Of a stretch of 64,000 bases of DNA, positions 1-64,000 are shown in pieces. The notes under the pieces are model-generated. The model was not told where the DNA came from. It did no database searches and saw nothing but the letters and a program-made list of their open reading frames with translations. Both the position numbers and the translations under genes were made by a program. Where the stretch lies: assembly GCA_004022145.1 (NCBI GenBank), contig RCNU01000001.1; one strand, written 5' to 3'. Source of the stretch: Paecilomyces variotii. Lineage: Eukaryota. Numbering within the stretch: the stretch's first letter is position 1; each line of letters opens with the position of its first letter.

Positions 1-461
1 CTCGCGTTCACCCCGAGGCCGGTAGTCCAATGGGAAGTATGGGCATGGCAAGTGCGCTCGTAAAGGGTTACGGGGACTTTATGTATAGGTTCCCACCCAG
101 TGAGTGAATTTCCAACTCTCTCTCTCTCTCTCTTATACTGTTCTAACGGTATTCAGTGTGGTATGTGAGTGTCGAAGATGTAGCATACCTTCACATTGCC
201 GCTCTTCTTCATCCAGACCTAAAGCTGGAACGCATTTTTGCTATGGCAGCACCGTTCAACTGGACTGATGTTGTGGAGATCATTCGCAAACTCCAACCGG
301 ATAACGATAAGATTCCAGATCCACCAGCTGACGAAGGCCGCTGTCTGCACGAGTTCCTCGAGGCTGGCAAGGCAGAGAAGCTTTTACAGGAATTCTGTGG
401 ACGGTCTGGTTGGACCTCGTTGGAGGATTGCCTTGTTGTTGGATTGCCAACATACGACTGA
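1..461 (+). CDS. 3' part of an NAD(P)-dependent epimerase/aldehyde reductase II-like SDR (5' end outside window)
   Basis: Intron 100-156 (GTGAGT..CTAAC..CAG) joins ..FPP-M-WYVSVEDVAYLHIAALL..ERIFAMAAPFNW..GWTSLED, the typical C-terminus of fungal aldehyde reductase II/DFR-like enzymes; stop at 461. Confidence 0.75.
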
Positions 462-564
462 TAGTATATTGAGAATGAGATGGATTTTTAAAGCTAAGTG
501 GGAACTATTTGACGCGTTCCTGGTTTCTCAAGCGCAAATAGAACCTCCTACGTAGTACGGAGTA

Positions 565-725
565 ATATTTATTTCTATTTATTACTTAAAAGAGTGTAAA
601 AAAATAACTAAAGTATCTATATATTAAATTGTATTTAAACTATTTAATTGTAGTTAAGTTATAAAGGTTTAATTTTACTAATTTTCTATAGGGAAAATGT
701 GGTCGTCAGCTGACTAAACACGGTA
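565..725. mobile_element. Short AT-rich transposon relic ending in a Fot1/pogo-type TIR end plus TA
   Basis: 702-723 GTCGTCAGCTGACTAAACACGG followed by TA matches 31170-31191 (right TIR of the element below) at 21/22 nt; 565-690 is extremely AT-rich and TpA-rich. Confidence 0.75.
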
Positions 726-1021
726 TTCTGCCATAGTTAGATGTAGTCTATGATGTCGCCTTCGACCCGCCATATCTACATAGTTTCGGGTAGATAGCTT
801 TCTTCAAGAATCAACATGCATCACACAGTATTTTGACAGTCTTCTCACACCGCTACCAACCAGCCGTCACTATCAACCAGTCGTCCATCTGCCGCTGTCC
901 GCTACATGTGTTACGTCTTTTACTGCTGCGACTCGATCTGATCCTGTCATTATTAAGTTATTCGTTCCAGTCAGTCAACGAGCAGATTGATCTATATTGC
1001 GAGGTCCATTTCATCACAGCC

Positions 1022-2256
1022 ATGTCCTCATCACAGGAAGGACGTGCCGTAGAGGCAACGGCTCGTATGACTTTAGATGAGATGCTCGCAAAATACCCAA
1101 AGCGTTCCGTTGAACAGGCCGTGATCCACAGGAACTACAAGGAGTATGGACTCTTATTCCCCCCTGTGAATGTCTAATCCACCTTTTGACGTCTAATAGA
1201 GGAAGAGAACAGACGATTCGCAAGTTTGAGGAACAGATCTGTCGAGGGATTCACGTCGAAACATGCATGGCGGGACTGAAGGGTTTCTTGGAGAATACGC
1301 CGCCAGCACCCCCGTATGAATCTGTCTCCGAAATCCGTGTCCGCCGCTAATAAACAGGATAGGTTCGATCCAGAAGAGCCCGAAGACTTGGATGAAGACG
1401 TCCAGTGGCGGCTTCGAGTCCTCAAATACATGGATCGCGTTGGAGAGGGTTCTGATGCGGGTTCTGATGAGAGAGACTTGAAAAATCGTAACGCCATAGT
1501 GAAAGCTTATCGTCAACAGAAGCTGAAGGTACAAGATGGTCAGATTACGGTGTGGTTTGCAGGCCACATGGTCATGGGTCCATTGTCACAGCGTGATTTT
1601 GACTTTCAAGATATCATCGACGATATATCCAAGTGGACAGAACAGTATGGGCCGGGTCGTATCTGGGTTGAGGACGTATGCCATCCTGATATTATAAGAT
1701 TTAAAGGTTCTGACATATTCAATAGGCTACTCTACCTCTCGCAAAAATGCAATCAGCGGCCATTGCGCCGTATGGGCAATGTTTACAACACGTGGTGTGT
1801 TGAATTATGTCCTTATTTTATTTATCTGATTCTCATCACATGTAGCATGAAATAAGGGCCCGCTTGATAGGAACAGTTCAATTTATAACTTTGCAGAATA
1901 TTCTAGATGATACAGGTTCGACATATCTTGAACTATTTCGTGGCGACGACTGTCAGCAGCTTGGTCTTACTCCAAATTATCAGTTCTCGAGGGGCCAGGC
2001 AACATTATCTACCGCGAACGGTTTCGTACAAAGGCTATTGATTGAACTCGAAGTACAGCTTCTTATAAATGGAGCTCCCTTTGGAGATACTGCTAGAGTC
2101 ACTGCCTGTATCACGCCTGGCTATGGGGGAAATGAGTTGCGGTGCTCTGGAATGTTTCTTCGTAGCCAGTTCTTTACTGCTACTTCTCCCTATAGTGGTG
2201 ACTTGTATGTTTCTGATCGAAAGACTGGTGTTACGAGGCCTCTTCCGGCAGCTTAG
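1022..2256 (+). CDS. Hypothetical protein (~342 aa) with C-terminal retropepsin/clan AA aspartyl protease-like domain
   Basis: Exons 1022-1143, 1200-1313, 1363-1675, 1726-1794, 1846-2256 splice in frame via GT-AG introns. C-terminus has ILDDTGST..LGL..LSTANG..V..RCSGMFL. Confidence 0.65.
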
Positions 2257-4366
2257 TATAGTGGGACTCAGCTTTCCGGGATGGCTAAAAAGGGGGTTCT
2301 ACTGACACTGTCACGTGTAAATAAACACGCAATCTCGTTATCCTCATGTTACTTCGGCATATTGCTTCATTTGAATCCTCGAAATTCGACAGAGGTCCCT
2401 GACATGGGACTTCATATCTGCCGTGTTAGATAAAGTGTGAGGACAGATAAAGGGGAGAAGATCATGACATTATCACTCCCTATCCAAGGAAGGAGCGGTG
2501 TTTGATATTCTCATACTTATCCTTCCCTTAAGTCACCTTATAACGCCATGCAAATGAAAGTGACCATCATCGGGTAGGCTGGCACAGGTTGGCCGTCTGA
2601 TCCCGAGATCATCCGACAAGTCGCTAGTTATTTACATTCCCCAATCCCCCAAGTCTTCCTCTGCTCTGGCCTTGTGAGCAGTGTGGCCGAAAAAAAGGAA
2701 TAGAGAGGAGACTCCAGATGACTAGACGCATTATTATCGCCTGGGTCTCCCTCTTCATCGATATTGTTATACATGGATTCGTCTTGACGTCGGATCTTCA
2801 GCATTAGGGCTCTTCAAGCACGGTAAATTTGCTGCTGCTCTCCAGTGCGCAGTGCACTTATTGACTGGATCGCCGAATCGGGTACTGCCGAGGAAGCATC
2901 ATTGGGGGGCCACGAGCGCGGAGCCAGGCGTCGTTGTGTGGTCCTTCGTTTCGGATAACGCTGCCAATGGACATAAAGAGACTAAATGATTCCCGCAAAT
3001 GTCAGTTGGCTTCTGCATGCGAACTGTGAAAAAAGCACCAGGGAAACTGCGCGAAGAGGGATTTCTCGACGTACCCGAAGGTTGCACCTGAGCCAAGCAT
3101 GTACTTGCCCAGCGTGCGCATAACACCGTTGGGTCCAGCTCCGTATTGGAAAATGGTGACGGTTCCTATATTTCGAACGTCAGCATCCTGTGCACCTTTG
3201 AAAACGTTTCCCTGTCGAGGCTTCTGTTACTGACCAACAATAAAGCCCATGATTGCGCCAACAGCTGTCAGATCGTCATCAGTGAGTGTCTGCCATGGTC
3301 TTTGGTAGGTGCGACGTACATCCGCCCATCAAGGCACCCATTTTCACTACACGTATATGTCAGTCTGACGATTCTAGCACAGTCCATAACTCGAGTCAAT
3401 TGAAACAAGCAAAGGGGACATATCCCACGGAGAAATGTGCTAGGTAGGTAGCTATAGCTTGTAGACACTTACTCTTGTCAATGGTGGAGGGGCCGCGGCC
3501 CGGAGCAGGAGCTGCCACGATAGACATTTCGAGATAGAAAAGAAAACGAGACGAGGGACAGAATGATTGCTAGAAGCCAGTGATGCAGAATCGTATGAAA
3601 TGAAGACGAACTCGAAGCATCTATCTAAGTATTATTCTTTCTATTCTATCCAGAACGGGAGCCATCCGGGTCTGCCGCGCCCGCCGTAGCGGCAGCTCGC
3701 TTAGGGTCACGTGCGGTGTCAGCCTCAGGCGAAGACAAGTCAAGTCAGAGAGAGCGTGACCCCTTCTCCCGCAGTTGTGGCCAACCCATGGATCCCCGAT
3801 CCTTACGTCTTCTGAGCATCCCCAGACTGTATCGTTGCTGAGCTGCTTACCTCCGAGTCTGCGCAAGGCGTGTCAGGGTCCTCGTGTGGCCGGCCGTCTG
3901 TTGTTAGTTTACGCTCATCCCTTTGGCAAGCTTTTCCGGCGGCTATTCCAGGAAACGACACCTGGATCGGATTCCGTCTCTACACGCAGAGATATATGCC
4001 ACCGACCGCCGTGAATCCGTCTCCCAAGTGGTAAGTTTGGCATCATGCTCCTGGCTGAGATATCGAAAGATCGAACCGCGCCGGCCTGGGCGACAGGCAT
4101 ATGCAGGCTGGTACAGAACACTAACGCTAAGATCTGTTGACAGTGCAGCGACCGCTCTATCGCGTCTTGCCTCGGGTTTGGCGCTTGCTTCCTAAAGTAT
4201 CCCTATGATCGTCGAGACCGTCCGTCTACCGCTCAGACTGCAGCGTCCTTCAGTCTCGGCTGCTGCGCCGTGAGTGACGTTTCATCTGGCCCGGGAGAGG
4301 ACGGTTCACCAGAACCCCGGTAGCAATATCGTTGATATTCTTCTTTTGTCCTGACCCTTCCTACCC

Positions 4367-6651
4367 ATGACTGCTGTAGCGTCTCCGCCGAGTGTGCAGT
4401 CCGGGCCTCGTCTAGGATGGTATGCTTCTGGTAACGGAGGACAGGGAAGTCTGACTTCAGTGAACGCGGACGAGGTATCGCGCATGTTCATGCCACGGAA
4501 GAGCGTACAGAGATCCAACTCTTCATCCTCGATATCGTCAACTTCGTCGACGTCTACGGTCGCCGCAGCTTCTCAATCGAGTAATGGTGGACAGCACCCG
4601 GGCAGTGAAGGAGGAACCTACTCATCGAAAAAGAAACCCTCGAGAGGTCTTTGGCCGAGCTCAAAAGCGGAACCCGTCTCTGGCGTGACAAACGCTCGGT
4701 CACAAGCCGTCCCAGCGCCGTCATCTGGGCCTACGGCTTCGTCGGCCATGTCTGCCATCCATCAGCCGTCGCCGATAGTGCCATCCCAGCATATGCTCCA
4801 GTCCGCACAGCAAAATGGCATCCACCCGGGGGTTGGGCCATCAAATGACCCGCCGGCAGTTCTGACGCTCCTGCCTCTCAATGGCACTTTCGAGAGAAAA
4901 CAGATAAATGTCCCATACTTCCCCGAAGTTCTGCGAGTGGGTCGTCAGACGAACGCGAAGACAGTTCCGACTCCTGTCAACGGATATTTCGACTCAAAAG
5001 TTCTTTCTAGACAGCATGCAGAGATATGGGCTGATAGAAGCGGAAAGATTTGGATCAGGGATGTAAAATCCTCCAACGGCACCTTCGTCAACGGACAACG
5101 CCTCTCCCCAGAAAATCGCGATTCTGAACCTCATGAACTCCGCGAAGGTGATACGTTGGAATTGGGAATTGATATTGTGAGCGAAGATCAGAAATCTATC
5201 GTTCATCACAAAGTTTCGGCGAAGGTCGAGTATGCTGGTATATATGGGTCGAATCCCAACATTCTCGACCTGAACTTTGGGGACATCGATCCTACGTCGG
5301 GCGGAGGCCTTCTGCCCTCCCCCATCAGCCAATCCTTGGCCCATCTTCGTGGAAGGCCCGGCAGTTCAATGAGTAATCGGAGTGCTCAGAGTGCCGCTAG
5401 CAGCCAAATCAGCGCGCTACATCAGCAGCGCCAGATGAATTATTGGGTCTCGCCGATCAGCATTGAACAGGTCGTCAAAAGGCTCTCGGTATGTTTGCTG
5501 TATAGCAGTTCAGGAACCGTCAAGCTGACAACATTTAGAATGAAATGAAGCAGGCAAAGCAGCAGACCCAGGATCTACGGCAAACTGACGACTTCCTCAA
5601 TGCGCTCATCACTCATGACAATTCCGACAAAGAAAAGGCTAGGCCGGTTTCGCTCGAGAATAACTCTACTCGTCAGACGAATGGAAGGCCAAAGGTGCCA
5701 CGGCTTGATCCAATTTCAAGATTTACTGATCCGCCTGCACCGCCTCCTCAGCAGCCCTTGCCTGAGAAACCGGATGCGCCAACTCGTGCAGCTAGTGACT
5801 CCATATCCAGTCTGAAACGTTCTGATACAGAGAAGCCGAAGCTCTCAGGTGGAAATTCACCTATGGCTCGGGAATCGAGCCAGGTTCTTTCTCTAATCGA
5901 AGCACTATCATCCGCCAAGAAAGAGTTAGATTCACAAGGTGCTCGCGTGAAAGAACTTGAACTTTTGCTCCTTCAAGAACGATCAGCCCGTGAAAATGCC
6001 GAGGAAAGAGCTCGAAAGCTAGAAATACAAGCCTCGAGGGATGGCCAGCCCTCGGAGGTCGAGGCTGCGTTCGAACCACCGAATGAGAAGGAAGAGAAAA
6101 GTACGAGCGAAGAGCTACCGCACGAGAAGGCCTCCGTTGTCGATGGCCTTAGCCCATCTCAAGTTGCTGATGTCCCTGAAATAAACGGCGAGGTGCCGTC
6201 TGTGGACCCTTCGCCCAAGCAACTGCAGCAGCGTTTGGATAATATGGTTGCCGAAATGGAAGAGATGAAGCAGCAGGTGGAGAGCTTTAAGAAGCGAGCG
6301 GAACAAGCAGAGCAAGACAAACAGGAGGCACGAAAATCACTCGCAGAAATGATCGAAACATTGCGGCGTGAGCGCGAAGAAGCTACTCGCGCAACGGATC
6401 ATAAGTCAGAAAAAGGCATCCCTGACCGTACAGCATCTGAAGATGCTCCAGACCCTATTGCTCAATCCCGTCGTTCTGTCACTAGCCACCAGGTCAAGGA
6501 GCTCGAAAATGCATCCACTGCATTCGCGACGCAGCACCATCGAGACGATGTTTTGGTTCAATCAAGCCCTTATGCGTCCATGCTTGGTGTTGTTCTTCTT
6601 GGTGTCGGCATCATGGCTTATCTTAACGGTTGGCAGAAGATGGACAAATAG
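4367..6651 (+). CDS. VPS64: FHA-domain, coiled-coil, C-terminal TM protein (Vps64/Far9/Far10, SLMAP-like STRIPAK subunit)
   Basis: FHA motifs GRQTN..FDSKVLSRQHA..DVKSSNGTFVNG; intron 5489-5538; coiled coils; tail anchor YASMLGVVLLGVGIMAYLNGW. Confidence 0.9.
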
Positions 6652-7974
6652 TTGTCCGCTTGTCAAGCTGTCGGGAATGTTCAGCTGCTGGCTTGTCAGT
6701 TTGATTCATTCAATAGAGGCATCACCGGTGGGGCAGCCGGTTCGAAATTCTAGTGCTTTTTGACACATCTGCTTTTCACCATTAGCAGCATTGTGCTGTT
6801 ACCTGTTCACAAAGCGTTTTAGTGGTTGCTCTCGGGGTTTGAGGAGTTTGCTCGGTTCCTATTATTCTAATCAGCGCCGGCCTTCTAGAAGCATTCGCTT
6901 TGTTTCATCTTTTTAGTTTCTAATGTCGTTCCGTGCTCCAGTCATGATCCCCTGGTAGCAAGGACTCGATACGTTCCAGCATTTGCTGTATGTTTCTTCC
7001 TGTTTCCTGTTTATCGTTCGGGGCCAATGCCTGAATTGGCCCCATACCAGCGTGTGTACTACACTGTTCTCTCCTTGCCACTATTTGTGACCTCATCCAG
7101 TAAGAGGATCTGCTCGGCGGCCTCTTTGTCGACATCTTTTCTCCTTTGTGTGTACATGATCGGAAAAAACGGGTATGCGATGACACGGGAAATCTCTTTG
7201 GACCGAACCTCTTCTGTTTTTGTTTGTTTTTCGCTTTCTCTCCCCCCACTTTTTTCTTTACTTTTCTTGTTGAAGAGCTTTTATCAGACTTTGTTCGGAG
7301 TCTGGGTGGTGAAGGTTTCGACATATGTATTTGCCAATTATTACAGATGAGTCTGAAAGTGAGTTATCACATAACAGCCTTATTCATTTCTTCATTCGTC
7401 TCTCCATAGATACTCTAGAAACGATTGGGTTGTAAATACTCGCATGAGGACGAGGAAGTTTTGTTCGTCCTATCACTCCTGATATATTGAGACCAGTTGA
7501 GCTGAGCCCCAAGACACCAATTTACCCTGTCGTAAAGGTCATCATAGTGCGCCTCGAACTAGGGTCCCTAACGGCAAGTGAGAGCGGTGGAAATTGGTTC
7601 TATATCGTTACCGCATTTAGAGATGAGCGCCTCGTTGTCTGTCCCAGGATCCGACCGGGATGGCGCCGTCAGTTCGTCCTCTGATGCCAAACGTCGGCAT
7701 AGACGTGATTGAGTGTCAGATTGCCTGATACGCACAGGCATGAACATCCCTTTGCTCGAGGAAGCTGTAGCTGATGAATAAGTTCCACAGACATTGTGGA
7801 CGATAGACCGCTGGACTAATATCCGGCAGCATGATAACGGCGAATGCTGTGGGCGCTACGCCTGTTTTCCATCAAGTCTCTTATCCCAGTACGGAACGAC
7901 ACGATGTACCCATGGACGAGGATCGCCATGATCATTCGGTATTTGTCGACTCCTTGATGCTGCAACTGCGATCT

Positions 7975-8808
7975 TCACTTGAGCGTGATAGCGATCTCGA
8001 CCATGTTCACCCATCGTGTTCGAGATTCGGGCAATTCCACATCACCAGAAACGGCCGCCTTTGCGCGTCGCTTTCTTTTCTTCGACGGCTGCTTCGATGG
8101 AGCAGCAGCTTCCGATTCCGCAGGGCGAGTCGCATCTTCGCCGATCGCAGTCCCATCCTTCTTATCATCATCACCACTTTCCTCCCCTATCTTCTCCTTC
8201 TCCATCTCTTTCCTCTTCGCCTCCTCATCCTCCACAATATCATCAACAACCAACACCGTCCCCGTCTTCACTCGCACCTCATACTCCTCCTCTTTCTCCT
8301 CAAACCACCTCCCCACACTCAAAGCCCTCTCAATCGCTCTCCCAGTCGCCTTGATGAAAACCTCCTCTTTCCTCAACGCCTCCTGACCCTTCGCTAGACG
8401 CGCCAGCTTCTCTTTCTCACTGATCTTGTTATTGCCCAGGTCCACGCCCGCAGTGGCTCGTTTCTCAGCATGGCGCAGCATTTTCTGGACGCGCTTCACG
8501 ACGCTCATGAAGGGAGTGTTTGTGCCGACGTAGATGACTTTGGGTACGGAGGATCCAGCGTATGGGGACGCGACTGGGGGGTGGGGGATTGGTCGTTTCT
8601 GCACGCGGGCATCTTGGATAGTGTAAGCGTTGGGGTTTTAATTAAATCCATTCCCATCTGGGAAGAAACCAGCAGTGGATATTGTATAGAATATTAGAAA
8701 TGAAACGATATGAAACAAAATAAACGTACATTTTGGAAGTCTCACAAGATCTTTATTCTTCTTCTCAAATTGCAGATCTTTGCTGAGAAGCTTCTCTTTT
8801 GCCGCCAT
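7975..8808 (-). CDS. POP7: RNase P/MRP subunit Pop7/Rpp20 (Alba fold)
   Basis: Exon 8808-8730, intron 8729-8613, exon 8612-7975; motifs KVIYVGTNTPFMSVVKRVQKML, VFIKATGRAIERALSVG, VKTGTVLVVDD, RTRWVNMVEIAI. Confidence 0.85.
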
Positions 8809-9648
8809 GACGGAGGTAAACGGAGAAAAAAGGATCAAAAGAATCCCTGCTAAGTCTCGTGGGGATTCGTCGCAAGACTGTCTCGGAGATAATAGTTAAC
8901 TTGATAATCAGTAATCCCCTCTCAGAAGAATAAGAAATCTGGGATGTTGTTTTGCGCGAATAAATCAACCCTGGAGAATCGGCATGAATTAGTCTATGGT
9001 ACAAGGGTGAATTCTGCCGCTTTTCTCCGCCAAACTCTCTTCGTTTCACGTGTTGGTAGTCTAGTAGTAGTAGGATTAAGTATGGGGGTTCAGGAGTTTT
9101 ATATTTATATCCGACACGTTCTAGGTCTGATCGCCGGTTTAACTTGGTTGATAATTATGTGGTTGATTTATTTTGGGGAATGAGGAATACTGAGCTGTTG
9201 GTCTACTTACTACCGTAGTACCTATATATTTCCTAACTCCTACGGGTAATAGCATCATGCAGTGAGTACGAAACAAGTTCGTATCTCTCATTCCATATAG
9301 ATATACTGCGATGGATATAATCCATCAAAAAGAACAAGAAGCTCATGAAAGACGAAATGAAATTTCCAGTGATATACGGTAAAAAGTACAAGTTCCCATC
9401 AAAAGCGCATTATCCTCCCAAAGTCCCACAAGGCTATCCCCTATATCCCGTCCATGCTTTCCCATGGACAAAGTGGTATTTCTGAGCTGCCATGGCTCTA
9501 AACACGATCCAAACCCAACGTGATTGTAGCATTGGTTTCGTCGCTCGGGAGCCATGGTCTATAGCACGGTGAATGATAGACCTAGGTCATGCAGGTCCTA
9601 TTGATAATGCATCACAGCCACCCTCAACTCGAGATCTTATCATGCCGT

Positions 9649-10866
9649 TTACGCAATGAACTCTCTTACGGCGAAGCGTCCTCGGCCACGGCGACCGCCT
9701 CCAAAGCCTCCAAAGCCTCCAAAGCCTCCAAAGCCACCATGCTGGCCACCTTGACCGCCCTGGCCGCCCTGAGCTTGGTTGTTTTGACCATTGTTTCCGC
9801 CCTGACCACTGTTTCCGCCCTGAGCCTGGCTGCTCTGACCACTCTTGGCAGCGCTGCTGGAACTGCTGCTAGCAGCGCTGCTACCAGTGCTGCTACCAGC
9901 GTTGTTCTGGGCATTCTGCTGGTTGTTGCTGCTCTGGCCAACAGTGAACTTCTGGCAGTCATCCTGGGCACCACGTTGCGCAACCTAGCAAAAAGCCGTT
10001 AGCCAAAATCACCCTTCCATCTAGACAAAACTATTCAAACTTACAGGCATCAGAACGGGCTGGTGGTTAGCAGACGAAGTCATGGTGCAGACACGGTAGA
10101 CACCAGCAGGGAGGCCTCCAGCAACATCGGCTGATAGACCGCCATTTCCATCTCCGGCATCGTTGATACCCTTGAAGAAGGCGAATTGCGTTGCGTCAGG
10201 AGGTTGTTGAGTGTTGACGTCGTTCCCGAGAGACTGGATGGTGACATGGGTGTGACCGACGACCTTACCACCCTGCAAAGCCTGAGGGGCGGCATAGTAG
10301 GTGTTATCCGGGTTTGTGAAAGTACCAGCTTGAAGGTTGTCGACTTGCAAATTGACTTGGAAGTCCTGGTTAGCTGGGATATCCTGCATAGCTTGTGGGT
10401 TCGTAATAATGGTCGAGATCATGTTGCTCTGTGCTGGAATATCTCCCATAACTGTAAAAAGTGTCAGCCATAGTTCACGAGTATAATCAAATGACGGTGA
10501 GACAAACCAATTCCACTGCAGGAGCCCTGCTTCAATTGCTGACCGTTGGTCAGAGTCTTTCCGGAACAGAAGTTGATGAAGTTGGCATTGTCCCTAAGTC
10601 TAGTCAGCAACGATCTTTTTGGTCATGGGGTTATCAACTTACGTTACAGAGGCCGCTGTTCCAGGGTCTGCAGAGGAGTCAAGTCCGTTGGATTGACTCC
10701 CTTTCTGGACATTGTTCGGATCCAGTGCGAGGTCACTGCTACTGCTTCCGCCGTTGTCGTTGTTGTCGTTGTTGTCATTGTTGTCATTGTCATTATTACC
10801 GGCCAACGCGACGTTCAATGCGCTGGTAGAGGCCAGCAAGACCAGGAGGAGGTTCTTGTAGAACAT
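9649..10866 (-). CDS. Secreted protein of unknown function with a conserved Cys-containing core and N/D-, Q/G- and GGF/RGG-rich low-complexity ends
   Basis: Signal peptide MFYKNLLLVLLASTSALNVALA; introns 10642-10594, 10507-10452, 10044-9985; core NFINFC..TLTNGQQ..GSCSGIVMGDIP..GHTHVT..FFKGINDAG..NHQPVLMPVAQRGAQDDC; ends ..GGRRGRGRFAVREFIA*. Confidence 0.85.
9698..9735. repeat. Coding tandem repeat (CCTCCAAAG)x~4 encoding GGF repeats on the minus strand
   Basis: Directly visible: cctccaaagcctccaaagcctccaaagcctccaaagcc. Confidence 0.9.
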
Positions 10867-13192
10867 ATCGACGGTTGGACTTCAAAAAAAAAAAAGGATT
10901 TGAAGGCAAACTTTCAGGACAAGGTTGGCGTCTTCCACAAAAAGAGATATCGACACTCAGTGCTCGCGGTGGTCAAGCGAAGGACTTCGAAAAAATTCCG
11001 GCTGGCGGAGTATTGGTAAATAGATACAACAAAGTCGACTGCAAAATAAAAAGGCAAGCCAAAGAAAATAGATCACGATCAACGTGATTTCCTTGCTGAG
11101 AGGAGAGCGAAGCCGCGAAGGGAGACTGGTGGGAGAATGAATGGAATCCCTCAAGAATGCAAAGCGGCACAAATAACTACCTCTGGCAGATTGAGAAGAA
11201 AGGAGAGAAGTGAACTGAGCAACTGAGCACGGAGTAGGAATGGAAGAAAACGGCCGGAAAGGCTTGGACATGAAGGGCTATTAAATGCCAAGACGATCAC
11301 ATCTCGAGAGAGTGGTATAGATCATGAAGCCTGCATGAAGCACATGGGATAGTGTGAAACCGGGCCTGGCGGGGGGGACTGTCGCAGGGTCCCGAGGGAG
11401 AAGAAAGGTTGGTAACACCATAATTAGTTCTCCGACAAACTTGGCAGATCGAGGAGCAAATCTGGAGGCCTTCTAGACAGATTAGGAGTGAGAACAGCCG
11501 CTCTATTTCCTGTCTGGGTGTGCTAGTTACTCCAAGCGCCCCAAGAGAGACACCATAGGAACCGAATGGGCGTGCCGTCTGACGATGAACGCCGCACCTT
11601 CGTCTGGGCTGATACACCCCAGAGTCCGAGCCACATCTGATCGATCGACGAACACTGGACACTACTGATGAGGCTCATAACCACCGACCCTTAATACCAG
11701 TCCTCGATCGCGAGGCGTTGCAGCGGTCGCGATGATCGTGACTGCATAGAGTAAATCGTAGAAGATAAGTTAGCTTACCATTTTCGCCTTCAATAGTTAA
11801 CTAGTCCCCGACAAGCAAGACCATCACCGAAACCTGGAACGAGATTATTTGCCTTTCATCATTTCTAGATGCACGGTATCGCAGATGTTTGTCAAGCGTA
11901 CCTTGTATTTAGACACTTTGTTTGGACGTAGCAGCTTCGATTGGGTGTTTTCCAAGCATGCCTAGACGCTATCTACATCGCCAAGGCCATCACCACTATC
12001 AAGGACGTCTACGTTTCGATCTGTGAACACTTCGCCAAATCAAGTCATGTCGGGCATTATGGCCTCTCGATATAGATGGGTTGTCTCATGCTCGAATACT
12101 CTAAACTGATCGGGACTGAAGGATTCTAAGTGCGGCAACGGTATGATTTCCTAGCCCAGCAGTCCAGCTGTTTCCAAATCTGTAGTGGCGCCTGTTGTGT
12201 AGCCCCTGATCATCCCAGGACAGGAAATCTGACAGCACATGTTCCATCCTCGAAAGCGACAGACGATTAGCACAGACCAGATTCGGCAATATGAATAATC
12301 GGGGCACCCTTCGGGATATCCCGCCCACGCTGGGTTGGAGGATTTTCTCCTATTATCGTCGAGCGAGACCGGAAAGCTCGGCCAGTCGACGTTTCGGATT
12401 CTCGGACAGGATGTCGACTGCCCTATATCACATCGTCTATAGTTACCTGCGTTTCTGGAAGTGGCGGCTTAGAAAGCAGATACTGCACAACCGGTCCCTT
12501 TTTATGGATGCCGCTGGTACTTGCTCTGTCCCATCTGAACCGATGAGACAGGTTTTTCCTAGAGAGGAAACTCGAAGTCGCTGAGGGAAATTTTGTCAGT
12601 GATCCCGCGAGTAGGACACAAAGCTGACGTAGATAACCGACCCTGCCACGGCAATGTCGGCTATTTTCTAGAAGAACCCTCTCTGTCTCGCGTTAACACT
12701 CGAGTGACCGCAGCATGGAGGACAATGCATGGACTCCTTCAGCATGGAATCGCCCTGGATATCGGACCCAGACGTATAAGCAGTTAGGGATGGAGTATCA
12801 GAAATCAATTGCCTCACTGTGTTTTCCTAGACAGGCGAGAGGTCGACGCCCTTGTCCAAAAGAAGAAAAGCAAATCTGCGTTGCTTCTTCTCCAGGGAAA
12901 TGTATCATGTCTATTGCCCTCGATGACAACATGAATTGTTGAAAACCAAAAACCAAAAGGAAAGGAACAAAGATAGTAAGAGCAGAGAAAGTGAGTTGAA
13001 AATACCATTGCCGCATAGACTGTCAAGAGACAATATTAGTGACGATAATAAATAGTCCTTCAGAACGAATTCCGTCCGCCATTGACCGGTGGGAAAGCCC
13101 TCATGCAGGCCACAGTGATGCTTGAAGACAATTGATATACCAATAAACAAACGATGGCAATTTCACAAGAAAGAGTACAAGCATAGATGGCA

Positions 13193-14277
13193 CTACAAGA
13201 TTGATCGAAGTAATTTGCCCTCGGTAACAAAGACTGCTTTTCCGGATAGTGTCACAGACGCTACTTTGTCTCCGTTCTCATTCAGTACAACTTCAACGCA
13301 GATCTGGCTTGGTCGGCCCATTTCGACGCCTTGTTCGAAAGCAAAGATGTGTCTGGATCCTTTGCCGCCCTTGTGCAGAGCCATATAACAGGCGATAGTG
13401 CTACACGCAGCACCGGATGCTGGATCTTCAGCACCATCTGCAATCATTCGAACGCGTATTCGGTTGATGTGAGGCTCTTCTCTTGAATCGGGGTCAAGCT
13501 GCACGTAATAGACACAGCCGCGATATGAGGATCCCCAACCATCATCCAGGTAGGCCTCCGGCGCGTCGCCCACCTTCAAGCTCTTCAGTAAAGAGGGCTT
13601 GTTTGTGAAGTCGACGAGGGTGAAAGCCAGGCCCTTGACAAACGAAACCAGCGGAAAGGAACCTTCCATTTCGGCGACATCTCTGTTTTTCCGAAGGTTT
13701 GGTTGGACCGCCAGAACGTTGTCTGACGGTGTCTCCCTTTGATGGATGTGGACACCATGCGGCACCTCTGCTGCTGCAACCTGTCGACGAGGGTCGAAAA
13801 AAATCGGAATGCGACCCGCTTTCGTTAGTAACGTCGAGGTCCAAGGCCCTTCCTCGTTGGCAATGTGGTGTTCATGATCCAATTCCCGAAAGATGTAATG
13901 GGCGGCCCCGATCACCGCCTGACCGTCGAAACTCAGTTCTTCGTTCCGACTGTAGATATCCAACCTTCGCGAGGCACCCGGTTCTGTATCATGCAGGAAG
14001 GCCGTCTCCGCTAGATTGAACTCCCTTGCGATTTGCTGTTTTCTTTCCCGCGGTAGGGCGTCATTCCTGGTGCTTACAATAGCTAGCTGGTGACCACGAT
14101 ATCTAGACAGATAACTAACGTTAATATTGATGCTTAGTGATAGATAGTTCGTAACTATTGGGAAGTTATACTTCTCTGAGGTAAAAACATCGGCGGTCAC
14201 TGCGGTTGGTCAGATCGTCTGAAGATCGTAAGCCAGAGGCTGATCTACTTACCAAAAGTGAATGGTCCGGAAGCCAT
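13193..14277 (-). CDS. PhzF/PhzC (phenazine biosynthesis-like, DAP epimerase fold) family protein
   Basis: Introns 14252-14200 and 14171-14103 give MASGPFTFVTADVFTSEKYRGHQLAIV; motifs IAREFNLAETAF, EDPASGAAC, EQGVEMGRPSQI, VTLSGKAVFVTEG. Confidence 0.85.
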
Positions 14278-17067
14278 AAGGGCAACGGAATCAGCTTCCG
14301 CTAAACAAGCTTGAAGCGGTGGGCGTAGACTGGCTGGTTGGCTGCTAATGCAGCTTAGGCGCAAGGCCGTTAGCGATCGCGAAGTCAGTTGATCGGAACG
14401 CGATCTTCTGTGCAGTGTAATTATTGGCGATCGGCAACGTTGACGACTCGAAAATGGTGAACCAGGCGTTCAGCAAGGGCGACAACTGCCAGAGGATGGA
14501 TTTGGATTTTGGATTACATCGAGAGATGTCGTGCGGAGAGACTGATCATTATAATTCAAGAAATGACGGTCGCAAGACATGGCCGTCATGTGCTCTGCCC
14601 GCCATCATGATGATTCATTGACCGCATCCGGGCACACAACTTGATCTTCTGCTGTGCGGATGGGCAGTCATATCACGCCACGATGTAGACCAGGAATGTT
14701 CGACTGGTCAGCCTCTGCTAGATGCAGCTGTGCCATCAATCAAAGATCCTGCTATCCAGCGCAAACGTGCTTGCATGCTGGGTGACCTCCATATCTACAT
14801 ATGTTACTTACTTCTTGACTCTACGTCCCTCTTAAAGAAGGTCTATCTACCAGAGAACTTCCCGCCGGAATCTCCGCAGAGACCAGAGCCTCTACCATGG
14901 TGCCTGCAGGGGCGAACAGCGGAAGACTCCGTAACTTAAAAAGAATCTGGCCAGTGCTGTAAATAGAAGCCGTCGAGACTCGAGAGTCGAGAGCGATTGA
15001 GAAGCCCCACTGGCTCAGCCTCTATCTAGAGAACAACTGCATGGCGTTCGTCTGCACGCATCATGACACGAGACTAAAAAAGACGATCGCGTATCGCGCA
15101 GCTCCGTGTGAAAAGAGAGAAGTCGCTCTATCTATTCTCGACCCAACACGCTATCGCAGGCTCAGAATCATGAACTAACAACTGCCGTCGAATGTGATAG
15201 TATGACTGCCACGGCAAATTGGTTGATAACGTCCCTTAATAATAATTGGTGGCTGCTATTGTTTCTTCAACAGGTCATAACTTTCGTAGATTTCTTTGTC
15301 GAGACCCGAATCTGGGCTCGCGATGTTTGCCTTCAAAGTGACTAACCTAGCAGGGCTGACAGAGCGTCCGCATGAAGCTGCTTTGCTAACACTACAACCC
15401 CCGAGATGGAGGGTGAGAAGTTGATACTTCATATCTCCCGGAGGATTGTGAGACACATCCTTGGCGGTCTCCCCTTGCGAACTGCAGGACACAGGAGGCC
15501 GTGGATGTCCGCGAGGGAGTGCGTCGGAGATATATCATCTGTGACTGCAAGGATCGGTAAGATTCGCTTGCTTTCCCCGGGACTGAACGCCGAGATGTGA
15601 TCGACGAAACGGCTCAAGCCATCCGACCCTCTGACGCGTGAGTTGGCTGAGCAAACTCCCGCGCGTCTGCCGATGGGACCTCGCTGACTGTTGACAGTTC
15701 CCGAATCGATTTACATAGATCGACTAACTTCTCAGGCGAGCGGGGAAGACAAGCAAGGGCCGGGTCTCGCCCGTCCTGGCCGTTCTATTCCGGAGGATGC
15801 GAACTGGATATTGTGTTTTCCGGCAGACTGGGCGGCCCAATAAGCGTCTGTCTACTAACGTGAAAGCTTCAACATCTAGGATCGGAATATCTCACGGTTG
15901 GGCGGAAGACCAGTTCCTGCCCCTAGCTTGAGGGCAATCAACGCCACTAGTTCTCCGAAGATTGAAAGACACGGCCTCGTGGATGCTGACTGGGTAGACG
16001 AGCAGTTATTTGATGGAGGTCGAATTCGCGACCAGGATTAACGGTTCGAGCAAACGCGTGCTCCCTGTAAAATCAGATGCGAGCGTAGGAGGGAACAAGA
16101 AGTTCAACTGTGCCCGGGCATGATCACCACCATAGAGTAACTACGTACTCTAGTCGATCCAGGAGTGTCGACGGCGCAGCGGGCCCGCTTCTGTGTCTGA
16201 AAAGATGGGATGGGAACAGCCGAGTCGGCCCTGTAGGAGGAGGAGGCAGTGTCTCCGCCAGGGAGTGGACTCGTGTGGGTTGGTTCAGACGGGGGATCCG
16301 TAGGAGTCAGTTCATAATCCGAATGCTAATAATAATAATAAATAAGTCGAGGGAGGCGAGACGCTTTGTTGTTTTCGTGCCGCTCGAGAAAACCTCTGTC
16401 CTGGACCGTCAGCGCTGTCTCCTCTCTTCAGCCTCTTGGATTGAGATAATAGAACGTCTTTCCCTTCAGCTGCGTGTACTCAGTGGATCTGCTCGTGCTA
16501 ATTTTTTGGTCGATCTTACTGCTTCAGTTCATCCCAAGGTCTTTGCGCGCGGGTTTCACTTTTTAGTTTGGGTCCGGCCCAGAATCCGTTCGTTCGGTAA
16601 CAGTCTGACCGTCTTGCTCACGTTCAGCTTCCCATCTATTATTGCCAGCAGATCTCCCGGCGAGATAGCAATTGGGCCCAAAGACAACTGCAGATATTAG
16701 TTGCTTGTGGTCCTTTGAATCAAACATCACCAGACAACTTTTAGAAAACTTGTGATCAGAAGATATAGGGGGCTGGGAATCCGCCAACTGCACACTGCGC
16801 GAGCAGAAAGACAGGGAAGATCAGCGAAGAAACAATAACATCAACCTTCATCGAAGAGCACATAACACACGTCAAAGGTTATGGCAGAGCTCTTTTTCGC
16901 CACCCTCACTGAACAGCACGCGTAATTACTGAAAGAAAGAAAAAAATAAATCATCATCTGCACTTCCCCGCACGCATTAACATCACTTGTTTTCTCCTCC
17001 ACAACTGTCAAAGACTCAATATCGACATTCATTTGCTTGTGATCATCGACCTTTCGAGATCTTCTCC

Positions 17068-18500
17068 ATGAGGATGGCGGACAAGGAGCGTTCTGGCAGT
17101 CTCTCTGAGGACTCTGCCTTGCCTTGGATTCTCGATCATTTCTTAAAATATCCCGGTTCTTACGAGATCCCATTGCGCACGATGTATGCTTTGAACTCGA
17201 CACCCAGCGCACAACCACAGCCACAGCCAACTTCACGACCGCCGACAGCATTCTCTCGCAGAGGTGCACAGTCGCCTCCTGCGAGGTCTCCGCCAGCTTC
17301 CCCAACCTCTCCTGGGTTTCCATCGGACGACAGAGCCTGCCCGGCTGCACAATTCAGAGCTCAGCTGTTGAGCCAGATATCTCGTTTGCCATCTCAGCCC
17401 TGCTCGCTGCCTCCAAGTTTCGTGACATCTTTCCTTCGTCGTTGCTTTAGTCCGAATATCGATGAGGTCGACTTCCCTCAGGCACTCACTGGCCTGGACT
17501 ATCTCAAAGACCTGGAGACACGCCGCAGAAAAGAGGTGTTTGCCGCCCTCAAAAGACTTGGCCTTGACCGCGATGATCTATGCAGCAAAGATGAGCTTGC
17601 GAAGAAATATCCTGGCGTGTTGCGCTGGCTCGAGTCCATCGAACAGAATGAGCGAAAAGTAGAGGCCCTGTACACTCAGGTTTATATTGGTCTGCGACGT
17701 TGGGTAGGTTGCAATTTCTCCAACTTGAATATCGATGATCTCCCCGGCTAACATAAGCGCAGACGCTGCTCAACGAGATGTTGACGGAACCATTCAGCAG
17801 GACAAACTGCATTGTCATGCTCAACACTCTCTTTCCGCCCGTCACAACGGCAACCATCCAGCCAACATCACAGCTGACGCCGAAGATCCTGCAGTCCCAA
17901 CGCGATGGTTTCTGGCGTTACATATCCGCGGTTGAGACCAATGGGAAGCAGATCCTTGACAAGGTCATCCAGCAAGGGGCCCGGGAGGGCGACGAGACCG
18001 GTTGGCCTCTTGTCCGCGATGCCTTGGACAAATATCTTCGACTTGCCAATTCTATGATCGACGAATGTAACGAGGTGAATGGCCGTGACAGCCTCGAAGA
18101 GGAGGATTGCTCTCGTAAGAGCCACAAGGGTCGGAAGGTAGATTCTGGAATCAGTTTCGGTTCCGCCGAACGACTTCCACCTGTCAGCACCAGCAGCAAC
18201 ACCGCAGCAGTCCTGGACAAGCCTCTTCCTCCATCGCCTACCTTTTCCAAGAAATCAGGCAGCTCCACCCTGGAAAGAATAGCCAAGGAGTTCCGCAAGA
18301 TGGGAGAAGGCAAGAGCCGCAGCCTCAAGAAGATGCGCTCCACAAGTGCTCTTAGTGACCGCCATGAGCCCTTGAACAGCAGTCAGAGTGATGCTCCGTT
18401 CTTCGACGCTGATGAGTTCAAGCGTAAGAGGATGATCTGGGAGGCCACGACCAAGAAGAAGGGATATCACTCGAAACAGGCCAGCACTCAGTCGCACTAA
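17068..18500 (+). CDS. Fungal hypothetical protein
   Basis: Two long ORFs joined in frame by intron 17704-17762 (..YIGLRRW|TLLNEM..); blocks YPGSYEIPLRTMY and SQPCSLPPSFVTSFLRRCF..VDFPQALTGLDYLKDLE look like conserved globular sequence; no domain recognised. Confidence 0.8.
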
Positions 18501-19379
18501 GCAGTGCATTCACTCCCCGCGTGGGGACTCTTGAATATGATTTGGAACACCTTGAACGCCTGGATGAGCTCAGGATAGACCAGTCATTGCCCACTTTTCA
18601 ATTCTTCGGTATTGAGCTCTTTCTTGATTGATTGTCATTATTACCGGCGGGGTTTGGCTGGATTGGCATGTATTCCCACTAGGTGTTTGGAAGGATCTGG
18701 CGTATGGAAGGAACTATGTCTGATACGAAAAAAAAAGGCACGATGATGATGCATTCCTTGATGATTTCTTTATTTTGTCTTTCACCTTTCCTTGATGGAC
18801 TTGTACATTGAAGGTCGTTCTCTGTGATTTTCTTTTCTCTCTGTTGCATATAGTTAGTGACTTAGAGTAGCTATTGATAGCCTGGAGTTCAATCAACTGA
18901 GCTACAAAAAGAACTGAGGACGTCTGGTATTCTTGTATCAAAGAATAACCATTAGCGTAAGCACATCTATTGAATCCAGTCACTCCACTATTATTGATGT
19001 CGCTCATTATTCAAACAGTAAATGGGTCGGAGGTCACCGCCCTGCGTCTTTGGCTGCTTCGCCCGGCGTAACTAACAAGTTAGTGCTGGAGCTCCGCTAT
19101 GGTTCGCGCTAATCGATAGGTGTCCAGATGAGCTATCTGGAGATCGTGTAAGACGCGAGCGACAACATCAATACTACAGAACCTTCACAAACTGAAACCC
19201 GCTTTCTGGAGTACAGGGCTGCATTAGCCGTGCTAGATTGGGGCTAATTGCCCGCAATGCTATATCCTCTGCTTACTCAATCGTGAGCGAAGAAAGCATA
19301 TACAATCGCTGCTCCTTTTGTTTAAGACCAGAGCAAGGAAGGGTCCTGAGAGAGGAGTCGTCCACGACACAGCACCACG

Positions 19380-22300
19380 ATGCTGACAGCTAGGCTCTGC
19401 CACCTGTGGCAGTCGAGCCTTCTGCTCATGACGATAGTCCTGCCTCTGCTGGCACAGGCAGGTCCATCAGTCAATGTTGCTCTCCAGGCGTCGTTCAATT
19501 CGGCGCCGTACCTTTTAGAACTCCTGTCAGTATGTCTGGTGTGATTTATAGAGATCCGGAGTCAATTGCTGATTTTTTGTGGATAGTGAGACAGCTGCAG
19601 AAGAAAACTCGACGTCCTATTTCCCCCTCCTTGACCGTATCGCTGAAGGCGCGTTTGAGCACTCCGTGACCGAGAAGGAGCTCTACGATCGTTTCTTAGA
19701 CGTCTTACAGAAAGATGGACACCTTGTAGGATCAGAGAGCTTGTCGTCATTCAAACTGGCCCTTTCGATCCGATCTGCGGCCCCCAGAATCGAGGCTCAT
19801 TACCAGTTCTACAATACTTCTGTCCAGCCGTCATTGGCAGTAGCCCAAGATGCTGCCTGTCCTGTCTGGGCGCATTCGGACGGAAAGCAATATTGTTCCT
19901 CTACTCTGGAGCGTGCTCAGCAAGGCGTTGATGGAGAGCTGTAAGTCTCCTGCTTACCGTACGCTTTACGGCCCATAACTAAGCTTGATATGCAGAGATC
20001 CCCGCGAGTTGCCGTTTGACCGAGTGCTTGGGGACATCTCTGCGCCGCCATCTATCCTCTACGCCGATATTACCTCGCCACTGTTCAACGAGTTTCATCT
20101 GAAGCTGAGCGCTTTAGCGAGGGACGGTCAGATTTCATACCGTGTTCGCTACCGACCTCCCCAGCATGCAGAGGCACGTCCCCTCTTCGTCTCCGGATAC
20201 GGCGTGGAGCTTGCTCTGAAGCGAACAGACTATATTGTCATCGATGATAGGGAGGCCGATCCGAAGGATCAAAAGATCTCCGCTGGCAAGAAAGCTTCTA
20301 TAGCGGGAATAGATGATCTGAAAGAAGAGTCGCCGGTCGATCTCAAGCCGCTGTCCGCCTCAGAGCTGTCAGGCTTAGGTCTGAGCGCTGCCAGTTTTAT
20401 AGTGAATAGCGCTGATCCATTGGAGACTTTCCTGAAGGTCACTGAGGATTTCCCCAAACATTCATCCGCAATTGCCGCCCATAATGCAACGACTGAATTC
20501 CTAAAAGAATTCCGCTCCAATCGTGCAGGGACTTTATCTCTACCTTCTGGGTACAATGTTATGTGGATCAACGGTGTCCAGATGGACCCACGACAGATTG
20601 ATGCTTTCTCGCTTCTAGAACACCTACGCAAGGAGAGAATGTTGATCACCCGGTTTAAGGACCTGGGTTTGTCCGCTCAGGATGCTGTTAATCTATTGTG
20701 GCATCCTGCCCTTGCTGAAGTGCAAACCACGGACGAGCCACAGCGTTATGACTATAGGGACAGTACTGAGGGTGGCAATGTAATCATTTGGTTGAATAAT
20801 ATCGAAAAGGACAAGAGATATGAAGGATGGCCAACTGCTCTGGTAGCGGTAAGGACTACTTTGCTGGTCCCTGTCATGCTCACTGGATTCTTGCTAATGA
20901 ATTGCATAGCTTCTCCAACACAGCCGTCCTGGTCAACTCCCCCCAGTCCGCCGGAATATCCACAATGTTGTGGTCCCCGTAGATTTGACTGATATCGACG
21001 ACATGCGGCTAGTCGTAGAGACCTTACAGATGTTCGTCAAGCGGAAGATACCAGTCCAGTTTGGCCTCGTGCCCACTGTCAATTCTCCAGATGCCATCTC
21101 TCAGCTTAAGATCGTACATTATCTTCACGATGCTTACGGTTTGGCTGCTACCCTGCAGTACTTGGAGGAGGTAAGCTCTTGGCAAACTCCAACTCATCGG
21201 ATAGTGGCTAATTTCAGAAGTCACTGTCAAAGAACCTAGCGTTACCAGATAAGTCTTCTTTCCAATCGGCTATCAAAGATCGGAAACTCCGCCCCGATGC
21301 AAAAGGGCTTTCCTTTGAAGATGTACAAGCAGACGAACTTGAAGACATTGTCTCACGCACGACTCGTTACCTCAAGCGACTTGATGCTCTGGACGGAAGA
21401 CCACCCACTTTCGTTAACGGCGCACCCGTAGCTCGTGACGAGAATTGGATGCAGGGTTTGACTATGCGCGTCAACAGGGATCTGCAAGCCATCTTGCAAG
21501 GTGTCTTTGAAGAGATCTTCGAGGAAGATGCATGGTTGGGAGAGTATTTCCTGTCTCAAGCAGCCGAGAGCCGAAACAAGTTGATTATCCCTGAAGACGC
21601 GAAAGATATCCGTATAGTCGACCTTGCTTCGGTATATGATAAGCACGAAGACAGCATCAGCGACCTTCCTCGCTGGAGCTCCACCAGTGGTCAAGGTCAC
21701 GCTCTGGAAAGTCTACATGTGATAGTCGTTGCCGATCTGGATACTCGCCCTGGCCTCGATCTACTGGCTACCATACTCAGGTTTCGAAGGTTACATCAAG
21801 AGGCCGAAATACTCTTCCTGCACAATCCTTCAGCGGGCTCGCAGCCAGATACTTCGGTCACGTTAACTAAGATTCTGCGAGACGGTAAGATAGACACTAC
21901 GGCACTAGTAGCAGATATTGAATCGGACAACCTCAAACGAGAAGTATCCGAAACTGAGGCGGATGAGATATCCAATTATTGGTCCGAGAAGCAGGTTCTC
22001 GCTGAAGCGCTTGGCTTTGAGCCAGGAGCGAGAGGTCTTGTCTTTAACGGCAGAGCCATCGGTCCAATTCCGAGTTCCGCAACATTGGCTGCCATGGACA
22101 TGGAGCAACTCTTGAAATATGAGAAGTCTAAACGCATAGAGCCTATTTCTAAGGCTGTCAAATCTCTTGGTGCCGAGTCGAAGTTGTCTGATCCGTCGAG
22201 CTTCGCCAAAGTCGTCTCGCTTGTGGCTCTGTCCTCGATACCGGACGTTCCAGAGGGCCTCTTCGACACAGGATCTATCGCGCGTCTCAACGTGTTCACG

Positions 22301-24109
22301 AAGTGGGAAGGCACTCATACTGCTATAACAACTTCAACCTCTGAGGACGCGTTGATAAATATAGTCGCTACTATCGATCCCACTTCTGAGACCGCTCAGA
22401 GATGGGTCCCGATTCTCAATGTTCTCTCAAAGATGGGCGGAGTGGATATGAAGATATTCCTGAACCCTAGGGAGCAGATTCAGGAGATCCCAATCAAGCG
22501 CTTCTATCGTCACGTTCTAGAAGCGGAACCTTCATTCAACAGTGATGGGTCTCTGGCGCGACCTGGAGCATCATTCTCTGGCCTGCCCGTCGAAGCTCTG
22601 CTAACTTTAGGCATGGACGTTCCCGCTCCCTGGTTGGTGGCGCCTAAGGAGTCTATCCACGATCTAGACAACATCAAGCTGAGCTCAGTCAAGGACGGCT
22701 CGGATGTGAATGCCATCTATGAGCTCAAGCACATCTTGATCGAGGGTCATTCTCGCGATACGACTACCCTCTCTCCCCCGAGAGGTGTTCAGCTTCTTTT
22801 GGGAACAAAGAATAACCCTTATTTTGCCGATACCATAATTATGGCCAATCTTGGTTACTTCCAATTCAAATCTCAGCCAGGATTGTGGAATATCGAGCTT
22901 AAACCCGGACGCAGCCAGCGCATTTTCAACCTCGACAGTGTTGGGAGTCTGGGATACACTCCCCAGCCTGGTGATGACAATAACGAAGTTGCCTTGCTAT
23001 CTTTCCGCGGCAAGACCCTCTTCCCTAGACTGTCTCGCAAGCCGGGTCACGAGGATGATGAAGTCCTTGACATCGGTCCAGCTCCCGGGTCTGCCATGGA
23101 TTATGTCTCCAAAGGCTTCAACTTCGCATCTAGTGTTCTATCCAGCGTTGGAGTGAAAAGCGGCTCGACGGAAAAGCATGCGGACATCAACATCTTCTCC
23201 GTTGCAAGCGGCCACCTTTACGAACGAATGCTGAATATCATGATGGTCTCCGTGATGCGGCACACCAAACATACAGTCAAATTCTGGTTCATTGAACAGT
23301 TCCTGTCTCCGTCCTTCAAATCTTTCCTTCCCCACCTGGCAGAGGAATATGGCTTCTCTTATGAGATGGTTGCTTACAAATGGCCGCATTGGCTACGAGG
23401 CCAGAGAGAGAAGCAACGGGAGATTTGGGGCTATAAGATCCTTTTCCTTGATGTACTCTTCCCTCTCTCCCTAGACAAGGTGATCTTCGTGGATGCAGAC
23501 CAGATCGTCCGCACTGACATGTATGACCTCGTTACTCTTGATCTGGAAGGGGCGCCTTATGGCTTCACCCCGATGTGCGACTCCCGCGAATCCATGGAGG
23601 GTTTCCGATTCTGGAAACAAGGCTACTGGAAGACCTTCCTTCGCGGCCAACCTTACCACATCTCCGCCCTCTACGTCGTCGACCTGAACCGTTTCCGCGC
23701 TCTCGCAGCCGGAGACCGTCTTCGTGGCCAGTATCAAGCTCTTTCCGCTGATCCAAACAGTCTGAGCAATCTCGACCAAGACCTGCCGAACAACATGCAG
23801 CATCACATCCCGATCAAGAGCCTCCCGCAAGAATGGCTGTGGTGCGAGACATGGTGCTCTGACGAGTCTCAGGCGCAAGCCAGGACCATTGACCTGTGCA
23901 ACAACCCGATGACCAAGGAGCCTAAACTAGACCGTGCCAGACGCCAAGTACCCGAATGGACGGAGTACGACGAGGAGGTGGCCTCACTGGCTAAGAGAAT
24001 CGCAGCTGAGAAGGAAAAAGAGCAAGCTTCCCGTGATGAAACACGGCCTGAAAACGAGGACGAGGACGAGGACGAGGACGAAGCAGCTTGGAAGAAAGAT
24101 GAATTATAG
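19380..24109 (+). CDS. UGGT: UDP-glucose:glycoprotein glucosyltransferase (UGGT/Kre5/Gpt1)
   Basis: Signal peptide; introns 19526-19586, 19941-19995, 20849-20909, 21171-~21220; GT24 domain INIFSVASGHLYER..FVDADQIVR..DQDLPN..WLWCETWC..DLCNNP; C-terminal KDEL. Confidence 0.97.
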
Positions 24110-24665
24110 AAATCTCGTTTAAGACTCACCGACCATTGTTATGTCCAGAGTGAAATTGCTCTTGTTTTTTTCCATGATGTATCATTCTGGATATAGAATG
24201 ACTGTTTAGCGTTTAGACGTATTTATATAGAAGCGTCATTTTTTAGGAGCTCATGAAAAATAAGAAAGATTTCAAGTCAAAAATAATTCACAAGGGAGCT
24301 AGATATGTAGGGTATCTCAAAGCTATCATTTCCCAAACAATACACAGCAATCATTACAATGCAGAAAAAGATGACCATCCCAGCTTTGCTTCGCGTGTTG
24401 AAAGAATAAGATTTACAGATCAGAAAAGATCCCCAGGGGATAGGATAGTTTGTTGGTTGAAGAAGGAAAAGAGAGAGAAGACAGACAAACGTTTCACAGT
24501 GAAATCGTACCCGGAATAGCGTACAGTCTGTGAAAAAATTCTCCCATAGCAAATATAACTGACTCAAACTTGTGAATGCTTGAAAGCTGGGAATGACATT
24601 GAAATCATGGAGTTCCAAATAGATGGATGAATGCTTTGACGGATGTCGCCCTAGATCCCTTTCGT

Positions 24666-27607
24666 TCACTCACTGTCGCTTTCACTCTCGCTTTTAATAG
24701 CGGGGGAAGATGAAAGCATTGAGCGGGCGGGGGCCTTTGGGAGAGCGCGTTTTTTAACCAGTGTTTTCTCCTTCTTCTGAGGCGCGGGTTCTGGGTCTGA
24801 TTCCGACTCTGATTCTGATTCTGATTCTGATTCTGACTCGGACACATCGGACTCTGATGTCGACTCTGACTCGGATTTCAACTCGGTTTCATCAGAGATA
24901 TCACTACCACTCTCACTTTTAGGCATGGTCCGTTTTAGCTGTGTGTTGGTCATGCTGGGTGCTGAGTTGTCGTCTGATTCAGAGACGTTGTCAGAGGCGC
25001 TATCGGAGTCTTCATCAGAACTTTCTTCGGTTGAAGACTGCTCCGTCTCTGCTATTTCGTCCTCGACGTGTCTAGAGGTATTGGTCTTGGGCCTCTGAGG
25101 AGATTGTGCTTTACGCAGCTTTGCACTCGAATGGGCCTTAAGAGAGGACGCTTGAGATGTCTTCTTGGGAGGAACCTCCTCGTCTTCCGACGAGTCAGAT
25201 TCGCTTTCGCTTTCGCTTCCCTCTTCGGATGATTCGTCCGATGATTGCTCCGTCTCTTCGACTTCGTCGGCTATGTATCCAGACTTCTTTGACTCAGCCT
25301 TTGCCGCCGTTTGGCGGGGTTCAGATTCCTCGCTAGCAGAGGAGTCATCGTCGCTTTCATTTTCAGAAGATTCGTCGGCTGATTCATCCTCAGATGCAGA
25401 GGATGACTTGCGTCGCGTCGCTGCTGAGCCGTTGGGTGTAGTCTTTGGAGATGCAGAAGATTCTGTATCTGACTCCCCGTCGCTCGTATCGTCATGACTG
25501 CTTTCTGCGCTGTCAGAAGATCTGTCCTTCTCAGACACAGAAGGTGACATCTTTCTTCTCTTTGCTGACGGCTTGTTTTTAGGCGCTGGTGCTTTCTTTA
25601 CTGGTTCCGGGGTATCTTCGTCACTGGAACCTTCCTCGCTGCTTTCCTCGTCTTCGGACGGAGATGGTGACTTCTTTCTCTTTGCGGCTGTTGACGTTTG
25701 CTTCTTACCATCGGAGGCTTTCTCTGTTGTCGCAGGACGACCAGCGGCAGCATCATCTTGAGATCCCTCGCTTTCTGACTCAGGTTCAGATTCAGGTTCA
25801 GATTCAGAAGAGGACTCGGACTTGTCGGTGTCGTCACTCTCAGACACGGGAGATTGTTTCTTCCTCTTCGAGACTGGCTTCTGCTTGGCTTCAGGCTCAT
25901 CTTTCTTTGCTTCACGAGCTTCTGCTGGCGGCTCAGGATCGGCATCATTGTTGTCACCATCATCCTCATTCTCATCCTCCGAATCAGAATCCGAATACAC
26001 ATATCTGGTGCTCTTTGGTGCAATCCGCCAATTCCCCTTTTTCTCAGATTCTACCCGTTCCGGCGTCTTAGATGAACCCTTTTTAGATGAATCCGTTCCC
26101 CTTGCCTGAAGCCTCGTCTCCCTAGCAGGATCGTAAACAGCGTCCGGTTGACCCTTCGCTCGCTGTGTGAGAACCAATCTCTTTATCTTGCGCCACTTGT
26201 CCGCGCACTGCTGTCTCGATCGGACGTTTTTCATCTCATTGCTCACAAAGCCCCAGCCGATAGCTTTTTCTTCCATCTCGTATATGTCCTTCCCTAGATC
26301 CCTGCTGTTTTCAGAAAGCAACTTGTTTCTGACAGCTGTCACAGCCTTTATAAGCTGGCGGGCCTCTTCCTCCGTCCACGGTCCCCGATGCATCTTGTCC
26401 CTGTGCTCGACACGATTCTTCCACCGCTGGACAACATCATCCTGGCTTCGTTCCAGCATCTTCGCGATTTTAGCCCATTGCGGCCCGTAGCGTTTGGCCA
26501 GGGACGCCAGTTCATCATCTTGTTCGTCCGTCCAATGATGTGGTTTTTGCGTCGAGGCTTGGAAGTGGCGTCGCATGAACCTGTATACAGACCGCCGGTT
26601 CCTGTCCGGGAGGATATCGTAGATGTTTTTCCAGAAATCCACTTTTGTAATGATACTCGAGTCGACGGGGAAGTCACTTTTGTCACGATGTGAGTGTTGA
26701 ACCATGCGGTCGAACGTATTGGCTGGCAATCCATTGAGGTTGCAGAAATCGACCTTGTAGTTTTCGAACGCTTGTACTTCGTCAGCTCGAAAAAATCCAG
26801 TCAGCCTTTCCTTCTTCTTCTCTTTGCTCTCTGCGCGACTAGGTTTCGGAGCCGACAACGCTGCTGACGAGGACTGGGGTCCCGACTCATCCTGAGGCTG
26901 TGAAGGTGATTCTGCTGCATCCTCAGAGGATTCCACGACCTGTTTCCGCTGCTGCTTATTGTTCTGTTTCTTTGACTGCGACTTCGACTTCGACTTTGGT
27001 TTCGACACTGGCGATGGCGGCTTCTCTACCACAGGAACCGCTTTTTCCGAGTCTGATGCAGCTCGAGAATCGACTTCAGCAGCAGTAGCAGCAGCAGGCT
27101 CTGGCTCAGGTTCAGGCTCAGGTTCTCTCGTCGCAGCTTTCTTCTTATCTTCCCTGTCCGTTTTCTTATTCTCCTTCCGAGTCTGTTCTTTCCCTGCCCG
27201 TTCTGCCTTTTCAGTTCGCTTCCTCTTCGTCGGTCGAGGCGTCGATTCCCTCCCATTCGCATCATCCGAAGAAGACGAAGTCGAAGACCGTCGTGCTGGC
27301 GCAGAATTCCCATTCGACAGCTTCCTCTTGCGCTTCGTCACCGTAACCGCGTGCGGCGTCGCATCCTTAGTCCGCGATCGCACAGTTTCTTCTGCAGTAG
27401 AATCTATTTGCAGCAAGAAGCAAGAAGCGCAAAGAATGATGTTAGCCCGGGCTAGTTCCGCAATCGAATCGAATCAAGCTTCAAGAGAGAGAGAAAAAAA
27501 AAAACATATGCAGGGAAAAGTGCTAAATTCTAGAGATTCAACGTACAGGAATTTTCTTCATGCTCAGAGTCGTCCCCTTGGACTTGCTGTGAGGAAGCTT
27601 GACCCAT
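24666..27607 (-). CDS. Myb/SANT DNA-binding protein, Reb1/Nsi1/TTF-I-like, with long acidic/Ser-rich tail
   Basis: Exon 27607-27547 (MGQASSQ..), intron 27546-27404; Myb repeats HHWTDEQDDEL..YGPQWAKIAKML.RS..VVQRWKN and GPWTEEE..WGFVS..RSRQQCADKW. Confidence 0.8.
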
Positions 27608-28078
27608 TGCGATTTGATGTCAAGAGAGCAAGACGAGGATGTTCCTGCTGATGCAGCACCAATGGGGGAAGGGGCGAAAAAAGCTCGATTTCACGTCGTG
27701 GTGGTGGAGGGAAGCTGGAGTTGGAGCTCCGATTTGTCGGGGTATAGAAAAAAAAATATTAGGCCAAGGGAGGCGCGTCAACTGTCCTCGTGCGGACGAT
27801 CCGTCGCTAAGTCGGATTCGGCACCGCAACTGCTTTTGGTGCGTGCATTTGGCAGTTGCGCCAGCCATGCTAGAATTGTTTTCGTAGTATATTTATCATT
27901 GCCGGTTTTACGAATTTTTATCTAGTTTTTTTGGAATATGAACCAAAAAGGAAAGAGGAATCCAAGGGGGTCCATTGGAAGCTTCGCAAAATAATCACAT
28001 CCTGCATCATAAACTGCGCCGGGGAATGAATAGAAGACGGTGATATCCGGATAATAGAATAACACATAAGAAAAAGAA

Positions 28079-28894
28079 TTAAGCGTCTATTTTCATATCT
28101 CGTAAGATCTTCGCGACCAGCTTTTTCTGGTCCGCGGCGTTCAGCTTGCGTTCGTCCGTCTCTACCAGACACCGTCCGATAGCAACCGTCATCTTCACAG
28201 CATTGTCGCCGCTGTTCGAACAATCAACCCAGACCTTTCCATTCCGACCAATTGCGATTTCAAATCCTCCCTTGCTTTTGAATCTCGCGCCCAGTTCATC
28301 GAGAATGACGATCTCCGACGCACCAGGCTTCATCAGTCTTGCTGCCAGACCGGTCGAGATCTCAAATAGCATCCCGCCGGTCAAGGGACCTAGACCGCCG
28401 TCTGCCTTGCCCGTCGTTGGATTCACACATGTTATTTCGACTTCCGCGCCGGCTCCCACTCCAACGGATAGGACGCGAGCGTAGACCAGATCTCCAGCCT
28501 TGAGCATCGGCCTCGTCTTCTTCGTTGCGCCTTCGAAGGCAAGCTGGCCCAGCATCACTTGCGGCGCATGTGGTGTGAGAGTACAGTGGAAATAATCTGG
28601 ACTCGAACGGTTGACCTGCGCAATTACCAGATCATGGACGGTCGGAACGTAGCGACGGTTCGGGAATGAGAGGAGAGAGACGGCATTTCGCTTAGCATCG
28701 GTGGTGAGTAAACCCGCTTGCGTGGCGGTGATGGTGTGGCCTGAAGGTTTCGATCGCGATGAGGGTATCGTAGGGTTCTGTTGAGATAGAATGCGCAGTC
28801 CAGATCCTAGTTTCAAAGGGGTAGAGCCGGTGGAGGAGGGGAGGATGTTCGAGGGGACATTGTCGCCCGGTAGGAGGATCGTCGGGGAGGTCAT
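28079..28894 (-). CDS. RRP40: Exosome complex RNA-binding subunit Rrp40
   Basis: Single exon; RRYVP..DLVIAQV, LAFEGATKKTRPML..GDLVYARV, FEIAIGRNGKVWV. Confidence 0.95.
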   Translation of the reverse strand: MTSPTILLPGDNVPSNILPSSTGSTPLKLGSGLRILSQQNPTIPSSRSKPSGHTITATQAGLLTTDAKRNAVSLLSFPNRRYVPTVHDLVIAQVNRSSPDYFHCTLTPHAPQVMLGQLAFEGATKKTRPMLKAGDLVYARVLSVGVGAGAEVEITCVNPTTGKADGGLGPLTGGMLFEISTGLAARLMKPGASEIVILDELGARFKSKGGFEIAIGRNGKVWVDCSNSGDNAVKMTVAIGRCLVETDERKLNAADQKKLVAKILRDMKIDA

Positions 28895-29075
28895 GGTGAA
28901 GACACCTGGGTGCGCAAGAAGAGATGCAAAGGGGAAAAGGTCTATATTTCCAAGATGACCATGGCAGGACGTTTAATTCCGCCCTGGTATTGAAAAGTGC
29001 GCGGGGAGAGGGAGAGCGCTGATGGTTTCCAAGATGGTAGAGAACTCAAACGTGAGAAAAATAACCTTATCGATA

Positions 29076-31191
29076 CCGTGTTTAGTCATCTGCCAACCGT
29101 TTCCACCTGCCGACCGTTTTTTACTATAGGATGCTGAATTATTAAATCTACTAGATTTTAATGATAACATATTCAAATTAATTAATATTTAGAAGGTTTA
29201 ATCTAGGCAATTAATAGATTATATTAGACTAGTTTTTAAGATCCTTAAATTGCTTAGGCAATCATATCTGCTATCCTCAACTAATTACTGCTAAAGGGCC
29301 TACTTCAGCTTTAACCACCTATTTAGTAGTATTTTCTTCTAATATCTATTATTTTATAGATTTAGATCTCTTCCTTAGGCTCTAATTAGCCTATTTTAAT
29401 TCCTTTTAAAGCTAAATAGCTGCCTGCTTTATTACTTTTTTTTTTTTTAAGGTGTTATTTTTCTTCCTATATTTATAGGCGAGCTAAACAGTCTGCTTTT
29501 TAAATTTTATATTTTTTTTAAATAATATATTATTTCTCTTCTCACTGCTGCTGCTACTAAAATTAAAGCTCTTATTTTTAATATTATAATTATTATTTAG
29601 CTTTCTCTTTATTTATTAGAATCTACTATACCTTTTAAACCTTAGTTGGACTAAAAAAGATAATATTATTATCTTCTAATTAGCAGGGAGGAAGCTATAA
29701 AGTTCTAATAGGCTATTGCTTTACCTGCTTATTAAAAATAGCATATTATAGACTAATATTCTATTGCTAGAAGAGTATATTTTTAGTATATAGGTCTATT
29801 ATAATATTTATAAGCTTTAGCGCCTTCTTATTATATATATTATTTAGAACTTCTTATAAAAGTTTTTTAATCCCCTGTTAATTATTTATAGATAATACTA
29901 ACTGACTTAATTTACTTAAAGAAGGCCTCTCTTCAGATTTCTTTTTAAAATACTTAAAAATAATCTGCAGATTAAATAGATACAGATCAGTCGCTGCCTA
30001 CCTATTATTAATATTTTTTACTATAAAAATAGTATCCTAGCTAGAGAGAAAGAGATTAAAGAAATCCCTCTTTTTAAAACGGCTAAGTCCTAGATATTTA
30101 TTTAGCTAGATATCTAAATAAATATTATAGGCTCTAGCTAATAGACTGAATAGAGAAATATTAAGCAGTTATAATATATATATAAAATAAGGCAGAAATA
30201 ATAATAATAGAATTCTATTATAATTATAATAATTAATAAAGTATTTTATAATATAAGAATTATAGCTATTAAAGATTAGTAGCTAGTAGCCCTTATCTAT
30301 CTTTACCTTGGTCTCCCTATCGAAGATCTTAACTAGCTACTAATATTCTACCTTATTATTAGTCTAGCTATTAGAAGAAAAGGTAAAAAAGTATTTATAA
30401 ACTTTAGGATTAAATGCTTAAAGCTATATATCTTATAATTTCTTTAATATAGCCTTATAGATTAGAACTAGCAATAATAATATTTTATTTATATAAATAA
30501 CAGCAAGCACTATAATTTATTTCTTATTCTTATCTTAGATTAATTATCTAATATATCCCTACTTATAGCAATAATAAAAAAAAATTCTCTTAATTTTTTT
30601 TAAAACTCTAATTATAAAACCTTTTTTATCTATATTATAGATATTATATAGCTTAATATTAAATTTCTATAGCTTTTAATCTATAAACTTAAAATATAGG
30701 GAATATTTAAATATAAAATTAGCTTACTTATACAAGGTATCTATAATAATACCCTAGGCTAATAAAAGATCTTTCTTATATCTTTTTATAAAGTGTAGTA
30801 GCTACTACTGCCTAAACTCTTTTTTAGAGATTTTTTTTATAAAGTTTTATAATATTTTATATAAGGGAGATAGGCTATATTTTATAAGGCTATTAATCTA
30901 TTTAATAAATATTTTCTTTTATTAGATATTTAGGAATTATTAGTTTTTATATTAGACTATTAATAGACCCTAGACGCCCTTATATTATCGCAACAGGGTT
31001 ATTTAGTTTATACTATATTTTTTTACAGTTTTTATATAATTAGGCTTTTTATTAGGCTTTAAAAACTTTAAATCTTTAAAAGCTAATAAAATAGGATCTA
31101 TATTAATAATTTGGTAGGTAGTTGAATTAATTGGGGAATTTTTAAAAAAACGGTCGGCAGGTGGAAACAGTCGTCAGATGACTAAACACGG
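29076..31191 (-). mobile_element. Full-length Fot1/pogo-type (Tc1/mariner superfamily) DNA transposon inactivated by RIP
   Basis: 47-bp TIRs (29076-29122 and 31145-31191, 3 mismatches), flanked by TA at 29074-75 and 31192-93. Minus-strand relic reads *DKNKK*IIVLAVI (cf. QDGNREWITVLAAI) at ~30481-30537 and SNS*TNNKVEY**LVKIFDRETK..LLIFNSYNSY (cf. PNGWT..WLVKIFDRETK..LLILDGHGSH) at ~30250-30390. Extreme AT content and many stops. Confidence 0.92.
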
Positions 31192-34100
31192 TAAAGTATC
31201 CACGTGATCTGATGTATCCCCAGGAACAAGATGGTCGGGCACATCTTATTGAACTGGATGATATAAGCTCCATAAAATAATATGTGAAAATTGCCATGTA
31301 ATCTTCTAGGATCTAGTTAGTATGTCGTTCATAACCAAGATTCGAACCAATCTGTACGTTGCTGCTCAAACGAACTTAGCTATAGCGGAACCAGACATAT
31401 ATTTTCGATAACATGACCGACCCATCGATGCTATCCTCCCTCTTTAGAAACACCATTATCAACGAAGTATGAGAAGACCTGAGCAAAGAGCCCTGTTCCG
31501 ACTACTGGTGATGGAATATCGACTGTTAAGATAACATCACTTCTGAATGTAGTATGCGCGATGAAAAGCTATATTCTATCCACATCGACTGAAGAATTAT
31601 TGAGAGACCTCACCGGAAAGGGTCCCTGAACGAATGACCTTCCAATACTGTTATTCAGTTTTTACTGACTTGAAGATAATCAATATTTATTATTGTTAAC
31701 GAATACCTCTTCAATGACATCCCACTGGATATTCCGCTTCGCATCTCTGGTGATTTAGACCTTGCCGATAACAAACTCCGAAAAAGTCACTGTTCAACTA
31801 AAATCCCTATTTCTTTCATGTCAGTGATTCATCATCCAAGCTGGTTCGCTCAATTGCTGTTTTCCAGATGCTACTAGAAAGGTCGACAGATCGGTCGAGA
31901 CGGACCACAGGGTAGATATCTAGCCACTTACGCGACGTCGAACGACGAAAGGAGACTGTATCCGAAACACCGGGGAGGAGTAGTAATAAAGAAAGGCGGG
32001 TATGTGACTGCCTAGGTAGATAGTTGAAGTAGGCGCCAGTTCAAGGATCTGCATTCGAGATAAGCGCTCAACAGTCTACTGAAACATGAGGCCAGGCAAT
32101 AGCTATCGCTAGCCTTGTTCTCGTAGAACAGTTACTATGGTTAGAAATGATCGGAGCGTTACAACCATGGTGGACTTGGGAGTAAACCTGGCATAGAGTG
32201 AAGTTCTCCTTGGCCATGTGGAGTGTCTGCCTGGGAAGGACGGAGAACTTGGCGTTCCGCCTCAGGCAGCCAGCGGCGACTGTCACGGGCTCGATCTACG
32301 TAGTAATTATACCATTCAACCTGTTGGGATTCAATATCGAAGATGATCGCGATCTGCTTCCTGGTTCGAGAATATACCACCAGACCGCCGTGCCAGGTGG
32401 AACGATGGTCGTAGATGAAATGACGGTGTGCTCTCATCGAGTATATTGACCCGCTTGGGAGTCACTTGTGCGGCTGGAGGTGATACATAGAGCGCAAAGA
32501 GAAGTTTAAGCTCATCATTGATGGGACCTTGACGTATGCAGGAGAAAAGACCGTGGGGACAAACTTCCAGCTTCCCAGATGTGAGGGGAACTGCACAGTT
32601 ACTCCTGGCAAAGCGGGCCGCAGAAGGTTCCCAACTTACATCAAGTATAACTATCAGCTTCGCGGGTCTGACGAATAAAACATTATCGAGTCACGGTAAA
32701 ACTTGACAAGAGAGATGATCCTTACATCATTATTGGTACCCGATACCGGTCGTATGGGCCCGTGGTTTGTAGATGGTAGTATCATTCAGATAGCTCTTAT
32801 TTATTTTCTTTGGTCTAGAAAGAAATCGCAGGATGACCGAGCAATTCCTCCAAAGGAAAAATAGACGACACTGGAGGATTATGCTTTGGACCCATCAAAA
32901 AGACCCATCATATGTGTTGACTGCATGTTGTGCAGCAGAATATGCAGTCATTGTTGTGCAAGAGGCTGAGATGCCAACATCTGACATGCCGGGGATGCTC
33001 ATCGCTGCAACCCAGCATGACATCTGCAGCACGAAGAAATATCGTCCGGACAACCCCGGAGACTTTACCCTGGATCTGCGAGATTAGCTTCGCAACGACG
33101 TACGGGACAGTCACAAGCAAGGAACACTCTTATCCCAGGGTGGTAGTTTCTAGTGTCGCATCGAGTATCCAAATCAGTAGTGAGACGCATCTTATGCTAA
33201 AACAGTAGGTGAATGCGAGAGATAGGATTTGTTACTCCGTCCAAAGCTGCAGTGCTGCAACGTCGCCTTTGGATATTTCCCTATCTCACACCACTGATCT
33301 CAACATCGTCCAACACGTGCTTGATCGTGGCTGCGCCGCTGGTATCCTGCGTTAACTGATCAACGCAGCACCTGACTCCGCGAGACGAACCAGACGTGGT
33401 TATTTTGTTCTGAAACAGAGACGGGGAACTTTCGGACACGGTGACACAAGTGATAGACCACCGGAAGTTCCTTTGATGCTGATCGAAGGCGCCGGTCAGC
33501 AGCTCAGCTCTGATCGGGTCTTCGCCCCGTTCAAGGAAGGGCGTTGAGTCTCCGGGGCTGAGAATCGACAGGAATCGCGGATCATCTTTCAAACATGACT
33601 ATCTACCCCTGACATGGGATTATGACATGACGATTCGAAAGAAGCAGCGGACTAGCGCCGCGATAAGTAGGCTGCAAGGATCCGACGGGTTGGTTCTCCG
33701 GATAGCGACCATCTCCCCGTGTGGGGGATGTGCTTATCAGTGGTTGTAGTAGGAATAATGCGTATCTATGTAGTGTATGCATTATTATTGTTGAGAAAGC
33801 GATAGATATCAAGCAGCTGGCGATAAGAAACAGACCGCCAGAACCCGGCAGCCTGGGAATGGGGGCATCGATGGGGCCAGCCAGCGACCGCCCGGGATGG
33901 CTTAGGGCAGAGGCTGCCACGTGGGAAGGGGTAGTCGGCACAACAGTGGAGAGAGGATGGGAAAAAAAGTCCCCAACAACGACAGACGAGGCGGGAAACG
34001 GTATCTAGGGAAGAAATGAGGGCCACCGCCGTGGATCCTTGATCGTGTGCTCGCTTTCCGTTTCATAACAGTGGCAAAAGTTTCTCCATGAGATTCGGGG

Positions 34101-37100
34101 CATTCCCGAGTGGATCGATCGTTGTTTACTTCGTATACCTCAGGAGTCTTGCTCTGGTAGAGAATCACGCAGTAGATACCTGGTAACTTAGTGTTCTCTG
34201 TACAGTCAGTTCATCCCCGGAGCATTATTATTACTAACTCGAGACAAAGACAGGTGATCCCTCCGGATCAGACTCAGGGAACGCTTCTGCGGCTCTGTTT
34301 TCCCGCTTGTCCGAGCTACGAGTCGACGCTCAACACTGATTCGAGATCAGCGTGGTCGGGAAGGCGGATAGGTGCGCCCTGCACCTCTGACGGCAAGGGA
34401 TCTAAGTATCTGTACTCGAGTAGACGCCGTTGGACGAGTCTGATGGACGGGTGACCTGTCATGCCTCGGCCGGAAAACATGCGTGCTAGTAACTCCGTAG
34501 ACGATCTATGGTAGACTACGGAGTACTACTACTCTGTTCAACGGTCATGGCGGGGCCCTGCTCTAAGCAAGAAGCGGTGTAACTAGTTACTCACTGTACT
34601 GGGACATATAGTAGTCGGGACGATGGAATGATACACATGGAAAATAATAGGGCAGATTACAAGTGTTGATGTGCATGTATGGGCTCCGTCATCGGTGGGT
34701 TCCACGCAAGTCATCATGTCCCATGATCAGGATCCAGAAGTAATAATAATCATAGAGATTTGACAAGCATATGACATCTCTGCGGATAAAGGCGACCGCC
34801 ATGCGAAGCGATTTCCTCTAAGGGAGCTTTGCTTACCCGCGCTGTGCCCTCACTGGAGGAAGGATTCATGACACCGCTGCAACAGGACTCCCATGCAATG
34901 CACACCGCGAGGAGTATTCCGGAGTATCTAGGATGCGAACAGGGGTTGGATGCTTGTTTCCAACCGAGGATGCGCAGTAGATAGTGATGAATAATAACGA
35001 TGATCCCCATCTAGGAATTCTACACTACACAGCTGAAAAGAACGACATGCGGACGAGACAAACAACAGTAGTATTACCCGAATCAGGATCCGGACTGGGC
35101 GAGAGAGCAACACGACGGGAGCGTGTTCACCTTCCTGTTCGGCCAAAGTTGTTGAAGGCGAAGCACTGAGCAGTAAACGGTTCTGTCTCGTGGGCCGGCG
35201 GGTCGCGGATGGAATATCGGGTCCGATCTACGAACCAGCGTGCATCGAAATAATAATGCGAGAACTTCGCCAGCGAGGCGTGGTGGACGGGTCCGCACGA
35301 CGGCGTCCCAATGCTGGAGACGTCGATGGAAAATCCGCTGGAACTAGACGAATCAGCACTTGAGGAAAAATGGTTTTGATTAGATATTTCTCTGATTTTC
35401 TAGGCGCGTCTGGGTCCAGCATGTTGAGGCTCTCCCGTGGTTCCCGGGCGACCTCTTAGCCCGAGTTTGCAAGGATGGAGAAACTGAACTACTGAACGAG
35501 ACTGCGAATTAGAAATAGATAGACCAGGTCCCAGGATCCGATCTCTGTCCGAGATTTCCCATATCCTCGGATAAGCACATGGAGCGCGAATGGTGGGGGA
35601 AAAGACAGTGGTTCTTCTTCCTCTTCTTCTTAGCGTTTGATTGTTACGATAATAATCATAATAATTCCAACGCAACTTGTTGATAGACGATCCGGGGGTG
35701 TTGAGCAAAAACCGGTTTGGAGAGGGGCGAGCTGCATGTTTTCTGCTTTGCTGCACGAGTGATCTCTTGCACCTGTGGCTGAAGCAGAAGGATGAAACTG
35801 GACGGACTTTCTGTCGCGGATCGTCGCTGAATAGGCCGTGCCCACCGTCGCAACGAGTGTTAGAGTCGTCAGCAACAGTCGTGCGCATTCTCGCGATCAT
35901 TCGCCCAAGAGGAACAAGAGGAATAAACTTAGTGCTATAGGGCGGATTTTGGCCCCTCCACCGCACGGCCATACCAACTTACGGCCGATAACTACTGGTA
36001 GAACTTAATAAACTACCGAATGGGGGCAATAGTAATAATGAATAAATGAATAATAATATAGCAAGCAGACTAACTAACTACTATCTAGACCTTGCATTGA
36101 TCGATGATCAGACACGTTGAGAAGATGGGCTGCGGAATATTATTATTATTGTTCTGGGGAGTCGAGACTTGAGCGCTGCAGGAAATCTTTGCAGACCCGC
36201 CGCATTGATCTCATCTGTAATTTAATATACTGTAGAGTATCACTTTTGGGAGTGATGGTAGGCAGCATCAGTATCAGAACTCTCTCCTCTGCGTGGTTTT
36301 TTGGCTGTTGCTTTTTTTCTCTTTTTTCTTTTCTTTTATTCGCTGCCTGAACGGATCCGAAGTAATAAGCGATGGACCCCGGGCTCTGCGCATCCTCATC
36401 TCATCTCACGTCCAGCGGGCAGAGTCCGAAGTGCTGGGCCGAAAGAAGCATGGTGGCCCATGTTCGCGGGGAACAACCCACGGTTTGGTGGTGGGTTTCA
36501 TTTCTTCCGTGTACCGTTCTACAGGGCTTCGATCCCTTCCATTTTGCCGAACTGGTGAGCACGGCCGGGCTTCTAGGGCGCTTCTAACCTGCTGGAGCAG
36601 GCCTAGGATGGTCCCAGAGATCTCCAGGGCGACAGCCAGCCGTGCAGAGCCGACATGAGAAGACGGGGGTTGGTTAATAATAATAATTAATTTGTTGTTC
36701 TTTTTAGTTTTTTAGTTTTTAGTCATTTGGTGTGATGGGTTATTTAGTTAGTTGACTAGAGTCGACGCTGCATAGATACTAAAGAAATACTAAAGAGACG
36801 AACAAAAATTAAAAAAAAAAAAATGACAAAATGAAAAAAAAAGAAGAGAATTGAATAAATAGATGAAAAGGGAAAACAAGCACCTCTAAGGCAGTGATTT
36901 AATTGCTACAATAGTATTGGGAGTTATTAAGTGGTGCGGTGCTCTTCTGGCTATATGGTACTGTACCATAGTTCCTCCATATGCTGCTATACTACTACCG
37001 GCCTGGAAACCATCCGAAGAACACACAACCCCGGCGAGTTCTCGTCTCGGGGAGTCTTCAAGGAGGGGGGACCAAAGGCTGGATCTCTCTCGGGCTCCAG

Positions 37101-37748
37101 GGGAATGGCCAGCGCTAAGATAGTAATAGACCGCTCTTTACCGCGACTAGTCGGCCACCGTCGCCCGCGGTGGCTGGAGCCGGGGTCGGGCATCCCTGGT
37201 TGCAGCATCCTGATGCCGCGATGATAGATGATGATGTCCAGCCCGGTCTCGTCCCCGCCAGTCGCGCTCGATAACTAAACATACTCTCCTAAACTGACTG
37301 GTCGCTGGGCCTCTTGCTCTGTTCGGCCACTGTCTCCATCTGCTTTGCTTTCTTTTCTCTGGCCTCAGTTACCCACATTCCCAAGGCGCCTCTCATGCGC
37401 CGCCGTTTTCACATCCCATCCCGTCCCAGATTCGTTGCTCCGGACTTACAAAAGACCCTCAGCCGCTCTTATCGCGGATCTGGATTTCTGAACTCCCTCC
37501 TGCCATATACCTTGGGGTCTCTATCTTCCCCGTATTCCCATCTTTTGTGTGATAGGTGGTGAAAACATCTATTCACGGGGTAGTTAACAATCCTCAACGA
37601 CCCTGGCCACATTGTGTGTCCTGGCAACGACTGCGTCATTGCCACTGGAATCCTCTTGCTGCCACTTATCATCACGGAAAGCATGTCGCGCAATCATGGA
37701 CTAAACTGGCAGTTAGTTCCTTCTAAATAATATTAAAATCAGGTGGAT

Positions 37749-39424
37749 ATGGATTTTATTGTAAGTCTTTCCTGTTGCAGTCCCGTTCTGTCCGTTATAT
37801 GCCGCAAGCTGGCACACTGGTCTATCTTGTGCTGTCGCGTATCGGGGCTCTCCCTAGATACAGACGCACCCAATGCACCAAGAAATCCTGCATCTATATA
37901 CTCCTGCACTTAACACGATATGTGAGAAGAAGAAAGATCTCTTCTCAGTGGTCACATGCTACATTTATGTGTTGCGATCGTGTTGCCTTTTATGCGCTGC
38001 GTTGACCGTGTTGCTGACATGACTTTTGCCTCTAGCTCTCTCTCACGCATTTCTGCGAGGTGCATGGCCCAACCTCGATTCTATGCTCGCAGGTCCTTCC
38101 TTTTACCTGCTCACAATGTTATCCTGATCCTTCCGACCTCTCCCCTAATGACACTCCTGCGACCTCACACGAAACCACCTCTTCCCATGGCTTAGGAAAC
38201 CGTAGCCGCGATGGCCGGTCTCCATCCTTGCCGCGAGAGCCTCCCCTGTCGACCTCCGTGGCCAGCGCATCGACAACGGATCCGTCGAGCGGCTCTCAGA
38301 AGATTGAAGACCACCCGTACTTCCTAAGAGGACAGCAAAAGCGAGTGGATGCGGATGCGCTGAACCGTTTTGGGGGCGCCGATGGCGACACTTGCGCCAG
38401 CTGCAGTTTGACGCTTCCAGAAGATGTCAGCAAACAGCTGCCACCAGGTGCGCCTGGTACTGTCAAACCCGACGGCAAAGGCAGGAATGGGAGTCCGGTT
38501 CTACGATCGCGGGAGATGGTTTATTCTTGCGGCAGCAGTCATGATACCGACGATGACCACGATTCCCACTACCATTCTTCCTTTCCGGACTCTCTTCACT
38601 CGTCTTCAATCGCTTCCGATGCGTCATCCTGCCATACTCATATCCTCACTTATCTCTCCCTTCGCGGACCCCCTAACCCGGCGGACTACGCCCTTCTGCG
38701 ACGTTCGTCGATCCGGACACTGAGTTGCGAACTTCTGCCCAGAGGTCTGTCCTCGGGCCCGTTGTGCTTTGGCGATTCCGTTGCCGGTTACACGATTGCG
38801 TATATCTTCCGTCTTCCCGACCCGATGGCTCGTGGCAAACGTCGGAGCTATGCGCTGGTGGCGCTTGCTGGCAAGGATGCGGGACGGGCGTTCCGCGCGT
38901 CTCCCGTGATCTGGCGGGCGTTTGGTCGCATCGCCAATGGCATCGTCAAGGCAGCGGAACGATACCAAGAGGAAGAAAAGCGCCGCGAGGAGCACAGCCA
39001 AGGTGCGAACAAGATCGGTGGACGCAACTATACTCCTGTCTCGTCTTTCCTGACGGGCAGAACGATGGATCCTGATGGCATGCCCCGACGTGCTGGCCAG
39101 ATCCGTGCCCGAAATTTGGCGGAAATCGTTGGCAACGAAATGATTTTTGCAGAATTACACGCCAGTTTCGTGGCTTTGCTTCAGCAGCTAGGTTCAATGT
39201 TTGGCGGAGTGCCCGTCTCTGAAGAGCAATTCGTCTGCAGCGTGGTCGGAGATGGACAAAGCACCGCTGCTTCCCGGAAACCATCAGTCGTGTCGGTGAA
39301 GGAGAAGCAAAAACCGCAAGCACCTCCAGCAAACACTGCGAATGACCTTCCCATATCGAAATTAGAATTATCATCCGGCCCGAAGCCGATACCAATAGCC
39401 CAGCGTCGACCGGTCGTGGCGTGA
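37749..39424 (+). CDS. LST7: Folliculin/Lst7 homolog (longin part)
   Basis: 12-nt first exon (MDFI), intron 37761-38035, then LSLTHFCEVHGPTSILCSQ; CASCSL; IRTLSCE..GPLCFGD..YIFRLPDPMARGKRRSY; RNLAEIVG..IFAELHASFVALL. Confidence 0.92.
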
Positions 39425-40217
39425 TCGTCTTCTACGCTGAGCTATCCTTTTTTTTTTTACGTCTTGACGACTCCCACACTAGATCTCGTCCTCCGTGTGC
39501 ACACACACACTCTCACCGACCTTACTATTGCCCTTTGAAGCGCGCAAAGCGTCATCCATACCCCCCTTTTTCGAATCATCTTCCTCGACTTAACGGCCGA
39601 ACTTCCTCATGAGCAGGTATAGAACTGGCATGGCGTATTGCATATCTGGGTACGGAGTCCGGCATACCATCACAGCGATTGCTTCCATGGGTGGCTGAGC
39701 GATCTATTTGTCTTTTTTTGTCTCTGCATGGTGTCTAGTCCCTGCTGCGAGCGGGCCATGATGGGTGGCGTTTTAACATTTCTTGACTCGATCTGATTGA
39801 TCATAATGAATCACGGCAGATTAATATCTATAGTAGGTGTAAATAGCTTATGAGCTTATTGAATCCTGTTGCCAAGTCCTACCATCTTTTCTATCTTGCC
39901 TAGGCGTATGCTTCTGTATGCACTGTAGATTGTATCAGCATTTAATCTCTGTTTAGATGTGTGATGTAGACCAGGAACTATTCGGCGATCGGAGAAACTT
40001 TCCCTCCGCGAGCAGCATCGGCATTTAGCACGAAGCGACAGCCTGAGGACACCAACCGGGAAAAAACCCACCAAGAGCACAACCCGCATTGTGAACATCG
40101 AATTGCGCACCAGCCACCAACCACCACCAACGGTTTATTTCGACTCGAGAAAGGGGCACCCTTACTTGCTCTAGATACAAGAATATTAGACTGCGAGACA
40201 GTCTTCAGACAGAAACC

Positions 40218-41258
40218 ATGGTTCTCGCCTTCGACAAGTGCGAGACGCGCCCGGCGCACATTGATGCCATTCTCAGCGGCCTCGACCGATACAACCCAGA
40301 GACGACCACCGTCTTCCAAGACTACGTGGTGCAGCAATGCGAGGACAGGACCTTTGACTGCTATGCTAACCTGGCTCTGCTGAAGCTGTGAGTATTTCTG
40401 CTTTTCTCCTGCTCTCTTTATCTTGTCAGTTCGGGATTTTATGTGAGTGTGGGGTTACCCATTACTCGACGGGTTCAGATGATGATGAACTTTTTTTTAC
40501 CACGTTTCCTATTACCTGACCTCCCCTCTTGAACCGGGGGAGTATGGAGATCAATTATTAGCTCTACCTGAAATTGTACCCGCGAAACAGTCATCCCGGT
40601 TGTTGGTTTGATGGATCGTATTTGCTTTGCTGCATTTCGGGCCACGGTTTGCTGACGATGATCGACTCATATCCGGTATAGCTACCAATTCAACCCTCAC
40701 CTCCTCCAGCCTGAGACGACGACAAATATTCTCGCCAAGGCTCTCACCGTCTTCCCCTCTCCCGCCTTCTCCCTCTCCCTGGCACTTCTCCCCGCGCACA
40801 CGCAGCCTTTCCCTTCTTCCAACAGCGAGGAGTCCTCATCGCAGACTTCCGACTTTGTCGAGTCGATCCAGAAGCTCGCTCGTCTGAACACTCTGCTGGA
40901 GTCTGCCCAGTACTCTCTGTTCTGGTCGACCTTCAACTCTGATGACCTGTACGCTGACCTGGTCGCTGATGTTGCTGGGTTCGAGGAGCTGGTGCGTGTC
41001 CGCATCGCTGTCGAGGTTGGCAAGGCATTCCGTGAGATCAGCATCGACGTGCTTGCTCAGTGGCTGGACCTACGCAGCCGTGAAGCCCTTGAGAAGTTCG
41101 TCGCCGACGTTTGCGGCTGGGAGGTCGACAAGGCCGCTGCCATCGTGAGAGTACCCAAGAACAAGGAGAACGAGGCCCGCAGCGAGATCAAGGGCGAGCG
41201 TGTTGGAGTTGACATGTTCGGCCGTGTCATCAGGAGAGGTTTCGAGCAACCTGCCTAA
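40218..41258 (+). CDS. eIF3k: Eukaryotic translation initiation factor 3 subunit K
   Basis: Exon 40218-40387 (..[26 protein letters not shown]), intron 40388-40681, then [31 protein letters not shown]..; stop 41258. Confidence 0.93.
40470..40582 (+). ncRNA. Intronic box C/D snoRNA with two rRNA antisense guides
   Basis: C box ATGATGA (40479-85 or 40482-88), D' CTGA 40516-19, internal stem CTCCCC/GGGGAG, C' ATGGAGA 40544-50, D CTGA 40568-71, terminal stem CGGGT-CA/TG-ACCCG. Guides TATTAGCTCTA (complement of SSU UAGAGCUAAUA) and CACGTTTCCTATTA (pairs with LSU UAAUAGGGAACGUG, one G-U). Confidence 0.88.
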
Positions 41259-41958
41259 ATGGTGGGCGCTACTGCCTTTCCCTCTACCGGCCTGTTCGCA
41301 AGCATGCGAACCATTTCTTCACATTTTCGTCCCGATAAATACCACCCTTTCCTATTCTCTACTATTTACTTTTTTTTCTTTCCTATCCTACTTGAAGCCC
41401 GTGGATGAAGTTCGAAGGAAGCTCCCCACGGGGAGATGACTCGAAAACGACGAAGCATGGCGGGGTGGGAACTAAAATTTTCGCAAGGGGGGTACTCGGC
41501 GCAAATTGGCGTTCATGCAGTTCGCTTCAGACTCATGTTTGTCGATTTCTTTTTATTTATCCTTTTTTTTTAGTCTATGCATATTATGCCTATACATGTC
41601 TTGATGAAGAGGAAGACGAAGATGAAGCGGAGTGTCGAGACCCCATACCGTACGTCCGGGATGAAAAAAATAAATCGAGGATTATAGACATGTGAGAGAA
41701 AAGAGGATATTGACGAAATAGAGATAAAAGAAGATGATTCACAGTTCAACCCGTCTTGTGAACTGTATGTTGGAAACGTAATATGCAATAATATATTATC
41801 CTACTTCAAATATCGAATATCAGATGGAGGATTTAACATGACTATTTGAACATGGAAGAAGAGCGTGAAACGCTCTTTTTGTTTGCATTTACTGGATCAA
41901 TTATCTATGTACTTCTTTTTCTTTTTCCATATCGAAAGAGGTAGAAGAGCTAGTTAAA

Positions 41959-43307
41959 TCACTGCCTCTCCTCCCACTGTACACCAACCCATTCTTCCTT
42001 CCAGCCTGCAACGCCCACCTCTTCCGGACCACAGTCGCCAGCGCAGACGCCTAGGATGATGGTTCCCCATTCCATGCCTGCGTCATCCTTACCGAGACCG
42101 ACGCCCTCGCGGCCTTCTTCAAGGACGCTGATGGCGTGTGGGACGAGTTGTAGCTCGAAGACACGCTCGCGGCCGCAAGATTCGCAGCGCGGGATGCGGT
42201 TCCCGCTGCTACCACTAGCGGTCGTGACTCGGGTTCCGGAGCCTTGAGTATGAGTGTGGCTTTGAGGGAAGAGTTTGCTTACGGCGTCCTTGTGGGAGTA
42301 GAGGAGGGGAGAGCCGCGGAATTCGTAGCGTAGGGCTTGCTCTGGATTATGAGCTAGACGGGTCGAGAAGCGAAGGAAGGACTTGTCAACAGTGGACTCA
42401 AAAGCGTCCTTAGAGTCAGCGCCAGCGGCACCGGACTTGTCGTCCTCTTCTAGAGTCTGCACGTTGCTTGGGACGGTAGGTGTGGATGGCCGCGAGAGAG
42501 TCTCGTATTCCGCGTCCAGGTAGTAATGAGGGTATGGTTCTGGGAATGCAGACTGCGGCGGCCATGGCGCGACGGGACCGGCGACGACTGGAGCTTTAGT
42601 TGGAGGCGGAGAAGATACACGGACTTTATCCGCGAAGGATTCTGAAAGACCCTGAACGGGCGTCTGCGCTGGTTTCGCAGCAGGAGTGGGCAGCGGCGCG
42701 AATGGGTTCGATTGCGCGGCGGATGAGCTCGAGGTGGTGGAGAAGGGGTTCACGTTTCCTCCAAGACCATTGCTCGAGGGAGCTGCTCCAAAGATACTCG
42801 CTCCAAGATCCTGCTTGGGAGCTTGCGTCTGCGTCTGCTGCTGCTGCGGCTGCGGCTTTTTCTCCTCTGACTGCTTCTTTTGTTTCGTACTTTGCTTCAG
42901 CTTCCTGACCCCGCGAAGGGCCCTGATACTTCCAGCCTTCCGATTGCATGTCTTTCGGGGACAACCAAATATATATAGCCGTCGCTCATCGTCGGGGAAG
43001 TGTTCGGGTAGGTCGCCATTTAGTTCGAGGAGCAGCAGCATGGGGTTGTTGCAGACCTTGCATTTAGCAAAGTCGCCTGGAGGCGGGGTCTTTTCGTCGA
43101 GCCACGTCTGCCAACGGAGGAAAGGTCAGTAAACCGCGCGATAATGTGACAAAATGTTTGGATACGCCCTTGACATACCGGCCATCCACCCAAGTGGCTA
43201 ATTGTATCATCTGTGGCCTCGGGGGAAGCAAAGCCAAGGAGAACTCCGGTCTCCGTGTAGTCCCCCTCATCTTCAAAACCGGAGGAGTCACTGTCGTAGG
43301 GGTCCAT
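41959..43307 (-). CDS. TSR4: PDCD2-like / Tsr4 ribosomal protein uS5 chaperone
   Basis: Intron 43178-43108; VLLGF..SHLGGWP|TWL..CKVCNNPMLLLLELNG; NPEQALRYEFRGSPL; CESCGRERVFELQLVP; MEWGTI. Confidence 0.9.
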
Positions 43308-43890
43308 TATGTGTGGTGATTTGGGCGTTTAAGTAAGGCCCGGGGGATTAGATTTGGGTATATCGTGTATTTCAGCTGATCCCAGCTCTTGTTGGCAAAA
43401 CTCTAGACCAGCGCGCTGGCAATAAATCACCGTCAACTGTTTTAAACAAAATAATAAAATATTCAATCTTTCGCGATAAGCGATACCTAGATGGCGCTTA
43501 TCTTAATCGGGACTAGTTGGTTCAAAGTCTCCACCACAGCTGTTACGGACCGGTAATTTAACGGTATCGATACGAGTTGACGGTATCGCGCTGTACGGGA
43601 TCTGCATTGCATCCCTGTCAAGCACTGACTGGAGATGCTGCGCTGACGTGCCGACACCGCCTGGAGCATCTGATGTTTTTAATGTCGTTATTGACTTGCT
43701 ATTGAGAGCCTGTGAAGTCCTTAATTGACATATATATGTTATCCCAGTATTGCATGCTGGTATCCGCTTTGAATGATATCAGCTAAGTATCGTTGTGCTG
43801 TGACTGCCATTTGAGGATACGGAGTACCTGCTCTGGGTTGGATTTGTGTAAAGATACGTTTTTATGGGATATTCATCGACGACTGGAGCC

Positions 43891-45564
43891 ATGGGAGCTT
43901 TTCGGAGCTTATTTCTCTTCTTCTGGATTACTGCATGGTACAGTTCTCTCGTCTACGCTGACAATCAAGTGCCTCTGCGTGGCGCTGAAGAGAACCAGCC
44001 CAAGCGGATCGCAGTAATCGGTATGATCATACGAGAATGAATAGGTGTGTTGAAATGATACTAACTGATTTGCATAGGAGCTGGTTCCGGAGGTGCATCC
44101 ACAGCTCATTTCCTTCGGAAATATGCAGACTACTTTAAGGTTCCTGTGAACATCACGGTATACGAGCGGGCTTCCTACGTGGGTGGTCGCTCCACGACGG
44201 TCAATGTCTTTGATGATCCATCCATCCCGGTCGAGCTGGGTGCCTCGATATTTGTCGAGGTGAATCGGAACCTGGTCAAGGCGGCCAAGGAGTTTGGCCT
44301 TCTGACTGAGACAGCCTTCAGCGCTCGTCCCAGGGATTCCGATGACAGCCTTGGTGTCTGGGACGGTCAGCGGTTCGTGTATCAGCAGCAAGATACCTCC
44401 TTCTGGTGGAACATTGCCAAGCTGCTCTGGAAGTATGGATTGGCACCTGTGCGCACTCAGAGGTTGATGAAGCAGACAGTCAACAAGTTCTTAGGGCTGT
44501 ATGAGTCTCCTCTCTTCCCTTTCAGTTCCTTATCCGATGCTGCGAATGCTGCCAGTTTGCTGGATGCCACGGTATCAACGGGAGCGGAGTTTCTCGAACG
44601 TAATGGTGTCTCCGCGGACTTTTCTAGAGAGATCATCCAGGCGAGCACGCGGGTGAACTATGGTCAGAATCTACCTCTGATTCACGGCCTGGAGACGATG
44701 GTCTGTATGGCCGCTGAAGGTGCCATTTCTATCCAAGGTGGAAACTGGCGGATCTTCGACGCGATGCTGAAAGCTTCTGGCGCGGAGGTGCGACTGAATA
44801 CCTCCGTGGCTTCTATCAATCAAAAAGAAGATGGCACACTGAGCGTGTCCTCTACCACCGGCCATTCTGCGGCGGAGCAATCAGAGTTTGATGAAGTGGT
44901 GATTGCTGGCCCTCTGCAGGAAGCTGGTCTGACGATCTCCCCTGAACTGGACCACGTCCCTGACAGAATCCCCTACGTGGAGCTCCATGTGACGCTATTT
45001 GCGTCGCCCCATCGCATTTCGCCGCAGTATTTCAATTCCGGAGCTTCCAGTGTTCCTGAAACTATCCTCACTACGCTTCCTCAAGGATTAGATCTCGGAT
45101 CTCGGCGGGATGGCGTCGGTCCGACTGGATTCTGGAGTATTAGCACTCTCCAGAAAGTGAAGGCGCCATCGCAGTCTGAGGAACATTATGTCTATAAGAT
45201 CTTCTCTCCTCAGCGTCTATCTGCCCAGTTTGTCGCCGATATTCTGGGATTAGATAGGGAAGCGGAATCAACGAAAGCTGCGACTAACCCCACGATCGGA
45301 GACCTCCCTCGAGAGGACGTCAGTTGGTTCTATGAGAAGACATGGCACTCCTACCCCTATCTGTACCCACGGGTGACCTTCGAGGAGATTTCCCTGGCTC
45401 CCCATATCTGGTATACGAGTGGCATTGAAAGTTTTATCTCGACGATGGAGACGAGCTCACTGATGGGGAAGAATGTAGCAGCGTTGATCGCGCGCTCTTG
45501 GCTGGACAAACCCGACCAGGATACGGAGGAGGAGTGGAATCATTGGGATAAGGCTGAACTTTGA
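43891..45564 (+). CDS. Prenylcysteine oxidase/lyase
   Basis: Signal peptide; intron 44021-44077 inside RIAVIG|AGSGG (FAD-binding); VELGASIFV.VN.NL; ASTRVNYGQ; YTSGIESFISTMETS; C-terminal KAEL. Confidence 0.9.
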
Positions 45565-47168
45565 AGAGTTGCGTTCCCGAATAATTACTGTATACATTTA
45601 TGACTCCGAAAATGCAGATTTCGATGGGATATACATCTCACGTGGGGAGGGTCATGACCAGTAACCTCTACTGATGATCGTAACGCCGTTTATAATAATC
45701 TACGTTACTCCAAAGCCAATCAAGTCTCGTATTCGGGCCTTCTGATCTCACTCCCTCGATGAGACTTTTAGAACAGAGCATGATCACCATTTTAGACTTG
45801 TTTGTTGTACATAGACCGGTTTGCAACCAGTCCACGGCCTTGTCCAGTCACAAATGATGAGTCATGAACATGCATGTACGATGCCTACTGAGTGGCTGAG
45901 TTCCCATCACGACTGAGATAGCGGTACACAACGCGCCTTTGTCCTCGACTCTTTGAATGCAGGTATTTGTCCGAGCCCTAGGAGAACCTTGGTATCGCCG
46001 CAGTAGTTTGAGATACTAAATCGCGCTGGCAGCTGGCTGCCAGTAATACAAAGCGGTGAACACATGTTTCTGGACCTTTTCTCGCTGGGGTCTGTGAGCC
46101 TGAGCCTCACTCTGAGGAGGCGGTGGGAATATAGGCTGAAGCCCCGGAGTAGACTAACTAGCAGAGTAATAATAGGTCATTACCAGGCTGTACTACCGTA
46201 AGTACCTTGGAACGCCAGGCAGCCTCACAGTCTGGGGAATGCAGATTATCGTAGAGACTGGCCGACACTTACACTGTGGCCTGCTGGGGGTCATCGCAGT
46301 GAGAAATAGTCTCGATAGATAGAAAATGGTCATATTGGTTGATGAGATGACGCCGTGAAAGTCATCGCCGTCATTAATATTGCCTATCGAGCGTCATCTG
46401 TAATTTGTAACTAACCTAACGTAACTAGTCAGTTAGTTTACCAAACTAACCACGTCTGCTGAGGTAATCGAGCATGAGGCTATGATTGTATGGTCCTGAT
46501 TGGCTTAGTGGCGCTGCATAATCACATGCAACAGCTGTGATTGGCCGCCCCAGACATTATGCCGTACAGCTGATACGGTACGGTCACGCGAGAGGGCAGC
46601 AGCGCCAACCTCGACGAACTGCAGGCGCCAGATCGTCTCCTCCTCGTCCTCCAACTCTCTTTGATCCCACAAATCCAAGTCTTGCAGTCCACGGGCCATG
46701 TCGCTGCTGCCCGTGATGATGGCTGACCGGTGACGGTGCGTCCTGACTAGGTGTTTCTGTCGCTGTTCCCGTCTATCCATTGACCGATAACGGGTACCGT
46801 GCCGGAGTACATCATCTCAACTGTCTGGTGAGCTCCCATCGCTGCTGATTATTATCTCGCCCTCGCTAATAGGTGAGCTGCAGGGCTACTCCAGTTCATC
46901 GGTAGCTATAGAACTGAACTACTCAGATCTCCGCATGAGATAGCTTTTCCACCGTGTGACCTGACATTCCCTGGTTCTTGCCTCCGATCGACTTGTCGTC
47001 TCTCCGGCCTGCAACCGGGGGCCACTTCCCCTTCTCACATAGGATTACTGGTTGAGGCTCTTTCAGATCTCGCAAGCCGTATATACTCGTAACGGCTTTC
47101 CTTCTAGGCGTCCGGTGTTGTTCTGCTCCTGTACCCTATTCTGTGCTTCATCGCCGCCTGCACCGACA

Positions 47169-50100
47169 ATGCAGCCTTCCGACGTTGAAGACTCCATCAA
47201 GAATCGGATGGGCCGCCGACTCAACTTCCGCTCCAGATCGATCCATCGGATACCCTTCCACCAAGTGCCTGACCGTTTCAAAGATGGCGACGATGCCCAA
47301 GACGATTACACAGCGCCGCCCAAGGGTATTGGCGGCCGCGAATACATGCATCAGTCGATCTTCTCCATGATAGCTGCGGCCGGATCCAAGACAGATTTCC
47401 ATGGCAGATTCGACGACCCAAGTGATAGTGACGGGGAGGGTGAAGGGATTATAGAAGAGGATTCGTCTCGGGGGGCTTCCTCCCAGGCATCGACGAGAGG
47501 AAACAAGGGCCGCGAGGCAAAGTCGCCTACGAAGCGTGAGACGGAGAATACCCCAGCCAACAAGGACTCAGCGAAAAAGGATCTGCCGGAGGAAAGGGGT
47601 CGCGGACATAGGAGGAAGCTCTCAGATCATAGGCTGTTGCGCTCAGTACCGAAGCTACAGTCGAAGCATACAAAGGGCAAGGAGTCCGTTAGCCGGAATG
47701 GGTTGGGTGCAGGCGAAGAATTACTCCCAACATCACCCCAGAGACGACCACGGAGTCTGACACCGCGCGCTGCTCCAGTGCTTAGTCGAATGATTGAAGC
47801 TGAGGCTCGTTTTGGTGATCCGCCAAGCTCCAGAAAAGAGACCAAAAAGGCCCCTGAGGAGAAGAGTCCCACGAGGCAGCGCGCGGAGTCTGCGCCGTCC
47901 ACATTGCTGTCTACACGTCTTATGGAGATCTTTGGGTTCGAAAAGCCCGAGAAGGTTATTGGAGAGTACGCTTGCTGGCTGCTTCAGAGTGTCATGTTGC
48001 AAGGCTACATGTACATCACGGAAGGGCATGTCTGCTTCTACGCCTATCTTCCGAAGAAGTCTAATACAACGGTCAAGTCGGGTTATCTCTCCAAGCGCGG
48101 CCGCCAGAATCCAAAGTATAACCGGTATTGGTGCTCTCTGAAGGGAGATGTTCTATCATACTACGCCGACCCGTCCAATCTATATTTCCCCAGCGGCCAT
48201 GTCGATCTCCGCTACGGTATCTCTGCCGCCCTTGTCGAACAGAAAGACAAAGGCAAGGATGTGAAAGACTTTACTGTAACGACTGACCAGCGCACATACT
48301 ATTTCAGAGCAGATAGTGCCCCAAGCGCTAAAGAATGGGTGAGGACGCTACAGAAAGTCATTTTCAGATCGCACAATGAAGGGGACAGCGTCAAAATCTC
48401 ATTACCCATCGAGAATGTGATAGACATAGAGGAAAATCCGATGATTGAATTCGCCGAAACCATCAAAGTCAGGGTGGTGGAGAGCGGCGAGACCTATGCG
48501 ATTGATGAGGTACGCTGCAACTGTTCATTGATTAGTATTGGTTCTGACTAACTTGATATCTGTAGTACTTCTTTTCGTTCTTCAACTTCGGCAAGGATGC
48601 GTTCAATGTCTTGAGGAATCAAGTCAAGAATAGTCCGACACAAAGTAGTTCGCAAGAACTCCCCGGTGCTATCAGCGGTGATGGATCTGCGAAGCAAAAC
48701 CAAGAACGAACACTTGATGCTCACTTTCACAGTCCTCGCTCTGGTCGGTCCAGTCCCCGTTTCAATGAATCCGTTCAATCGACTCTTCTATCCCGTTCAC
48801 CTGATGCGGGCAAGGGTCGTATTCGGAGCAAGTCGACTGAGAGCGCGGGCCCGCTAAGCCCTCCTCGTGCCTATCTAGATCGATCTCCCCCCGATAATAA
48901 AGCCTCTTCCGATTCCTTCGTCCATTCCATTGAGCAGGGAACCGAGTCCTCTGCTGTCCTTCAGTCGATTACGGGCACTGCGGAATCAGCAAGCCAGATT
49001 TTGAATCGAAGCGATGTTTTTCAATCTCCGACCATTAATCGGTTGCGAGTGCCGTCTGACGCAGACGCGACTGGTCGTCGACAGTCTAACGATACAGCTC
49101 GCTCGGCGTCCGCCCGGGCCAAGGGCCGCGCCGACACAGTTGTCAATAAGGGGGACCACGAGGCTCAGGAAGCGCTCAGCGATTCGGAGAATGAAGTGAA
49201 TAGTCGGAGCAAGTATTCTACATCCGCACCGACCTTACAGGAGCTTGTCAAAGCTGGTACTTATCCCCTGCAACGAGCCGCCGGGTTGGCAGGCTATCTC
49301 AAGAATAGGTCAAAGCGAATGAGCACTCTCCTAGCCACGGAATCCATGGGCTACATAGAGAAAGTATCCGGGATGTGGGCAGGTGGTCGCAAACACTATG
49401 GCGAAGGAGAAGGCGTACTCCCTGACGACCAACTCGTTGATCCTGAAGATGAGGAACGTGGTTGCGGACATGGAGATCGCTTCCGAGCTCACTTTGCTCT
49501 GCCACCGACGGAGAAGCTTCAGGCCACCTATTTTGGTTTTCTTCATCGACTCCTGCCTCTCTACGGAAAGATCTATATCAGCAACAGAAAGTTCTGTTTC
49601 CGCAGTCTGCTACCGGGGACGAGGACGAAGATGATCCTACCGCTCAGGGATATCGAGAATGTGGAGAAGGAGAAAGGTTTCAGGTTCGGTTATCATGGAC
49701 TTGTCATCATTATTCGTGGTCATGAAGAGCTTTTCTTTGAGTTCAATGCTTCTGATGTGCGGGATGACTGTGCCGTCACTTTGCACCAGAGCTTGGAGTC
49801 CATCAAATTCTTGGCCGAATCTGGCATTCTTGCACAGGAAGACAGAGCGGAGGCGGAGGCGGCTAAAGCGGAACATCAAATGCTGCAAGAAGCCAGGCTG
49901 GGTACTGCCGGTGATACTGGCGAAAACTCGCGGGCTCTATCTCCACCAGAATCGCCTGAAATCCATCCGATCTTCGATGACCCGCGAGCGTCGATTATCA
50001 ATTTCAAACCTACAGAGCCGCTGAGGATTACCTGCTTGACAATTGGTTCTCGAGGCGACGTCCAGCCATACATTGCACTATGTAAGGGTCTGCTCGCGGA

Positions 50101-51638
50101 AGGACATAGACCTAAGATCGCTACCCATGCGGAGTTCGGACCATGGGTGAGAAAGCATGGCATTGACTTTGCCCCCATCGAGGGAGATCCTGCAGAGCTG
50201 ATGCGTATTTGTGTCGAGAATGGGATGTTTACTTATTCCTTTCTGAAGGAAGCATCGCTTAAGTTCCGTGGCTGGATTGACGATCTTCTATCGTCGGCGT
50301 GGGCCAGTTGCCAGGACAGTGATCTCCTCATCGAATCTCCCAGCGCAATGGCTGGAATCCATATTGCGGAAGCCCTTCGGATCCCCTACTTCCGCGCTTT
50401 CACAATGCCTTGGTCGCGAACCCGTGCGTATCCTCATGCCTTCGCGGTGCCTGAGCACAAAATGGGTGGTGCTTACAACTATATCACCTATGTCATGTTC
50501 GACAACGTCTTCTGGAAGGCCATCGCAGGCCAAGTCAACCGCTGGAGGAAGAATGAACTCGGTCTCCGGGGAACAAACTTGGATAAGATGCAGCCAAATA
50601 AGGTCCCATTCCTCTACAATTTTTCTCCTTCTGTCGTTCCGCCGCCTCTCGACTTCCCAGACTGGATCCGCATTACCGGCTACTGGTTTTTGAACGAAGG
50701 CGACGATTGGCAAGCTCCACGCGAACTCACCGACTTTATCCAGCGTGCCCGTGCGGATGGCAAGAAGCTCGTCTACATCGGCTTTGGGTCTATCGTGGTA
50801 TCTGATCCGGCTGCCCTTACAAGGACAGTCGTGGAATCGGTTCAGAAGGCCGATGTCCGCTGCATTTTGTCAAAGGGATGGTCTGACCGTCTAGGCGATC
50901 CGGCGAGCACAAAGTCAGAGATCCCTCTGCCACCAGAGATCCACCAGATCCAGTCCGCTCCGCATGACTGGCTATTTTCTCAGATGGACGCTGTCGCGCA
51001 TCATGGGGGAGCAGGAACCACAGGCGCCAGCTTGAGGGCTGGCGTACCCACGATAGTCAAGCCCTTTTTCGGTGACCAATTTTTCTTCGGCACACGGATT
51101 GAAGACCTTGGCGTGGGTATCTGTATGAAGAGGCTGAATGTAAGCGTGTTCTCGAGAGCTTTGTGGGAGGCGACGCATAGCGAGCGAATGATTGTGAAGG
51201 CGAGAATGCTGGGCGAGCAGATCCGCAGCGTAAGTTCGCCCTTACGGTTTATTTCTCTGAGGATTTTTACTGACGTGTGAGTAGGAGGACGGAGTAGGTA
51301 CTGCCATCCAGGCTATTTACCGCGATCTGGAATATGCCAAGACACTTGCTCGCCAGCGTTCTATTGCATCTGCGACCCCCTTCTCTCCAGTTGCCAAGAA
51401 GGAGGAGATTACTGAGCCGACCATTGATGACGACGACGTGGCTGATAGCGAGGAGTGGACGTTCGTCGGTGACGATACCGATATTGATATTTCTAAGAGA
51501 ATGCGAGATCGAGAAGAGACAGATCCTGATTTGCCCCCACCCGCTCTTTGCTCGCATGGGAGTTCGAGTCCCGCCCGGACTGTGCAATCTGATGCCAGTA
51601 TTAGCCGGAGGAGACACGATATGAGAGCGGAAGCTTGA
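47169..51638 (+). CDS. ATG26: Sterol 3-beta-glucosyltransferase (GRAM-PH-GRAM-GT1)
   Basis: Introns 48510-48565 and 51230-51284; PH/GRAM regions; [49 protein letters not shown]. Confidence 0.96.
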
Positions 51639-52428
51639 TTGTGCGACTTCCACTCATCTGATCTATTATTAATGCTTTGTATGATGTTGATGACCACCCC
51701 CTTCTCATTATATGGTCTGCCGAGATTCAAGCTCTTTTACGTGATTCTTTGATGTGTTTCTAATTCCGGTGCCACATGTCCCACCATAATCATCTTCCTT
51801 TTCCTTTCCACATGTGGTTGGGCGTTCAAGCTTTGGACTCTATGGAGAAAGCGGGTTGGGTGATGTTGATAGAGGCAAGCGTGCAATATCCCTTGCATTA
51901 TCTTCTCTCACGGCCTTTTCCCCAGAATGATATGATTCACGACCTCCATTTAAGCTTTGTGTTTCATTCCACTTGTCTGACAGCTTGAAGGTTGCTATGC
52001 TTAGCCGATCATGTTATTGCTTTGTTTTTTCTTTCATATCTTTGGGCGACTGGGGAATAAGGTACTCTATATACCAATACATTTCAGATTTCCGTGGTTA
52101 TCAAGTGGATGGTGTTTTGTAGATGCTGTGGCATTGGGGCATCTGCATAGACAGATGATACCATGTGTTATTGTCTTTGTCTTGTTCATGGGACAGATCC
52201 ATAATATTACTCGAACTGAGATCGGAGACCGTTGTAGGCGCTCTATTAGACGTAACTGAACTGGAAAGGTAAGCAAGCTTGTGACTAGCCGTTCTCGTGC
52301 TTGATTACGACTTTTCCTAGCTGCATCTGATTAACCCACTTGATGGACTTCAGAGATATCAACCCGTTTCGTACATGGACATGTTAGAAGGATATTCTAT
52401 TATAGGACATAGTTATTACTACGGTATC

Positions 52429-54016
52429 TTATAAAGCAGCACCATCCTTTTTCTCAGCGAATCCCCGATCTTGTAACTCATCGGCGCCAGCGTCCGGGAC
52501 AGTTACGGAAGATATCGATTCCGCGTACTTTTCAACGGCATCGTCTAAACGGCCATAGGCACGGGGATTGCGCTTCGGTTGACCCGGTCCAGAGGCGGGG
52601 AGTTGGTAGCCGCGGAGTCTGTGTATATAATATTAGTTCTGTCTTTTTTTTTTTTCTCTTTTGTTGTTGAAGGGAACTGTCCGGCAGGAAGGGAACATAC
52701 CTAGGTCCTGTACCCGTTTGTCGCGGTAATTCTGATTCATATATTCGTGAAAAGGTCCTTATGTCTTCATCAAAAGTGGCTTTTTCGATGCTATTCCTGA
52801 TAGCAGCGAAGAATAAGTCTATGGTGTGAAAATTGTGGATCTGGATGAGTGTCCATGCGAGCATCTCTTTGGCTGATAGGAGATGTCGGATGTATGCTCG
52901 GTGGTGTTTCGTGCAGGTGTAGCATTGGCAATTGGGGGTGATTGGAGAGAGGTCTGTGGTATGTGATGGTGACCACATGTCGAAAGCTAGAGGTCGTGGT
53001 GGTGGTGTCGATGGGGGAGATGCAGGAGCAGGGAAAGTAAAGTCCAGCGCGATGCCGCCGTCAGTGGCTGCGCTGAGGAAGGGGATCGTCACGAGGTCTG
53101 CACCTAGGGAAATATCTCGTAGGATATCGTGAGGTGTCTTGTACTCGCTGAGGGAGAGTCTGGGCAGATCGCCAAGTTCCTCGGGGACGATGGACAAGGA
53201 GGCTGAGTCGTATAGAGCCAGGCCTGAGATTCGCGGCCGCAGGTCCTCGGCCAGGTCCTGGAGGTATAGTTGCTGCTGGGTATTCTCCAGCGGCAATACC
53301 GGGGCGAAATATAGCGCCTTGTCTCGGGCCTCTGGTGCAACCCAGTCGCCGTATAACCGCTCTGTCGCATCCCTGGTATATGCATGGGTTCGATCGACCA
53401 TCTTCATCCGCCTCTTCGCACCGGGTTTGGCACCCAGCACGAGATCCGACAATCCGATCGCAATGTCCGGTCGTAGTTTCTGGATCGCCTCGATATACTG
53501 ACCAGCCTCGAGCTGCCGGAACCCAACCGACGTCATGATGGAGATGGAGTTCTCCGTGTTTGATGTCGGGCACACGATGGGCGGGATTCGTCGGGGTCCC
53601 AGGACCAACAGTACATCCTTCGGAAACGCGATGAATTTTCGAAGCGGGGATTCATGCGCTGCAGTGGGCAGCTTGTAAACGGGGCTTTCATGGTGGGCTT
53701 TCTGGAGGACTAATCTAGGCCGCGCATGGCGGTTGTGTCAGTCTCTCAATGCAACTGTAGATAATAATAAGTACAGGGATTCACACATACAGTCTTCCAG
53801 TCCGATATAGATACTGTCAATCTTCACATGGTCTCTCATCACATCGTGAGCGACGTGCGGGACTGTACCCCGCGACGTGATCGGGACATAATGCGGCGTC
53901 CGCTGAGGTTTTCGACCCGCGATATTCAGACAGCCCAGTCGAGGGGCTAAGATCGAGGGTCCTGACGGGTTCAGGAGGCTGAAGCTGGACTGCTGGGACA
54001 GGGTCTCGAGGCCCAT
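52429..54016 (-). CDS. QTRT2: Queuine tRNA-ribosyltransferase accessory subunit (QTRT2/QTRTD1)
   Basis: Introns 53790-53710 and 52700-52619; PRLG..TPHYVPITSRGTVPH; GADL; Zn site CQCYTC..HHRAYIRHLL.AKEMLAWTLIQIHN. Confidence 0.88.
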
Positions 54017-54264
54017 GTCTGCGTCGTGGGTTTTCGTTCGGTTTCAGATCGCCGGCGAGCAAATAAGTATTACTTACAGGAAGATCTCCGGATCTCCACC
54101 GCTGCAGGGCTTAAGAACCTTCTGAGACGAACGAACTGCTGCTCGCAACAGCCCCCTTCTTCTTCTTCAAGCTCTCCCTCGTTTCTCAATCGATATTTTC
54201 TTGCTCGGTGGATTCAGAGGTATTTTCTAGCAGATATACAAATTTACCAGACTGTGTACGTGCG

Positions 54265-55052
54265 ATGGCGCAGGAGGGATTTGACAGCGAAAAAGGTCGC
54301 CGCGGGGCTCTCATCGTTGTCGAAGGTCTGGACCGCGCGGGGAAATCCAGTCAATGCGAGCTGCTGTTGCACAATCTGCAGACATTGGGCCATCAGGCCA
54401 AATATATTCGATTCCCAGGTACGCAGAATAGCCTCTTCTGGGCAATGAAAAACTTCGTTGCGAGCTGGAGATCTAGACTAGCTAATTCACCTCCGCAGAT
54501 CGAAATACACCTATTGGAAAGCTCATAGATGGCTATCTAAGGGGCCAGTCGCACCTGGATGACCACTCCATCCACCTGTTATTCTCTGCAAATAGATGGG
54601 AGGTTGCTCCAACGATTCAGGAGCTCATTGCAGACGGGGTCACTGTCATAGTTGACCGCTACTCATACTCAGGAGCTGTCTACTCGGCCGCTAAGCGCAA
54701 TCCCAATCTGTCGATTCAGTGGGCATGGCAGCCTGAGGTTGGTCTGCCTCGTCCGGACCTTTGTCTCTTTCTAAGTATCTCGCCCATCGAAGCTGCGAAG
54801 CGCGGTGGCTTTGGTCTAGAACGGTATGAGACCGACACGATGCAGAAGCGTGTACGGGATTTGTTCCAGTCTCTCCTCGAACTGCCACACAACGACGAGA
54901 TCTGTGTCATTGATGCAGGGAGACCATTCAACGAAGTAGCCCAGGATATCCTGGAACCTGTGCTGGAGTGTATGAAAAATGTCGACTCCATCGGCCCTCT
55001 CAGGAGACTAGGTCCGTGGTCTTTCATCCCCAGCGGTGAGAGTTCCACATGA
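54265..55052 (+). CDS. CDC8: Thymidylate kinase
   Basis: P-loop RGALIVVEGLDRAGKSSQ; intron 54419-54498 (RFP|DRNTPIG); HLLFSANRWE; VDRYSYSG; GLPRPD; ERYE. Confidence 0.96.
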
Positions 55053-55098
55053 CACTACAGTCTGCGTATAAGTGAACCCGTCTGCACCTGCGATTGGT

Positions 55099-56391
55099 TT
55101 AGTCTATGATCTCTGGTTCATCACAATCGCTGTCCTGGATCACGATCTCGACTCGAGTCTGTGCTGCCTTGGACTGGTTCTCCAACTGGCTATTGGTCTC
55201 CAAGTCGGACTCGTCGACGTCGAATACATCTACCCAACTATCGTCCAGCGGCTCATCATCCTGATCATATTCGCCATAAACACTCTCCCCGTATTCACCA
55301 CCATTGGAATTCATCTGATCGTCAACTGGAGGCTGAGAGAGTCTTTGCTCGTTGCGACCGGTTCTAGCATTGCCTTTCTTTGCGGGTCGTCCGGTTCGCT
55401 CCCTGTGGGGTTTGTGATCGCTCTCTCCTCGGCTGCGCAGAGTTAGCTCTTTCATCAGCATAGGCCATTGAACGGTCTCCTCGCAAGCAACACAGGTACC
55501 CTCCAACGGTAACATTTGGTCTGGCTCTCCTGACTCTTGGAGAAATCGGTTGGACAGACAAAGCAGATGAGAAGTGCTGCGACAGCTGGGCGCTGGACAC
55601 ACGACGATCATCTGATCCTTCACTTGCAGCAGTTCTTTGCATACGCCACAATGAATATTTTGAGAGTCATCTAGCACCGTTCTCGCCTTCTCTAGATAGC
55701 TTCTCATGCTATTGTAGCTACTATCCACAGCCGCCGCATTTCGGATGCTGCCACCATCCTGCGGAGATATAATTTCTACGTTATCCGGGATGAGACCATC
55801 CACTCTGTCGGACCACCCCTGCCATACCCGGTAAACGTCCTTCGAGAAGAAGCGGACCTTCAGGGGCCAGGTGCGGAAGTATGTAGATCGGAGCAGGACA
55901 TGTAAATCGCCCAGGTGGCTAGCCAAGGATGCCCTTGTCTTGGGCTCACCCTGGGATGTCTTGACCTTTGACTTGGGATCGATGCGTCCACGGCTCTGGT
56001 GGGTTGCGTTGCGTTCTCCACGATTAACATGTCTGCATTTGACTGTATGCTGCCACGACCATCTGCATGTCATCAGTTCGGTAACGCCTTGAGAATTGGG
56101 ATCCGTATCGAGGGCGCGGGTATATCCATCGACGCATATATGACGCACTTACTCAAACTGCAAAGCTCCAGTCCGGCTCATGAATCCCTCCACTATCATT
56201 ACCATCTCCCAGGGCCTCAGGTTTGCTGTCCGCTTGGCTCCTCCGTTGGTGATGCCATTGTGCTGAGCGAGTCGCCTTCGTGGATTGGGAGTCGATCCGA
56301 TGTAGAGCTTCCCGCGGTTCACCGTCGAGCGTAGGAGGTAACAACAGTAGAAGGCTGGAATGGGCTTGGTGCTGTCAATCTGCGCGTCCAT
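55099..56391 (-). CDS. SLX1: Structure-specific endonuclease Slx1 (GIY-YIG plus C-terminal zinc finger)
   Basis: [38 protein letters not shown]; intron 56152-56063 (ALQFE|WSWQH); CGVC..CPAPSC..H..C..CVAC. Confidence 0.95.
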
Positions 56392-57496
56392 AGCTGTTTC
56401 TGAAAACTCCAGCGCTGGTTATTGTCAGAATGTCGAGGCTGAGCAGCAGCAGTCTCTCACGATGGAGCTGCACCAACCGTGGAGAAGATGGCCTTTAGAA
56501 GCTCTACTGAATAATGAACAGACGCTCACACCACCAGTGGAGGTCGAAGATGGAAATTCTCACCACTTTCGACTAAGTATCGTTATCGTTTATCGTCTCC
56601 AACGCGACGGATCGCGTCCGGGGAAGAACCCACCGCGCTATCACGTGATAGTACTAGAGTGACTCTGGAACAATAATGCGCCAACAGTCTCTGGATCAAT
56701 AATACATTTCAATATGTATTCTACGATAGAGAGAGATCTAGACAGTGATCGACGCAGGAGCGTTATGCACATCGACTACCGCTAAACTGGGGTTCGACGA
56801 GCTTCTGTGTCTGTCCCGATTCTCCATGGATACGAAGAGGGGAAATCGACACGAATAAATGTCTCTCTGATGGTAACATTGCAGATCCGATCAGTCCAAT
56901 TCCGGACGCTGGCTTATCTAACACAAGCAACAAGAGCATTTTATCGAGTAATATTATACTATTAATATTATATTAACTGGAAAGGCCGACCAAAACACAT
57001 GAACTAGGGCTGGCACGGTCAGATGACCCCGGTGTTGCCATCCTTGAACGCCCCGACTTTCTTCCGCTTCTGCTTCACCAGATTCAACTCGACTTGACGA
57101 TTTTATCAGTTAGGCTATGGTGCTCTCTCTCTCCAGCAGAGACATCCAGAAGAGACCCAGAAACCTACTGGGTATCAGTTCCAAAGGCGATGGACGAACG
57201 CAAGCCCGTTGTTACTTTGGAGTCATCATGATCCAATGCCGGATCTGAGTTGCGGCCCTATGTTCCTATGTCGGACAACAACCGGCTGCCCGCGAGTTTC
57301 CATCGAGTAATGCGAGGCCTGACGATAAGCCGGACGGAGAACACACGCGGGTGAAGATTATTGTTGGTGTTCCTGACGATGCTTGTCCGTGCGATCGCCA
57401 ACGGGGATCGAGCTTGGCGGTTAAAGGCCCAATCGCTTCTTTTTGATCTGGAACCTTGACGATTTCTAGTCTAGCCCACGTCGACTCTGCGGACCG

Positions 57497-57510
57497 TCGG
57501 AGGTGCCCGA
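57497..57510. promoter_or_regulatory. Putative UaY binding site TCGG-N6-CCGA upstream of allantoinase
   Basis: TCGGaggtgcCCGA, ~1.08 kb upstream of the allantoinase ATG; several GATA cores lie between 58080 and 58520. Confidence 0.55.
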
Positions 57511-58586
57511 TGATGGAGTCTTGCTGGGACTGCGCTACAGTTGGACTACAGACTATTTCCATGCGGCCAGCTCATCGATCTTATTCGATTGCTATCGAGT
57601 AATAAAAACGGCCCTTAGTACGATTACTCGAGACTTACCTCTCGGTTGCCATCTCGGCTGCCGGAAAAACGGATGGCACGGACAGAGACTAAGTATGGTA
57701 TTCGCCTTCTGCATACAGTACACCACGAGACCTCGACTGGCTGCCAGAAAGGGCAAACCTGATGGTATCCCCGATGCATTCCAGTCTGTATTGGGGCCTG
57801 TACTCCAGGCTTACTCCTAATATACTAACTAGCGGGGGTGCGTGAAAGATGGGCTTCCCCGGCAAGCCAGGCGCCAAATGCCCCAGGACCCAGCGTTGGA
57901 AGGCGTGAAACCCCTCCTGGCGGTATGGGAGTCTAATTGTCTTCTGGAACTCCCTAGGGTTTAGCAGATCCCGAGAGGAAAATCGGCGATGGCGGAGACT
58001 ACTGATGTTGTCCCTCTCGCCTTCGTTGTCACCCGTGGGACGCGGTGGACCCGCAAAGATGGCCACGGCCGCGGCGATTTTATCTCTCCAAATAGTGCCC
58101 TGTGGCCTCCCCTTTCGCGGGGCCGGAAGGGAGGCTGGCTTGAATTTGGCTCTTCAGGAACAGACTTATCAATCGTCTGGTCCCGTAAGTTATTATTATT
58201 ATTTCTGTTTCTTTTTCTTCCGTCCATATCTGGTACTTTGGCTTCATTATCTGGCGGGCTTACGGGATCCACCCAGAATCCTTATCAGCGTACACTCTGT
58301 GAGCCCGATAAGCCACTCCCTGTACTCAGCACCCTCGGAGACTTCGAATTCTCTCTCTTCCCGTTGTCTTCAGTGCAGTATCATATACATTGTCTGTTTC
58401 CATTGCTTCCATCAAGCCGTTCTGGACCCTGGGCGCCGGTGGCAACCTAGTACTATATCTCTTTATCTTTAAGCGCTTAACTCAGACCCGCCGCCGCGAG
58501 CGCCAGATCAGATAGCTTGATCGCAGCACGATTTACCCCGGACTCCAGGTTGGAACCCACTAAGGAGACAGGACCCTGCTGGCGCA

Positions 58587-60238
58587 ATGAGTGCAACTAT
58601 CAACGGTGAATCCACCAACCCACCAATCGTGGTGGCTTCATCCCGCGCCGTCATATCAGGGTGTTTGACGCCGGCCACAGTGGTCATCTCTCGCGAGACG
58701 GGCAAAGTGACCTCGGTCTTCTACTCAGTCCTCCCCGCCTCTGGTTTCCCTGATGGCACGCAGTACACAGACTACTCTCCCCTTGTTCTGCTGCCTGGTC
58801 TGGTGGATGCACATGTGCATCTCAACGAGCCTGGCCGTACTGAATGGGAAGGTTTCTACACCGGCACCCAGGCTGCCGCCTTTGGTGGTGTGACCACGGT
58901 CATTGATATGCCCCTGAATGCAATTCCGCCAACAACGACGGTTGCCGGGCTGAAGGAGAAAGTGAAGGCCGCTCAGGGGCAATGCTGGGTGGATGTTGGT
59001 TTCTACGGTGGCATTATCCCCGGAAATGCTCATGAGCTGAAAGGCCTTGTGAACGAAGGAGTCCGAGGATTCAAGGGATTCCTAATTGATAGTGGAGTAC
59101 GTTCAAGGACAATGAATCTACAATAAGACAAAGTACTGACATGTTCCAGGTTGAGGAATTTCCGGCTGTTACCGCAGCGGATATCAGGAAGGTCATGGCT
59201 GAATTGGCCGATGAGCCTACCACGCTGATGTTCCACGCAGAAATGGTACCTCCCATCACCGCGTCCGTTGGTGATGAAGTGCAGACGTCTGAACCGCCTG
59301 CTGCACCAGAGGGGCCCCTTCAGGCCTATTCCACATTCCTGGCTTCTCGTCCAGCGGCATTTGAGACGTACGCTATTGAGGAGATTCTATCACTCGCGCA
59401 TCTTGCCCCTAAACTTCCTTTGCACATAGTCCACCTTTCTGCAATGGAAGCCATCCCGTTGCTGCGCGAGGCCCGTGCTAAAGGGATCCCAATCACTGCG
59501 GAGACCTGCTTTCACTACCTTTCACTCGCCGCAGAGGAGATTCGCGACGGTGATACTCGACACAAGTGTTGCCCGCCCATCCGTTCCCAGGCGAACCAGG
59601 ATCGCCTCTGGGCAGAGCTTGAGCGCCATGCAACTGATGGTGTCATCAAGACAGTAGTCTCTGACCACTCTCCTTGCACGCCTGACCTCAAGTTGCTTCC
59701 GTCCCATATCTCTGGTCATTGCTCCTCCGCTAGTTCGTCGGCGACAGCGACACCTTCTGCCACCAGCAGTGTCTCTGACCTTGGCACCACCCTAGACCCT
59801 GAGCACGATGGAAACTTCTTCTCCGCCTGGGGCGGTATTTCTTCTGTTGGTCTCGGTCTGCCTATCTTGTGGACAGAGTTGAACCGGAGGAAGAAGCTGG
59901 ACGCTTCTAGCGAGGCTACCAGGGATGCTCTTGAGAATATTGTACGGTGGTGCTGCATCAACACTGCAACTCAAGTCGGGCTTCAGAAGCGAAAGGGCGA
60001 TCTTACCGGCGGCTGTGACGCTGATATCTGCGTCTTTGATGACAGCGTCGAGTGGATCGTGGAGCCGAGCACCATGCTCTTCCGCAACAAGTGCTCTCCG
60101 TACCAGGGCAGGATGCTCAAGGGAATGGTGCGGGAGACTTGGGTTCGTGGTAAGCGCGTCTTCAGTCGTGAGGAGGGCTTCGGGAAGAACATTCCATCTG
60201 GAAAGCTGCTTCTTGAGAAAAGATCCCTGGCTCCTTGA
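58587..60238 (+). CDS. DAL1: Allantoinase
   Basis: [40 protein letters not shown]; intron 59097-59149 (FLIDSG|VEEF); [37 protein letters not shown]. Confidence 0.96.
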
Positions 60239-60920
60239 GGAGTCCCACCACATTGATTTCTCTTTTTATGTTCGATATCTTTTTCAAGGTTCCGTGTGTC
60301 TGTTTGAACCAGCGGATATGAGTCCCATGTTGCCTTCATTTATCATTGATGTCTTTCATCATAGCATGCGCCTGCTGGGTTCTGGAGTATGTGATTTGTT
60401 TGTTGCCTGCTGCCGTCTTTTAAGCATGTTCTTTGGCAAGATTCTCATGATGATGCTAGATAGAGTACGCCTTGGACATAGATGTCGTGGAGTTTGACGT
60501 GATACGGTCATGCCGACTGCGATGGCGGGAAAGAAGTATATAATTCTAATGTCCAGTGATGGTCAATTTCCAGATATTATAGCATAGTTACAGAATTGAA
60601 ATTCGAAGTTGAACTTGAAATTTGATAGATCAGTGGCTACGTTATCCGCACCATCTCCACCGGACTACAAGAGCGGGTGGACCAAATGAAGGCATGCAAA
60701 TATTCCTATCTGAATCAATCTTCACATGGAATTTTCTGTACTTGGTTCTAAAGCAGATCTTCAAATGGTAACTATGAAATCACCACATACACTGCGGTAT
60801 CGACCCAAACGCAGTGGATCTAATCTAGTATTGTCTCTGTTACTGAAGTAGGGAAAATGCTGTCTATTCTCTACAGAAAAAGAAGGCTAAAGCATACATA
60901 GTAATCTACAAAAAGCACAA

Positions 60921-62011
60921 TCACTCAACTCTCTGCTCATCTGAATCCTTCTCCTTATCCTTTTCTCTCTCTTCCCATCTTTCTCTCACCCTTCTTCTCA
61001 TTCCACCATTCACGCCTCTTCCCCAGATCTCCTCCTTCTCCATCTGACTTCCAACATCCACTATCTTCTCCGGCTGTGGTTCCCCCCCCTCTTCAACAGG
61101 ACCGACCAATTCCTTCTTCTCCTGGACTTTCCTCTCTCGTTTCCGCGCATCATCTACTTTTCGCAGATAAATCGCGTATAACACCACTTCCGCAATTCCA
61201 ATAAACAGCCCTGCGAACAAAGAGACCAAAACCCGAACAGGCTGCGATGCCGTGCCCACACCTGATGCAAAGCCCGAACCTCGTTTCGTAGCAAAGGTTA
61301 AAAAACCCGGAGTGCGGTAATTGCTCAGTGCCCAGTATGAGCTGAAGCCGGTAAGGAGGATGGAGAGGAAGATGTTAAGGACGAGGGAAGGTGTGAGGGG
61401 ATCGTAATCGGCGTTTGTAGAGGTGTTGTCTTGGAGAGCGGTGACGTTTGAAGAGGAAAAGATGGGGTCAGGTTGAGGTGTTTTTGAAGATGTGGAATAT
61501 AGCATGCGGTTATAAGCATCGGCTTCTGCGGCGGCTTGGAGACGGGCTTTGAGAGCGAGGTATTCGGGACTCTGGGATGGAGGTTAGAACTTGGGAGGGG
61601 GGTATAATGATTTATGTTGTGTTTTTTAGGAAATCGTTGCAGATAACCTACCGGTGCTGGCTTCGGTGGTGGAGGTGGGATATAGATTTTAGTCCCGCGA
61701 AGAAGGGAATTGAGCGTATAAGCTGCTGCAGGGTTGAAGTTGAATCTTCCTTGCTCCTGCGAGCTCAGAGGCTTTCCATCCTCCTCCGCATTGCTCCCTT
61801 CTTTCTTGTCCTCCTCTTCCTCCTCTCGGGTAGTCTTTGGCATCTGCTCTCCATCTCCGCGTGTATACCAACGCGCCAGCGCAATCAGCTGTTCATGGGA
61901 TATGGGACCATCCAGCGCAGGAGACTTGGGGAGGTCGAGAGTCTCGCGACATGCGGACGGAACCGCCTCGAGCGCGGAGAGGATGGTCGGAGTCGTTACG
62001 AGAAGAACCAT
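60921..62011 (-). CDS. VMA12: V-ATPase assembly factor Vma12/Vph2 (TMEM199) family
   Basis: LNSLLRGTKIYIPPPPPKP|SPEYLALKARL..Y.RM (intron 61651-61572); two TM helices, the second ending GIAEVVLYAIYLRKV. Confidence 0.85.
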
Positions 62012-62365
62012 ACCCTGGCCATATCATTAAAAACGGATTAAGAAAAAGAAAAAACAAAGAGAAGATCCAAAATATAAACTTGAAAGTTGGGGTTGTTGTG
62101 CAATGAGTTAGTTAGTAGTTAGGACAAGAGTTCAAGAGAAGAGATGTCATTCCATGGTCTTTTCCCGAAGAGGAAACCCAGCTCTTGATCTCTCCACCAC
62201 CGAAACTCACGCTGGAAACTCCGAACCCCTCAGCGTCTGCGTTCGACTTCTGGTAACAACAAAACGCAAACCCCCACCAGAGCATCCAATGTCACCTGCC
62301 TGAGAGCCGACCTGAATTGGCCCTGCTCTACTGGGCAGTGAAATAATCAAGAAATAAAATCAAAT

Positions 62366-63316
62366 ATGGCCGACAAAACGCCCGCGGCGTAAGTCGCTCT
62401 CTATCTTTATTCACTTTCCCCGCGCTATTCCTCCTGAAATCCACTGACAAGCTCCAACTGCAACCAGTGCGCAAGCGCAGACCAATCCACGCGGAATTCC
62501 AGTCGCTCCCTTCGTCGACAATGTGTCAGATTACGTCTCGTCTCGCGCGGACGTCGAGCCCACACTCCGCTCGTTCCAGGAAATGATTGCAAAGTATCAG
62601 TTCATGGAAGTAAACACGCAGCGACGGGCAGCGGGGTTACGGGAAAAGATTCCGGATATCAAGAAGACATCAGAGACTGTGAAGTTCTTGAAGTTGCGCA
62701 GGAAGGTGAGATTGCGTCTTCTTTGCCCCATACCATATATCTCTGGTCCAGTTGGAGCTGGAGATAATATACTATTCACACGCACAGAGGGGAATGTTAT
62801 ATATTTATATCCATGGACATCATTACTGAGCTGTTACTTTTACCCACCCAGGCTGGATCAGAAGAACCTCTCCTTACCAACTTCGAGCTCAACGACACCC
62901 TCTATGCTCGCGCGACTGTCTCCCCTGCCGACACTGAAGAGGTGTATCTCTGGCTTGGTGCCAACGTGATGCTGGCATACCCACTTGATGAGGCTGAGAC
63001 TATGCTGGAAGAGAAGCTCCGTGCCGCAGAGTCAAGCTTGAAGAACTGCGAGGAGGATTTGGAGTTCCTGAGGGAACAGATCACGGTACGTTAAAACCCT
63101 CCCGAACACACATACACAACGCATGATATTCGACTTTTATAGTCTGGATAGACATCCCCAACAAGACAAAAAAAACTAACAATAATCAATAAAATCTAGA
63201 CCCTTGAAGTTGCGACCGCGCGCGTATATAATTGGGATGTCGTACAGAGACGGAAAGAGAAAGCAGAAGGCAAGGGCGGAGACGATGAAGATGTTAAGGC
63301 TGGTCCGGCCGGTTAG
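62366..63316 (+). CDS. PAC10: Prefoldin subunit 3 (Pac10/Gim2/VBP1)
   Basis: Introns 62389-62467, 62706-62851, 63086-63199; NPRGIPVAPFVDNV, KYQFME, FELNDTLYARA, VYLWLGANVMLAY, FLREQIT|TLEVATARVYNWDV. Confidence 0.95.
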
Positions 63317-63733
63317 TAGTCGGATTTGAGAACAGGAAATTTCAAATTAGCAGTTTTAAGGCAGCTCCGTTTTGGGGGAGGACGAATAGCGATCCTGATC
63401 TATGGTTTTATAGAAAAGTAGTCGGTTTTCTTAAAAATCAACCTTTACGAAATACTTTAACCTTTAGCCCTGTGTGCGTCAGGCAAGCAGGGTAGTTATT
63501 ATTATGATCTCCTATTTATACGTCCAGTCTATGTGGTCTGGATTCGAAAAGTTGCGCTGCAACATATTTTTATCATCGTCATTGTATCTAATTCGTGAAA
63601 GCTATTTACAAAGTCGAATGCGGCATCTTTCATGCCGGCGGACTTGCGTTTCATCAGAAGATTTACCCAGTTGGTGGGTGTTCCATCATGGTCAGAACAA
63701 GTTCTTCGACTGGGGCCTGTTTCAGGGAGCGAA

Positions 63734-64000
63734 TTACTGCTCTCCTGCCAACACCCTCCAGAGCATCTTCACTTCATCCTCTTCTTCTTTCGATCCCGGC
63801 TCTGTGCCTGCCCCATATCGCTGCCCAATGACGCAAACGAGCCAGACATCATTCTTGGTCTCGTCGATGAAACGTTCAGTGGGAGATCCGCGGGGATAGA
63901 CACGGCGCCATTCATCCCAGATGCGGAATGCCTCTTCACCCCAGGCGCGGAAGCTGACTTCCTCGATAATGGTTGGGGTAATAATCTCCTTGCCTTTGAA
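63734..64000 (-). CDS. MET12: C-terminus of methylenetetrahydrofolate reductase (Met12-type); 5' part outside window
   Basis: Minus strand reads FKGKEIITPTIIEEVSFRAWGEEAFRIWDEW..WLVCVI..LWRVLAGEQ*, matching the eukaryotic MTHFR regulatory-domain end. Not in the supplied ORF track. Confidence 0.8.
   Translation of the reverse strand, partial: FKGKEIITPTIIEEVSFRAWGEEAFRIWDEWRRVYPRGSPTERFIDETKNDVWLVCVIGQRYGAGTEPGSKEEEDEVKMLWRVLAGEQ

Follow-up and report, generated by a model that had tools for sequence, protein, structure and literature searches.

Among described box C/D snoRNAs, the closest counterparts of the RNA considered here come from a fungus, a plant and man. Nc CD32 of Neurospora crassa is an intronic RNA of 82 nt whose D guide (entered as 11/0) is assigned to 18S-Am161 and whose D′ guide is assigned to 18S-Um167; the homologues listed for it are Arabidopsis snoR18 and human U44, with none in S. 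cerevisiae or S. pombe (Liu 2009; PMC2780460, Table 1). The portion of Canzler et al. (2018) available to us reports Nc_CD_32 from Sordariales. In the accessible part of the Arabidopsis study (PMC8053127, Table 1), methylation of 18S A162 was found experimentally by RiboMeth-seq and assigned to SnoR18, and a second site detected by RiboMeth-seq, A2935 in 25S rRNA, is assigned to the same RNA. The table of an A. fumigatus cDNA screen contains no guide for an 18S A16x position.

In the window analysed here, a 64,000-nt stretch of Paecilomyces variotii DNA, a candidate guide of this type lies in the first intron of the gene for translation initiation factor subunit eIF3k. The host protein is 99% identical to P. 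variotii proteins (Eurotiales), its best named eIF3k match, and the relatives listed for it bear the name eIF3 subunit K. Exon 2 contains the Pfam domain PF10075 (CSN8_PSD8_EIF3K; E 8e-38), and a protein atlas likewise places the product in the eIF3K family. In assembled contigs from two RNA runs (X6 and X10), 40387 is followed immediately by 40682, so that 294 nt with GT..AG ends are skipped. The spliced contigs and the Pfam domain bear out the initial annotation, made from sequence inspection, in its choice of a 294-nt eIF3k intron as host. A putative branch site, GCTGAC, is found at 40652-40657. The features of the locus are collected in Table 1.

Table 1. Features of the eIF3k locus and of the snoRNA in its first intron (window coordinates).
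Feature	Coordinates	Strand	Basis and remarks
eIF3k exon 1	40218..40387	+	ATG at 40218, ends in phase 2; ORF and sequence; spliced contigs end at 40387
eIF3k intron 1	40388..40681	+	294 nt, GTGAGT...TAG; sequence and spliced contigs
Outer (precursor) stem, 5′ arm	40466..40474	+	Pairs with 40578-40585 in MFE and centroid folds
Stable RNA span, ~97 nt (predicted)	40475..40571	+	X17 contigs, which do not give ends or abundance
Box C, ATGATGA	40479..40485	+	Sequence; aligns with box C of the 38 other sequences of alignment A1
D′ guide	40501..40514	+	Positions 2-15 upstream of D′; LSU complementarity
Box D′, CTGA	40516..40519	+	Sequence; C[TC]GA in 39/39 aligned sequences
Inner hairpin between D′ and C′	40521..40542	+	7 bp, 40521-40527 with 40536-40542, loop CTTGAACC; folds
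C′-like box, ATGGAGA, degenerate	40544..40550	+	Sequence; conserved columns in alignment A1
D guide TATTAGCTCTA	40556..40566	+	Positions 2-12 upstream of D; SSU complementarity
Box D, CTGA	40568..40571	+	Sequence; X17 contig leaves the window sequence here
Outer stem, 3′ arm	40578..40585	+	8 bp, one bulge; folds
eIF3k exon 2	40682..41258	+	Includes stop codon; ORF, Pfam PF10075

Boxes C, D′, C′ and D and the terminal and internal stems had been recognised in the initial annotation, and all are in place. Boxes C and D lie close to the 5′ and 3′ ends, respectively, of a segment closed by the 8-bp outer stem; a second copy of box C, at 40482-40488, overlaps the first. Between them is an internal D′/C′ pair with a degenerate second member, the heptamer ATGGAGA, which we name C′ presumptively. 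Two antisense elements of 10 bp or more end beside a box of this kind, the D guide at box D and the D′ guide at box D′. Each of the two guide words is found once within the window.

Targets were assigned by a script applying the D+5 geometry to the rRNA of a complete rDNA unit verified with Rfam (L034; SSU 7848-9647, LSU 10137-13933), which is a eukaryotic contaminant of a metagenome-assembled genome (MAG) and not P. variotii's own rDNA, both target stretches lying in conserved cores. On this template the D guide forms 11 Watson-Crick base-pairs, with no G-U, with the SSU sequence TAGAGCTAATA; the perfect complementarity initially claimed is thereby found on a verified SSU. Position 5 of the guide (T 40563) lies opposite the second A of TAGAG, the residue originally singled out. 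This is A162 in L034 numbering, position 161 in the SSU of a second rDNA (L015) and, we presume, Am166 in human rRNA. Its identity with the human U44 site, another point of the initial annotation, agrees with Table 1 of Liu 2009 (PMC2780460), where U44 is entered as the human homologue of the 18S-Am161 guide. The predicted SSU target is very secure.

The initial annotation was right on the D guide and its SSU target and overlooked the LSU pairing of the D′ guide. This element pairs with the LSU sequence TAATAGGGAACGTG over 14 bp (positions 2-15, one G-U; L034), and its position 5 (A 40511) faces U3359 in L034 numbering. All other guide matches in L034 rRNA are of 9-10 bp with 2-5 G-U pairs; the best SSU match of the D′ guide, 9 bp with 2 G-U, falls elsewhere than the Um167 target of Nc CD32. 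Arabidopsis U2922, G2923, A2935, A2947 and C2949 map to L034 LSU offsets 0, +1, +13, +25 and +27, with agreement of the bases, and the window's target is at offset +14, one nucleotide 3′ of A2935, the plant SnoR18 site. Because Arabidopsis Um2922 is equated with yeast Um2921 in the available text of PMC8053127, the target corresponds to Arabidopsis U2936 and yeast U2935. No site at the predicted LSU U appears for Neurospora 26S rRNA in Table 1 of Liu 2009 (PMC2780460), and a literature search that included Aspergillus RiboMeth-seq found no rRNA methylation map of any Pezizomycotina species.

Conservation was assessed by one metagenome scan for a C-box hexamer followed, after a gap of 45-75 nt, by the D guide and box D. 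The invariance of box C, D guide and box D among the matches is of course built into this pattern, and introns of eIF3k without the snoRNA escape being counted. The scan yielded at least 124 snoRNA-like matches in at least 109 loci. When these loci were searched by tblastn with both eIF3k exons of the window, same strand, 49 of the 124 matches listed were found to lie between sequences resembling exon 1 and exon 2. Orthologous exon 1 was located at at least 47 loci among the matches listed; exon 1 lay a median of 51 nt away and exon 2 a median of 81 nt (47 listed matches with each exon found), and exon 2 identity to the window ranged from 44 to 100% among the eIF3k-hosted matches listed. The LSU-directed D′ guide, outside the search pattern, is present in 42 of the 49 eIF3k-hosted matches listed.

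Five classes can be told apart by the D′ guide. The 42 listed matches of class F, all in the eIF3k intron, carry the D′ guide ACGTTTCCTATTAC followed by C[TC]GA, and 41 of them select the identical LSU U. Class S (6 listed matches, 5 in the eIF3k intron) has an SSU-directed D′ guide. Among the 45 plant-like matches listed (class P), none is in eIF3k and 38 point to the A immediately upstream of that U, which is the SnoR18 site. Class B (12 listed matches, 0 in eIF3k) has the D′ guide GTTATCCCTGTC, which in 7 of the 12 selects LSU G3239 (L034). The remaining 19 listed matches, 2 of them in the eIF3k intron, share no common guide, and many resemble chance matches.

Two alignments were made: A1 joins the window to 38 unique class F sequences (39 sequences), and A2 compares whole introns from the window and four relatives (5 sequences). 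In A1 the D′ guide is near-invariant although it is absent from the search pattern. Conservation reaches at least 90% in the C′ columns T82, G83 and G86; spacers, hairpin arms and flanks are variable. The introns of A2 share their splice-site ends, boxes, guides and a few isolated columns, and have diverged in the rest. The 16-nt flanks of a given locus pair better with each other than do flanks mixed between loci (-6.25 versus -4.16 kcal/mol, 46 orthologous loci; Mann-Whitney p 1.8e-4). The outer-stem sequences vary from locus to locus, as would be expected of a terminal stem. Folding of 37 unique class F sequences revealed a motif, TGAAYC, in the loop of the inner hairpin (window 40528-40535) that is kept in 28 of them as the stem arms change; compared by eye with rRNA, the motif shows complementarity of at most 5 bp, too short to count.

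The initial annotation had named conservation in orthologous eIF3k introns as a check of its proposal, and boxes, guides and position are indeed kept in the 49 listed matches. This bears on a non-functional reading of the locus, in which chance box-like motifs, or a decaying relic, would happen to lie in a long intron. One could point here to the modest single-sequence fold z-score (-1.92) and to the blank outcome of Rfam at gathering scores. Such an origin is nonetheless extremely improbable, mainly because 49 listed metagenome matches show the whole arrangement again in this intron, with boxes, both guides and position kept in orthologous introns that have otherwise diverged. That contigs from an RNA library cover just the snoRNA segment (see below) also argues against it.

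Assignment of the LSU target to the D′ guide rests on canonical geometry and strong conservation, and is a prediction. In a different reading, which we consider unlikely, only the D guide methylates, the D′ pairing being accessory, as a chaperone contact with pre-LSU rRNA, or serving snoRNP recruitment. The degenerate C′ box would fit such a role, as would the fact that no published methylation at the LSU U was found in Table 1 of PMC2780460 or in the available part of PMC8053127; the latter source also describes extra, non-methylating pairings as common among Arabidopsis guides (45 of 104 sites). Against this stand the full guide geometry of the D′ element, with 14-15 bp starting at the second position upstream of a CTGA or CCGA box, its retention in 41 of the 42 class F matches listed, and its plant counterpart, which addresses the same LSU stretch and is assigned, in the accessible portion of PMC8053127, to a detected 2′-O-methylated nucleotide (Nm).

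Even less probable, in our view, is that the D′ guide methylates the plant SnoR18 adenosine (Arabidopsis A2935) through a non-canonical +4 register. The two residues are adjacent: among the matches listed, 38 of the 45 in the plant class, whose D′ box is TTGA, point to LSU 3358 A, and the fungal class points to the neighbouring 3359 U. Targeting of neighbouring nucleotides in a non-canonical manner was validated for several Arabidopsis guides, according to the footnotes of Table 1 in the consulted part of PMC8053127. The same text credits the D+5 rule with 104 of 111 Arabidopsis sites, however, and the distance from the pairing register to the GA of D′ differs by one base, without exception, between the 41 fungal and the 38 plant sequences listed; both points favor a canonical choice of the U by the fungal guide.

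RNA library X17, from a food-fermentation metatranscriptome, supplies evidence of expression in the form of contigs assembled from a related strain. Two of them, both short, match 40475-40545 and 40516-40571 letter for letter; no other part of the intron is covered in X17, and the uncovered stretches carry no evidential weight. The second contig runs past 40571, the last base of box D, as G followed by 22 A. The A run may reflect either an oligoadenylated 3′ end of the snoRNA in the cell or tailing during library preparation. The coverage hints at a small RNA extending from 4 nt before box C to box D. A 20.5-kb contig from another run (X15) was discarded as processing evidence, as it spans exons and intron alike and is uninformative.

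Taken together, the locus very probably encodes a double-guide box C/D snoRNA of about 97 nt, freed from the spliced eIF3k intron and directing two ribose methylations. Its making and action would follow the familiar course. The RNA would be transcribed within the eIF3k pre-mRNA, as intronic snoRNAs are matured from their hosts; the outer stem would join boxes C and D, allowing the core snoRNP proteins, which in this class are fibrillarin/Nop1, Nop56, Nop58 and Snu13, to bind; and, after splicing and debranching, exonucleases would degrade the intron as far as the protected segment. By the D+5 rule, the D guide would then place a 2′-O-methyl group on the SSU adenosine whose counterparts are A161 in Neurospora, A162 in Arabidopsis and the U44 site in human rRNA, and the D′ guide, pairing just 3′ of the A-loop helix, would place another on the LSU U. 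The snoRNA is likely to work as do SNORD44, SnoR18 and Nc CD32, and is a real, unannotated member of a familiar type.

Comparison with these relatives, made for Nc CD32 from published table entries rather than from its sequence or host gene, brings out likenesses and differences. Like the window snoRNA, Nc CD32 is an intronic box C/D RNA of a filamentous ascomycete and addresses the same SSU A through an 11-bp D guide; its D′ guide is directed to 18S-Um167, whereas that of the window RNA matches LSU, and membership in CD_32 by D′ target was rejected on this ground. Publication of Nc_CD_32 concerns Sordariales, as far as the available text goes, while the window form occurs in Eurotiales, Leotiomycetes and Dothideomycetes. 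With plant SnoR18 (RF00359) the RNA shares an identical D guide word, the Rfam consensus having UAUUAGCUCUA before box D, and a related 5′ guide; both are double guides for the 18S A162-type site and a site in the same LSU stretch, judging for the plant from the accessible part of PMC8053127. The plant RNAs differ in that their D′ box, TTGA, selects LSU 3358 A and not, as in the fungal class, 3359 U (L034); in that their genes form tandem clusters and are not in eIF3k; and in that the copies, measuring 67-75 nt from one pattern end to the other, are shorter and have no long inner hairpin. In several plant-like contigs (L150, L059, L087 and others) these clusters are tandem arrays of up to five RF00359 genes (Z102/R77, SnoR18-type), a few hundred bases apart.

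An Rfam/Infernal search, put forward in the initial annotation as a further check, recognised no family: the window gave 0 matches at gathering scores, and no snoRNA family was reported for six fungal loci (L071, L062, L125, L115, L088 and L080). The best sub-threshold match of the window was to RF00359 itself (snoZ102_R77, plants), with 17.9 bits (E 6.7) against a cut-off of 40, and membership in this family was rejected; plant-like matches score 57-96 bits with the same model (3 loci tested). We therefore file the snoRNA outside the curated families, as it fails the RF00359 score and differs from Nc CD32 in its D′ target. SNORD44 models gave no match to the window at E up to 10. SNORD44, which we take to be intron-encoded, has to our knowledge no LSU guide; its likeness to the window RNA lies in being the named human homologue of the 18S-Am161 guide (PMC2780460, Table 1). 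The window snoRNA may be present in snoStrip under another family name. AM921920/CD_35, considered as a counterpart, was rejected; it is Afu-191, an unrelated Pezizomycotina double guide (5.8S Gm75, U2 Am32). As earlier work had described the SSU site and its guide from a filamentous fungus, plants and man, the initial annotation rated the novelty of the locus too high. Within the sources accessible to us, a search on eIF3k introns found no literature linking eIF3k to a snoRNA.

Host proteins give an indication of the taxonomic breadth of the eIF3k-hosted form. Beside the window itself, the eIF3k of one class F locus (L071) is 97% identical to that of Cadophora sp. (Leotiomycetes), and that of a class S locus (L062) is 76-73% identical to those of Acrodontium and Teratosphaeria (Dothideomycetes). 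By these protein similarities the form spans Eurotiales, Leotiomycetes and Dothideomycetes. An annotation gap is thereby filled: the SSU A161/A166-type guide, published in Sordariales according to the available literature excerpts, is now found in at least three more Pezizomycotina classes. Alignment A1 could seed a covariance model for genome annotation.

Five class S loci (L053, L062, L066, L067 and L099) form a Capnodiales-like group of Dothideomycetes in which the snoRNA lies in the eIF3k intron and carries the D′ guide TTTAGCATGAA followed by CTGA in place of the LSU guide. These D′ guides are directed to SSU U171 in L015 numbering, a position derived by hand from one exact 9-base match (9 bp). 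On sequence grounds, the second guide appears to have been exchanged while the host intron stayed the same, which would make the locus a case of a snoRNA settled in one orthologous intron with its second guide swapped, LSU in most hosts and SSU in the Capnodiales-like group. The sixth class S match (L115) lies outside eIF3k; its D′ guide selects SSU U168 in L034, similar to Nc CD32, and no ORF of a Pfam family was found on the snoRNA strand (minus).

Elsewhere the same SSU guide is found in different surroundings. Class B loci (L080, L086, L088, L101, L109 and L123; e.g., L088:2501-2577, minus) carry the same D guide, and in 6 of the 6 loci tested the snoRNA closely follows, on the same strand, an ORF with the Pfam domain Ribosomal_S6 (bacterial/mitochondrial type). 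Given this neighbour, the SSU guide has another conserved host in another lineage. In four AT-rich loci (L102, L120, L146 and L157; e.g., L120:2501-2587, minus) the same D guide is accompanied by the inner hairpin and loop GGAGATTGAATCCCTCC; here the 5′ half is short and lacks the LSU guide, and the loci are outside eIF3k by tblastn. They may represent a homologue in yet another fungal lineage. A tRNA lies about 730 nt upstream of the L102 match, on the same strand.

How the fungal and plant double guides are related can be addressed only tentatively. It is possible, if rather doubtful, that the eIF3k-intron snoRNA and plant SnoR18 are orthologues, going back to an ancient double guide that predates the plant-fungus split, and that in Pezizomycotina the D′ register slipped by one base and the snoRNA became locked into eIF3k intron 1, so that loss of eIF3k removed both modifications in budding and fission yeasts. 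Were this orthology to hold, the one-base slip would have created a lineage-specific Um beside the A-loop of the peptidyl-transferase center, entered on no rRNA modification map, and eIF3k loss would account for the joint disappearance of both modifications in these yeasts. Loss of host and guide together in the yeasts is plausible in view of the strict eIF3k hosting in the 49 listed matches, and offers a concrete, testable reason why yeasts without eIF3k lack the modification. In other lineages the same SSU guide has other hosts, tandem clusters in plants and the vicinity of the S6 gene in class B. The D′ guide of the window, for its part, predicts one unlisted LSU ribose methylation beside the A-loop.

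The search for rRNA templates showed eukaryotic SSU rDNA to be present in at least 50 assemblies whose labels name bacteria or bacterial MAGs (L001-L050, e.g., L034, L015 and L031). L034 contains two rDNA repeats, with a group I intron in the LSU (L034:12474-12816).
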